This document shows, one piece after another, positions 1 to 64,000 of a DNA stretch of 64,000 nt (position 1 is its first letter; every line of letters starts with the position of its first letter). The notes below the pieces were generated by a model. It ran no database searches and was not told where the DNA came from. It was given only the letters and a program-made list of their open reading frames with translations. A program made the translations under genes and the position numbers. This DNA comes from Novakomyces olei (lineage: Eukaryota): NCBI GenBank assembly GCA_016906335.1, contig JADEYG010000001.1, forward strand, positions 682,001 through 746,000, in the 5' to 3' direction.

Positions 1-2506
1 AAGCTCCACCGGCTGCTGCTTTTTGTTGAGCATGTTTTCTGACTTGAGCTTCCCATTGAGCAGTTTCATCATTTATATTTCTGGTGCCAGACTCGCTTTC
101 CTTCTTTTTTGCCAATACATTATTATACAGATTGCCCTCTGGAGTCTGCCAAATGGCAATGGACTCGGTATGCACACGTGACCAAGGAACATTTGAAAGC
201 AATCGGGTAAAAAGCCGGCAAATTGACGGAGTGGAAGTCTGCGGATTATAGAAATTAAGCTGCCCAACTGCCCTTAACGCCGCCGGCCGTCGCTTATCTT
301 CACGGTCATAGATAAAAGATTCAATGTATTTCAGAATTGAATCCGTATTTGCTTCAACAAAGGCAGCTGGATCTGTCTGCAAGGCCTGGCAACACCGAAC
401 CCACCAGTTAACACGGCCTTGTAAGTGAATATCGTTGGAAAAAATCAATAGTTTTTGCAAAAATAATTTTTTTTCCGTTAAGGCTGCTTTATTTTCAATT
501 AAGTTTGGATCTTTCACAAGGCGGCCCACCAGTTTAACGAGAGTCTGTACACGCAAATCTTCAGATCCGACAGCAGCAGAGTCGGAAGGTGCACAGGAAG
601 CTGGATAAATTTGCTCGTAAAAGGCTTCAATCAAAAGAGGCAAAAGCAGCCGACGTTGAACAAGCAGATCACAGACTGCGTCAAGCATAGTTTGCACATC
701 CTCACGGGACCCGTGTCTGCACAAAAGGTATAAAACTGCTCTCAAAACGCCGCCATCATAAAGCTCAGAATCCTGTAAGTATTGATGCTCACTACCGGCC
801 AAAGCACAAATTGCCCTCAAAGACCATACTATATCCCGAGTATCAGTGAGCCGTGTATATACACGGTCAGATAAGCAAAAGTCTTTTGCCGACTGACGGT
901 CCAGCATTTCCGGCTCATTTTTTGCTTGATAATATACGCAAAAGTACTCGGCAATTATGCCTCCATTGCCGACGTAGGGAAGCGGGGATTTCTGGATCTC
1001 TTGGGTCTGTACTAGAATAGTTTGCCGATACTTTTCCCATGCTTCTTGAGGGCGAAACGGTTGGATTTTTTGCGAATTTTCTTTTATTTCTCCGCCCTGC
1101 ACAGCTAAAGACGCTAGAGTATCTTGCCAGTAACGACGAACTGCCACTCTTTTGTCCGCCAAAGCTTTTGGTAAAATAGATAGCAAAATAGACGAGTCTA
1201 TACTATTATTGTCAGCAGTTGCACCATTTTCCTGTCTTGAAAGCATTTTCAAAAACTCGACTAGCAACTTGGAAATTTGCAATACAGCAGAATCGTTATT
1301 CTCTTTATTGTACAAATTTCCGACGACTGTCAAGTACTTTACAAAATCATTTGCCGGCAATTGAGCGATGCTGCCTACAAGTACAGCAGCTACTTTGAAA
1401 ATGTCTCCACGTTGATCAGCGTTAGGGACACGATTAAGTGCAAGTGGCTCCAAGAGCAATGCCAAAATCTCGTTCGCTGAACTCGTTACACGTGAAACAA
1501 GGCCCTGAAGAGTCGCCAAGGCGGAAAGCCGTACTGCCGATTGTGTGCTTTTCAAGCAGTTTAGAAGCGAAGGCAGCAAAACGCCAGCAATTCCCGAAAG
1601 ATCAAATTTACATGCTTCGAACAAGTAAATTAATGCGCGGTCCAAGACGACTAGAGGCGAACGGAGTAACGATTTTTGTATAGTTGGGAGCACGAGCCGC
1701 TCGACTGCTTTAAAATCTAAAAATTCCCTAAATGTTGCAATAAGTCCTGCCTGCACATGATACGGTACTGGCTTGGTAGCACCACATACAGTCTCTGTGT
1801 AATATGTAATTAGGCTGTCCGACTGCTCCAGTACATTTGCAGCCTTTTTCAGACGGATAGCAACTTCACACACAACTCCAAGAAGACATACATTTTCCGC
1901 TCGTTTTACAGATAAAAGAGGCTTGAAATAAATGTCAACGTCCGCGCTGCGTAGAACCTTTCGTACAGAGCGTCGTGTACTTCGAGTAGCAGAGAGCTTT
2001 ATGCTCCTATGCGCACCAAGCACCTGTTCGTATAATGTAGACTGTAAAGCTACAAAGTCTTTGGCCGTCGCGGGGCCAACGCTACTCAAGGACAAGCTGA
2101 TACTGCAGTTTACAAGCTCAACAAGGTTGAATACTATCGATGGAGCCAATTGGTGATGCTGACTTCTACGTACCTGCTTGATTAAAGCTGCAGCAAAAAC
2201 GTCTTTGCCGTTAGTTTCTTTAGCACAATAAGCAGCGATCAAAGACGGAAGCAGACGCTGAATGGCAATCCGTGAAGATCTATCCACATAGATGTATGAA
2301 GTGTGCACGATTGCTGCAAGAACGGCGTCCAGTGGTAGATCTGCTGGGTGAGACAAGGACACATAAAGGTAGGATAAATTTCAGAGTAAAAAATTTAATT
2401 AATTACCGGCCGATTTAGCTGCAAGTAAAGGTTCCAATTCATTTTTAATATACGCAATGCGCTTCTTGGTCGAAGGCTGGCCAAGTCCCCAATCAATGTC
2501 GCCCAT
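1..2506 (-). CDS. GCN1: GCN1 (eIF2-alpha kinase Gcn2 activator), 5' portion; runs off the left edge
   Basis: Not in the ORF track. ATG at 2506; exon 1 is 2506-2407 (MGDIDWGLGQPSTKKRIAYI...); GT-AG intron 2406-2341; exon 2 reads DLPLDAVLAAIVHTSYIYVDRSSR... and is in the same frame at the window edge (NDETAQWEAQVRKHAQQK). The STKKR, YxDRxSR and WE.Q.R segments resemble fungal Gcn1. Frame was spot-checked at both ends only. Confidence 0.8.
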
Positions 2507-2922
2507 GAAGACGATGTGGTCAATTTTGCACTTTTGACGTGCACATTTATTTTTATTTTAATAACTTGCAAGTTTTACACGGATCGTATGTATTATATTC
2601 TGCTGGGTCCCAAGCTCGTACTATAAATGTGACAATACGTTGGCACATTATCTCGTCTCTGCTCTGTAACTCTACTCTCTAATGTACGACTGTGTGTTGT
2701 TATGCAAGGAAAAAGAAAACCACTGTGCCTATCTGCAAAATTGTACCCACGTTCAACCATACAATTATCAACTTTGCAGAATAACTTTTCTGAAAAACAT
2801 TTCAACATTGACTCTTCCAACGTTATAACCCTGTAACATTGTCATAGATAAAATTTCCCAACGTTATCACTGACTCTACGTGTTATCTCCACAGTGTGGC
2901 ATACTCCTGTTGTGGGGTCCAT

Positions 2923-4098
2923 ATGGTGAAGATCGTGTCGTGGAACGTGGCCAGTCTTCGCACATTGCCTGCAAAATTAGTATCAGTAGACGCGGGCGGT
3001 GTGCGGAGTCGTACCACTAAAGCAGAACATGCGCTAAGTGCTCTTTTTACCCAGTTTGATGCGGATATAGTATGCTTGCAAGAAACTAAATTTGCCGACT
3101 GGACTAAAGTAGGCCGGGAACACGCTTGCGTACCCGGCTATGACTCGTACTGGAGCCACTCTGGAAAGGGGCATGCTGGTGTAGTAACTTTTGCTCGGCA
3201 TGGCAGTACCCGCGTCTTTTCTAATGATATTTTTAGGGACGACGAAGGCGGGTTCCGTGAAGCTTCAGCGCAGGAAGAATTAGTACGTGGCCGATGTGTG
3301 CTCACGGATCACGGTACATTCATCGTCCTTAATCTTTACGCAATTAATGGTGGTCGCGGAGCAGAATGGGTAGAAGCTAAAATGCGGTTTTACCGAGGCG
3401 TACTTGATTGTGCTCAACGCTGGCTTGCACGGGGTCGGGCAGTTATATTATGTGGAGACATTAATACTGCCCACAGGGATATCGATATATATAATCCTCG
3501 AAAGTTTGAAGGCTCTACTGGGTTCCTGCCGCGTGAGCGCGAATGGATTACGCGTTATTTGGACGTGACGGATAGCGTAGACGCGTTTCGCGCTTGCCAT
3601 CCTGATCAGCGAGGCGCGTATTCTTTTTGGGATCAAATGCGAGGGTTAAGAAAGCACAATTACGGCTGGCGAATAGACGTGTTTTACGTTACGCGTCCAC
3701 TGGCCGATGAGATTGTGGATTGTAGTGTTCATCAGGATATTTTGGGATCAGACCATTGTCCGATTTCTTTGCAAGTGAATCAAGGAATTGCGACTAATTT
3801 CAAGACACCCAACGGTGCGGGTAATTTACGCGCACAGTTTACGCGCGCTGGTACGATTAATAGTATGTTTATGTCACATAAACGAAAGAGACCAGAGCCG
3901 GACCAAGAGGCAGAGGGCAAGCCAGCAGGAAGAGATTTGGACGACGGTAATGGGAATGGGAAAGAGGAAACGAGGGATGAGAAACATGATGCATTAGAAA
4001 TCAAGATTACAGAGCCAGAAAAGAGTATAAGCACCAAACTCGAAAAGGAAGATGGAACGAAACGACCTAGAAATACAGAGACGGAGGGGAAAGGATGA
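2923..4098 (+). CDS. ExoIII/Xth-family AP endonuclease (EEP fold), intronless, with charged C-terminal tail
   Basis: Motifs IVSWNV, CLQETK, LNLY, LCGDINTAH, GFLPRER, GWRID and SDHCPI. First ATG at 2923. The tail contains an NLS-like KRKRP. Confidence 0.9.
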   Translation: MVKIVSWNVASLRTLPAKLVSVDAGGVRSRTTKAEHALSALFTQFDADIVCLQETKFADWTKVGREHACVPGYDSYWSHSGKGHAGVVTFARHGSTRVFSNDIFRDDEGGFREASAQEELVRGRCVLTDHGTFIVLNLYAINGGRGAEWVEAKMRFYRGVLDCAQRWLARGRAVILCGDINTAHRDIDIYNPRKFEGSTGFLPREREWITRYLDVTDSVDAFRACHPDQRGAYSFWDQMRGLRKHNYGWRIDVFYVTRPLADEIVDCSVHQDILGSDHCPISLQVNQGIATNFKTPNGAGNLRAQFTRAGTINSMFMSHKRKRPEPDQEAEGKPAGRDLDDGNGNGKEETRDEKHDALEIKITEPEKSISTKLEKEDGTKRPRNTETEGKG

Positions 4099-4706
4099 GA
4101 CTTGTTTTATTTGATGGAGAATGTTTAAAGATTTTGTTGAATATATATATATATATATATTGACTTTTTGAAATTATCCCGAGTCCTTGTCTCTACCGAG
4201 ATAAAGAAAAGTTGGGCAGACATACGAATACTACAATAGTATGATAGTGGCAGCAATTAAATCGGAAGGCTAAGGGAGATACTAGTTAAGAATTTTTTGA
4301 TTCGAAAACAAATCATTGTGGCTCTGATTTTTTGAGTTCTTTGTTACATACAATTCCCTTTTCGTTTCAGTGATGATAACGCACTGAACGATAAACGGGC
4401 TCACGGCAAATTATATGATTGTGGTTTCCTTGGGTTTTTTCTGGATAACATATGAATAATTCTCCATATATTGCCGGCTACGCTTGAAATTGCAAATTAG
4501 ACATTATTATCAAAACACATCATTTAATCGTCGTCACACTAATTCAGTTTGATTTGGATTCCGTTTTGTTTTGCAAATTCATTTCGCACGCGAATTCCAT
4601 AAGTCATTTTCATCTCATTTTCATTTTCATTTTCATTTTTGAATTTCATTTCATATCAATTTTTTAGAATCTTTTACGTGCATACAATCACAGCCCACGC
4701 TACCGC

Positions 4707-6951
4707 TTAGTGAGCAAGACGACGTCTCGTCCCGACAGAGTTTGGAGCAAAATTATCGACTGGCAGAGCAGTTAATGACTCACTACCAAAAGAGCGACGA
4801 CGTAATCGCCGAGCAGCCCCTTGCAAGCTTGGGGGAACACTAATATTACCACACTGAGGAGCATCAAGGTCAGGGAAAGTGTCTGTCAGCCAAATCAAAA
4901 CTCCGTTACTCCATCCAAACCCGGGAACAACTTCATATTCGCCTCCAGAACCAGCAGCATCGGTCGCATTATCAGCATACTTCTCAAACATGGTTCCGTT
5001 CGCACTAGCAGAAATGTTTGCGAGTCTGGGCTGAGACTCTGTGGCCCCGCCGGTCGATCTCCAAGTGCAAAATGCGCTTGTCAAGTAGCGCGTGGCTACC
5101 TGGCGAGCCAAGGACGTGATTGGCCGAATATTTCCGGTATTATTACTGGCCAGCCGCTCGATATTACGGAGACCCTGCACGATAATGTACTGCAATGGTG
5201 GCCAAACATTTGGTTCGTCCCTATGGTTAGGGTTAGTAAATAAAAAACAAACAAGGGTTAGTATTAATTAATTCATAAATTAATTTAATTAAAAGCACTC
5301 ACCATTGCTGCCCACTCTCAAAATCGGTGGCGGGAACCCCACCGCGGTCTTGTGCCAGTAAAGATCTTACGGCACTGTAAGATTGGGCAGCGGCAGTAGC
5401 GTTGCGCAGAATACTGTCCGGCACAGCTCCGGCCCAGAAAGGATACAATTGGCTGACGGAAAACAGTGGCTGGGTCCCCGAGCCTGTATCATTGGGCAGG
5501 CGTGTTACTTGAGCGTGTGCCGTAATATTGTAGTCGTAGTAAGCGTTCAGCGAAGTGTTGTAAAACACGTTATACATTGCAGTTTTACGCGCCTCTGCTC
5601 TCGTACTCCAAGCGAGACTCAACAGCTCTGCCTGGAAGGCGAGAGTATCATTTGCATTATCACTCGTCCAATTATAAAAGGCGGCCATTGTTGCCTCGTT
5701 CATGTACATTATAGAGTTTAGATCCACAGGCACAATTGTGCGGACACGAATGTTCCTCAGTGGGAACTGTGCCGAAGTATTCAGGTTTTGTATCCATCGC
5801 GACGAGAAATCCCAGCCTGACTCTGCAGCGGAAGCCAAATCAGAGTAGGTACTTTGTATTTGAATGCTGCTCAGCGACGTCTCGTTGTGAGTAGTCTCAT
5901 AGTCCTCCACGTAACCTTCCGGCCGCGGCTGGTTATTAGGCACAGCGTACCGCTGGAAAAGGTACGTGGCATTTTTGCCCTGGATGCGGGCGGAAACGGG
6001 TACGGAACGGTGGGTGTACCACCACAAAAGTTCGCGTTCCAGCAGCGGCAAAGCTCGGCGCAGAAGGGAGTAGTCGTGTGTGTACTCTGTATAGATCCGT
6101 ACCATCTGGACGAGCAACGGTGGCTGAGAGCGGTTCAGGTAGTATACTCGGGCGCCGTTGGGGACAAAGCCGTAGACGCGTACGAGATCGAGAAAGTTTT
6201 CGATAATGTTCCGTGCCAAATGCTGGTAAACTGGGCCGGAGCGTAAAAGGCCCTCGATAATGAAAAAGGAGTCCCAATAATAAGGCTCATGGTACCGTCC
6301 ACCCGCCACCAAAAACGTTCGGTTAAGTGGTATAAACGAGGAGACACATCCAGTGCAATTGTTCTGTGGCACATACCGCCTCGTAAGTTCGGGCCAGTAA
6401 TCTACAACTTGGCTCACGAAATCTCGCAGAGTCGAGTTGGTTACGTTGCGCAGAAACTGAGCATCAGTAGTAAGGTTTGCGTCAATGCCGTCCCGGACGG
6501 GGACGACTTCGCTGCCGGATTCTCCAAAGTTTCTGTTTATAAAGGCGTGTAAACGGCTATCGTTCCTCACTACATAACCCTCGTTTGATCCGTTGGTGTG
6601 GCGGCTAGTGTTGGACCGAAATTCTTGCTCAAATTCGCGTAGAATCTGCCATACTGGCCGTCGCGTCGGCTGGTCTACAAACGTTTTCGAGTCAGTGTAA
6701 GGCTGAGCCAGCTGGATCGCTCGGAGCAGAGGCCCGTAACAGTATATGGGCGAATCGCAGGGGGCAATTACGTAGGCGGGGCAGCGGTTGCTGGCTGACT
6801 GGCCCGTACTGTTTGTGGATAGGGTAAGGTTCGAATGTGCCGTTGTCGCGTTCAGCAAGTACGGCACTGACGCGTTTGAACAGACATCTCCTACAAAGAG
6901 AGCGCTAGTACTCGCAGCGGCCGCCGCAAGTACGGCTACTTGGACAAACAT
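4707..6951 (-). CDS. Secreted trehalase, glycoside hydrolase family 37
   Basis: Signal peptide; motifs DSKTFVD, GGRYHEPYYWDS, PNGARVYYLNRSQPP, PRPEGY and AESGWDFSSRW. Intron 5302-5221 restores GQQWDEPNVWPP; GFGWSNG lies in the last exon. Confidence 0.93.
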
Positions 6952-9423
6952 TGTCTCGTGGATCTGTGGGTTTGCGTTTAGCGACGCTCGGCAGCGTCAG
7001 TACATTGATATATATATATTTTCCACTTTATTCCCCATTGCAAAAGGCCGTTGTGGGGTCGAATCTGTCAAATCGTTTGCTGTTTTCGGCGATGATATCA
7101 TAACGGTCGGGTTGGAAAAGAATTAAATTTGCCCCGATTTGGTTGGAATCCACGTTATTCGTCACAATAGTGTGTCGCCAATTCGTGCACGTAGTTAATA
7201 TGGCGCATTAATTGTTCGTTTCGCGCCATACATTAGATTTTCAAGGAATACATGTGCTGGAAATACGTAAAATTTACGTCTGTCGGGAGGACGGTAATTA
7301 CAATTTCGTAGTAATTTCAGTTTCGGAATGTTCGGTCGCTTGTGCAAAAGTGGGCGCCGGGTTCTTTTAATTAATAGCCTACATTACCGGGATGGGGCGG
7401 ACGGGGAAAATCTTGGCACTGATTTACGCGCTTCCCTCCGAGCTCGGTGAGTATATTTAACGTTTTTGCTGTACCATTCATTCTCCGCTGCAGTACTATT
7501 TTGGTACTGTGGGCGATACATAGTAATGGCTTGGCCATAGTTTGTTCAAGTGATATAGCGCCATATGAACTAAACAATGTTGATTGGTAATAAAGTATAT
7601 GTTATATACACACAAAACACAAACATACAGAACACAAACATACAGTATACAAGCATCAGTACAATAGAATTCTGAATGTATACTCGCCACTATGATACTG
7701 ATTGACCCTCCGTGTCGAGTCGTCCTAGCGTGAATAGAAAATCTGCACGAACCACTTTATTTTGGCACACCGGATAAATCTGCACTTTTTGAATTGGCAG
7801 ACACGCTAGACTATAGAGTGTTTTATGGGCCAATCGAATTAATTACACATAATTAATTTCCCTTTGTTCACGTTGACTCCGTGTCTGCGTCTATCTACAC
7901 AATGGAAATGCCCTGTGCTGCCGTACTTGCGTGGTTATAACTTTTGCGAGCGATGGACACATCAATCGTTGATACAAGTGCGCACTCAACATCTCAAGTT
8001 TGCAGTGAGCATATTAAAAGCTTTTCATTATCAAAAGCACCATACTTTTTGAGTAAATTACAGTCCAGACTAGCAATTATTCTCTCCCTTGGACTATACA
8101 CACTAATCTTGCCCTCTACACTAATGAAGGGAAAGGTTGATTCGTGGCACAGCTTAGCTTGTGTAAACTCGAAACGGCTGACGTATGTAAGAGGAAACAA
8201 AGTTGATTATCTTCCTGTATAAGTTTCGTCGGTAATCCAGGCCCGCGGGGTTGGCGGGTGTGATTGAGGTCCTCGTGGGCGTCAATACAAATCACACTTT
8301 GTAACGAGAGACGTGATCATTTCTCATTTCGGTCCTCGAACTTGCCCGTAAAATATACACTAGTATGCGATATGGCCGACACGGTCTAGTCTCAACTATT
8401 TCTCTTTTCGGAGTATATTTATATTTTTACGCACATAAAGTCCCACGGCGGTCGGTTCGAATGGGCGACGGAGCACAGATAATTACTTGTGATAATCTCC
8501 GAGACCGCGTTGGCTAGTACGGGCATTACGTAACTTGAAATTATGGCGGCGGCACTCACTCAAAAAGGTGACTTGTCGTCACCTCATTGTCTGAGCTGAA
8601 AGCCGATCCTTTTGGGTTGCGCCAGTTCGGTTATTTTATTTTATTAATTTTATGCCTTTTTGTAATCATATGGACAATTTCTATAGATTTTTTGGTTACT
8701 ACTTGTCGGTTTGGGGAACACGCTGATTCATCGCGGAAGATGATGCGCTAAACTAAACAAAAATAGAGTGTATTAGGGTGCAACGCATTTTATCAAATTC
8801 CTGTTGTCTGCCATTCGGGGTTACGCAATCAGATATATATGCCTAATGATCTTGTCCCTTTAGAGCCAAGCGACTGGGCTCGGTTGCACGCTCCCTTGTA
8901 CCAACGCGATAATCAGCGCGCTGATTAACTCGAACAGGATTTAATTTGCACGCTTAGTGATAGAGCATGATAGAACCTTATTTTTGTCGCGAATATTATC
9001 CAGAGTTTTGGCTGTCGTGCAGAGTTACGCAGCACACTGGGCCAGATTAATGTTATTATTTTGTATTTAATATGAGTGGAGACAGAATGTAAATCTGATA
9101 GCGGAAAAGGCTACGTTATTTCTGACAGAGATCGATAGATTCACAACTTGCATACGCCGGTTTTCAAAGTATTTTATACTAGGTATTCTGGCGACTTACA
9201 CTCTGCAATCCAAAGCTACTGGAAAAACAATTGTAATTATATGTCTAAAGTATCAATACCATATACAATAGCAAGCTATTTTTTTTTATATATACAAATA
9301 ACATTAGAACTCTCTCTTATAGACCCAATTATTTAGAGCCGTGTAAGGATTACTCGCAAGGGGCACTAGGGCCATTGAGGGCTATCTACGACCGCTGCTT
9401 CTGAAGACCTGCGGTCGCCAGCT

Positions 9424-10465
9424 ATGCAGGCCAAGGCTCAGCTATATCGACTCGTTGTTCTCGGCGAAGGTGGCGTTGGCAAGGTATAGATTTTCCGACA
9501 ACCGCTCAGATGCCGGCAGGCTACGACGAGACGGCATTTTGTTTGTTTCTCTTTCTCCGCTTTCCAAACTGCACTCCTCCTCTCTCAATGATAAAACAAT
9601 TTAGATTTGCAGCAGCTTACTAACGCATTCAACAGACGGCTCTCACCATTCAGGTACTAATGCTTTTTATCGGTTTGATTGCATTTGACTAATCATTTTT
9701 TATCCGTATGGGTTACGCGTTTAGCTCTGCCTAAATCATTTTGTTGGTAAGCGATCACCTGTCGACAATAAAACCACTAACTGAATCTGCAGAGGTACCA
9801 AAGACGCAAGAGCGTTAACGAGCTTACCCTTTAGACATACGACCCCACAATCGAAGATTCATATAGGAAACAAGTGTTTATCGATGGCCGGGCATCAATG
9901 TTGGAGGTGCTCGATACCGCGGGACAAGGTTCGTCTCTTAATTTGAATTAAACTCGTTGGCTTTTTTTTATCTTGATTTCTTTATCTTGATTTCGTCAAT
10001 ACTAAGCCATCTACAGAGGAGTACATGGCGTTACGCGACCAGTGGATCCGAGACGGTGAAGGTTTCCTCGTAGTATACTCTATATCCGACCGCAAAACTT
10101 TTAGCAAAGTCCGCGAGTATCGCGATCATATCAACCGGGTTAAAGACGCGCTAGTTGTGCCCATGATATTGGTCGGAAACAAGGCTGATAAGTCGCTGGA
10201 GCGTCAGGTAAGCACAGCAGAGGCTGCTGCGCTTGCCCGCAGTCTTAATATGATGTTCATTGAGGCAAGTGCGAAAATGTCTACCAATGTTGAGGAGGCA
10301 TTTTTCCAGGTTGTTCGTGCTATTCGGCGGAATCGAGAACCGGAGACCATAGCGCCTACTCAAAAGAATCGAAAACGTTCCAAGGCCAACAATTTGGGCT
10401 CTGGTAACCCTGGATCTGTCTCGTCCAAGAACGGGTCAAAATCCTCAAAATGTATAATTTGCTAA
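9424..10465 (+). CDS. rasB: Ras GTPase of the RasB/Ras2 type
   Basis: Exons 9424-9483, 9636-9653, 9725-9746, 9793-9794, 9835-9928 and 10017-10465 give [41 protein letters not shown]...DTAGQEEY...NKAD...EASAK, ending in the CaaX box CIIC. Confidence 0.93.
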
Positions 10466-11754
10466 ACCTGGTTTTTCCTCAATGGCAATGTAATTTCGTT
10501 CGAGGGAGAGGGGAAGGGTACTTCACAGCAACAAATACCAAATAAGCATGAACCGAATTCTCAAATAAAAGCAAAGGAACTGGGGTTTCGAGAAAGCTAT
10601 TACCTATGTTTTGGATAATTGATTGGGAGAAAAGCATATGTTATTTACCTGGCTCCGTGTATATTTTACTTTTCGCTAAAAAATCTCTGTTTCATTTCTC
10701 TCTGTTTCATTTCTTTTGGTTCACGTTCTATAACAACGTGAAGCTCTTTTCTGATCAGGAATGAAATAGATATTGGAATATAGAGCAACACAGGAGAATT
10801 GCTTGCATGAAAAGTTTTGTCGTGCCAGTGCAAGTGATAACTATTCAACATTTATCTCAGTTTGTCATTTATTTAAATTCAGTATCTACTCAAAGTTTAC
10901 CTGTTTTATTCTATGCTTATATATACTATTTTTTTCTTGTCATTTTTTTATTTAACCATCTTTCTCTTTTTTCCTAAAAATTTCAAAGATCGTCATGGGA
11001 TTTTCTGCACAAAGCTTATCATTATATATCTGACCCCTCTGACCTTCTTTTGTATGCTTCACTGGGGCATTATATTGTTCTATTTGTTTTAATGCAATGC
11101 GCAGTAAAAATTTTTTTTGTTTGGTATAAGAGGGAGGGGAGCGTTCTTCTTTTTTTATTGCTTTGTCTTGCCTTTTCTTTGTTTCCTTTCAATTTTGATC
11201 TCCCTCTAAATTTAATCGCTTTCGCCTTTTTCTTTTGAATTGATTTTTTCCTTTTGTTTTGCTGTACTTTTTCTTTTCGACGCGTTGAACGTTGGTATAC
11301 AGATTTTTACGGCGCTCAAAAATATAAGCGCTCAGAGCCGGTTGTGGGAGTTGATTGGGAAAGGACGACTGGGAAACAGACTCAGAAAAACGGAAAACCG
11401 TAAAATACTGAAACCAGATTTTAGAGGGGTCGTGTTGATGGCGGGACCAGCGCGGGCATAAGGAGAGTTTCAACGATAGACAATCGAGTGACTGCAATGA
11501 GCCCATCACACCTAGAATAGTTGATACAAATTTATTTTTCAAGCATAACAAGCAGTACGATAATCACGTAGATTTGTACTCCACGAGTACTAGATCTATA
11601 AATTGTCTATGAAGTTCAGGGCTAGGGTTAATCTGCTACATATAATGGACTGACATTATCTGATATCACGGCTCGAGCACGAAGAATTATATAATAAATT
11701 TAACCCTAATTAACCCTAATTAATAGACGTATTCCAAACAAATACAATGACGGA

Positions 11755-11775
11755 AACGCGACGGGCGATACGCGT
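11755..11775 (+). promoter_or_regulatory. MCB-like elements (AACGCGA, ACGCGT) upstream of ctp1/SAE2
   Basis: Two ACGCG cores 36-57 bp upstream of the ATG at 11812. S. pombe ctp1 is a known MBF target. Confidence 0.45.
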
Positions 11776-11811
11776 ACAGCCCTAATCAATGACCAGCATG
11801 AATAAGCAAGC

Positions 11812-13433
11812 ATGGCAAGCGATCAAAGTTTAGAGCAATTGCTGCTCACAGTCAAGACACTTCCAGATGCTGTCCTAAAAAGTACGACACTAATTGGCTC
11901 AAACTGTACTAAGAACTTCAAGTTCAGGCTCAGTACGACGAGAAAGTTCATGCATTACAGAACGAACTGGAGCAGCTTAAAACGCGTTTGGAGGAAGCAC
12001 AAGCCAGAGAAAGAAGCAACGCCCTTGAGGTAAGAATACCAAAACAAACGGTCTTTTGTTAAATCTGCTTAATCTAATTAATTTAATTAATCTAATTGAC
12101 TCTAATAAACTAATTATTTTTTATTTCTTCCGTCTGTCAATTATGAATTTTAATTAGCGTCGACTAACAATGAGACTTCTCAACTGAATGATGCAGCCGC
12201 GCACTGGCGCAACAAGTATATTGGTGCCCGTGAAAAATACGCTTTTCTACGTACGCAAACTTGCATTGATTCTTTTCTTACCTAAAACAAGCTAAAATTA
12301 CATCTACTGGCGATCTTTCAAAGACAGAACTGCTTGGTCTGCACGCACAACTGCTAGACAGGTACTTGGTCCTGCAGAAAAAGTACAGTGAGCGGAGACA
12401 GAGTGATTATGCGCCTATCGATGAGGCAATAGGCGCTTTCAGCAACGAGCAAGGAATGAATAGTGTGTCTTTGACAGCTCAGAGCAATGGAACCCGTTCA
12501 AAAAGCAATTCTGATATTACTGAATATGTTCCGGCAAACATGTCGGAAACGAGCCTTATTGGAGGTGAAACACAGCTGGCTGCAAGAGATCCAGAAGATC
12601 TTGCTATGCAAAGAGACACATTTGTGCCTGATTCTGCTTCTGTTTCCTCTGCAGACGAAGACGAACTTGCTTCAGTCCGTGATCCTCCTGTGTCTTCTCC
12701 ACCTTCGTCTTCTTCAACCACAGTTGGACCTTCGTCCAGTCAACCGTTGCACCAAGGAAGATCTCGTCTGGCTGATTTTTCTGTTAATCCTGCTGCAAAT
12801 GAAGGCCGAACTTTTGTGTTTAACGACGACGTTCCTGTCCGCGGGAAACATGCAAATCGGGCACGTTTACTGCCTTGTGTTCACGATGGTCATGGTGCTT
12901 GTGATTGTAAAAATGTGCGATTACTCTTATTCATATTTTTTTTTTTCATTTTGCAATTGATTAATTAAGGGCCTTTTTTCTTCAAGTTTGTTTCAATTAC
13001 CTCTATTTTCGGCGACGGTTGGATAGACAGATGTATATGTCCGTGTATCTCGTGACATACCTTTTTTTTTTTTTTTTTCAAATTTTATCTAATCTGCCAT
13101 TTAATCTAATATATTCTTTTATTGTTAAGGTTCTTTGTATCATTTCAATATCCTAATGTCCAGTTCTACCGCATCCTAGAACAAAATGAAAATACTGAAA
13201 AAACCAATATACGGCAGCAAGTATCGCGGCATCGTGAACGATGGCCTGGAGCATCGGAAGCAGGCAGGAGATCACCGCCTGGGTTCTGGGATGCGAACGA
13301 AACAGACGCGGACCGTGAGCGGCAGTATCGGGCTGAAGCGGAGCGCGAGAGGCAGATACATTTACAGCACAGAATCGAAGAGGCGTCAAAGCCTAATGGC
13401 CGATGGCGTCTAGCAAAGCAGGACAAAAAGTGA
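11812..13433 (+). CDS. ctp1: Ctp1/Sae2/CtIP DNA end-resection factor
   Basis: N-terminal coiled coil split over small exons. C-terminal VRGK..R..L...CDCKN/FY, SRHR and SPPGFW motifs typical of the CtIP family. Introns at about 11882-11922, 12030-12174, 12251-12291 and 12916-13162. Confidence 0.82.
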
Positions 13434-13596
13434 CGGGGGTCTAGAAAATCTAGAAAAAAATCATTAAGCAAACTAATTAATCAAAAGCCTTTATTTATTA
13501 GTTTGTCACTTGACCTACAGCAAAGGATTCAGATTGAACGAGAGAAAGGCGGGAAGAACTTGGATCGGGCAGATCATAAACACAGAATAAATCATA

Positions 13597-15874
13597 TTAG
13601 TTCTGTTTTGTCTCTGCATACTCGACATGATCGATTTGCTCCTTCTTGGCTACGTCCATGCTATTTATGGATTTTAGTTCATCTTCAGCAGCGGCAGCAG
13701 AAGCTTCAGCCTCATAATCCAAATTGGCGCCAAATTCTGCTCGGAAATGCTGGCTAAGTTTGCGCGACTCTATGCCGACGCGGTACCATGGCTTGTTGAA
13801 CACTTGGTGCATATACTCGAGAGGAATTCCCGAAGTCTCGGGTAAAAAGATGCGAATCCAGACTGCCGGCAGTTAGATCAAATAATAGTACTAGAAATAA
13901 TAGTCTAGAAATAATAGTACTAGAAATAATAATGCTAGAAATAATCGCACTAGAAATAATAGAAATAATAGTTAAACAATTTAATAAATGTAAATCGAGT
14001 ATGTAAATATAAAACTGCTTTTCAACTTACCCAACGCCAGCAAGCAGACGACGGCGAAAAAAAGCATAGAGCCAAAAGGCGTGATTCCTCCGTCAGAAAC
14101 GCTGAGCAGCATTCGCGGCAGGGCTTTGCTATTGCCGTACTGATTGGCAAAATGGACGCACATAACGAGACTGGTGCTGATTGCACGCAGATAAAGTGGA
14201 AATATTTCGGCCACCATTGAATACTGAATCGCGTTGAAGCCGAGAGCCCAGCCAATCCCGTTCAGGTAAATCATGGCAATCCCACCAGTTGCGGCCCGTA
14301 CAGTGCTCGGTTCATCTTGATCTGTTGCAATGTCCGGCTTAACGCCGAGGAGAATGGCAATGTAGAGCATAGAGAGCGTCTGAAGCCCAACGCCGAGATA
14401 CACTGAGCGTTTACGGCCAATTCTGTCGATCAAAAACAGAGCACAAATCAGTGACGAAACAAACTTGACAACTCCGAGAATGGCGGTGGCCAACAGACCC
14501 TCTTGATTTCCCGAAACTCCGAGCAGAGCGAAAAAAGTAGGACTATATATAGTGATCGCATTGGCACCAGACCACTGGCCTAGCAACTGGACCATGACGC
14601 CGACCATAAGGCGGTAACGGTTACCCCCGTCGGTGACAAGATCCCGGAGTTTGATAAAGAGAGTCTTGCCTTTGCCAGACTCTTTTTCCTCCTGCGTCAT
14701 TTCCTCTATGAGTTTGAATTCTTTCATTACATATTGGCTTGACAGTGGGAGACCTCGCAACTTTTCAAGAGCCTTTATCGCTTCATCACGGCGACCGCGT
14801 TTAAGAAGCATTCGTGGGCTTTCCGTACAAAACAATGATGCGATAATTGTGACCCTTGCCGTTAATATTCTCGAAATAATTATTGGAAATAATGGCCTTT
14901 GAACAAAGACGAGATATGGAGTGCTCAACGGCTGATTAACAAAATAACCAGAACGCACGAGTAATTAACAAAATTAATCAAGTTTGAAATGAAATAAATG
15001 GCCTAGCTGACATACCCTGCAAATATTATCTGTACAGTGAGCGGAGTAATCCAACGTCGTCGGCCCGTCAAGTGGATCGATGAACCCCAGTCTTTTAATT
15101 AGCTCGCATTATTAGCAGACGCTTACTTGCAAAATAAGAAATCATGATGCCGAGATAAACGCTGCCCGAAAATGCACAAGAAACCATCCCGCGGATCTCT
15201 GAGGGCGCAGTTTCAGCGAGGTACGCTGGCCCAATGACAGCACTTTGACCAATTGCGAGTCCGGCAACAATTCGACCTTTTAATGTCAGCTACATTCATG
15301 CCTAGTCGAAACTTATGACTTAATCATCGGGTATTTTTCTTGTCATAGTTTTTTAATTACTTTTCAATCCTTGACTTTCTCGGTTTGTCTGATTCTTCTC
15401 TTTAATGTTGGTTCTTTTGATTCTTATTTGCATCCCTTCTTTTTGTTTTGTTTTCTTCTTTTACTTCTTTTTTTTTTTCCTTTTTTTTAAAAAATTCTTA
15501 CCAATATATAGCTGTCCAATCGTTGTCGAGGTGACTTCAATAACAACTCCGACAATCCAGACAACACACAATTCACGCAGAGCCCAAATACGGCCAATTC
15601 GATCGACGATAAGAAAAGCAAAAAGGGCGCCAGCAATAGAAAGCAGCTGGACCATCGCTGAAATATTGCCTTGGCGTTCCGCATTAGCCTGTGGACTGTT
15701 GAGCTGAAGAAATGTTGCCTCAAAAGCCGGAGAAGACTCCATTCCCGAGACGGCACCTTCATCGAGTCCACGCGCGGCACCTAATAGACCAAAGGCTAAA
15801 ATGCAGGCACCTAATTGCCAATTAAAGATTTCTGGGGGCGCATTGCCTTTGTCAAAGAGCTTAATTCCATACAT
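13597..15874 (-). CDS. MFS sugar-porter family transporter (quinate permease-like)
   Basis: Motifs ARGLDEG, DRIGR, YLAETAP..IRG, ESPR, QWSGANAITIYSP, DRIGRKR, AEIFPL.LR and LPETSG. Four GT-AG introns: 15501-15277, 15126-15092, 15015-14855 and about 14030-13863. Confidence 0.9.
13880..13971. repeat. Approximately 15-bp tandem repeat (AAATAATAGTACTAG-like) in the last intron of the MFS gene
   Basis: About 6 imperfect copies are visible. Confidence 0.8.
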
Positions 15875-16004
15875 TATTGCCAACGGCTGTATAGAATTCT
15901 ATAAGCAATTGAGAGCCAAGGATCAAAAGTCGCATGTACGCCAATTCAGGCGTTTGGGTTGTGACGAGTAGTGATCCGTGCTATTTATTGTGCAACCAAC
16001 GAAT

Positions 16005-16261
16005 GCGGGGAACATGTGCACCGAATCAAATGGCGGCGCTTATTTGCCGAGGATCTGTCTACAGGAGAAATCGTATGTGAAAATTTAAGAGTTTATCTGT
16101 TACTTTCCCCACAAGATTCATATCTGCCGATCGTTGTTAAAACTGCTGTTTGCGCGCCGGCATTAGGCGGGATGCTGCACTTTTGCCTATTATGGGGCTA
16201 ATAAGCGAAACTTGTGGGGATTCGAGATTTACCGAAGGAAAGGGGAATATCTTTGGCGGAG
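16005..16261. promoter_or_regulatory. Putative CreA/Mig1 (SYGGRG) sites upstream of the MFS permease
   Basis: GCGGGG at 16005, CCCCAC at 16107, GTGGGG at 16214 and GCGGAG at 16256, all within 400 bp of the ATG. Confidence 0.35.
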
Positions 16262-17195
16262 GTTATTACCATTTTTATTACATAGTATACACTTACTTTT
16301 ATCATACTCGATATTAAATAAGGCCAATTTACATACAATTCATCCCGCCTTCAACGAGATTCACACTGGTATGACCGTTTATGGTATATGATTTCCGAAT
16401 ATCGTTCGGGCTGCACTTATCGCGATTTGGAGACTCGCAAAGATTATTCGCAAAAATTATACTTCGGCGGGCGATAGACTTTTCTTGGCAAAGGTGTTGG
16501 AATGTTCAAGACTACGGAACAAAAACAATAAACACTATTTGGCCGATAAGCTGATCAAAAGCTTGTGTTACTGCCCTGCGGCCGGCGCTGAACTTTAACC
16601 AGCAATAATATAGAGTTCCAACTAAATAATAAGCAATGGTAAAGGATAGGAAGATAGAAAAGCGTTGCTGAATATGAGAGCACGGGCGCGTATTAAACAG
16701 TTTTGTGAAATGGCAGCAGTAAAGCAATCAGGCTGATGAGAAACATGGGCAGTGCAAGCGATACAGCTACACCAATCGGCTGCAGCTTAAAAGCCTCTGA
16801 AACACATTCACCCAGTGGCAAGCACCTGCTTGCTTGCACATGCTGGCTTTCTAAGCCTACCTGCCGCACACACCATTGCTTACCATCTCACAGAAGGTAA
16901 ACTGGTCATAAGGGTTAGGGTTTAAGTTAATTTGACAGTGTGAATAATCACAGACTGGAGCATTACGTGAAATCAGAGGAGTACTCCAGGCTACTTGGCC
17001 TTTTTTATTTATTTATTTTGAAGTATTGCTTCGTATAAACTCGTAACCGTCAGACTATCCTCTATCTGCGCACCCTTTTGGCGTATTGTCGTATAATTCA
17101 GATTCCGGGGTCAAAGGCGACGGTATAAAGCACAATGGCAGTTGTCCCTTGTAGCAGCGTCCTTAGTAGCAGCGTCCTTAGTAGCAGCGGTTACA

Positions 17196-18116
17196 ATGGA
17201 CGCACCACCACCATACGGCTACGCGATTGGCGGGACTGATCCTCTGCCGCCAGTGGCAACGGAGAATGGCGACGGTAATTTGTATGCCAATCGTCATACG
17301 GCAAAACCATCGGCGCCGCTCTCACAATTAGACGGAAGGCCTTCGCCTCGAGACAGACGGCCGATCGTTATCCCACAGGGCTCGTACGGATTCTCACAAG
17401 TTTACGCGCCCGTTCTTGAAGACTATGGGCTATCAAAACAGGACTTTGCCGTTATTCTGGCAGAGTTGGGCGGCAGTGGCAGTGGCAGACAGATCGGGCC
17501 TTGTAACAATTTCGATAGTGTCCTTTCCGGACGTGGCGGCCGCAGAGCGGGATTAGTACGGCCAATCAGTCTGCTGTGGGGTATTGGCTCCAGTCTTGTT
17601 GGCGTGGGACGGGCCGCTGCTACTGATACAATGACCAACAAAATGGCCCGACTGAATCGGGCCGTGTTGCAGCCACGTGGGCTGTACGCACGTACCGTGG
17701 GAACGTTAGAGTTGGAGACTCTTGTGCTGCAATTGCCGAGGGGAACTTTAAGCGATGTCTTTTACGGCAGTTCAGCAGAGGCGGCTGTTGAGCAATTGCC
17801 GATGCTGCTGGGCACTAACGTAGCCCCGCTCGTGCCCGTGGCCAATGAAGCCCTGTCGCGGCTGCAGTGGAGGTACGAACGGGATATACTGAATCTGGAT
17901 CGGAGAGAAGAACGGCAAATGCTACGTCACACGCCGGGTCAGCCGTGGCGGGGGCGTTTCCATGACGATCATACGCTGTTGCGCATCAATTACGAACGTG
18001 AGCGCCTTCAAAACAACTACGATAGACACATGTGCCGTCATCAGTGTAGATCAGGGCGCCAGGGCCAAGGGGTGGGAGCAACTGTTACACAGTGGTTGGT
18101 CATCGAGTGCTTGTAG
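17196..18116 (+). CDS. Hypothetical protein (fungal PxxIPQ...YAPxLxxxG family, function unknown)
   Basis: Intronless ORF of about 306 aa from the ATG at 17196, with TATAAAG at about 17124. The APPPY, PIVIPQ...YAPVLEDYGL and C-terminal WLVI segments resemble an uncharacterised fungal family (from recall, not searched). Confidence 0.6.
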   Translation: MDAPPPYGYAIGGTDPLPPVATENGDGNLYANRHTAKPSAPLSQLDGRPSPRDRRPIVIPQGSYGFSQVYAPVLEDYGLSKQDFAVILAELGGSGSGRQIGPCNNFDSVLSGRGGRRAGLVRPISLLWGIGSSLVGVGRAAATDTMTNKMARLNRAVLQPRGLYARTVGTLELETLVLQLPRGTLSDVFYGSSAEAAVEQLPMLLGTNVAPLVPVANEALSRLQWRYERDILNLDRREERQMLRHTPGQPWRGRFHDDHTLLRINYERERLQNNYDRHMCRHQCRSGRQGQGVGATVTQWLVIECL

Positions 18117-18313
18117 GTACAGTGTGATTTGTATCGTATATTACAACAACAACGACGTGCTTGTGCGGTCGATTGGTTTGGGAAATGAGGATCAGTCTCG
18201 TTCTACATCAGTTCGTTTCAAGCTTTACTTCAACCACTATTAGGTTAGTTAGGGTTAGTTAGGGTTATTACTTTTGATCACTCTTTTCGACATGCCGCTA
18301 ATAATGATAAACG

Positions 18314-18391
18314 GTAATAAAGACACAGTAATAAAGACAACAGTAATAAAGACAACAGTAATAAAGACAACAGTAATAAAGACAACAGTAA
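18314..18391. repeat. 15-bp tandem repeat (GTAATAAAGACAACA)
   Basis: About 5 copies are visible. Confidence 0.85.
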
Positions 18392-18502
18392 AATAAAGCT
18401 GTTATTTCTATAGTAAATAGAAAATAGTAATTATTAATTATAATTAATTATATGGCCCAAAAGTCAATGGCTAATACGAAAACGAGATAAGCGCTTGCCG
18501 TG

Positions 18503-20127
18503 ATGGAGCGACTCCGAAATCTTGGTAAGCATTACGAGCCTGCATCTTACCAATTAAAGGTCATTTGGAAAGGTACTCGTCTACGCGCTACAGTCTCGGG
18601 TTCTACTATAACGTGGCGGTAACGGCAACTTTTGAAGTTCCTGAAACGAGTACAAATGTAATCCGCGCCGTCATTTGTAACGCGTGCGCTGCCATAACTG
18701 CGGACGAACCTAATCTTGGCATTGTAGTGGACTGCGCGGATACAGGTCCCGATTTTTATACGCGCTTGCCGTCAATTCGTACTGCCAGCGCCATAAAATT
18801 TATCGATATTTGCGAAAAAGATTCGTTTTCAGAGTCGCGAGAGCTCGATGCCTTTCTGGAAAGGGCTCACAATGAGCCTTTTGAACCCTTTGCAGAGTCG
18901 CCTTTTTTCCGCCTTTATGTCCTGCTGGATTCGCACTTGAATAAACACACTTTTTTCCGTGCAGTTTTTGTTTTCCACCACGCAATCGGAGACGGCCGCT
19001 CGGGCTTGATCTTCCACTCAAGGCTAGATAAGGAGATTGACAAACTGCTAAACTCTGCGAATGATAAGGGTGGGGGTCACAATGGTTTGCAGACAGATAC
19101 TGCGAATTCGGAAACAGTAGATTTGAATTCATCTACACTACACAGCCGAACGGACTCACTATTGGCAGACTTGAAAGTCCCAGAGTACCTGCCAGTGTGT
19201 ACTCGTCCCATATCTCCCAGCTTGGAGCAAATGTACTATTTACCATATACTTGGTGGTTCGTTGCACGCGCTCTTTTCAAGCCCCGTGGTAAGATATGGA
19301 CGGGTGGTGCTGTCAGCAGTGTGGAGCAAAAACATTCGAGTTATCGTCATATTGTAATTCAGGGCTCCTCACTGCTGGCCGCTCGCTGTCGCTCACGGCA
19401 GATTACAGTGGGCAGTTTGATACAGACTTTGACTGCCAAATTGCTGGCAAATTACGTGGATCCTCATGACTTTAATGCGTTTGTAATAGACTCAGCGGTC
19501 GATTGCCGGCGCTGGCTGAATGGCCAACAGGGATTTGGTGTATTTGTATGTAATCACGTGGCCACAACTACAAGAGAGCTATTACAAACGTCGGGATCGG
19601 TATCCGCAACGGGCCCTGAGACTGATAAAGTCGGGACTGAGCCGAGCCTGACTTTGTCTAGATCGAAATCAAGCTTGTCTAAATCAAATTCAAATCTGTC
19701 AACTTTAACTTCCGATAAATTCCCATGGCACGAGGCACAGCGTTTGCGCCAACAGACTCTTGATTTTGTCAAGAGTGGAGGGAAAAATTCTCCTACTGCT
19801 CTTCTGAAATTCCTTCCAAATCTAAAAAATTATCTTTTATCAGCAGTTGGTAAACCTCGATCAGCTAGTTTTTCCTTCTCTAATCTAGGCTCCTTTAATG
19901 CTGGCCATAATACGCATATAAAACATCTAGTTTTTAGTCAATCGGCTGGTCATTCGGGACACCCGTTCGAGCTGTCGTGTGTCAGCAATTGGAGCGAGGG
20001 CGAGAGTGAATTTGATACCCTTACAATCGGCTTGTCTAGCCCAGCTGGAGGCATTGGCCCAGACTTGCTGGACAATCTGATTCACAATTTAAAGCAAGAG
20101 CTGGAGGCTATTGTGCGGGGAGTTTAG
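18503..20127 (+). CDS. Alcohol acetyltransferase (AATase, Atf/Sli1-like) family protein
   Basis: Exon 1 (18503-18524) plus a 35-nt intron gives MERLRNLGHLERYS. Catalytic HHAIGDG (HxxxDG), FSNLG and FSQS motifs. Confidence 0.85.
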
Positions 20128-21040
20128 CGCTCTGGATTTGTATAGAATTTATAATAGATAGAATTAATTGCTAATCAAACGAATCAACCGCGTCTAGCGA
20201 ACGGTGACAGCTCTGTCTGGATATAGGTTTACATGTACAAAACGTGTATATAAATATCTATACATATCTTTACAAATATCAATGTCTATAATATCTACAA
20301 TATCTACAATATCCACAAAATCTATACGACATGATTTTCTCAAAATGGGTCGAAATAGGTATTACCAGATTCATCCACAGATAACGCTTATAAAACGGAT
20401 ACAAAAGTAGGGTTTTTGTAGAGGAGGACGAATGAAATGAATGAGAATTACAATGTAACACACACATATACTAAGAATGCGCAAAGCTAAAGGTCTTTAT
20501 CGAATTGCGCCTGCAAGATCCAACGACAATTAATGCCCGCAAAACACACAGATCGTACCTTGAGATGGACGATGGCGCGTGGCAAAATATAAATTCGATC
20601 AAATCATATGTTAATCGTCGAATCGTTGTACAAGCAATGAATGAATGAAGGAATAAATAAATAAATAACTGACTGAAAATTACCAGTATGCCAAGCGTGC
20701 AGCCTGGACTATACTGTAACTATGTCAAGTAACGCTGCCTGCACAAATCTTCAAACCCAAATCTGCACACCAGTCTCCACTTTTCCTCGCCCCTAATTTA
20801 ATCAGTCGTTCGCCATTTTAAATCGTCTGAAGCGCACAATGATGGGATTGTTTTCAACATTACCGCTCACCTATCCGGTCGCCAGCCTTGAGGGCAAAAG
20901 GAACAATTAAAACGGTCTTTAAAGTGCTCATCTACCATTTTTTCTGTGCGCTTTTGTTTGGCTCTTTGTTTACGAATTGAAATTTGAAGCGCCAATTGCT
21001 GTCAGCCAGATTGAAGCTATACTACGTGCCTCTTTTGACG

Positions 21041-23391
21041 ATGGATCAGACAGTAATGGAAGCCATCGTGGTCCCGCTCGGTCAGCCGCGACTATTTAAA
21101 TCGAGCGAGTTCCTGCCACACCATATTACTCCACAAGATATAGAGGCGGCGCGCTCCCTGCGTCTACAGAAAGTGACCAGCCTTCAAGGGTTTGCTCACT
21201 CCACGTTTTCTACACGAGCTCGCTTGGGAGCCAATGGTACATTTGCACTCCTCTATCTTTACTTTAATTCCTTTGTTTTATTATTGATTGTACTGCTTTT
21301 GCCGGTCAGCAGCCAAATAGTTTCTGGCCAGACTGTTGTGCTTCGTACCCTAAGCTAAAGAGTGATCGAGAAAGCTGTTGGGAATTTGCATGGCCGAGAA
21401 ATTTAAGTTTGGTCCTATTTTTTGGGTTTGACTTGGCTGGGCTGCGTTACACAACACTTGTGCGTGCTTAATGGCCATGTGTCACAGGACCTGCCTGTGC
21501 CGACTCGTCCTAGTTTTGCTTTAATGCTATCAGCACTTTTGTTTTTCACCTTTAACAATTCTCACTAACTCTCAGCTTCGCCTGTAGCGACACCACACAA
21601 ACCAGCATCGGCTAATACTACGCGCAAGTACAAATCATATTCCTGCAGTATGTATTTAATGTTTCGCTTTAGTTTTCGCTTAATTTTCGGCTAACGTGTC
21701 TAGCATTTTGTAGAAAGCGCAAAATTCGTTGTGTCCGAGACGAGAACACTGGCTTGGAGAATAGACCTTGTCAAAAATGCCGTGAACTAAATCGTGTATG
21801 TATTTACGAGGAAAGGGCGCCCTCAAACGTTCAAAGTACCTCGCCCACTATGGCAGATCAGGCACTATCAAAGCTCATGTCTGTGTTATCGATAGAAAAC
21901 AGCGGAAAAGGTATGGCAATTAGAAGGGAAGAAATTAGAGGAGAATACAAATGACAAAAGAGCTAGAACCATTCACATATATGAAAGTTAGTAATGCAAA
22001 ACTAACAATACTAGCGTCGTACAAAGATTTGCAGACGCCGGTAGAAACGAGAAAGGGCGGCGTCTTTGATTACTTGCAGCTAGGCGAGGATATTTGCACT
22101 CGTCTTCTTGACCAGTATTTTACGTACTTCCATTCTTTTACTCCGATCGTGAATGAACAGTGGTTTCGTCGCACTTGGGACCAAAATCCACAAGATGTAC
22201 CTATTTGGCTTGTTGTAAACGTGCTCGCGGTGGCCGCCATGATTGAAACAAACAATTTCTACCAGGAAAGTTCCGTGATACAGCTACAAAAGGCGAAATT
22301 ACTTAAACAACTGAGCGTTGGTAAGATTAGATTTAGTTTGCATTTTTTATTTTATTTTCTTCTAACAAACAGGTTTGAGCAAAGAATACTTTTCATGCCG
22401 ATCTTTACACTCGCTGCAAGGCGGAATATTACACTTTCATCTCGTCGACACAGACAAAAGAGAGGCGCGTAATTTCGAGCTGTGGATCCTTCTCTCTATC
22501 TTGATAGAAGTCGCTCAAGAAATTGGATGCTGTGACGTGCTAAGCTCCCGACTGGACGCAGACGATTACGACTCTGCATTAAACTGCTGGCGGGCGTTAA
22601 TGGTGAAAGAGTTAGTATGTAACATTCCCGTTGGCCGAGCGTTTAGACAGCGCATTGAAGACTTTCATCTCTGCTACTTCAGCCTGAAAGACCATGAGAC
22701 AGTTGAGAATATTGCGCCTCTTTATATGGCGGGAATTTACAAGTATCTGGACCTACTGCGCTTGGGCTCTGCTAATGTGGAAACTTCAAAGACAGAAAGT
22801 ATTTCTTTTTTCTCCAAAATGATTTTGCTTTTGGACGGTATAGAATCCAAGATGCCCTCACATGTGCGCGCCCGGTTTCCTCATGACTGTCCTGAACAGA
22901 AACCCGAAATTGCCTGTATCGCGACTGGATTTTGTGAATTGGCAACGCTGACAGCCAGACGGCTTGTAATGCAGCCGTTTTTCTCGCTGGCAGGGTTTTC
23001 CACAACTTTTTCCCAGTCTAGATTGTTTTATATGTACAGCACGATTCAGCACACACTTTGGCTTTGCCAAGCAATGGTGGAGAAATGGGGGTTTGGTGTT
23101 TTCCGGCTGCATACTTCCCGAGGATATTACCTGCTGTACGCTATCAACGGTGTACTGCAATTATTATACTCTTTCCGTGAGAACATCCCGTCTGTCGTGG
23201 CCTCTAGATCGGCTATCCAAGCTCTTATTGGTGGACTTGCGGATTTTTTGCTGCAAGTTATAACGTTTGTAGAGCTCGACTCGGGGGATTCCTCGCTCGC
23301 TCGGTACAAGCAGATCATTGCTGTTTTATGCGACCAGGGTGATACGTCTCAGCCGCAGTCGATTGCAGAGACGCCGGTGCGTTCTGTTTAG
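21041..23391 (+). CDS. Zn(II)2Cys6 fungal transcription factor
   Basis: Spliced SC/TFCRKRKIRC...PCQKCRELNRVC zinc cluster, then a fungal TF middle region (YFTYFHSFTPIV). The first exon (21041-21236) is inferred from phase and is less certain. Confidence 0.8.
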
Positions 23392-23428
23392 ACCGGGGTA
23401 TTACAATATTTTATTATTATATTATTAT

Positions 23429-23657
23429 ATTGTCTCATTGTTTCATTGTTTCATTGTTTCATTGTTTCATTGTTTCATTGTCTCATTGTTTCATTGTTTC
23501 ATTGTTTCATTGTTTCATTGTTTCATTGTTTCATTGTTTCATTGTTTCATTGTTTCATTGTTTCATTGTTTCATTGTTTCATTGTTTCATTGTTTCATTG
23601 TTTCATTGTTTCATTGTTTCATTGTTTCATTGTTTCATTGTCTCAATGTTTCATGTT
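23429..23657. repeat. 8-bp microsatellite (CATTGTTT)n
   Basis: About 28 near-perfect copies just after the TF stop codon. Confidence 0.95.
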
Positions 23658-24160
23658 TCCATATTTTATTATTTTAATGTTTTATTTTTTGTTTTGTGTA
23701 TATGAATCGTTTGCAATAGTATGTAAATAGTGTAATCATGAGCCGAGTAAAGACGGGTTAAATTGAGGCTGAAAAGGCGGAGTAGAACAGAGAGTACGAG
23801 AAGAGTAGAATTAAATGTGAATAAAACAGAGAATTTCAACTGCGCCTTGCCGCCGTATATATAAGTACAAAGGTTTGCAGATAATCGTTATACATACAGC
23901 TGTACATTCACACTCGTACGGCACTAAGCTTACTGATTTAAGGCTTACTGATTTAATGCTTATTGATTGCGTGTGCTCGTGTAATATTAGCGTCAACTAA
24001 TCTGCCAAGTTTACTTGTATTTACAAAAAAACTAGAGCCAAACGTTTACGCGTCCAACATGTGCATACCCCGGATTCGTGCGTCATCCCTGCGGGACAGA
24101 GTACGAATGAACGTGACGCTTAAAACACTTGAAACACAGAGAGAAAACCTGAGCTGGAGC

Positions 24161-24366
24161 ATTGCAATTTCCATAAATACATTGCAATTTCCATAAATAA
24201 ATTGCAATTTCCATAACTACTACATTGCAATTTCCATAAATACATTGCAATTTCCATACCTCATTGCAATTATCCATAACTACTACATTGCAATTTCCAT
24301 ACCACATTGCAATTTCCATAATTACTATATTGCAATTTCCATAACTACTACATTGCAATTTCCATA
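24161..24366. repeat. Minisatellite with a 15-bp core ATTGCAATTTCCATA and variable 4-8-bp spacers
   Basis: 10 cores at 24161, 24181, 24201, 24224, 24244, 24263, 24287, 24306, 24329 and 24352. Confidence 0.92.
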
Positions 24367-24432
24367 CCTACTAGCCACCTGTCTATCTATCCCATATAGC
24401 AACCATCAATGCCATATGATCATATAATATCA

Positions 24433-27400
24433 TCACGAAGCGCCTTCAGCGACAGACTGCCACTGAGCGAGACTACCAGTCCCGTGCCAGTAAAGCCGTG
24501 AATCAGCCGCCTGCCTTTTGTGCACAGTCGCGTCACTAGCGCACCCGTATCCGCCTCCGCCCGGAGTGCAGACGACGATTCTGTCGCCCGCGTCCATGAG
24601 CACGGCATTCTTGCCGCCCAGGTTTATAGTAATCGGCTCGGCACCCGCCCGCTCCGGCCGCCGGATCCACAGGTTCTGGCCGGCAGCTCCTTCCGTGCCA
24701 CCAGCGAGCCCGTACGGCCGATGCACTCGCCGCTCGCTCAGTATAGCGACCGAGAGTGGGATACGGAACTCTATATCCCGCACTACTCCCATCCCACCAT
24801 TGTACTGTCCTATCCCACCAGAGTTGGCTCGGAGCTGGAAGGAGTGCAGCCGGACCGGGTACCGGCGCTCAAGGATTTCCGGGTCAGTTATCCGAGTATT
24901 TGTCATGTGCGTATGCACACCGGAGGCTCCGTGCCACCCGGGACCGGCTCCCGCTCCGCCGGCAATTGTCTCATAGTAGCCAAAGCCCCGGGTATAAGTT
25001 TTCGACACATGGTCGTACCCGCCTCGGCCAAAGACGAGGTTATTGCAGTCGCCCTGTGAGGCAGCACAGGCAGCAAAGGCTCGCAAAACTACGTCAGTGA
25101 CCCGCTGGCTCGTACAGACATTGCCCGCTACAACGGCGGCCCCGGGGAGAGGGCTCAGTAAAGAGGCAGGTGGGATTTTTACGGTAATGGGTTTGAGGCA
25201 GCCCTGGTTGAGGGGCACATCCTGCTGGATCAGGCAGCGAAGGCAGTATATAATGGCACTGTACGTGACTGCCTCGGGCGCATTTAAATTGCCATACATT
25301 TGCGGAGACGTTCCCGCAAAATCAAACGTTGCCGATCCGGAATCGGTTATATCCACCCGGAGCCGAATAGCCGATCCGTCGTCCATAAAATCCTGAGCGG
25401 ATAAACGCGCTCCAAATTTGTGTTTAGCCTTCTTCAAAAGCTCTCGGACTTGAGTGTCTGCATTGTCCTGAATGGCTTTCATGTAAAAGAGGGTAACTGC
25501 CTCACCGTACTCCTCCATCAGCTGCTCAATCAGCACAATGCCCTTTTTGTTTGCCGAAACTTGCGCTTTCAAATCGCTCAAGTTATCCGCCAGGTTTCGA
25601 GTGCCAGAGCAGTTTGGGTACTTTGAGGGCTCCTCCAGCAGCAATTGCCGCATCCTCTCCTCATTGAACTTGCCCCGGCTGACCAGTTTTTCACTGTGGA
25701 TCATGGCTCCTTCCTCGTACAGGTGCTTGGACAAGGGCGGCATTGAGCCGGCAGTTATCCCACCAATATCCGAATGGTGGCCTCGGGAGGCCACGTAAAA
25801 CAGGATCCGGCCGGCATAGAAAGCCGGTGTGATTGTCGTTATATCCGGCAGGTGGGTTCCACCAGTGGCGGGATGGTTACATACTACAACATCGCCGGGC
25901 TCCAAATTGCCCCTCCAAATATCCGCCTGAGTGCGTACAGCAGTGGACATACTGCCCAGGTGCACTGGCAAATGTGGGGCATTTGCCACCAGTCCGCCTT
26001 CAGCATCAAACATGGCACATGAAAAGTCGAGTCTTTCTTTTACGTTTGTGGATACGGCTGTTCGCTGTAGCGCACGGCCCATTTGCTCGGCAATTGCCAT
26101 GAACCGATGGCCAAATATACTCAGCAAGATCGGATCTACTTGCTCCAACTGCCGAGCCTCTGTCTCTTTTTGACTACTGCCTTTTAGCTTTGCTCCAGTC
26201 TGCAGCTCGATTACAATATGCATTGGCAGTATTTTAGCCTCTGCATTCTCTGCCACTACTACCGTCTGCGTGTCGTCTATAATCATTGCCGGGCCGGTTA
26301 CCACGTGGCCAGGCTCGAGCTGCCCGAGACTGTAGACTGCCGTTGCCTTCTGCCAGCCTCCCGACTCAAAGTAGACCGGACGGCGGGCGTACACGTGCTC
26401 CTCACTGACAGGTTTTGGCTGGAAGTTGGCAAGCTGAGCGTCCAGCGGGCTGCCCAGATCGGCTCCGCTCTTGCCCACTCCACGGACCCTTACGTCATCG
26501 ACAAGGACGGGTCTGTTGTCCAGAGTGAAGCCAAACTCTTGCTCATGCTGCCTCACAAACTTGGCCGCAAAATCCCAGTCACGCTCCGGCCGCCGTACCA
26601 TTATCGCCGTGTCTGTGCCCTTGTACCGCATGTTTAGATACAGCTCACACTCTACACGGTCCTCGGGGAAACCCTGTGCACAGAGCTCTTTTCGCGATTT
26701 GGCTTCAAGCGCCAATAGCCGCGACTTGAACTCGGACAGTGTTGCAGAGTCGAACGGTTGAGAACTGGGTTCTTGTACCTCGTGCACTACGTCCGCCAGT
26801 GCCTGTCGTACGTTAAATAAATGAATTGAAATGAAATGAAATGAAATGAAATGAAATGAAATGAAATGAAATGAAATTAAATGAAATGAAATGAAATGAA
26901 ATGAAATGAAATGAAATTAAATGAAATTAAATTAAATTAAATGAAATGAAATTAAATTAAATTAAATTAAATTAAATTAAATTAAATTAAATTAAATTAA
27001 ATTAAATTAAATTAAATTAAATTAAATTAAATTAAATTAAATTAAATGAAATGAAATTAAATGAAATTAAAAACACAGATATACAGATGAATATAATTGA
27101 TTCAAATCAATATCCATCTCTCCTTACCATGCCATATGCAGACAACACTGAAGAGTACTTGTGGATAATCACAGTCCGAATTCCGAGCGACTCGGCTACC
27201 GCACACGCGTGCTGTCCTCCAGCGCCTCCAAAACTGGCCAGACGATGTTTGGATACGTCGTGGCCTCGGGCCTCTGTAAGAGCACGAATAGGGCGGCACA
27301 TTGACTCGTTGGCCACCTTGATAAACCCCAAGGCTACTTCGCTAGCTGTCATTTGCTTTTCCTTGGGGAGAGTCTCGTTAATTTCTGCCGTTAATTGGTC

Positions 27401-29032
27401 AAATTTCTGTTTTGTCGCCTCAATGTCCAAGCCCTCGTTCTCGTTTTTGCCGAAAATCTGGGGGAAGACTTCGGGGACAAGACGGCCAAGTAAAAGATTG
27501 GCATCCGTTACCGTCAGAGGACCTCCTTTCTGGTATTGTTAGTCAGATTATACCAAAGTAAATAATAAAACTATAAAACTATAAACAATAAACTAGCGAA
27601 ACAATAAAATAAAAGTCAAGGAGCCATTAAACACTTTTTTCAGTAGAGACTTACGCGATAGCACGCGGGTCCTGGATGGGCAGAAGCGCTCTCAGGACCA
27701 GCCTGAAACATGCCGTTCTTGAAGAAAAGCATAGAGCCTCCACCAGCAGCCACAGTATTGATATCCAGCTGAGGGCTCTGTATAGTTACGCCGGCTGTTG
27801 TTGTCTCAAAAACGTGCTCATACTGGCCGTCGAACCGACTCACGTCGGTAGAAGTGCCTCCCATGTCGAATCCGATGACGGGGATCCGTGTATTCGGATC
27901 AAAACTGGTAAGAGCATAGCCAACAACTCCGCCCGCCTGTAATTAGCATAAAGAATAGCAAAAAGAATAGAAATTGAAGGTTCAAGTGATTTAAACTCGA
28001 CTAGTTTAAATAATCAATTTAAATAAAATGCATGTAGAGCATTATTGAATATAGAGATTATGGCTTACAGGTCCAGACAAAATAGCCTTCAACCCCGAAA
28101 ATCGTTTCATATCAACCAGCCCGCCATCACTTTGCATGAACTCGCAACGTGCTCCACGGCCACCTTGCAAGTCAGTGTCTCCCAGCCCACCTTCAAACCC
28201 GGAACAGAAGCCGTCAATATACTTTTGTATTACAGGCGTGAGGTAAGCGTCTGCGGTGGAGGAAGTGCCCCTTGAAACAATTTTAATCATAGGCATCAGC
28301 TGGGAGGATAGACTCACGTGAGTGAACCCCAGGCTTTTTGCAATTTCTCCAACAGCTATTTCGTGCTCCGGGAAAGTGTAAGAGTGCACAAGACAGACGG
28401 CCACACTACGAATCCCCGTGTCGTAAAGTGCCTGTAACTGTTTCCGCACAGCCTCACGGTCGATACGTTTAAGTATGCGCACAACTTCACCAGATATGCC
28501 CTTAACCAAGTCGGGGTCTCCCTCGATATTCACAGGTTGGGGGTCTGGATCTTCTGCGTACTCCTCCAGGGTCACACGCTCATCGATCTCCACAACAGAA
28601 TCGTGAAGCACATCTGGCTTTGAGATGGAAAGATCGAAAATCCGAGGCCGTGACTGATTCCCGATATTGAGCAAATCACGGAAACCTCGAGTAGTGATAA
28701 ACGCGCAACGCTCACCTTTCCGCTCGAGTAAAGCATTCGTGGCTACAGTTGTGCCCATTCGTATACTCTCAATTGGCCGCGTATCTATTTTATCTTGGCG
28801 CGCAAGCGAGCGGGAAAGAAACTTTTCCAGTATACGTCGAATACCTTCTCTTGGAGCATCCTCATAGTTTCCCGGATCAACTGATAAAAGCTTTATTACA
28901 ATATCTTCTTCGCCGTCACAGTAACCCACACAGTCGGTAAACGTACCTGACTCGTTAGCATAAAGTGGCCTTTAATGTTGCCAATTGCCTACCGCCGCGA
29001 TCAATAGCAATGCGAATCTGTTTGGCCGCCAT
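24433..29032 (-). CDS. OXP1: 5-oxoprolinase (ATP-hydrolysing)
   Basis: Motifs [71 protein letters not shown] and TPGGGGYG. Four introns. Confidence 0.96.
26822..27071. repeat. Compound pentanucleotide microsatellite (GAAAT)n/(TAAAT)n in the last OXP1 intron
   Basis: About 50 units are visible. Confidence 0.95.
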
Positions 29033-29074
29033 ACCGATAGTGGTGTGCCGTTGACGTAGTCGCGACGGCGTTTA

Positions 29075-29254
29075 GATAACTAATACACACAAAGAATAAA
29101 GTATGGGGTACGTTACCCACCGTACCTTGCGCAGAGACTATGACATACGTTGGGATAAGTAACAGTACCTATATTTTAGTCTCGTACTTTATAAAACTTA
29201 TAAAAGTAGGCTACAGTCTGATAATGTGTGGTAATGATTTAAACGTTTGATAAG
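29075..29254. promoter_or_regulatory. Cluster of GATAA(G) sites upstream of OXP1 (putative nitrogen-regulated GATA-factor sites)
   Basis: GATAA at 29075, 29154, 29220 and 29249, within about 220 bp of the OXP1 ATG. Confidence 0.4.
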
Positions 29255-29507
29255 CAGTACAATCTAAAAGTGGCACGAGGTGCTACTGTGCTCGGCGCTC
29301 AGCCTTAAAGTCGGTCAATGTTACTCTGAAACCGTATATTAACGTAATGTATGGCAAAAAAGGTTAGAACTTGATGATATATTATGGTGATTATAACATG
29401 GGGATGCATGACAAAGTTACTACTATCTATCAATCAACATGTTAATATGACATTAATCGTAGTTATTCCTCCTAGGCTCTCCTCCTAGACTCTACCAATC
29501 AGTCACA

Positions 29508-31483
29508 ATGCTAACGAACGTGAGGTTGCGACCTTGGCGCGCGGCGTCGTACCTCAGGACGGCGCCGCAGCTACCGCAACGTCTAGCCTCGGGGTTCGCT
29601 GCTTCTCAGGAAAAAGTAAGGTTTACTAGAAAGTGATGGTCGAGATCTAACTGAGTAAGGTGCTGTCAGTGCCTTTGCAAAACGAGGATCTTCAGATCTA
29701 TGCAGTAGTGCAGAACGAGATCAAACGACAAAAGCAGTCTATAAATTTGATTCCGTCTGAGAATTTTACCTCGCGCGCAGTGATGGACGCGCTTGGCTCG
29801 CCCATGCAGAACAAGTATTCTGAAGGTTACCCGGGCGCTCGCTACTATGGCGGGAACGAATTCATTGACCAGGCAGAATTGCTTTGCCAGAAACGTGCAA
29901 TCGAACTTTTTGGACTGCAGTCCGATGCTTGGGGAGTTAACGTTCAGGGTATACATCATCATTATTTTCTACTAATTTATTTGTTAAATTTAGATATTTA
30001 TTATATTTATTTTTAGTTCTTGGGTTTTCTTTATAGCATCCCTTTCACGCTGTACTGGAAAATGCCCTTTTTTACAAGCTCAATTTAATTTTTGTTTGAA
30101 TGAGAATACCCCTCAATTTTGTGTGTGCTTACATCCAGCTCTCTCCGGATCGCCTGCTAATCTGCACGTGTACTATGCACTTTTGAAACCTCACGAACGC
30201 TTAATGGGTCTGGATCTGCCCTCGGGTGGGCACTTGTCACATGGCTATGCCACACCAACGAAAAACATTTCTGCTGTCTCCACTTACTTTGATAATCTGC
30301 CGTATCGTGTAAACCCGTCAACGGGAATAATCGATTATGACGAGCTGGAAATGCTGGCTCAGCGGTTTCGGCCCAAAATTATTATCGCAGGAACAAGCGC
30401 TTACTCGCGAAAACTCGACTATGCTCGATTTAGACGAATAGCAGATTCAGTCAATGCATATCTTATGGTAGATATGGCTCATATTTCTGGTCTTGTAGCT
30501 GCTCGCGTACTGCCTTCGCCCTTTGAGTACGCTGATGTTGTTACTACGACGACGCATAAATCTTTGGTACTTGAAAATTGTTAACTTTACATGTTATTCA
30601 AATTATTTCAGCTTTAATTTATTATTCATTTATTTTTTCATAATTTTTAAGTTTTTAAATTCTCGTTTATTCATTAGCCATAATATTATTGTGATATGGG
30701 TGCTAATTTATAGCGGGGACCACGTGGGGCGATGATATTTTTCCGTAAAGGCGTACGCTCAGTCGACAAGAAGGGGAATGGTAAGCAATATAGATTTTTC
30801 AATACACGATTTAAGAAAAATGTTTATGTATGCTCTAACAAATTCGTCAAGAAATCCCGTATGACCTTGAAGGCCCAATCAATTTTTCAGTATTTCCTGG
30901 TCACCAAGGTGGCCCACACAACCATACGATAACTGCACTTGCAGTCGCACTAGGACAGGCAATGAAACCCGAATTTCGCGAGTATCAGAAACAAGTTATT
31001 AAAAATGCTGAAGCTATGTCTGATGCGTTCATTGAGCGGGGATACGATGTTGTATCTGGAGGCACAGATAACCATCTGATTTTGGTGGATCTAACAAACA
31101 AGGTATGATCAATTTTATTTTCTCCCCGTCTAACTACTAAATAGGGAATCGACGGTGCTCGGGTAGAGAGGGTATTAGAGCTGGTGAATATCGCGGCCAA
31201 CAAAAACACTGTCCCTGGAGATAAATCAGCCTTGATCCCTCACGGCCTTCGACTGGGGGCGCCGGCAATGACCACTCGTGGACTCACGGAACCAAAATTC
31301 AAAGAGATTGTGGAATTTATTGATCAGGCAATTAACCTGACTATCAATATAAACAAGCAAGTTCCGGGAAAGAAGTTGCGAGACTTTAAAGAGCATCTTG
31401 GTAATGGTGAAAATGTACCGGAAATTTCTGTTTTGAAGCAGTTAGTAGTCGAGTTTGCTGATGCTTTTTACTGCCCTCATTAG
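29508..31483 (+). CDS. SHM1: Serine hydroxymethyltransferase, probably mitochondrial
   Basis: Arg-rich presequence-like exon 1. Motifs [52 protein letters not shown] and NKNTVPGD. Five introns. Confidence 0.95.
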
Positions 31484-31982
31484 GGATGATATCCTAGGCA
31501 TACTAAATAAAGTTTTGCAAGTTTGGAATGACAAGTCAATATAAGTAGAAAGCAGTCAGAGGCTTTAACAGAAAAAAGCACGGAATCTAGAGACAGAAAG
31601 AAAAGGTCTATCAACTGCTTCGTAAATTGTGGCAAAGCATGTTGCCCTTTAATATTCTGGAGTTCTTGTGCAAATTTTATAGTTGCGAGTTGTAGAAGAC
31701 GACTATCTGCTATTTATTTCCAAAGCCAGATATGAATATATAGTTTCATAACGCTGTACATAGATGGCAATTAACCCTAACCCTCTAAGTATACCTCATA
31801 TTAAGAACTTACAATTCAATTAATAATAATAGAAATGAAATATTGATTTACTCTGCAAATTAATTTGTTTTCCATTATACCGCCTAAAGATTTTTGACAG
31901 GTAAAAGGCAGATGGTCCTGAACATAAGCAAAGATTTGATTAAAAATCGATTTAGTTGAAAATTCGTTGCGCGCTGGCCGCT

Positions 31983-34900
31983 ATGGCGCCAGCAGTGCAT
32001 TTCCAGGAAGCTTCAAGTGAAAAGGTACTATTGTATTAATTTCCTAAGAACAGTTCTAACAAGTGCCATAGAAGCCCAGGTCCAAATCACGATCGCAGGG
32101 CGACTCTTTCAACGCCCTGCTCAATCCTATATACAAGGGCAAAGCCTTGACAGATTCCGTTGATACGGTCAAGGTAACCTTATTGTATTTAAATCTTTTT
32201 ATTTATCACTTATAGGACAAATGGAACTTGCTACCGGCCTTTCTCAAAGTCAAAGGCCTGGTCAAACAGCACCTCGACTCCTTCAACTACTTTGTGGACG
32301 TTGAGCTTAAAAAAATTGTCAGGGCAAACCAGGTGGTAACAAGCGATGTTGAGCCCTGGTTCAGGCTTCGGTACACTGATATCTATGTCGGAAGGCCTAC
32401 TCGAACTGACGCTGATTCTGTGAACCACAGTATCACTCCGCAAGAGTGTCGGCTTCGAGATCTAACTTACTCTGCCCCAGTCTTCGTGGACATTGAGTAC
32501 ACTAGGGGCAAAGTAATTGTACGTAAACGCGGAGTCTCTATCGGCCGTATTCCCATAATGTTACGCAGTAACAAGTGTGTGCTTTCGCAGGAACCGGCGT
32601 ACAGGAAAACGTATGAGCAGCATATGGCAGAGCTTGGTGAATGCCCTCTCGACCCGGGGGGGTATTTTATAGTTAAGGGTACGGAAAAGGTCATTCTTGT
32701 CCAAGAGCAGTTGTCAAAGAACCGAATAATCGTGGAGGCAGAGCCTAAAAAAGCGTATGTGCAAGCATCCGTAACCTCATCCACTCACGAACGCAAATCC
32801 AAGACTTATGTGCTTACGAAGAACGGAAAGCTTTACCTCAAGCACAATAGTATAACAGAAGATTTGCCTATAGTTCTTGTGCTAAAGGCAATGGGAATGC
32901 AAGCAGATCAAGAAATTTTCCAGATTGTATGTGGGTCCGATGCAGTTTACCAGGATCTTTTTGCTGTAAATATCGAAGAATGTGCAAAAGTCGGTGTCTT
33001 TACTCAGCAGCAGGCTCTCGAGTACATTGGCGCAAGGGTCAAGGTCAATAGACGATCTGGGTTCCAGCGTCGGCCGCCTCAGGAAGAAGCTCTGGAGTTA
33101 TTAGCTGCTATTATTTTGGCACATGTCCCGGTAAACGATTTAGATTTCCGACCAAAACTGGTTTATGTGGCAATAATGACCCGTCGTGTCCTCATGGCAA
33201 TGGCCAATCCTCAAATGGTGGATGATCGGGATTACGTGGGCAATAAACGTCTTGAATTAGCGGGCCAATTGCTCTCTCTACTTTTTGAAGACTTATTTAA
33301 AAAATTTAATTCCGATTTGAAAACAAACATAGACAAGGTGCTTAAAAAGCCCAATCGAACTCAAGAGTTTGATGCCTATAATCAAATTGCCCTGCACGAT
33401 AATCATATAACACAGGGCATGATTAGAGCGATTTCTACGGGAAATTGGTCACTGAAACGGTTCAAAATGGAGAGGGCTGGTGTCACTCACGTGCTGTCAC
33501 GCTTAAGCTACATCTCTGCTCTCGGCATGATGACCCGAATTTCCTCACAGTTTGAAAAGACCCGCAAAGTGTCGGGTCCACGAGCATTGCAGCCTTCACA
33601 GTTTGGTATGCTCTGTCCCTCAGATACACCAGAGGGAGAGGCATGCGGCCTCGTCAAGAATTTGGCCCTAATGACTCATATTACTACGGATGATGAGGAG
33701 GAGCCGATTATAAGAATTGCCTTTTCCCTCGGTGCGGAAGACGTTCGGCTCTTGTCTGGCCACGAGCTTCACTCTCCGGGTGCTTATGTAATCTATTTGA
33801 ACGGAGTCATTCTCGGGATCACCGCGTATCCGACCCGGTTTGTCGGCATGTTTAGAGAATTGCGGAGAAGCCGATGCATTTCCGAGTTTGTTGGAATCTA
33901 TGTGAATCACCACCATCGAGCTGTGCAGATCGCATCCGACGGCGGTCGGGTTTGCCGACCGCTTATTATAGTGCGGAATGGCAAGTCGCTGGTCACGGCT
34001 CGGCACATCCGATCACTGAAACTGGGCCGCATGACGTTTGACGATTTTCTGGCTCGAGGCCTTATAGAATACCTCGATGTCAATGAGGAAAACGATGCTT
34101 ATATTGCTATTTATGATTCCCAAATTACGGCAATGACCACCCATGTGGAGATTGAGCCTTTTACCGTGCTTGGAGCCGTTGCCGGCCTTATCCCTTATCC
34201 GCATCACAATCAATCGCCTCGAAACACTTATCAGTGTGCAATGGGAAAACAAGCAATCGGAGCAATTGCTTACAATCAGCTGAATCGCATCGATACGCTG
34301 CTATACTTGATGGTCTACCCGCAACAGCCGATGGTTAAAACGAGGACGATTGAGCTGATTGGGTACAACAAACTGCCGGCCGGACAAAACGCTGTAGTCG
34401 CTGTAATGAGTTATTCCGGTTATGATATTGAGGATGCACTTGTTTTGAACAAGGCCTCAGTGGACCGCGGGTTCGGAAGGTGTCAGGTTATGCGGAAGCA
34501 TACTACGGTTCTGCGCAAGTACGCGAACGGCACTTTTGATCGGCTCGGCGATCCGGTAATGGAGAATACAAATGTTTCAAACAATAATACGAATGATAAA
34601 GCAAAACCTGTTAAAACGTGGAAGCATCGAGCACTAGACGACGATGGACTCGCATTTCCCGGTGAACGTATGGAGTCGGGCCAAGTCTGTGTGAATAAGC
34701 AGTCGCCCATAAACGCAACCGACAACAGTCTACCCGTCCGTGGACAGTCAAACGTTAACCCTAGCCCTAACCCTAACCAGAGCGGTTCGTTAGGGTTTAA
34801 GTCTACGGCTTTGAGCTACAAGTCACCAGAGCAGGGCTATGTGGACAAGGTTATGCTGACCACATCGGACAGGGACGAGACCCTGATTAAAGTGTTGATG

Positions 34901-35644
34901 CGGCAAACCCGACGGCCGGAGCTCGGCGATAAGTTTTCCAGCCGGCATGGTCAAAAGGGAGTTTGTGGAATCATTGTGCAGCAGGAAGATATGCCGTTTG
35001 ATCAGAACGGAGTTGTTCCCGATATCATTATGAATCCGCACGGATTCCCATCCCGAATGACTGTGGGTAAAATGATTGAGTTGCTGGCGGGTAAAGCGGG
35101 AGTGCTTTCCGGAAACTTGCAGTACGGAACTGCCTTTGGTGGCAGCAGGGTTCAAGACATGTCAGAGATCCTGATCGCCAATGGCTACTCGTACTCTGGC
35201 AAGGATATGCTTACGAGCGGAATAACTGGTGAATCACTCGAGTCTTATATTTTTTTCGGGCCGATTTATTATCAAAAGCTGAAGCATATGGTCTTGGACA
35301 AAATGCACGCAAGAGCGCGTGGACCTCGGGCTGTCTTGACCCGACAGCCCACGGAAGGCAGGTCGCGTGACGGAGGATTGAGGTTGGGAGAGATGGAGCG
35401 CGACTGCTTAATTGCCTATGGTGCATCTCATCTTTTACTGGAGCGTTTGATGTTGTCCAGTGATAAATTCGACGTTGATGTATGTGAAACTTGTGGCCTG
35501 TTGGGATATAATGGCTGGTGTGGTCGCTGCCAATCTGCTGCTGGGATTGTGAAAATGACGATTCCTTACGCAGCCAAACTGCTTTTCCAGGAACTCATGA
35601 GTATGAATATTGTGCCAAAATTGGTGCTGGAAGATGATATGTAG
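31983..35644 (+). CDS. RET1: RNA polymerase III second-largest subunit
   Basis: Motifs [44 protein letters not shown] and [21 protein letters not shown]. Two short 5' introns (32025-32071, 32174-32215). Confidence 0.97.
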
Positions 35645-36991
35645 TGAACTTTTTATATAGACTGCTTTGTGCAGAATGTTTAATGGTGGGACCTGTGATT
35701 CAAACGAATAGATAGACAAAAATGTATATATATGTATCGTTTTGTGTATATTTCAGACAGTGCTGCTTTATTTGTCTCCTAGTCTGTTTGACATTTTTGA
35801 AACCATCAGTCTCGATTATTGTACAGAATGTACTTATAAAGGTATACACTGTACGCTGAAGGTCCCCATCCGCTTATAATAAATTGATCACGATTAATTT
35901 CGACTATTCATTATATACGATATTTTGCCGCCATTACTATGTTATTCTCAAACTGCTATACATATTGCTCTCAGTAATATCGTATGCACAGTTTCTCATC
36001 CGTGTCGTGGACCCTGAATTACGTAATAATCTACAGAGCTGGGGATCAAGAGATATTTCAGCCAATGAGACGCGCCGGCACAGCACCAAAAGCCGATAGG
36101 GCAATTAATTGTAAGCACGCATGAGGACGAGCATTTGTACAGTAAATTGCTGGTGAACACGGCAATTGAGCAGTTCTGTTTTACTTTTGCTTTTATTTTG
36201 TTTTAATTCAAGTGTAGAAATTAGTCTCGAATAGTTTGATTTATTTTTAGACAAAATTTGTGTGTATTTCGGTTTTCTTCATGCATACCGCCGATCTGTA
36301 CGGCAAACATGCCGCTGCGTTACTATTTTACAGCTCTTGAACCCTGGTAAAAATAGAATTGTCTAGCAGAAATTAGACTTTTGCAAAACATATATAGCAG
36401 TGAGACTGCAAATGGATTATTAACGTGCTGGCTGCGGATAAGTCGGCAATGAGTACGAACTCTAAATGCCGCTCAGGTCTGGCGATTGTGACTTCTTTTT
36501 ACTCTGAGCAATATATTGTGTATATCGATGAAATATACAAAAATAAAGGCATGTATTTGCTAGAGATTTACTAGATTTTGCAAGCAGTAGTAACGTAAAG
36601 TAACCAAAATTCTGCTTCTATAGTGAAAAGCGCGTCCAGTATAATGCATTGTATTTGACCGATTCCAACGAGCACCTGCAATGTATCGATCGGTATGCCG
36701 ATGTTATTGTTTGACGGTAAGTGGAATTCAGCAATATCGGCAGTTTGGTGTGCGATGCACGGCAAATGTCGCAGGGATAGAATGGTAAATGGTGAAAATA
36801 TTTATCTATTTTTGTATATCTATTAATAAATTATGCGACTACTCAGCCCAAAACTGCCGAAACGAACAAACAGGGCGTGTGTGGGCGAGCAACAGGAAGG
36901 CGTAGGGACTAGAAAAATAAATGATATAAATGACAATGAACCAGAGCAACATCAACAAGGTACGTTGAGTCGACAGACACAAATTTGGTAT

Positions 36992-37041
36992 ACAAATGTG
37001 GGTCAAAAAATGTGGGTCACAAATGTGGGTCACAAATGTGG
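36992..37041. repeat. 13-bp tandem repeat (ACAAATGTGGGTC)
   Basis: About 4 imperfect copies, intergenic. Confidence 0.7.
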
Positions 37042-38970
37042 ACACACACATGTACAAACGTGGTTCCCAGACTGAAATAAGACATGTAAAGAATGGTTGC
37101 TTAGGGACAGACGGGCAGAATCTGTGGCGGATCATTGATCAATCAAATGATTAATGTAGCACAGTGATTCTTGTCTGACACAATCCCCGTCCCTAACCAT
37201 ACGTTACGCACTAGCAACCTCAGCTCTATGTAATGCTATAGTAAATTTATGTACTGACTGACGGTTTAAGCTTGCGGCGCAGCTTAAACTTTCGACCTGA
37301 CTCATTCAACATTGGCCCTGATTGTTAGCCACTTTAGATCTTGGTCTCTAGCCACATTACATGTGGGCAGACTAATCGCGCCAGCAGGCCATGCCATATG
37401 GCATCTACGGCATACTACTCTATAGCATAAAACACTATACCCCATACTCAGACCTTTTAGAGTTCAATAAAGAGAGTTGGTAGTGCTATACTTGTCGCTC
37501 CATTAAACGCCTATACAACAGTTCAGCGGTAGGGATCGAAGATTAATCCGCATGTAACGTCCCTGAGGGGTACGGCAAACATGCCAGAGTACAGCGGCAA
37601 ACATAAAACAAAAATTCCCATTAGCAGAATAGGCACTCGCACTGATCAAGATCGGTCGCATTGCCGCCCGTACTCTATACAAAAGTGAAAATTTAATCTA
37701 TCCATCTATCCGTCCGTCGATGCTCTGTCCAAATGTAACAGTCTCGAGTATTTTGTGATACTTCTCGAATACGGGGCTAAATACGATTTACTCACGCATG
37801 ACAAATCATATGAAAACCCCAATGTTCCGCCGTGTGAATCACAGACACACAATGTTTTGCAATTATTAAAGTAAGCATGATTTCCCATGATCAAAGTCTA
37901 ATACCCACGATACCACGTAATAATTATAATAAAATACACGTCTGTATATAATATTAACGCAAAACTGCCTCTTTTTAACTTTACCTTAAACCTTTGCACG
38001 ACTCTTTGTCCTCTGAACGCGTGCTGAGCGATCGACTTTTACATTCACAACCCTAACGTCTCCCGTTGCAGTACTGCCGTTTTAGCTGCCTGCAGTCGGG
38101 CTTTGCCGACGTCTCTTTCTGCCTTTGCCCGCGCCACGTTGGCCGTGGATCGCGTTATAAAGTACAAGCATACACTACCACACCTCTTTACTCGAGCCTT
38201 TCCTTTTGCTCTCTTTTCACTTTTACGTACAGTCTGCTCCGCATTGACGGCAGTCGGGCCGGTGGAGTGCGTTTGGCTGGCAAATCTTGCCGTGACTGTG
38301 CAAACTGACCAGTCTCGAATCACATTTGCCTCCTAAAAAGTCGGTACTCCGAGCTTGTGCCGGGCTGTTTTGAGACTAGCGACGTGGCCGTAATCAGCAG
38401 TCTGGCTGCCGATTACTACTCGCTCTACTGATTGCGTCTATAGTCGGCCCGTCGTGCTGACAGAGCTGATACTTTGGCCTCTGCTCTTACACTTTTAACT
38501 CTGCACCTTCTTACCTGGCAGGCATTTTTGCCGCGGCTAATTGTCTCAGACGACTGTCTCTGTCTCGCCACTTGTCCAATCCTGTCTGCCCTAACACGTA
38601 CACTTGCGGCCGTCAGATTTTGTGTTACGTCGCGTGCGTGCGTTTAGCCTGTCTTGCTCTTGCGCAAATCAGGTTTGATTTTGATTCATTCACTGATTCA
38701 CTGATTGATTGCAAAACAAGAGTGGCAAAAGAGTATACGGAAACTGTTTGGAACAAGTGCACACGCAAAAGACTGCAATACTGCTTGACAATCTCGACAG
38801 ATATATATAGCCTTGCTAAAGCCTTTCTGGTTTATGAATACCCTTCTCTGAACCCGGAAACTAGCAACTGGACTAGTGAGCTTGTGTACGAGAACAACTA
38901 CACACTGTACATTTTGTCTATACTTTCTACCAGCAACAAACATTTTAACAATATTGATCTTTGAGCAGCA

Positions 38971-41900
38971 ATGACTCCTCGACGCGAACAGCCGTTTGCT
39001 AGTGACTCTGCTGAGCCTGTGGCTCCTTTTGCTCGCAGCAACTTTGATTACGAACTGCCAGAGTCAGGCAGTGGCACCAATCGCTGCTCCAAGGTTGGCA
39101 GCCATTTTGATTTCAGGCCGAGTCCTATTCTACCAACAACTCCGCCCGGCCAGCAGCATAGAATGGGCTCAGTAGGATCTGGATTCTTTTTTCAAGAACA
39201 GCAGCAACAACAACAGAATCCAGAACTGAATCAGCAGCCATATCAAACCCAATACCGACCGGCTCCAGTCCCGGCTTTACCGCTTGACAAATGGTTAAAC
39301 TACCCTCACTCTGACCTGGCTGCCACGCCAGCGTTCCCCCCTTCTTTGACGGCTACTCGTGGCCATCATTCACCACCGTTAAGCCCTACTCGCACGGCAA
39401 TTCAGTCGCCTTTTGCACTTGACAATCCCCTGTCAATGTCGCCTTCTTCAGGGAAGCAGCTCACTCCGCCTTACGGCAGCAGTGTGCAGGTAAGTGACGT
39501 GAAAAGCCGAGAAGACTATGGATTCTTTCCAAGACCAGGCTTGCCAGAGCAAAGCAAGAATGATGGTAAGCGTGATCCTTCTTCGCTGCTCGCATCCGTG
39601 GACAAACTGAGCCTTTTCGATCGGGTTCATGAGGAGAATGATTACCTTTCTGCCAAACCATGCTCCACGGCAATGGACAACATGCCTCCTTCACTGTCTC
39701 TGCCAGGAGCGAGGCCATCAGGCTCAGTGATCAGCGGCCAATCTCGTCAGTTTGCTCACACTGTCGTCCAGCAGCCTAAACATATTCTCTTCCCACAGAG
39801 TTCAGGTGCCAATTCCGGACCGGCAAGAGACTCTCCAGATCAGAGCAGTATGTTTATGCAGATGGCAACAACGGACGGCCAGTTTCCCGTTCTCGTCAGG
39901 AACGCAAACGGCAAGAATAACGAGAGCAATAGTGCAAACAACCCTACAAGCATTAGCAACAGCATTAGCAATAGCAACAGTAATAGCAATAGCAATTTTG
40001 TGAGCCATTCTTCCGCTGTTACGGGTTCGATTCCGGCAGCGAACCTTCCGCCACCGGTGCTTGGCTCTCAAGAGGGAGAAAGGGACGCTTTCCCCATGTC
40101 TCCCGCACTAAACTGCAGCGATACAGAAAAGTCGAGGCTCTTGCTCGCTCGGGAACCGCCGCTGTTCTCTTCGCCACATCTTTCCCGCAAACTGTCAGCG
40201 CCTGTGCACGTGTCGGGATCATTGGGACTCGCTGATCGACAAGGGACTGAGTGTATTCCTCAGGGCAGTGTTGTACGCACCAGCGAAGGGCCTTTTGCCT
40301 ACTCGGCTGTTGCAACTCCGCAGCTTGCCAATTCGCCTTTTCTCGTCTCCTCACAGTCTCAGACACAGCCACAGCCACAGAATGTTACCCCACACGGTGC
40401 CTTTACACGTCGCAGCACTGAGCCCAATCCTCCAGGGTTTTCCAAGGCAAAGTCTCCTGGCAAGATGGCTTTGCCAGGAGAGTCTATAAGGCCAGGAGAG
40501 TCTATAAGGTTCCGGCAGGGAGCTGCAAACTCAAACCCTACTGGTCTGGGAGCAGCAGCAGCAGCAAATCCGGTGGCAGTTGGCACAGGCAGTGGCAAAG
40601 AGGATTCTGCTCTCTCTGCAGACCACAATCTGGGACAGTTCCCACTCGAGAAGCACGTAGGCCGAATCCACGAGCTTTGCCGTGACCAGCATGGCTGCAG
40701 GTACTTGCAAAAGCAGCTGGACGAGTGTGAGCCAGAGTATACACGTATCGTGTTCAATGAGACGATTGATCAGATAAGCGATCTGATGGTTGATTCCTTT
40801 GGAAACTACCTTTGCCAAAAGCTGTTTGAGCACTGTACGGATGCTCAGAGAGTCGCTATCCTGAGAAAGATTGCTCCTGACCTGGTCAAGATCTCGCTCA
40901 ATACTCACGGCACTCGAGCAGTGCAAAAGATAATAGAGAATCTGAGTACGAACGAGATGGTTAAAATATTTGAGGATTGCACTGCTCGGCACGTTGTCAC
41001 GCTGATCAAGGACTTGAATGGGAACCATGTAATCCAGAAATGCCTGAACCAGCTGTGTGGCGGAGGCATTCAGTTTATAATTGACGCCTGTGCCTACCAG
41101 TGTGTTGCTGTAGGCACTCACCGGCACGGCTGCTGTGTCATTCAGAGGTGCCTGGACCATGCAAATGGAGCACAGAGGCAGCTCTTGATCTCCAAGATTA
41201 TAGAGAATGCCCTCGGCCTAGTGCAGAATGCCTATGGCAACTATGTAGTGCAGTACATCCTGGACTTGGAGGAGGATGCCATCAACACGGACGTTTGCCG
41301 GCGGTTCAGTGGGAGTATCAGCTCGCTGTCTGTGCAAAAGTTTTCCTCAAATGTCATTGAAAAGTGCATCCGCGTCTCCAGTCCGGCAGTGAGAGCCGAG
41401 ATTATCGACGAGCTCATGTCGGGAGACCGACTGGACCGGATTATCCGTGATTCCTTTGGCAACTATGTCGTGCAAACGTCACTGGAACAAGCTTGCCCTC
41501 AGCAGAAACGGCAGCTGTGCCAGCTGATTATGCCTCTTGTGCCCTCGATCAGGCACAATCCACACGGGCGCCGTGTCGCCAGCAGAGTGGTCAATATGTA
41601 CAACAGATCGATGGACAGGTACGCAAGAAGCAATAATGGAGCTGCTTTTGTTGGCGAACTGTCTCCTTTAAACTCAAACAGACCACAGCTTAACCCGAGC
41701 GCTGCTGCTGCTGCTATCGCTCATGCATCGCTGCAAACATCCGCCGCCCAGGATGAAAGAAGACGGGGGTTCGGGTCTGGGAAGCAACAGAATCCAGAAC
41801 TGTTTGCTGCTTTTGCTGGGGAACGGTCTGCTGTTGCTCCTTCTTCTTCTGTTTCTGCTGTTTCTGCTGCTCCTCAGAGTAACAATAGGCTCGGCGAGAA

Positions 41901-42084
41901 ACAGGCGGCTGCTTCCCTGCCGCTTACCCGCCGGTCTTATTCCTTTGTCGCCAAAAACGAGGGCGTCAGCGATAGGGAGGCTGCTCTGACCGATTTCGAG
42001 CTGGGTTCGCGTATGGACTACCTTCCTCACGGCATTTTTGCCGACGGGGAAACCTCTTCAGTTTACAGTAGCCGATACGAGTAA
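38971..42084 (+). CDS. Pumilio/PUF RNA-binding protein of the Puf4/Puf5 (Mpt5) type
   Basis: Eight PUF repeats with recognition triplets CRQ, NYQ, TRQ, NHQ, CCQ, NYQ, SNE and NYQ; long low-complexity N-terminus. Confidence 0.92.
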   Translation: MTPRREQPFASDSAEPVAPFARSNFDYELPESGSGTNRCSKVGSHFDFRPSPILPTTPPGQQHRMGSVGSGFFFQEQQQQQQNPELNQQPYQTQYRPAPVPALPLDKWLNYPHSDLAATPAFPPSLTATRGHHSPPLSPTRTAIQSPFALDNPLSMSPSSGKQLTPPYGSSVQVSDVKSREDYGFFPRPGLPEQSKNDGKRDPSSLLASVDKLSLFDRVHEENDYLSAKPCSTAMDNMPPSLSLPGARPSGSVISGQSRQFAHTVVQQPKHILFPQSSGANSGPARDSPDQSSMFMQMATTDGQFPVLVRNANGKNNESNSANNPTSISNSISNSNSNSNSNFVSHSSAVTGSIPAANLPPPVLGSQEGERDAFPMSPALNCSDTEKSRLLLAREPPLFSSPHLSRKLSAPVHVSGSLGLADRQGTECIPQGSVVRTSEGPFAYSAVATPQLANSPFLVSSQSQTQPQPQNVTPHGAFTRRSTEPNPPGFSKAKSPGKMALPGESIRPGESIRFRQGAANSNPTGLGAAAAANPVAVGTGSGKEDSALSADHNLGQFPLEKHVGRIHELCRDQHGCRYLQKQLDECEPEYTRIVFNETIDQISDLMVDSFGNYLCQKLFEHCTDAQRVAILRKIAPDLVKISLNTHGTRAVQKIIENLSTNEMVKIFEDCTARHVVTLIKDLNGNHVIQKCLNQLCGGGIQFIIDACAYQCVAVGTHRHGCCVIQRCLDHANGAQRQLLISKIIENALGLVQNAYGNYVVQYILDLEEDAINTDVCRRFSGSISSLSVQKFSSNVIEKCIRVSSPAVRAEIIDELMSGDRLDRIIRDSFGNYVVQTSLEQACPQQKRQLCQLIMPLVPSIRHNPHGRRVASRVVNMYNRSMDRYARSNNGAAFVGELSPLNSNRPQLNPSAAAAAIAHASLQTSAAQDERRRGFGSGKQQNPELFAAFAGERSAVAPSSSVSAVSAAPQSNNRLGEKQAAASLPLTRRSYSFVAKNEGVSDREAALTDFELGSRMDYLPHGIFADGETSSVYSSRYE

Positions 42085-43376
42085 GCGAGTGCTGCCGATT
42101 GTATACGGATTTAATTCAGTGCTGTTTTTTTTTTATTCTTTTGTTACACTGACTGCCGGCGCAGTTGTTGTGCAGCATTTGACACGATTTTGTATTGTGC
42201 AAAACAGACTTGGATTTGAGAGTTGGGTTATTGTTGCCTGCTTGCTCAATATATATATATATTTATATATATATTTATTTATATTTATATATTTTTACAT
42301 TATTTATTTCACATGTTATTCTATACATTTCATTCCCAAGAGCGGGGTTAGGGTTAAAATTATTTTATGAGAGTTATCTTCCTTTCTTCTAAAGTGCGTT
42401 GTTTATTGATCACCTCTTCTTACACTATACATATATTATACTTTTTCTTCTTGCGTGCGGTCCTTTTGGAGAATAAAGGGTACGGTGCTTGTGAAACTTT
42501 AATGTACGTCATTGCCTCTTGTCATTGTTCTAATGGTACGAACTGTTTATACGCACACATGAGTATCGGCCATTAGTGTTTAAAAGCTCGCGATATATAG
42601 GCGGACTGAAAAGCCAGCTTTACGGGAAAATGTGTGCCGATACATCGTTGTGTTGCGCGATATTTGTTTGGGCAATCTCACCTGGTTCTGAGATATTTTG
42701 CATGTATATACGTTATCTTACACTCATGTTGGCTTTATTCATTATACATTATAATGTTTCGGATATGTTTTAATTGTTGTACTTGTACACTCTTTGAAAC
42801 ATGTGGTATATATTATGTTTTTAGTTCTGTCTTTATCAAATAATACATAGTTGAATTCAATTATACTTTTCAATTGCTCACTAGAGCGAACAAACGGTAG
42901 TCGTTCCTCGTAATTTTGCATGATTTTGTTTGGTTGCTTACAGACAGACGTAATTAGTAAATTTGTTCTGAACAATTTGTTCTACATTTAAACAATCACA
43001 ATGTCTATTTATATTTTAACATTTAAATAATCATTATATTCTAAAATTAAATAGTTAAACAAAATACAAACAGCTTCTTATGGTCCACATTAGAAGCATT
43101 CGCTCAATCATGTTTGCCATAGATTTGATATGGATTTATGGCTTTACTAAACGCAAAGACTGAACAAGTTCCCAGCCACACTGTTCTTAGAATGAATGCC
43201 AATATATATATATATATATAAAATACTAAATTCCTTTACTCTGTTGGATCATATTAATGAATATATAGATATACAATGGCGATCTGTTTAATATTGGGCA
43301 ATGCAATAGAGCCAAAGTTAACGCTAAACAGAATTTCTATATACAATTCCCTTCCCAAAACAAACGCTTTTCCCCC

Positions 43377-46300
43377 TCACGACCCATTGCCAGAATCAGG
43401 TTCCTGAACTCTGACTGAATTATTCTGCAAATTTAAAGACTTGTTCACAATTGATTGAGCGGTATGAACGAGTGAAGAATCTTCTTTTGAGCGATAGAGT
43501 GCCGTATAAAGCTGCGACAAATTTCTGCGGGCGGCACAGTACTTGAAAGGCTGATCAACAGGACCCGGAAGATGAGCATTTCCGCAAATTAAACAGCGCT
43601 GGATCGGTAACAAGCGTATTGGACACGATCCAGGATTGTGCACGTTATTGCACAGTTTGCACTTTTTAGCATTGGGATAGTTTGCAGTTTCTTTTGCCTT
43701 TTGAGCAACAAACTCTACCCAATAATTGTTGCTTGTGGCAGCCAGACTCGTCTGCAAGTTGTTCACATCCAAGTTTGATTTATCATGAACCAAGTTTTGA
43801 TTAATAGAACCCAAATTTGGGTTTATAGAATCCAAATGCGATTCATCCGACACAAGAACCGGATTGGTCGAGGGTTGGATATGCCTATTAGAATTTAGAG
43901 GTGCGCTATTTGCATCCACGTCATTTCCCAAACTCACGCCTGGTTCATTCAAATTCGAATCAGGCTTATGCAGATTCGTGTTTGCTGGTACTTTTGCGGG
44001 AAAAGAACCAATCGAGTTCGATGACAAATGAGGTGGATTAGGAGCAAAAGCAGTCTCTGGACGAGACACAGGATAGGAAGTCAGAGCATACGGACGAGAA
44101 TTGAGTCTAGACTTTTGCAAATGATCCCAATCAAAACTGCCAATCGGATGTGTTGGAATAAGACGGGAATTGCTGCCGGCCTCTTGAGAGGGTAACAAGT
44201 AAGCAGGATTTGAAAGTGGTCCGGCAAAGTTGATATTAAGTCCTGCAGGAGTATGTGTGAATCCCGGCGGATTGGACTGTAGATTCTGCTGAATATTAAT
44301 ATCCTCCAAAATCTGTAAATCTTCGTTCCCAGCTTCTTCTACGGTCGAGCTTTCTTCAGACTGTTTGTCTGACGCATCAGGCTGGAAATCTTGATCATCA
44401 TCGAATGCTCCACCTCGAGAATCGGCAGTCTCTGCTTCCGCACTGTCTTTAGCCTTCTTTTTGCTCTTTTTATTCCTATGGTCCTCCACGAAATCAAATT
44501 CATTGTAATTCACTCGTTTTCTCTGCCTTTTTGTAGCTAAATGCTCAGCTTCCAATTGCTCTTCGTTATAGAGCTGCCTTTCCTGCAGCATTTTCTGCCA
44601 AAAGTCATTGTCCTCTACATCCTGAGCCTCGCTCAATGATTGGTCGTTCACGAGATCCAGTCTTGCGCCGGTCTGCTGTTGCTCGGTCATCCAGACTTTG
44701 GAGAAGGCAAACGCGTTTGCCTCTTCACTGTCCTCGTTGTCTCCTTCTTTTTCTACACCTTCGTCCTCTTCTCCCCGGCGGGATAAAAGGCGAATGATCT
44801 CCGTTTCAGTGTACCGTATGTCCCGAGAGTTATCGCCTTCAAAGAGCGCTTTGGCCCCAAATCGCAAGAGCGAAGGCAAATCCAATTCTTCCTCCGTATT
44901 CTGCTCCATTCCACCCATAACAACTCGGTCCAGGATCAGCTTCTTTTTCGCCATTTCCACTGTCTTTTCCTCCACTGTGCCAATAGTCATCAGGGACATT
45001 ACCAACACCGGTCTTTCCTGTCCAATTCTATGCACCCGTGAAATTGCCTGAATATCCTGGTGAGGATTGAAATCTGGATCGTAGATAATTACTGTATCAG
45101 CAGCAGTTAAATTGATACCTACTCCACCGGCTCTTGTGCTCAGCAGCATTATAAATATCTCTGGCTTCGAGTTGTATTCGTCAATCAGCTCAAGGCGCTT
45201 ATCCGCTGCCACTGATCCGTCTATCCTTCGGTACTGATAGCCCTCGTGGTCGAACCAGTCGCCCAGAATATCAAGCGTATCAAGAAACTGAGCAAAAATC
45301 AGGACCTTGTGCCCGCCGCCATCTGACTCTTTCAGTTTGGGCAAAACCATCGACAAAAACATGGTTTTAGTACACGCGTTTACCAGTGTTTGCATGGCCT
45401 CCTGCTTTTCCAATTTGCGATCTTCTATTTGTACGTCATAAGTGAATGGGTGGGAAAGCAGGCGTCGCAAGGACATAAATATATTAGACAGCGAGGTTTT
45501 CGAGCTGTGCATCTCGTTTCCCACCGCTTTTATATTGCCCAAAAGCCGGAAATTTCGGCTCAATATACTCTTGTATATTTCTTTCTGTAAGCTGACCATT
45601 GATAAGGGCACAATTATCTCTTTTTTAGGAGGTAAATTTTTCAAAGCGTGTTTTTTAACCCTTCGTAACGTCAGTGGCCTTAACTTGTCGTGCAGTGTTT
45701 TTATTTTCTCCTTATCGAATTCCGTAGTAATATCCGCATAGTACTCCTGTAGGCTCGAAGCATCAAGCCCTGGCTCACAGAACCGCATCAGGTTCAACAA
45801 CTCTCTCAGATTATTCTGCAGCGGAGTCCCTGTCAGGAGAAGGGAGAAGGTATAACGCAGCCTCATTAATTTTGTAAATAAGCTTGTTTTATCGTTTTTT
45901 AGCCGCTGACCTTCGTCAACGATTAAAGCGTTCCACGAGTGCGTATTAAACATCGAAAAATCCGAGTCAAGTAGCTGGTAAGTAGTGATAATTGCATGAG
46001 TTTTCAGGGAATGATCCGTGTTGTATATATTATATTTCTTAATCATATTCCGCTGCCGTTTGCTGCCCGTATAATAACAAGCAACAAAGCTGGCAGGCGC
46101 CCATTTTCTCCATTCGCGAATCCAATTGTAAATGGTGGAATTGGGAACAACCACTAAGAAAGGCGCTACATTATGCCTTTCGAAAATAACGCTTAAAAAC
46201 ACAATTGTTTGTATAGTTTTGCCCAAGCCCATATCATCTGCCAAAATGCAGCCCGACCGAGAGCTTTGAGGAGCAGTAAACCACTTGTAATACAACCAAT

Positions 46301-48227
46301 TTATTCCGTCCATCTGATGATTGAGCAATTGCAAGTCTTTCCCAAGATAAGAAGGCGCCTCTTTGATCTCCAAATCGGCAAATTGCTTTACAGTTTCGGG
46401 TTTCTTTGTTTGCTTTGCACTAACACGCGTATGCTTTGTACGCACATAGTGTGCGAAAGCCTGCCGAAGCGATTCTTCGTACTCTGCATCGCGAGCATGA
46501 TCTTGATCGTGCTGCAGGATTTCTACTGTCGCGTCCTCGTAGGGTAAATGTGCCCATTTGACTAGACACTCTGATATTTCATTAAAAGCCTTAATTTCAG
46601 ATTCGTAGTTTCTATATTGGGCAATGGATTTTGACCTGCTATTGCCAGCCAGTGTATCCTGTCCATAGGTAACGTCCAATAACTGTTCTGCCAGACAGTA
46701 TTGAGGAGGAACAGCGTCTTTCATGTTCTTTATTGGCAGAGTCTTCAGTTCATCAAAATTCCGCTTTTTGGTTGTAGATTTTGCGTACAAAAGTGTTCCA
46801 GAAAACCATTCGGTTTTACGGTAAGACAAATTGTGCAACTTGCAGACGTATCGCCGGCAATATAACAATTTTTCACGCTCGTCAAGAACTCTTTCAACGG
46901 CTTTATTATTCCACTGTTGCCATCCCAGTATTGTTTCAACTTCGTTTAGGCCCATTCTGCACTCATCACACGTCCAATGTTCGAGAAAATGTTTTTCCGA
47001 TGTTGATGAGGGGGAATTGGCTATTAATTTATCCCACAAAGCACCGCGGGAGCACTCCCTGCACCGGAACAACAGGCGATTGTGCTTGTTTAAATACAGG
47101 GTTTTTTCTGGCGGTAGATTGCCTGCCGGTTCGTCTAATGTGTTTGCAGCCGTGTTTTCAACCGGTTTCTCTGACCTCTCTGCCAAATCAGAATTTGTAT
47201 CCGGTGCCTTTGTAATTTTGTCCGTTTCTGGCTCTTCCTTCAAACCTTTTTCGTCGGTTGGTAACGGCAGCTCCCTCAAAGTCGAGTCTTTGACCGTAGA
47301 CAGGGATTCACTACCGCTTTTGCTCTGCGATGTGTCTATAAATATAATTTCTTGGTCGTCTTTATCTTTGCCTTCGTCTACAGAATTTTGATTCTCGTCC
47401 TTTTCTGTACTTGGCAGCTTTGGCTCAGAACTGTCAGCTACAGAGTCCAAAGTGCTACTATTTTCTTGTTCGCTTTGTTGTTCGGAGACCCGGGAATCAT
47501 GATCCAAAAGTTCTGCAAGAGACCGGCAATTTGGGCCCCGTAGAGCAGATATGAAACAGTATAGAAAGGGCCATTTCAACCCCCTTCCAACGCACGAAGG
47601 ACACCTCCATAAAATTTGTCCGTTTTCCCCTTCTTCAATCTCGCCTCGAACAGTTCTACTGTCAGCTGGAGCAACACATGTTTCATAATGGAAAGCGATA
47701 GAGCAGCCCTGACATAGAATAAGGGGCCCACGAGACTGTTGATCACAGAAAGAGCACCAGCTGTGATGATACTTTATGAATTTTGCATTATATTTGTATA
47801 AGAACGCAGAGGGAACGGGACGATTTAACCTTTTTCTCCTTCCAAAATGATAAATCTCACTTTCGTCACTTGATTCGTCGCTTTGCAGCTCAACTTCTCC
47901 ACCCTCACTCGACTCTGAAGTCGCAGTGGAAAAGCTTCTGTCGTCAAGAAGATCAATCGTTTTGGTCTTGAGCGTTTTGAACTCCGACGCGTCCTCTTCA
48001 TCGTCCTCATCACTAACAAGAGTTCGAACTTTTCGTGCCTTGGCTCCACTTGGCCGAAATGGTGTTTCAAGCAAGATATCAGACGAATCGCTTCCATCAA
48101 ATTCCTTGCTCGGAGATGTTGCTACATCAGCAGCCGAAGGATCAATTAATGAAGGCGGCCATGTTTTGGCGGTCTCTAATAACCTCGCTCGCTCGGGATC
48201 TGATGTGTCGATCTCCACAGAGAACAT
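43377..48227 (-). CDS. mit1: Mit1/Mi-2-like SNF2 chromatin remodeller (PHD, degenerate chromodomain, SNF2 ATPase, C-terminal Zn-binding motif)
   Basis: PHD CSFC...CQGCSIAFHYETC...CPSC; motifs LADDMGLGKT, VDEGQRLKN, LTGTPLQNN, STRAGGVGINL and QAISRVHRIGQ; C-terminal CKLC..H..G.CP...CLICGNAH. Confidence 0.85.
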   Translation of the reverse strand: MFSVEIDTSDPERARLLETAKTWPPSLIDPSAADVATSPSKEFDGSDSSDILLETPFRPSGAKARKVRTLVSDEDDEEDASEFKTLKTKTIDLLDDRSFSTATSESSEGGEVELQSDESSDESEIYHFGRRKRLNRPVPSAFLYKYNAKFIKYHHSWCSFCDQQSRGPLILCQGCSIAFHYETCVAPADSRTVRGEIEEGENGQILWRCPSCVGRGLKWPFLYCFISALRGPNCRSLAELLDHDSRVSEQQSEQENSSTLDSVADSSEPKLPSTEKDENQNSVDEGKDKDDQEIIFIDTSQSKSGSESLSTVKDSTLRELPLPTDEKGLKEEPETDKITKAPDTNSDLAERSEKPVENTAANTLDEPAGNLPPEKTLYLNKHNRLLFRCRECSRGALWDKLIANSPSSTSEKHFLEHWTCDECRMGLNEVETILGWQQWNNKAVERVLDEREKLLYCRRYVCKLHNLSYRKTEWFSGTLLYAKSTTKKRNFDELKTLPIKNMKDAVPPQYCLAEQLLDVTYGQDTLAGNSRSKSIAQYRNYESEIKAFNEISECLVKWAHLPYEDATVEILQHDQDHARDAEYEESLRQAFAHYVRTKHTRVSAKQTKKPETVKQFADLEIKEAPSYLGKDLQLLNHQMDGINWLYYKWFTAPQSSRSGCILADDMGLGKTIQTIVFLSVIFERHNVAPFLVVVPNSTIYNWIREWRKWAPASFVACYYTGSKRQRNMIKKYNIYNTDHSLKTHAIITTYQLLDSDFSMFNTHSWNALIVDEGQRLKNDKTSLFTKLMRLRYTFSLLLTGTPLQNNLRELLNLMRFCEPGLDASSLQEYYADITTEFDKEKIKTLHDKLRPLTLRRVKKHALKNLPPKKEIIVPLSMVSLQKEIYKSILSRNFRLLGNIKAVGNEMHSSKTSLSNIFMSLRRLLSHPFTYDVQIEDRKLEKQEAMQTLVNACTKTMFLSMVLPKLKESDGGGHKVLIFAQFLDTLDILGDWFDHEGYQYRRIDGSVAADKRLELIDEYNSKPEIFIMLLSTRAGGVGINLTAADTVIIYDPDFNPHQDIQAISRVHRIGQERPVLVMSLMTIGTVEEKTVEMAKKKLILDRVVMGGMEQNTEEELDLPSLLRFGAKALFEGDNSRDIRYTETEIIRLLSRRGEEDEGVEKEGDNEDSEEANAFAFSKVWMTEQQQTGARLDLVNDQSLSEAQDVEDNDFWQKMLQERQLYNEEQLEAEHLATKRQRKRVNYNEFDFVEDHRNKKSKKKAKDSAEAETADSRGGAFDDDQDFQPDASDKQSEESSTVEEAGNEDLQILEDINIQQNLQSNPPGFTHTPAGLNINFAGPLSNPAYLLPSQEAGSNSRLIPTHPIGSFDWDHLQKSRLNSRPYALTSYPVSRPETAFAPNPPHLSSNSIGSFPAKVPANTNLHKPDSNLNEPGVSLGNDVDANSAPLNSNRHIQPSTNPVLVSDESHLDSINPNLGSINQNLVHDKSNLDVNNLQTSLAATSNNYWVEFVAQKAKETANYPNAKKCKLCNNVHNPGSCPIRLLPIQRCLICGNAHLPGPVDQPFKYCAARRNLSQLYTALYRSKEDSSLVHTAQSIVNKSLNLQNNSVRVQEPDSGNGS

Positions 48228-49904
48228 GAAGTCGCTCAGTGAGGCATACGCAATCACGCAAAGTCTTCAAAGAACAATTCTTCGACTAATGGTATTAGGG
48301 TTAATGATCAAGGCGCCGAGAGCCGATTCGCGTCAGGGTGACAAAGGGCTCGCCGAGTCTTTGCAAAGCGTCTTTTGTACTTGTACTGTTTGAATTTTTA
48401 GATATTGTCTATTGGAATATCCTTATCAATATCAATAACAAGTGTTTTACGTATGTAACCCTTTTAATGGATTTTATTTATTTTCATGGTCCACACATAT
48501 TATTGATAGTCCACCGTACATTGTTATGCCCCATACAATAAGCATAAAAATACTTGTCATACTGCCTATAATTAAGTCATATATTGTCCACAGATTTATA
48601 ATGCTAATATATTACAAATTAAACACAATATAAAAGATTACACTGGACGAGCTTTAATACTCTTAAGACATAGTATTGTATGCAAACCTTCAAAGTTTTA
48701 GTTACGTCAATCAGTGCAAGAGTAAAGAAGAGAAATTTGCTTCAATTGTGCGAGATTGAATCAAAATAAGCAATGTCCACCATGCTATCAATTCTAAACT
48801 ACCGTACTAATTGATGAACTCTTCCAGAGTAAAGCAGAGCGGCAAATCAATCAAAACAGAACGAATCGAGCACAGCGAGTAACTATTGCTATCCGACTTT
48901 GCTTGAGCCGTTTTTCCGCGTCTATTTCGCATTTTCCGGTTTCTTTTGAGACGGGTGAGTTAATGTTCGATTACCACACAACATTCAAAGTAAGCTGAAT
49001 GGATTCTCTGTAAATTGGAGGCGCAGTGGCAGCCCCTCATTAACGCGGCTATGATATTACTTTAGTAAAGCTCCAGCTGAAGAATAAGACCGAGTACTCT
49101 GTACATGTGAATGGCATTAGTAGTATCCGATCTCTGACGCGCTCCGTCGCGTAACGCATAAGCCCATGTTTACGCGACAGACCGTGCCTTTAACCTAGTA
49201 ACTGCACACCCAATCAGAATCTTGACAGGTTTTTGATAGTTTCCCAATCAGGAAGCGCTATTACCCGGAGCCTTGCGTGGGCTCGTCTCCTTGACAGCGC
49301 GTTAACAGGCCATGAGAGCTTACAAACCGATATGCAACGGACCATTTGTAGCCAAGTGAGACAAGCTAAGATGACAGTGAGACATTTAGATTTACAGCCT
49401 TTTGCAAAATGGAAATTCAGTATTGACAGCACCATTGTATATATTAAACGGATACAATTTCAAGATTAGATATGAGCGAGGCAATAAGCACAGCCAAGAC
49501 ATCTTTACGATATGTGCCGGCGCGTGTTGCGGCTCCGTTCATTAGTCAATCTTTTCCATTTTTTTTTTCATTTATCTTTGTCAAAGGGAAACTGGCGCTG
49601 TATGTCTCTAACGTGGGGGCTGGCATGTACATACATTAACCCAATCGGGAATGTACCCGCCATTTCGCGTGGCTCGAATGTCTGGCTTCGGCTCGTATAG
49701 CAAGCATCCTTATATAAAAGTCGCGGCTCTCGCTCGTTTTTCAATCTCGGCCTTGAGCTGATTGACAAATTTTGAGCATCAACCATCCATCACCTTTGCC
49801 GGAAATTGACCGGCTCAACGAGACTCGAGTCGGGCTCAAGTCGCTTCAACGCTGACCGAATCTAATATTATTTGATTAAATTGAACTAATTTAAATTGAC
49901 TGCT

Positions 49905-52118
49905 ATGAGGGCAATCGCAATTACCGGCCTGGCCTGCTTGGCCGCCTTCGTCTCTGGCCGCCATTTGCGGAGGGATGTTGTGTACGAGACCGTTTACAGC
50001 ACAGACTATGAGACTATTGACCCTGAGCCTGTATACGTGACGGAAACAGCGTACACTACGGCAACGCAAACTCAAGAGACTATAGAGCATATTGTTTACG
50101 TGACGGAAACTGTCTTTGCCGATGATTGTGAGGCTACTTTAACCGCGGCCACGGCAGCGAGCCCGACTCAAACTCAAGCTGCTGTTCAGGCGACAATAAC
50201 ACAAGAAGCAGAAGCAGCCGGCGCGTCAATTCAAGCTTCAAAGCAAGAGATTGTCAATGTTAGAATTGAGCAAATAATTGTGACTGTAACCGTCACCATT
50301 GGCAACAAAGTTACAGCCAGGCCGACTACGCTTTACTCGACGGTAACGGAAACCGTTACCGTGACTGGCGCTGCGTCGGCGGTGAGAACGAGTACTGTAA
50401 CCTCTACAATAACCGCCGGCAGCAGCGGTGGCAGCTATAATAATGGCAACGAGCCGGAAATGCTTCCCGAGGGAGCGGCAATCGTACAGCGATCGGTAAT
50501 GATTCCGGCGACTACATCCGTGTATGAGGGCACTACAGTCATTGTTGATAGGCAAACAATTTATTACTCGACACTCGTGTACACATCAACTGTATATTCT
50601 ACACAAAACGCAGCTGATATCGCAACAACTTCTGTATCTTACAGCAATACTACTGCTACCAGTCGTCCCGTCGTACCAACAATGACTGTGGTTGGCAACG
50701 GAACCGGACCCCGCACTCAATTGCCCACATTCACGCGCCTAGTCCGGTCTGCAAAATCGACTCTCACTGCCTCGTCTACCAGTCTGACTGCCAATACGAG
50801 CCTTGCCACTTTGCCTGTAGCTTCTTTAGCTGCCTTGGAATCTTCTCAATCTTCTATTGCTGCGTCCTCAATTGTTACGAATTCATCTACCACGTCTTCA
50901 GTTGCTGCGTCTTCAAGTGCTACGCCTTTACCTGTCACGTCTTCAAATATCACGTCTTCAGATATTACGCCTTCACCTGTTACGTCTTCAAGTACTACGT
51001 CTTCACCTGTTACGTCTTCAAGTACTACGTCTTCACCTGTTACGTCTTCAAGTACTACGTCTTCACCTGTTACGTCTTCAAGTACTACGTCTTCACCTGT
51101 TACGTCTTCAAGTACTACGTCTTCACCTGTCACATCTTCAAGAACTACGTCTTCACCTGTCACATCTTCAAGTACTACGTCTTCAGTTGTTACGTATTCA
51201 GATACTACGTCTTCACCTGTTACGTCTTCAAGTACTACGTCTTCACCTGTTACGTCTTCAAGTACTACGTCTTCACCTGTCACATCTTCAAGAACTACGT
51301 CTTCACCTGTCACATCTTCAAGTACTACGTCTTCAGTTGTTACGTATTCAGATACTACGCCTTCACCTGTCGCGACTTCAGATACTACGCCTTCACCTGT
51401 CGCGACTTCAAGTGCATCTTCACGTTCACGTAGGCGTTCACGTGCGCCTTCACCTGTTACGTCTTCAAGTACTACGTTTTCTACGTCTTCACCTGTCACA
51501 TCTTCAAGTACTACGTCTTCAGCTGTTGAGTCTTCATTTGTTGCGTCTCCACCTGCTGCGTCTTCAACAGCACAGCCTTCTTTGCAACCTTCGAGCACAG
51601 TGGGTGCTGATGCCCCTGATACGACGGTCGAAGCATCATCAATCACTACACAAGGCTCAAAGTTCGTCAGCAATATTCTGGACGAGCACAACAGGCTTCG
51701 AAATTTATCCGGGACTCCTCCGCTCGCTTGGAGCAATGAATTGTCAAGAAACGCTGCTCTACTAGCTGGAGTTTGTGTATTCCAGCATATGTACCAAAAC
51801 GGCTTTGGCCAAAATTTAGCCACTGGCAGCTATTCCAACCCGGCGTTTTACATATTCACGTGGTACGACGAGCATCGGCAGTATGATTTCAACAATCCTG
51901 GATTCAATTCTAGAACGGGTCATTTTACCCAGGTCGAATGGAGATCGACGACACAGGTTGGATGTGCAATGGCAAGGGGATGCTTCAACAATACGGGATA
52001 CGATTATTACCTGGTGTGTGAGTATAATCCAGCAGGAAATATTATCGGCAGCTTTGGCTCAGAAGTTTCTGAACCCACCAGTTCAATCGATGCTCCTCCT
52101 TTGATGACTAATACTTAA
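49905..52118 (+). CDS. Secreted CAP/SCP (PRY-like) protein with Ser/Thr-rich stalk
   Basis: Signal peptide, S/T repeats and a C-terminal CAP domain (HNRLR, GQNLA, WYDE, GHFTQVEW...VGC, YLVCEYNPAGN). Confidence 0.92.
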   Translation: MRAIAITGLACLAAFVSGRHLRRDVVYETVYSTDYETIDPEPVYVTETAYTTATQTQETIEHIVYVTETVFADDCEATLTAATAASPTQTQAAVQATITQEAEAAGASIQASKQEIVNVRIEQIIVTVTVTIGNKVTARPTTLYSTVTETVTVTGAASAVRTSTVTSTITAGSSGGSYNNGNEPEMLPEGAAIVQRSVMIPATTSVYEGTTVIVDRQTIYYSTLVYTSTVYSTQNAADIATTSVSYSNTTATSRPVVPTMTVVGNGTGPRTQLPTFTRLVRSAKSTLTASSTSLTANTSLATLPVASLAALESSQSSIAASSIVTNSSTTSSVAASSSATPLPVTSSNITSSDITPSPVTSSSTTSSPVTSSSTTSSPVTSSSTTSSPVTSSSTTSSPVTSSSTTSSPVTSSRTTSSPVTSSSTTSSVVTYSDTTSSPVTSSSTTSSPVTSSSTTSSPVTSSRTTSSPVTSSSTTSSVVTYSDTTPSPVATSDTTPSPVATSSASSRSRRRSRAPSPVTSSSTTFSTSSPVTSSSTTSSAVESSFVASPPAASSTAQPSLQPSSTVGADAPDTTVEASSITTQGSKFVSNILDEHNRLRNLSGTPPLAWSNELSRNAALLAGVCVFQHMYQNGFGQNLATGSYSNPAFYIFTWYDEHRQYDFNNPGFNSRTGHFTQVEWRSTTQVGCAMARGCFNNTGYDYYLVCEYNPAGNIIGSFGSEVSEPTSSIDAPPLMTNT
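50960..51520 (+). repeat. Intragenic 30-bp tandem repeat encoding SSTTSSPVTS
   Basis: Unit CTTCACCTGTTACGTCTTCAAGTACTACGT, roughly 15-18 copies including variants. Confidence 0.95.
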
Positions 52119-52725
52119 TTTTAAAAGGGAATCATAATGAAAATAGAGACGGAAAGAAAAACAAGTTAAAACTAGGTAAAAAAGGATATATAAAAGGCAC
52201 GAATAATAAGGATGAAAAATTGGAGTACTTATCGCGTTGAGCAGGTTTCGGACGAGATAAATGATGACATTCTTAAAACGAAAATTGAAAGAATAGACTT
52301 GCAAAGGAACATGGTTTTGATAAATGGCTTTTTTTTTAATTTTGTAGTAATGATGAGGCAGGCGAACTGATATGAATATTTGATTTTCTATTATACTCGT
52401 TTCTTAAAAATGATTCTTCTTGCATTCAGTATCGCTATATCATAATCGTGAACGGCGTTATGTTGTATCACCCCGCGCTTAAACTGTACGCCGTACAACA
52501 CCAAACAGACGTCACACCGTAAACTTACTCTTCGGACATTCAACAGCCTGTGCCAATACTAAGTGCTTGAGGACAGTCCATAGAGTAAGAAAGGATTATT
52601 TGTGCAGCGTTTAATCGATGGCGATGCTGCTTAGCATAAATACCCGTCAAATACCTCCTTACGCGTGCATGTCCATAACGGTTGTCTGACCCGTATCAAA
52701 TAGCATTGCAAATACATTATCAAGA

Positions 52726-52964
52726 TTATTGGGGAACATGAATGCGATCAAAAGAGTAAGCGTCAAGAGAAGGATCTATACCGTTGTATTTGCGATATAA
52801 TAGCTCCTGAAGGTTTCGGCCCTTTGGCCGAGGATGATCACGTTCATACAAATAATACGACCATGTGCCTGTGAAAAGTGCAAGAGTCCGATCGCCCCAC
52901 CTTTGAAATTAGAAAGATTTAGCTTTGAATTGAGTTACTTTGACAAAAGGTATCGGTTTTTCAT
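52726..52964 (-). CDS. NCE101: Non-classical export protein 1 (NCE101 family), 66 aa
   Basis: Not in the ORF track. Exon 52964-52939, a 38-nt intron (52938-52901) and exon 52900-52726 give MKNRYLLSKWGDRTLALFTGTWSYYLYERDHPRPKGRNLQELLYRKYNG..., matching the NCE101 pattern (LL.K..D..LA...G..SYY.YER...RP.G..L.EL). Confidence 0.82.
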
Positions 52965-53401
52965 TCCGTTTTGCGGTTCGATGGGGAGCAAACGGTTGGA
53001 TGGATATTGCTGACTAAAAGATTAGTCAACTGCTCATAAAGCAGGTTTTGTATTGAATGAATATCTTATTACCGTAGATCAGGTTCGGCTGTGGAAAACA
53101 GCCATTTGGTGTTTTTATATATTCAAATATTAATTTACTATGTATAAAATATATACATACTTTATTTGCATACTCCAATTGTCATGGTTAACATGTTGTA
53201 TACAATGCTACAATTGAGAGGGTTGGCTTAGGGTTAGGGTTGGTATCCGTTGCTACGTACAAAACGCGCTTGCAGCCAAAGCTCAACATTGTCAAATGAA
53301 TATTATTACTATGAATATTGATATTATGATATTAATATACACAGTATCATCAAGGCATCGAAAATTAAAGCACATAATTAATATTAGAGCTTCCTGGGTA
53401 T

Positions 53402-54896
53402 CTACCTTCGCCGCCTCTCAGAATGCCCATCACCATACCGACTATAGGTTTGGCCGTGCTGTCGGCGACTTGAAGAGCCGTGTCGATCCGGTCGGCCGGG
53501 AGACCGTTCACGCTCCCGAGAATCGCCTCGCCTTGAACGGTAATATCCTTCTCTGCGACCAGGATCTCGGTGATCGCTGTGTCTCTCGGGAATATATGTA
53601 TCTCCCTCTGTCGAATGATGGTGCCTGCTTTCCTCTCTATCTCGCCTTGAACGCCTTTCTCGGCTGTGTCTTCTTGGCTTTTCATATTTGCTCCTTCCTT
53701 GCTCTTCATCGTCTGCAAAGATATAATCGTGCCGATGGCCATTAGGCCCATAATCGCGACGAGACTCGGCAACTCGGCCACGAGTACTATCATGATGATC
53801 GCCTCTCGGTTTGTGTAAATTAACTTTGAGCGGATCAAACCGATCCTTCCAATTACGAACAATGCCTTGACTAAAATCAACATGTATACGACGGTCATCA
53901 ACCAAAACATCCTGCATTTTAAAGTAAGCTTGTTCACAGGCTTCTTTTTCCTCAAACTCAATAAAAGCATATTGCAGACTGTCCCCTGTAACCTTGTCGT
54001 GGATTATCTGACAGCTAAGGATCCTACCGAACCGTGAAAAAATAAGCTCCAAGTCTTCTTCCGTAGTTACAGGATTTAGTTTACAAACAAAGAGTACATT
54101 TTCAGGAGGTTTCATTTCAGCAAAGGGTAAATCGCCCACCATTTCAAGTGTGAGCGCCTGTGCCCGGGCTTCGCGTTCCCTTCGTCGTTGCTCTGCCGTT
54201 TCCTCATCCACATCTTCATCAAGCGCTTCGTCCTCACCAATTCGTACAGTTGCCAGCTGAGCTTTTGTAGGTACTGGACTCTCTGGCGGTTCCACCATTC
54301 CGGGTGCTTCACGTTAGTATAATCAGAGAAAAAAAGAATTAAAAAATTAAAAAATTAAAAATAAAAGAATAGTTAGACCTAGACGTACGATCAGGAAATG
54401 GGTCTTCCAGCACTATTGTATGCTTTATGCGGATGTCCTTGAAAGGCTGACCATTTCGGTCACAAAATGCACTGTTGATAGTGTCCAAAGTTTCGAATCC
54501 TTCAGCCACGCGTCCAAAAACAGTGTGCTTTCCATCCAGAATATCAACGTCGTCACCCAAAGTTACAAGAAACTGACTTGCACACTCACTGTCTTCTTCA
54601 CCGCTCGCAATCATCGACACAGTACCGCGCTCCCTGTGTTTCAAGTCATTTTTCTCAGCGGAAAAGTAACGGGGACCCGTGCCTAACAAGCCCCAGACAG
54701 AGGTGCCACCGTCGCCAGTGGGTCCAATGGGATCACCTGTTTGCATGGAAAACCCTTGCTGTACATTGAAAACAGGGCTGAAATTGTAATACTTGAGTTT
54801 GCACAGTTTGAGAAAGTTTAGACATGTTTTCGGAGCTGCTTCAGTAAAGAGATCAATCACTATATCTCCCGCTGTCGTGTCGAGAAGAACGCTCAT
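53402..54896 (-). CDS. rct1: Cyclophilin-RRM protein (PPIL4/Rct1)
   Basis: Cyclophilin domain [16 protein letters not shown]...[12 protein letters not shown]; intron 54388-54307; [13 protein letters not shown]...YAFIEF...IHVDFSQ; RS/RD-rich tail. Confidence 0.93.
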
Positions 54897-54986
54897 TGAC
54901 GCTTTATCTGTTGAATTGATATAAATTGTGTCAAACAAATATTCGTACTACAACAATTGTACCAAATCTTGGACATTATAGATCAA

Positions 54987-54988
54987 TT

Positions 54989-55039
<51 letters not shown>

Positions 55040-55043
55040 TCTA
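54987..55043. repeat. (ATTT)n microsatellite in the rct1/PIG-H divergent intergenic region
   Basis: About 13 copies. Confidence 0.9.
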
Positions 55044-55210
55044 TGAGTCATAATATTCAATTTATAGGCAAACGCATATGTGAACTGGATCATTTCTGAA
55101 GTCAGTCGTTTGGCACTATATGGCAGTCTGAGTACAGCTTTACTGAACAGCCAACCCTTTCACCGTTCTGCAACAGTCATTTGCGTTTGAGATATATATA
55201 TAGACGAATA

Positions 55211-55751
55211 ATGGCTCTGCGCGTTGTACGGTCGTCGGCAACAGCCGTCGAATTTATGTGCGAACGCGACAATGGAAGCTTCTTCGTCTACATCCTAAGG
55301 CTCTTGGTTTTTTGCGTTTCGCGATTACTGCTTACTGTTGCTCCCCTGTTATTTCTTCGCAATAGTCACTTTCCTATGGCAATTGTCTTTACCGTGTTTA
55401 TGGCTCTGTTGGTCTACGAGCTGGGCCCGTCGGCTCCGTATAGTAAGTTTGACTGATGAATGAATGGATATGCTAAATGCTTCGCTAGAAGAGTCGCTGC
55501 TGGTACTGCGACAAGTCGGAATCCAAATAAACACTTTTTATCTATTCACCAGCTCAACAAAGTTTATTCCTCTCCAAGACATCCAAGAGGTCATTATCCA
55601 CGAGGGATTCTTTGGCCTTCAGGTCAAATTTTACCTGGCTGTCATCGTAAGCCAGGACCGCGAGCTTCATATTGCATTTCGCAGCCTTATGCCGCGGCGA
55701 AAAGAGCTGCAATTAGTATGGCGCACGGTTCATGGCATGCTGTACCTTTAA
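55211..55751 (+). CDS. GPI15: GPI-GlcNAc transferase subunit PIG-H/Gpi15
   Basis: Two hydrophobic helices, a 46-nt intron (55443-55488), then ESLLVLRQVGIQ...FIPLQDIQEVIIHEGF...YLAVIV...F..LMPR. Confidence 0.85.
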
Positions 55752-55924
55752 AGATTAAATTTTGCTGGCAATTGCCTTCCAATGAAGCAAGATGTTGCGG
55801 GTACAGGGCTTTTAATTTTGGCCGCCTACACATTAATTTTGCTCAAACTTTAATGTGTAAATGTTCGTTACTACAATTCTATTGACAATTCATACATTCG
55901 TAATTTGACCATTTCAAGTCAACT

Positions 55925-57583
55925 TTAAAATTTAACTTGCTCGGTGACTTGTTTTACGTTCAAAAACTCACGAAATCCGTGCTCGCTGAGGTTAATACCG
56001 AACCCAGATCGCTTCCACGGGACCCAAGGCGCTTCAACAAAAGTGGGCTGCGAGCAATTCTCCCATACGATACCCGCTTCAATTTCATTTGCAAATTTAG
56101 TTCTTCGCTCAGCACTAGTCGAAACAACTGCCGCTCCCAATCCGTACTCAGTATCGTTGGCAAGAGCAATGGCCTCTTCATCCGTCTCAAAAGCCTGCAT
56201 CACCAGCACTGGTCCAAAGACCTCCTCTTTCCAGATACGCATGTTGTGGTTAACGTTACCGATAATCGTGGGCTTGACGAAAAATCCTGACCGGGAAGAA
56301 TCAACTCCTCCAGTCAGAATTTTAGCGCCCTCTTTGACGGCTCCATCGATGAACGATTTGACTTTTTCAAATTGTGTTTTGCTCACAATTGGACCCATTT
56401 TAGTGTCCTTTTCAAGTCCATCTCCGACTTTTGTTGTCTCTGCAACTCCGATAAGAGCCTCAAGCAATTTATTTTCAATGCTTTTATGTACGAGCAGACG
56501 ACTAGTTGCCGAACAGACTTCGCCCTGGTTGAACCAGATTCCCATTTCAACAGCGTCTTTTGCCACGTTCAAATCTGCATCGTCACACACAACAATCGGA
56601 GATTTTCCTCCGAGCTCAAGCGTTACGGGGACCAGATTTTCGGCCGCTGCTTTCATTATACGGCGGCCAGTTGGAGCACTGCCAGTAAATGAGATACAGT
56701 CAACATACGGGCTTTCTGCAATTGCTTGACCCGTCTCAGCTCCCTGTTGATTAGAATAGTTAAATAGACAAACAAGTAGACGAAAAGTATTGTTGATGTA
56801 TTGATATATATCTTACATATCCAGGCAGAACGCTCAGTACTCCACGAGGAAGTCCGGCTTCTTCTGCAATATGGGCAAACTCAAGCGCCGAAGATGGACT
56901 GTATTCCGAAGGTTTGAGGATGACATGGCAGCCAGCTGCAAGGGCGGGTACAAACTTCCATGCTGCCATAAGCAGAGGATAGTTCCAGGGGACAATAGCT
57001 CCGACCACGCTTGATATTAGCACCTGCTCAAAGATGAAAGGAAAACCAGCACGAAAAAAAGCGTTTAACAAAGGTGATAAAAAGGAAAACGGTACGGAAT
57101 TGTGTGGAATTTTAGCTGCTTTATTTCTTATACATACCCCTTGGGCCAGAGTTCTTCTTTCGAGACAAACCCTTCAGCGGCCAGTGGAACCTGCCGTGTA
57201 TACTTGATCTCCTGTGAGAGTTGGATATAGTATTTAAAGCAAGCAACACAGTCTTCCAGATCCATTATGGCTTCAGCGAGAGGCTTGCCCATTTCCAGAG
57301 TATCCAGTTTAGCCAGCCGCTCCTTTTGTGCATCAACTGCGCTGGAGACCCGCTCAAGTATCTCTGCACGCTTGGCAGGAGTCAATCGGCTCCATACGCC
57401 CGACTTGAACGCGGCTTTACTCGCCTTGGCTGCCTTTTCCACGTCTTGAGCACTAGCTGCTGCGCAAGTGCCCTGTACCTTGCCCGTAGCAGGGTTCACC
57501 AGCTCGATAGCCCGTCCGTTGCCCTTAATCCATTCGCCGGCAGCGTAGATCTGACCTTGAGGTGCTTTGCGTAATTGCTCCAT
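55925..57583 (-). CDS. Betaine/amino-aldehyde dehydrogenase-like enzyme (ALDH10-like)
   Basis: Motifs [46 protein letters not shown] and WENCSQP. Two introns. Confidence 0.9.
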
Positions 57584-58471
57584 GATTCGTTGAGGCAAAA
57601 GATGGTTGGAAAATCTGGTTACGTCGTCCTATATGGGTCCGTTAAAATAGACGGCAGATTTTACCGCCCTCCTATCAGTGCGGTCGGAGCCACTCGCAGC
57701 GTGGGATTATCGGATATATACCAATAAAAGGAAAGAGTGTATTATTACATACATAGTTTGACGCTTGTACTTTGATTGGCAGAGCCATTTTACCGCTTAT
57801 CCACGGGTATAACCCTAACCCTGATTGAGGGGTCCAGTTACTGTCAAGCTCACCCGGATTTTTGTTCCTTGCCTTTCTCAACAGGGCCGAGCCTGTCTCA
57901 GGCAGCGGTGCGTATTAAAGTTGGGCTGGTATTCCCTTGGATTTATTGTTAATTCATTGTGAATTTATTGTTGAACAAAAAGTGGGTAAGAGAGAGACTA
58001 TTCAGGGAGAAACGGTCTCTCGTTTGGGTTCACATTGGCCACTTGACAGACAATAGCGAAGCAGCCTTTTACGCCTACCTTACATACAGGTCTATTAAAT
58101 CCATCTTTAAAAGTATGTAATATACAAAAATATTACTACAAAATATACGCAGTAGCAACGCCAGAAAGGCCCTGTTTTCTCAGTACAATAATTTGTATGA
58201 CTTCTCCATTACAATGATCTGGATACTATATTCCGAGCAGTACTTGTTCACGTATTATACTTTCGACAAGATTTTTCCGTTTTGATTTTCTCATATATTA
58301 AATGTAGCTGTCTCCCTCTACAATGTCCGGCGCATAGTACAAAATTGGAATAAAGTCAATAAATCACCAATCGATCCAGCGACGCGTAACTGGAAACTCG
58401 GAAACTTTATTTGATTGAGGGCAGCGGCTATGTGCAACAACGTACCGTTATAATGCCGTTATAATGCCGTT

Positions 58472-60185
58472 ATGGCGACTGCCGACGAACACGAACCAGA
58501 TCTAAACGGCCGAGATGGAGCACGTCGCAGCAAAAAGCAGAATGCTTCCTCGATAGGAGCGCCTTCGTAAGTAGACCAGCTTAAAATTCTTTCATTTATT
58601 TTTTTTTCGTCTGCTCGACTGTATTAATCAGTCGTTATTTACTATGTCTTTAAGGTTTTGTTCCGTTTAATTTAGGTTCATTGAATCATTAATTTATTTG
58701 GATATTGATTGATTGATTGAATTTAATTTAATTTTCATTTGTATATTCTTCTTATTTTAAGGCTCCTTGACTATTCATTGCGTCATTGATTTTGATTAAA
58801 TCTTTCTAACTCAATAGGGCTCTCGCACGGTCAGCGATCAACCAAGTAGGAGACCTGTCAAGTCGAATTGAATAACTAACAATAGATATTTGCCTTTTAC
58901 ATTCGTGTGCCATTAAAACTGTTCCGCCCAACTCGTTTCGACTACCTTTCGGTTGCACGTGCAATTCACCCTAAAGCTCTAGCCGGAGAAACATGGTCAT
59001 GGCATACTTCAAGCCCAGGTCTTTTGGCGCATGCTATACGGCTGCATGGCTGGTCTTTTATACCAAAGCAAGGTACACAAAATATGTTATATTGCAGGCA
59101 AAAATATGTTAATTATCACAAACTTGGCTGGCACTTAATCTTGCGCTGAAAATTTGTTCTGTTCGACATCGGCTTGCAGTTCAAAACTCTTTTCCTCCAT
59201 CTTTATTTTGTTTAATTCTTTTTGGCTACTATATTTATGTCGTTTTTTTTCCTGCTTCAGCTTTTACTAATGACAAGTTTTACCTCCTTTCCTGGCAAAC
59301 TCTACGGTCGGAATCGTATTGTATACAACTTATATCGAAACACTTTCCGCCTTTTATCCCAGTCCCTTCCATGCAATGTCGGCAAGCGACTTGGATGCAG
59401 CCAGGTACAGGCCTCCAGTCAAGGCCGTCTTTGCCGCAGGAGCCTGTGCCGGCCTGGCTCAGGCTGCAGTTTCACAGCCTTTAGATGCTTTAATTTTACG
59501 TTTCAATATAAACGATTTGCTTCATGATCATCGGTCCATGTGGCATTACTCTGCTTCCTTATTCAGGGCCATGAGCTTTCGCAGTATGACGGCAGGATTT
59601 ACACTGAGTGCACTCAAGGAAAGTGTTAGTTATGGGGTTTTCTTTGCTGCTTTTGAATTTGTGAAAAATCAGGGCATGTTTGCCTGTTTACGAATTCTTT
59701 ACGGGTCCGATGCTCGATCGGTTAAAGCTCATTTCGCTATCGATCCCGCGTTTACTGTCCTCGGCGGGATTGCTGCTTCCATTGCTTATCAGCTGCCGAG
59801 CTATCCTCTGCAAAAAGTACAAAAGCTCTACCGCCACTGCCTTGTGGAAAAGTTACCCGGTCCACCAAAAGTAGCGAGGGGCACGACGGTGCTGCGTGAT
59901 ACAGTACAATGGTACTCTGACCTGTACCGGCAAACTTTCCGGACACTCATTAAACAGGCACGTATAACTGGCGGGCTTGGCACGTACCTTTATCGTGGGT
60001 TTGTTACAACTTGTATCGGTAGTATTCCCTCAACAAGCGCAGGCCTTGTCGTTTTTGATATTTTTCGTCGCCGCTATGGCGATGCGTACGTTAAACGCAT
60101 CACCAGTCTAGACGACTCGGACCACTATGCCGACAATGATACCCGAGATGAGTTTGCTAATGATCAGGCTAGAGACTGGCCTTAG
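58472..60185 (+). CDS. Mitochondrial carrier-like protein (divergent, fungal)
   Basis: Four exons in frame; carrier-like segments AGACAGLAQAAVSQPLD, KESVSYGVFFAAFE, SYPL and YLYRGF...PSTSAGLVVFD. Confidence 0.7.
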
Positions 60186-60196
60186 AATGTATATAG

Positions 60197-60510
<314 letters not shown>

Positions 60511-60711
60511 GGGTGAATAAAATGGATTGGCTTCAATACAAAAGTAAATCAACATTCCAGTACCTTACAACTACAATCCTAAAATTTGCTACAATTTAGT
60601 GCCATCTTTATCTCTTAATCATCAAATTATGAAGACAAGCTCCACCATACACATACAATGCTCCACACCCAATCATAATCGTAAATGCAAAACTCCATGT
60701 AACCTCCACTC

Positions 60712-62816
60712 CTAGGCCATTCTACTTCCACCATTAGACATCAAGACCAGCTTCTTTGGCTTCTTCTTGCCCCGTTTCCGACTAAACGCCTGGCCGCCTT
60801 CAATAGTATGTTGCTCTAATTGAGCAGATAGATCTTGCTGCAAGATGCGGTCCCATTCATCCAGTTCCTCATGAGAATCCCTCGTATGCACAGCCGGTGT
60901 CCCCCAAACAGTAGTCTTATGATTAGCCTCGCTTTCATCACTTTCCCCAGCTTGGTGAGACTCGTCGGCATTCGTGGACAGCTCGGGCAACTCCTCCATA
61001 CTAACTCCGTCTCGATGGTAGTGAGACCCGTGATCGGTGTCGTTTATATACTGATCCAAATGGCCTCCGCCAGATGCAACGGCGTACCCTGTACGCTGAT
61101 GGCCCTGTGCTGTTTGCCAAAGCTTGCGTTCCTCTTCCAAAAGCGCCATCTTTCTCTGACGCTCTTCTCTCCGGTTTTTTTCAGCCCGGTTCTTGCTCCG
61201 CTTCGCCAGTTCTACTCCATATTTTGCCTTTGCTTCGGGAGTAATGGCTTCATGCAGAGTCCAATCGCACTCTAGAAAACTGACTTCACACCCGACAGGA
61301 AGATGGCCCAGGTACTTTACTCGCTTTCGCAAAGCATCATCCACCACGTGACCAGCAGACACAGATTCAACAGTCACTAATAGACTTGCAGGAAAAGCAG
61401 TGAAGGAGCCAAACGAATCACGGAGCACCCGAACATCCAGAGGCGACAAGTAGTGGTGAGTACCAGTCTCTGGCTGGTAAAAGCGGAACAGTTCTTCTTC
61501 TTCTTGGCTGTTTTTATTATTATTTATAATATTTGATTCTCCCAAGCTCAGTGATTCTGAAGCCTCGAGCTGAGAATAAATCTCCATACTGGCCTCTATA
61601 TCACACACAGCAGTATCGTACCACTTCCCATCGTCCTCAAACATCACCTGATCGTACCGTTTAGCTTCTTGCAGGTCTTCAATCTCACGAATTGCCTCTG
61701 CCAGCATATAGTCACTGGAGGCCTTAGCTATCCGTCCAAATTCTACGAGCCGACGGTCGTTGCTGCAGGGCACATGTGTGGAATTCCCAGCCAAATGTGG
61801 AGGCAGTGCCAGTGTAGTTCCGGGCTGCCTTACCACGAGACGCATTGCAAGTGTATCGCCCACACTAATATCCTTAATACTCTCTTTTCCCGCAGCCATC
61901 GGTACAAAAGGACGCATATCAGCCAGCTTGAAATGATCTCCACAAACAGGGCACTCTTTCCACGTTCTTTGCTGCTCAACGGGGAGAGTAGCCCCTGGAA
62001 CAATCGAGCTAGTCTTTACAACCGGCTCTGGAGCGTGCAAGAAGCGCTGAGCACAGGGCAGGCAAAAGACGTGGCCACATTTGGCAATTCTAGGTGCTGA
62101 GGGCTCTTCAGATAAACAGATGGGGCACTGGTTAGGAGAAGCGCAAGAGGCAGGAGGGCCCACTACCTGTAAAACTTGATCCCAAGGCACCAGCATATCC
62201 GGGTTACTAATCTGAGCAGAATAATCCCCACTAGGATCAACCATAAATCGGAAATTGGCATTAATGAACTTCATCTTGTCCATCGGATGATGGCCCGATC
62301 CCAGGCCAAAAGTTCGAGCCCGATTTCGAGCCATTACGGCAGCACGTGAATCGTACACTGAACCGCTTGATTCCTGCCGAGGGGGCATAGAAAAGTTCAA
62401 CAAATGGTTCAAATTCTGTTTACGTCCTTTTGAACGGTACAAGTCTTCAGCATCATATTCCATATCGTCCTCAAACCCTAATGATCTGGGCGAGTTCCGT
62501 TCCGGTTTACGATGGTTCCTGTGCTCCCGTTTACAAGACTGTGCTTGTGTATTGCGTGGACGTGCTCCGCGGCCTGCCGTGTCAGTGTCACGTTAAAAGG
62601 ACTAGAGTGTAATACGCTGAGGACGACTAGCCAAGATCTAGCTAAGATCTATCCTCAACAGCATACCAAACCCCACCAAAACTTACCCTGAGACTTGCTC
62701 GTGTCTGTGCGAGGCGCACTAGACCCAATACTCCCTGTGGGACCGGCGCCCGTACCGGCGTACGCCGAGACAAAAGCCGGAGTTGTTGTGTTTGTAAGCT
62801 TCCCGCTTTTGCTCAT
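60712..62816 (-). CDS. MAG2: RING E3 ligase Mag2/RNF10
   Basis: Motifs LNHLLNFS, FINANFRF, RING CPICL...CGHVFCLPC...CPVC, YLSPLD and KYLGHLP, with a KKPKKLVLMSNGG end. The 5' exon (62816-62687) is in frame through one intron. Confidence 0.9.
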
Positions 62817-63456
62817 AGCTGGCGCCTGGACGAGGCAAAAGAGCAGGAAAGTTCTTGGCTTCCAGAAACGATAAATGTACTAGAGCCAGGCGGCGGCCTC
62901 TAAACTTTCTAGACTAGTCTCTCAACGGCCACGTCGTCCTCAAAGGCACTCGGGCTTCTGAGGCTTCTCCCCGCGAGGTGAGCTTGAGTCTTGTTACTAT
63001 ACCGCACGTACGCTCTGCGTGTAGGCTTACTTGGTTTGTGGAAGTAGTAATATTTATTTATTTATATATTTTTTATATTCTATATATTCTGGTAATACCA
63101 TCGTGACATTATGTATGTAATATCTGAACAACAGTATCTAGATCGAGACACTTGATACCACTCTATATGGAATCATGTTTGGTGTTATGATTAGGGTTAG
63201 GATTAACATTGCCGTTTGATACCCCATACTTTACAATCATCTATACAGTGAGTGGCCGTAGAAGGCGACACAGCGATAGCAAACAGCGGTATTGAGGATA
63301 GTTGAGCACCGGAAAAGGCAGAACAGCAACCACACCGAGCGCAAGAGCAGTGTTAAAAGACGTATATCTGGACCAGAAACTTCCCAATACTGTGCTTGAC
63401 CGTTGGGGCCAAAGATCCTGTGCATTTCTGATAGTATATGTTACGGCACACACGTT

Positions 63457-64000
63457 ATGGAGACACTGCCGCTCGTGAGGCTGCCGCTGCCGGCCGTACT
63501 GTTTCCTAATCTCACTATGCGCTTCAGCGTAGACGCTGAGACTTTCCATCGCCTAGAGACAGCTCCGCTGTGTGCCTGTGTCCCGAACGCGGGGAACAAG
63601 ACAGAGGAACTGTTCCATACGGGCTGTGTAGCCCGAGTCTTGCGCGTGGAAAAGGCAGAGGAGTACAGTGTCGCTGTGCAAGGTAAGAGTATGGTTTGAG
63701 GATCAGCTAATGACGGTGTACAGGAAAGTACAGAGCAGAGATTGAAGCGGAGAAGGACGGTGAAGTATCTGTCCTGCCGGTAAAAGACGGTACGTTTGAT
63801 ATTGGTGGTTTGTCTACAGTCAAACGCTGCGACCGAGTACTCTCAGGTGCAGTCTTGACGGGCTTATTTATTTTCTCTGCTTTAGTTTTTTCTGTTTTGG
63901 TTTTATTTGCCAAATTAATCACAACAGACGCAAGCGATGTTTCTGCAGCAGTGCGGGATTTATTGGAACAGTTTCGTCGAATTATTCGTATTCTTGTCCT
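63457..64000 (+). CDS. Lon protease N-terminal domain (peroxisomal LonP2-like), truncated by the right edge
   Basis: LPLVRLPLPAVLFP...ACVP...LFHTGCVARV...VAVQG, followed by a 41-nt intron (63683-63723). Only the N-domain is visible. Confidence 0.6.

Follow-up and report, generated by a model that had tools for sequence, protein, structure and literature searches.

How the glutamate codon of a conserved Ras motif is put together is the question raised by a small GTPase gene at 9424-10465 on the forward strand of the window (the whole 64-kb stretch of DNA that was analysed). In this gene the HFVETYDP signature is interrupted, within its Glu codon, by an 88-nt segment (9747-9834) with more than one possible pattern of splicing. 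The original prediction held that the segment contains an obligatory exon of only two nucleotides, and this is also the model best supported by our analysis, being the sole canonical solution that restores the motif, the one with the highest profile score, and an arrangement with a low rate of chance occurrence. From the sequence we put the probability at roughly 0.8 that the best explanation is indeed an obligatory 2-nt exon, AG, lying between two U2-type mini-introns.

Layout and identity of the Ras2 gene

Read from its sequence, the gene at 9424-10465 (+) comprises six exons and belongs to the Ras2/RasB type of small GTPases, with a spliced product of 214 aa. Its five introns (152, 71, 46, 40 and 88 nt) have GT..AG ends in all five cases. 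The introns on either side of the 2-nt exon are called A and B here, and the parts of the gene model are as follows.

9424-9483 (+): exon 1, 60 nt, with the ATG start and the P-loop; the N-terminus matches those of orthologues
9484-9635 (+): intron 1, 152 nt, GTATAG...TTACTAAC...ACAG, phase 0
9636-9653 (+): exon 2, 18 nt, encoding TALTIQ
9654-9724 (+): intron 2, 71 nt, GTACTA...TTTAG, phase 0
9725-9746 (+): exon 3, 22 nt, encoding LCLNHFV and closing with the G that opens the Glu codon; ends ...CAT TTT GTT G
9747-9792 (+): intron A, 46 nt, GTAAGC donor, ACTAAC at 9776-9781, CAG acceptor
9793-9794 (+): putative exon 4, 2 nt, AG, completing the Glu codon (G|AG)
9795-9834 (+): intron B, 40 nt, GTACCA donor, TAG acceptor (TTTAG)
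9835-9928 (+): exon 5, 94 nt, starts ACA TAC GAC CCC and ends with an extra G; Pfam Ras positions 28-58
9929-10016 (+): intron 5, 88 nt, GTTCGT...ACTAAG...ACAG, phase 1
10017-10465 (+): exon 6, 449 nt including the stop TAA, with NKAD, SAK and CIIC-stop; Pfam Ras positions 60-161

The Pfam Ras profile (PF00071) matches exon 6 with an E-value of 9.6e-29 and exon 5 with an E-value of 1.7e-6, over the profile positions given above, and the G1-G5 motifs as well as the C-terminal CaaX-type end (KCIIC-stop) are all intact in the spliced model. Exon 6 finds its best matches (42-64% identity) in fungal proteins labelled RAS2 or small G-protein Ras2 at source, and the closest relatives of the product are proteins named Ras2 that have the HFVETYDP signature in common with it. 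By these signs the gene belongs to an ascomycete and codes for a small GTPase of the Ras2/RasB type, with its structure intact. The host can probably be placed near the Taphrinomycotina, without a close relative in the protein databases, since the RNA polymerase III subunit encoded in the window finds its matches in Pneumocystis, Schizosaccharomyces, Protomyces and Lipomyces.

This subunit, the second-largest of the polymerase, is encoded at 32216-35644 (+) by a single open frame of 1142 codons; its best identity in the database is 74-76% (Pneumocystis, Schizosaccharomyces, Protomyces), and a collection of 5.8 billion clusters contains no protein of the host itself. A gene at 53915-54779 (-) combines a cyclophilin-type prolyl isomerase with an RRM domain, the two being separated by a candidate intron of 82 nt (54307-54388). 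Repeats also occur at the Ras2 gene itself, as direct repeats of a 13-nt unit with a 14-nt period within intron 5 (9968-9994) and as a perfect 15-nt tandem duplication in the 3' untranslated region (10685-10714).

The coordinates and motifs originally given for the 88-nt segment proved correct to the base when checked against the sequence. The Glu codon of HFV-E-TYDP lies shortly before the effector loop and would be divided between G at the end of exon 3 and AG of exon 4, after which exon 5 continues with ACA, and the mature mRNA would accordingly carry GTTG-AG-ACA. Both flanking introns have a donor, a branch-like motif and an acceptor of their own, and the AG upstream and the GT downstream of the 2-nt exon are canonical. 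The ACTAAC of intron A is perfect, with its branch A (9780) 12 nt before G 9792, and the first AG after it is CAG, i.e. a complete 3' splice site stands in the middle of the segment. Intron B has two branch-site candidates, TTAAC (9815-9819) and CTTAC (9823-9827), and a donor with consensus bases only at +1 to +3, the AG at -2/-1 being supplied by the micro-exon. On translation, skipping AG causes a frameshift with a stop soon after, and retaining intron B leads to an in-frame TAA at 9816-9818, both as had been claimed; a stop is also reached if intron A is retained, and the 214-aa open frame exists only with AG (9793-9794) included.

Several features count against the micro-exon. The GTACCA donor is weak beyond +3 and the branch site of intron B is an imperfect match to the consensus; introns A and B together make up a segment of 88 nt, the size of one ordinary intron and the same as that of intron 5; and both lie at the short extreme of the window, where the introns checked measure 42, 125 and 132 nt, with a probable fourth of 82 nt. 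The predicted RNA fold of 9736-9845 is unremarkable (z = -0.38), and Rfam gave no match at gathering score across the whole 64-kb window.

The introns used for this comparison of lengths were accepted where the coordinates of a Pfam profile run contiguously across the intron. They alone were retained because a catalogue of introns built on open-reading-frame logic was too noisy, yielding 179 candidates on the + strand against 100 and 107 in reversed and complemented controls, and was rejected.

31103-31144 (+): serine hydroxymethyltransferase (SHMT) intron, 42 nt, GTATGA...CTAAC...ATAG; Pfam SHMT 340|341
27530-27654 (-): oxoprolinase intron, 125 nt; Hydantoinase_A 157|158
27937-28068 (-): oxoprolinase intron, 132 nt; Hydantoinase_A 62|63
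5221-5302: probable trehalase intron, 82 nt; the upstream piece ends at profile position 424 and the best downstream Trehalase stretch is 467-507

Because the 42-nt SHMT intron is confirmed by homology, introns of 40-46 nt are in use here. The gene to which it belongs has several exons (29463-31480, +), and a probable 44-nt intron (29616-29659) lies just after its presequence-like N-terminus.

Splice solutions for the segment and alternatives to the predicted 2-nt exon

To see which products the segment can give, we enumerated all GT/GC..AG solutions with one or two introns in 9725-9927 (15 donors, 11 acceptors, introns of at least 25 nt). There are 102 open, in-frame solutions, and only the combination of 9747-9792 with 9795-9834 yields HFVETYDP. 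Both flanking motifs survive in three rivals that add little or nothing between them: a single 92-nt intron (9743-9834, GTTGGT..TTTAG), canonical and in frame, which joins LCLNHF|TYDP and deletes Val-Glu; a single 74-nt intron (9761-9834), which replaces Glu with GKRSP; and an alternative 2-nt exon, AC (9804-9805), which gives HFVDTYDP. The claim that only inclusion of AG produces the conserved sequence thus stands for canonical sites, but it had overlooked the in-frame single intron of 92 nt, which is the solution that a gene finder would pick. Automatic annotation will mis-model this Ras2 gene, with Val-Glu deleted, junk inserted or the N-terminus lost.

The cDNA junction expected under the AG-exon model is GTTGAGACA, and that under the AC-exon model is GTTGACACA. 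A non-canonical 86-nt intron with GT..TT ends (9747-9832) would leave an mRNA identical to that of the micro-exon model, because the two bases preceding ACA are also AG. Since the same mRNA results from either AG, a cDNA junction alone cannot place the exon, and the junction that had been proposed as a check cannot show whether the AG kept is that at 9793-9794 or that at 9833-9834.

The products were scored with a profile HMM built from 43 of the best 120 Ras2 matches, those with an intact P-loop and motif, with the following results.

Micro-exon AG: 302.8 bits
AC variant with a GC donor: 301.4 bits
GKRSP insertion: 291.1 bits
Val-Glu deletion: 289.8 bits

The AG model is thus ahead of the in-frame single-intron rivals by 11.7-13 bits, and of the variant with AC and a GC donor by 1.4 bits. 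How often the arrangement turns up by chance was estimated both from 100,000 dinucleotide shuffles of the 88-nt segment and from 18,262 88-nt windows of the 64 kb.

AG, a Glu-completing dinucleotide and GT, with both halves at least 30 nt: 2.0% of shuffles, 0.5% of windows
The same with a branch-like motif upstream: 0.5% of shuffles, 0.09% of windows
The same with CTAAC required: 0.17% of shuffles, 0.04% of windows

An AG/2-nt/GT arrangement of this kind is unlikely to have arisen by chance.

Against this background the rival explanations can be weighed. Splicing of the 92-nt stretch as a single ordinary phase-0 intron, with TTAAC before its TTTAG end, would give a 212-aa Ras2 that lacks Val-Glu. 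Such an intron is canonical (GT-AG), in frame, free of stops and of a length typical of the window, its donor is of the GTTNGT type also found at intron 5 of the same gene, and the HF|TYDP junction that it creates is present in four of 120 public Ras2 models. We nevertheless consider it improbable. Its product scores 13 bits lower under the 43-orthologue profile, and its use would pass over a stronger donor, G|GTAAGC, only 4 nt downstream, as well as the perfect ACTAAC and the CAG 3' site inside the intron; by the usual rules of pairing with U1, G|GTAAGC (9747) outranks T|GTTGGT (9743) as a donor. The AG that restores the frame and codes for Glu would become a coincidence, with a rate of 0.04-0.5%. 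As for the public models with HF|TYDP, one from Rhizophagus irregularis (P0053) has this junction but a second model of the same species (P0054, a cluster of 33 sequences) carries HFVETYDP, which suggests that HF|TYDP is an annotation artefact.

The remaining explanations fare worse. If the frame problem came from an assembly or sequencing error, or from decay of the gene copy, splicing could be ordinary, but the segment is no homopolymer, the remaining exons, splice sites and GTPase motifs are intact, and the layout ACTAAC-CAG|AG|GT would be left as an unexplained coincidence. No 1-nt change combined with a single canonical intron restores the motif, so that an error would have to consist of a 2-nt insertion at the exact exon edge or be accompanied by loss of a residue, and we regard this explanation as quite improbable. 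Very improbable, in our judgement, is a single 86-nt intron with GT...TT ends that keeps the AG at 9833-9834: it yields the same product as the micro-exon model, but the complete canonical signals of both sub-introns would go unused, and GT..TT does not correspond to a known class of spliceosomal introns. The poorest prospect of all is the exon AC, which would be flanked upstream by an intron of 57 nt (GT..AAG) and downstream by one of 29 nt (GC..AG). This open, in-frame solution comes within 1.4 bits of the AG model, at the price of a GC donor, a 29-nt intron, and use of the third rather than the first AG past the branch site; it also places Asp where intact orthologues have Glu (Lys in one, P0120).

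Two further candidates were rejected. A U12-type intron is ruled out by the donor, which is not of the U12 type, and programmed ribosomal frameshifting or RNA editing of a single-intron product has no signal here, nor is either needed.

Probable order of splicing and public fungal Ras2 models

If AG is an exon, introns A and B would each be recognised separately by intron definition; exon definition is impossible over 2 nt, as the factors that read the 3' site on one side and the 5' site on the other have overlapping footprints. The two introns would most likely be removed one after the other, because two spliceosomes cannot occupy signals 2 nt apart, and such an ordered, intron-defined removal appears plausible. 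The AG at 9793-9794 would do double duty, supplying both the two bases that follow the acceptor of intron A and positions -2/-1 at the donor of intron B (GAG|GTA), where -3 to -1 would read GAG whichever intron goes first. Were intron B removed first, intron A would face CAG and then, 2 nt further on, a second AG; the first AG, preceded by C, should beat GAG. G at -3 is the least favoured base at 3' splice sites, and a GAG acceptor occurs at none of the five introns of the Ras2 gene model and at none of the four homology-checked acceptors elsewhere in the window. The idea that use of the distal AG forms an on/off switch for Ras is unsupported, the distal acceptor being GAG, a form absent from the acceptors checked; a minor frameshifted product made through the distal AG is conceivable. 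The 88-nt layout as such is compatible with two origins, gain of a new intron beside an old one or division of an ordinary intron, the former because GAG|A is a good proto-splice site.

The best 120 Ras2 protein matches were sorted by their sequence around the HFVETYDP junction, with the following counts.

HFVETYDP or a one-residue variant, i.e. [NQ]H[FY][VI][EK][TS]YDP: 45 of the 120 models (39 by script and 6 with QHFVETYDP)
No N-terminal part: 40 of the 120 models
Aberrant between GVGK and DSYRKQ: 35 of the 120 models, comprising the types below
TIQ|TYDP: 10 models
HF|TYDP: 4 models
HFVG...TYDP: 4 models
HFV plus an insert plus (E)TYDP: 4 models
HFV(E)|DSYRKQ: 4 models
GVGK|TYDP: 3 models
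Other junctions: 6 models

Among the 80 public models that have an N-terminal part, 35 are thus aberrant between GVGK and DSYRKQ. The HF|TYDP and HFVG...TYDP junctions are the same as those of fallback splice solutions enumerated in this window, and the models that have them come from four subphyla (Glomeromycotina, Mucoromycotina, Kickxellomycotina and Zoopagomycotina). Species whose models fail at the junction include Rhizophagus irregularis, Glomus cerebriforme, Radiomyces spectabilis, Martensiomyces pterosporus, Calcarisporiella thermophila, Thamnocephalis sphaerospora, Mucor circinelloides 1006PhL and Linnemannia schmuckeri. Faults of the kinds expected from mis-annotation here are seen in many public models of fungal Ras2. 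The pattern hints at the same 2-nt exon, or some different systematic obstacle, in further fungal phyla.

That the 2-nt exon is old and recurrent in fungal Ras2 genes, with a phase-1 intron position in the Glu codon and a phase-0 position before Thr both occupied, is a tentative proposal that we think somewhat doubtful. Recurrence, if true, would explain why models fail at the same junction in distant phyla, and the exon would be among the most deeply conserved ultra-short exons known, beside the effector loop of a core signalling protein. The aberrant models also fit a situation in which the tiny exons of 18 and 22 nt defeat the predictors, and predictors could also have mistaken the AG of the GAG codon for an acceptor. 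The 2-nt layout is not universal, since many genome-derived Ras2 models are correct.

Searches of other collections returned no further Ras2 genes. When metagenomes were scanned with exon 6, 46 loci came up at 27-53% identity, none of them Ras2; 17 of the 46 have [YF]DPT[IL]ED, and all of these are of other Ras-superfamily types with an uninterrupted F-V-x-x-Y-D-P. An alignment scan of prokaryote genome contigs gave two loci, both eukaryotic contaminants other than Ras2, and a scan of viral contigs for Ras2 gave none.

Comparison with known ultra-short exons and compact introns

Fungi and plants are already known to have exons of 1-3 nt, and the Ras2 case adds no new category. For Coprinopsis cinerea, an annotation based on long reads (Cell Genomics 2025, PMC12230235) lists 13 exons of 1 nt, 57 exons of 2 nt in 50 genes, and 27 exons of 3 nt; according to the same report, omitting exons of this size usually creates a premature stop, and automatic gene models break at them. 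Both cases concern internal ultra-short exons in nuclear fungal genes, but C. cinerea is a basidiomycete whose exons are documented by full-length transcripts (PMC12230235), whereas the Ras2 exon belongs to an ascomycete and is predicted from the genomic sequence. Our literature search, which did not extend to the list of 50 genes in C. cinerea, found no description of an ultra-short exon in a ras gene.

A close parallel is the 1-nt exon described for the cytochrome P450 CYP621A of Fusarium (Nelson and Syed 2026, PMC12940212). Like the predicted Ras2 exon it is obligatory, lies inside a conserved motif and stands between AG and GT; both were revealed by a mismatch of phase between the flanking exons, and in both the exon bases fit both splice-site consensuses. 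The Fusarium exon differs from the 2-nt Ras2 exon in its length, in being kept in at least 20 orthologues and in its confirmation by SRA reads, and the intron length there, taken together, exceeds twice the median (PMC12940212), whereas the 88 nt of the Ras2 segment are ordinary. In Arabidopsis, APC11 has a single-nucleotide exon (Guo and Liu 2015, PMC4674806) that is, like the predicted Ras2 exon, constitutive and too short for exon definition, but it is a plant exon of 1 nt and was demonstrated experimentally with GFP fusions. Its authors propose intron definition with consecutive removal of the introns, and they cite the 9-nt exon of potato invertase, where the downstream intron is removed first (PMC4674806).

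The likeness to twin introns drawn in the original prediction does not hold in the strict sense. Stwintrons of the Pezizomycotina (PMC5639578, PMC9024468) resemble the Ras2 segment in that two short U2 introns occupy a compact segment and are removed consecutively. In a stwintron, however, the donor, branch site or acceptor of an external intron is broken up by an internal one, and the whole segment is lost (PMC5639578, PMC9024468). The Ras2 segment falls outside this definition, because introns A and B are complete, do not overlap or disrupt each other's signals, and would leave 2 nt between them; excision of the full 88 nt would put the reading frame out.

Recursive splice sites or ratchet points (PMC6224609, PMC4674806) share with the Ras2 segment a 3' site followed directly by a 5' site, the two being used consecutively, but a classical ratchet point leaves an exon of zero length, while in Ras2 the AG would be kept. 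When AG|GT at 9793-9796 is taken as a recursive site, the enumeration gives only products that are out of frame or have the motif destroyed; such use shifts the frame, and the site is thus not a zero-length recursive site. With splice sites only 2 nt apart, the 88-nt Ras2 locus offers a compact natural substrate for the order of intron removal and for the choice between CAG and GAG.
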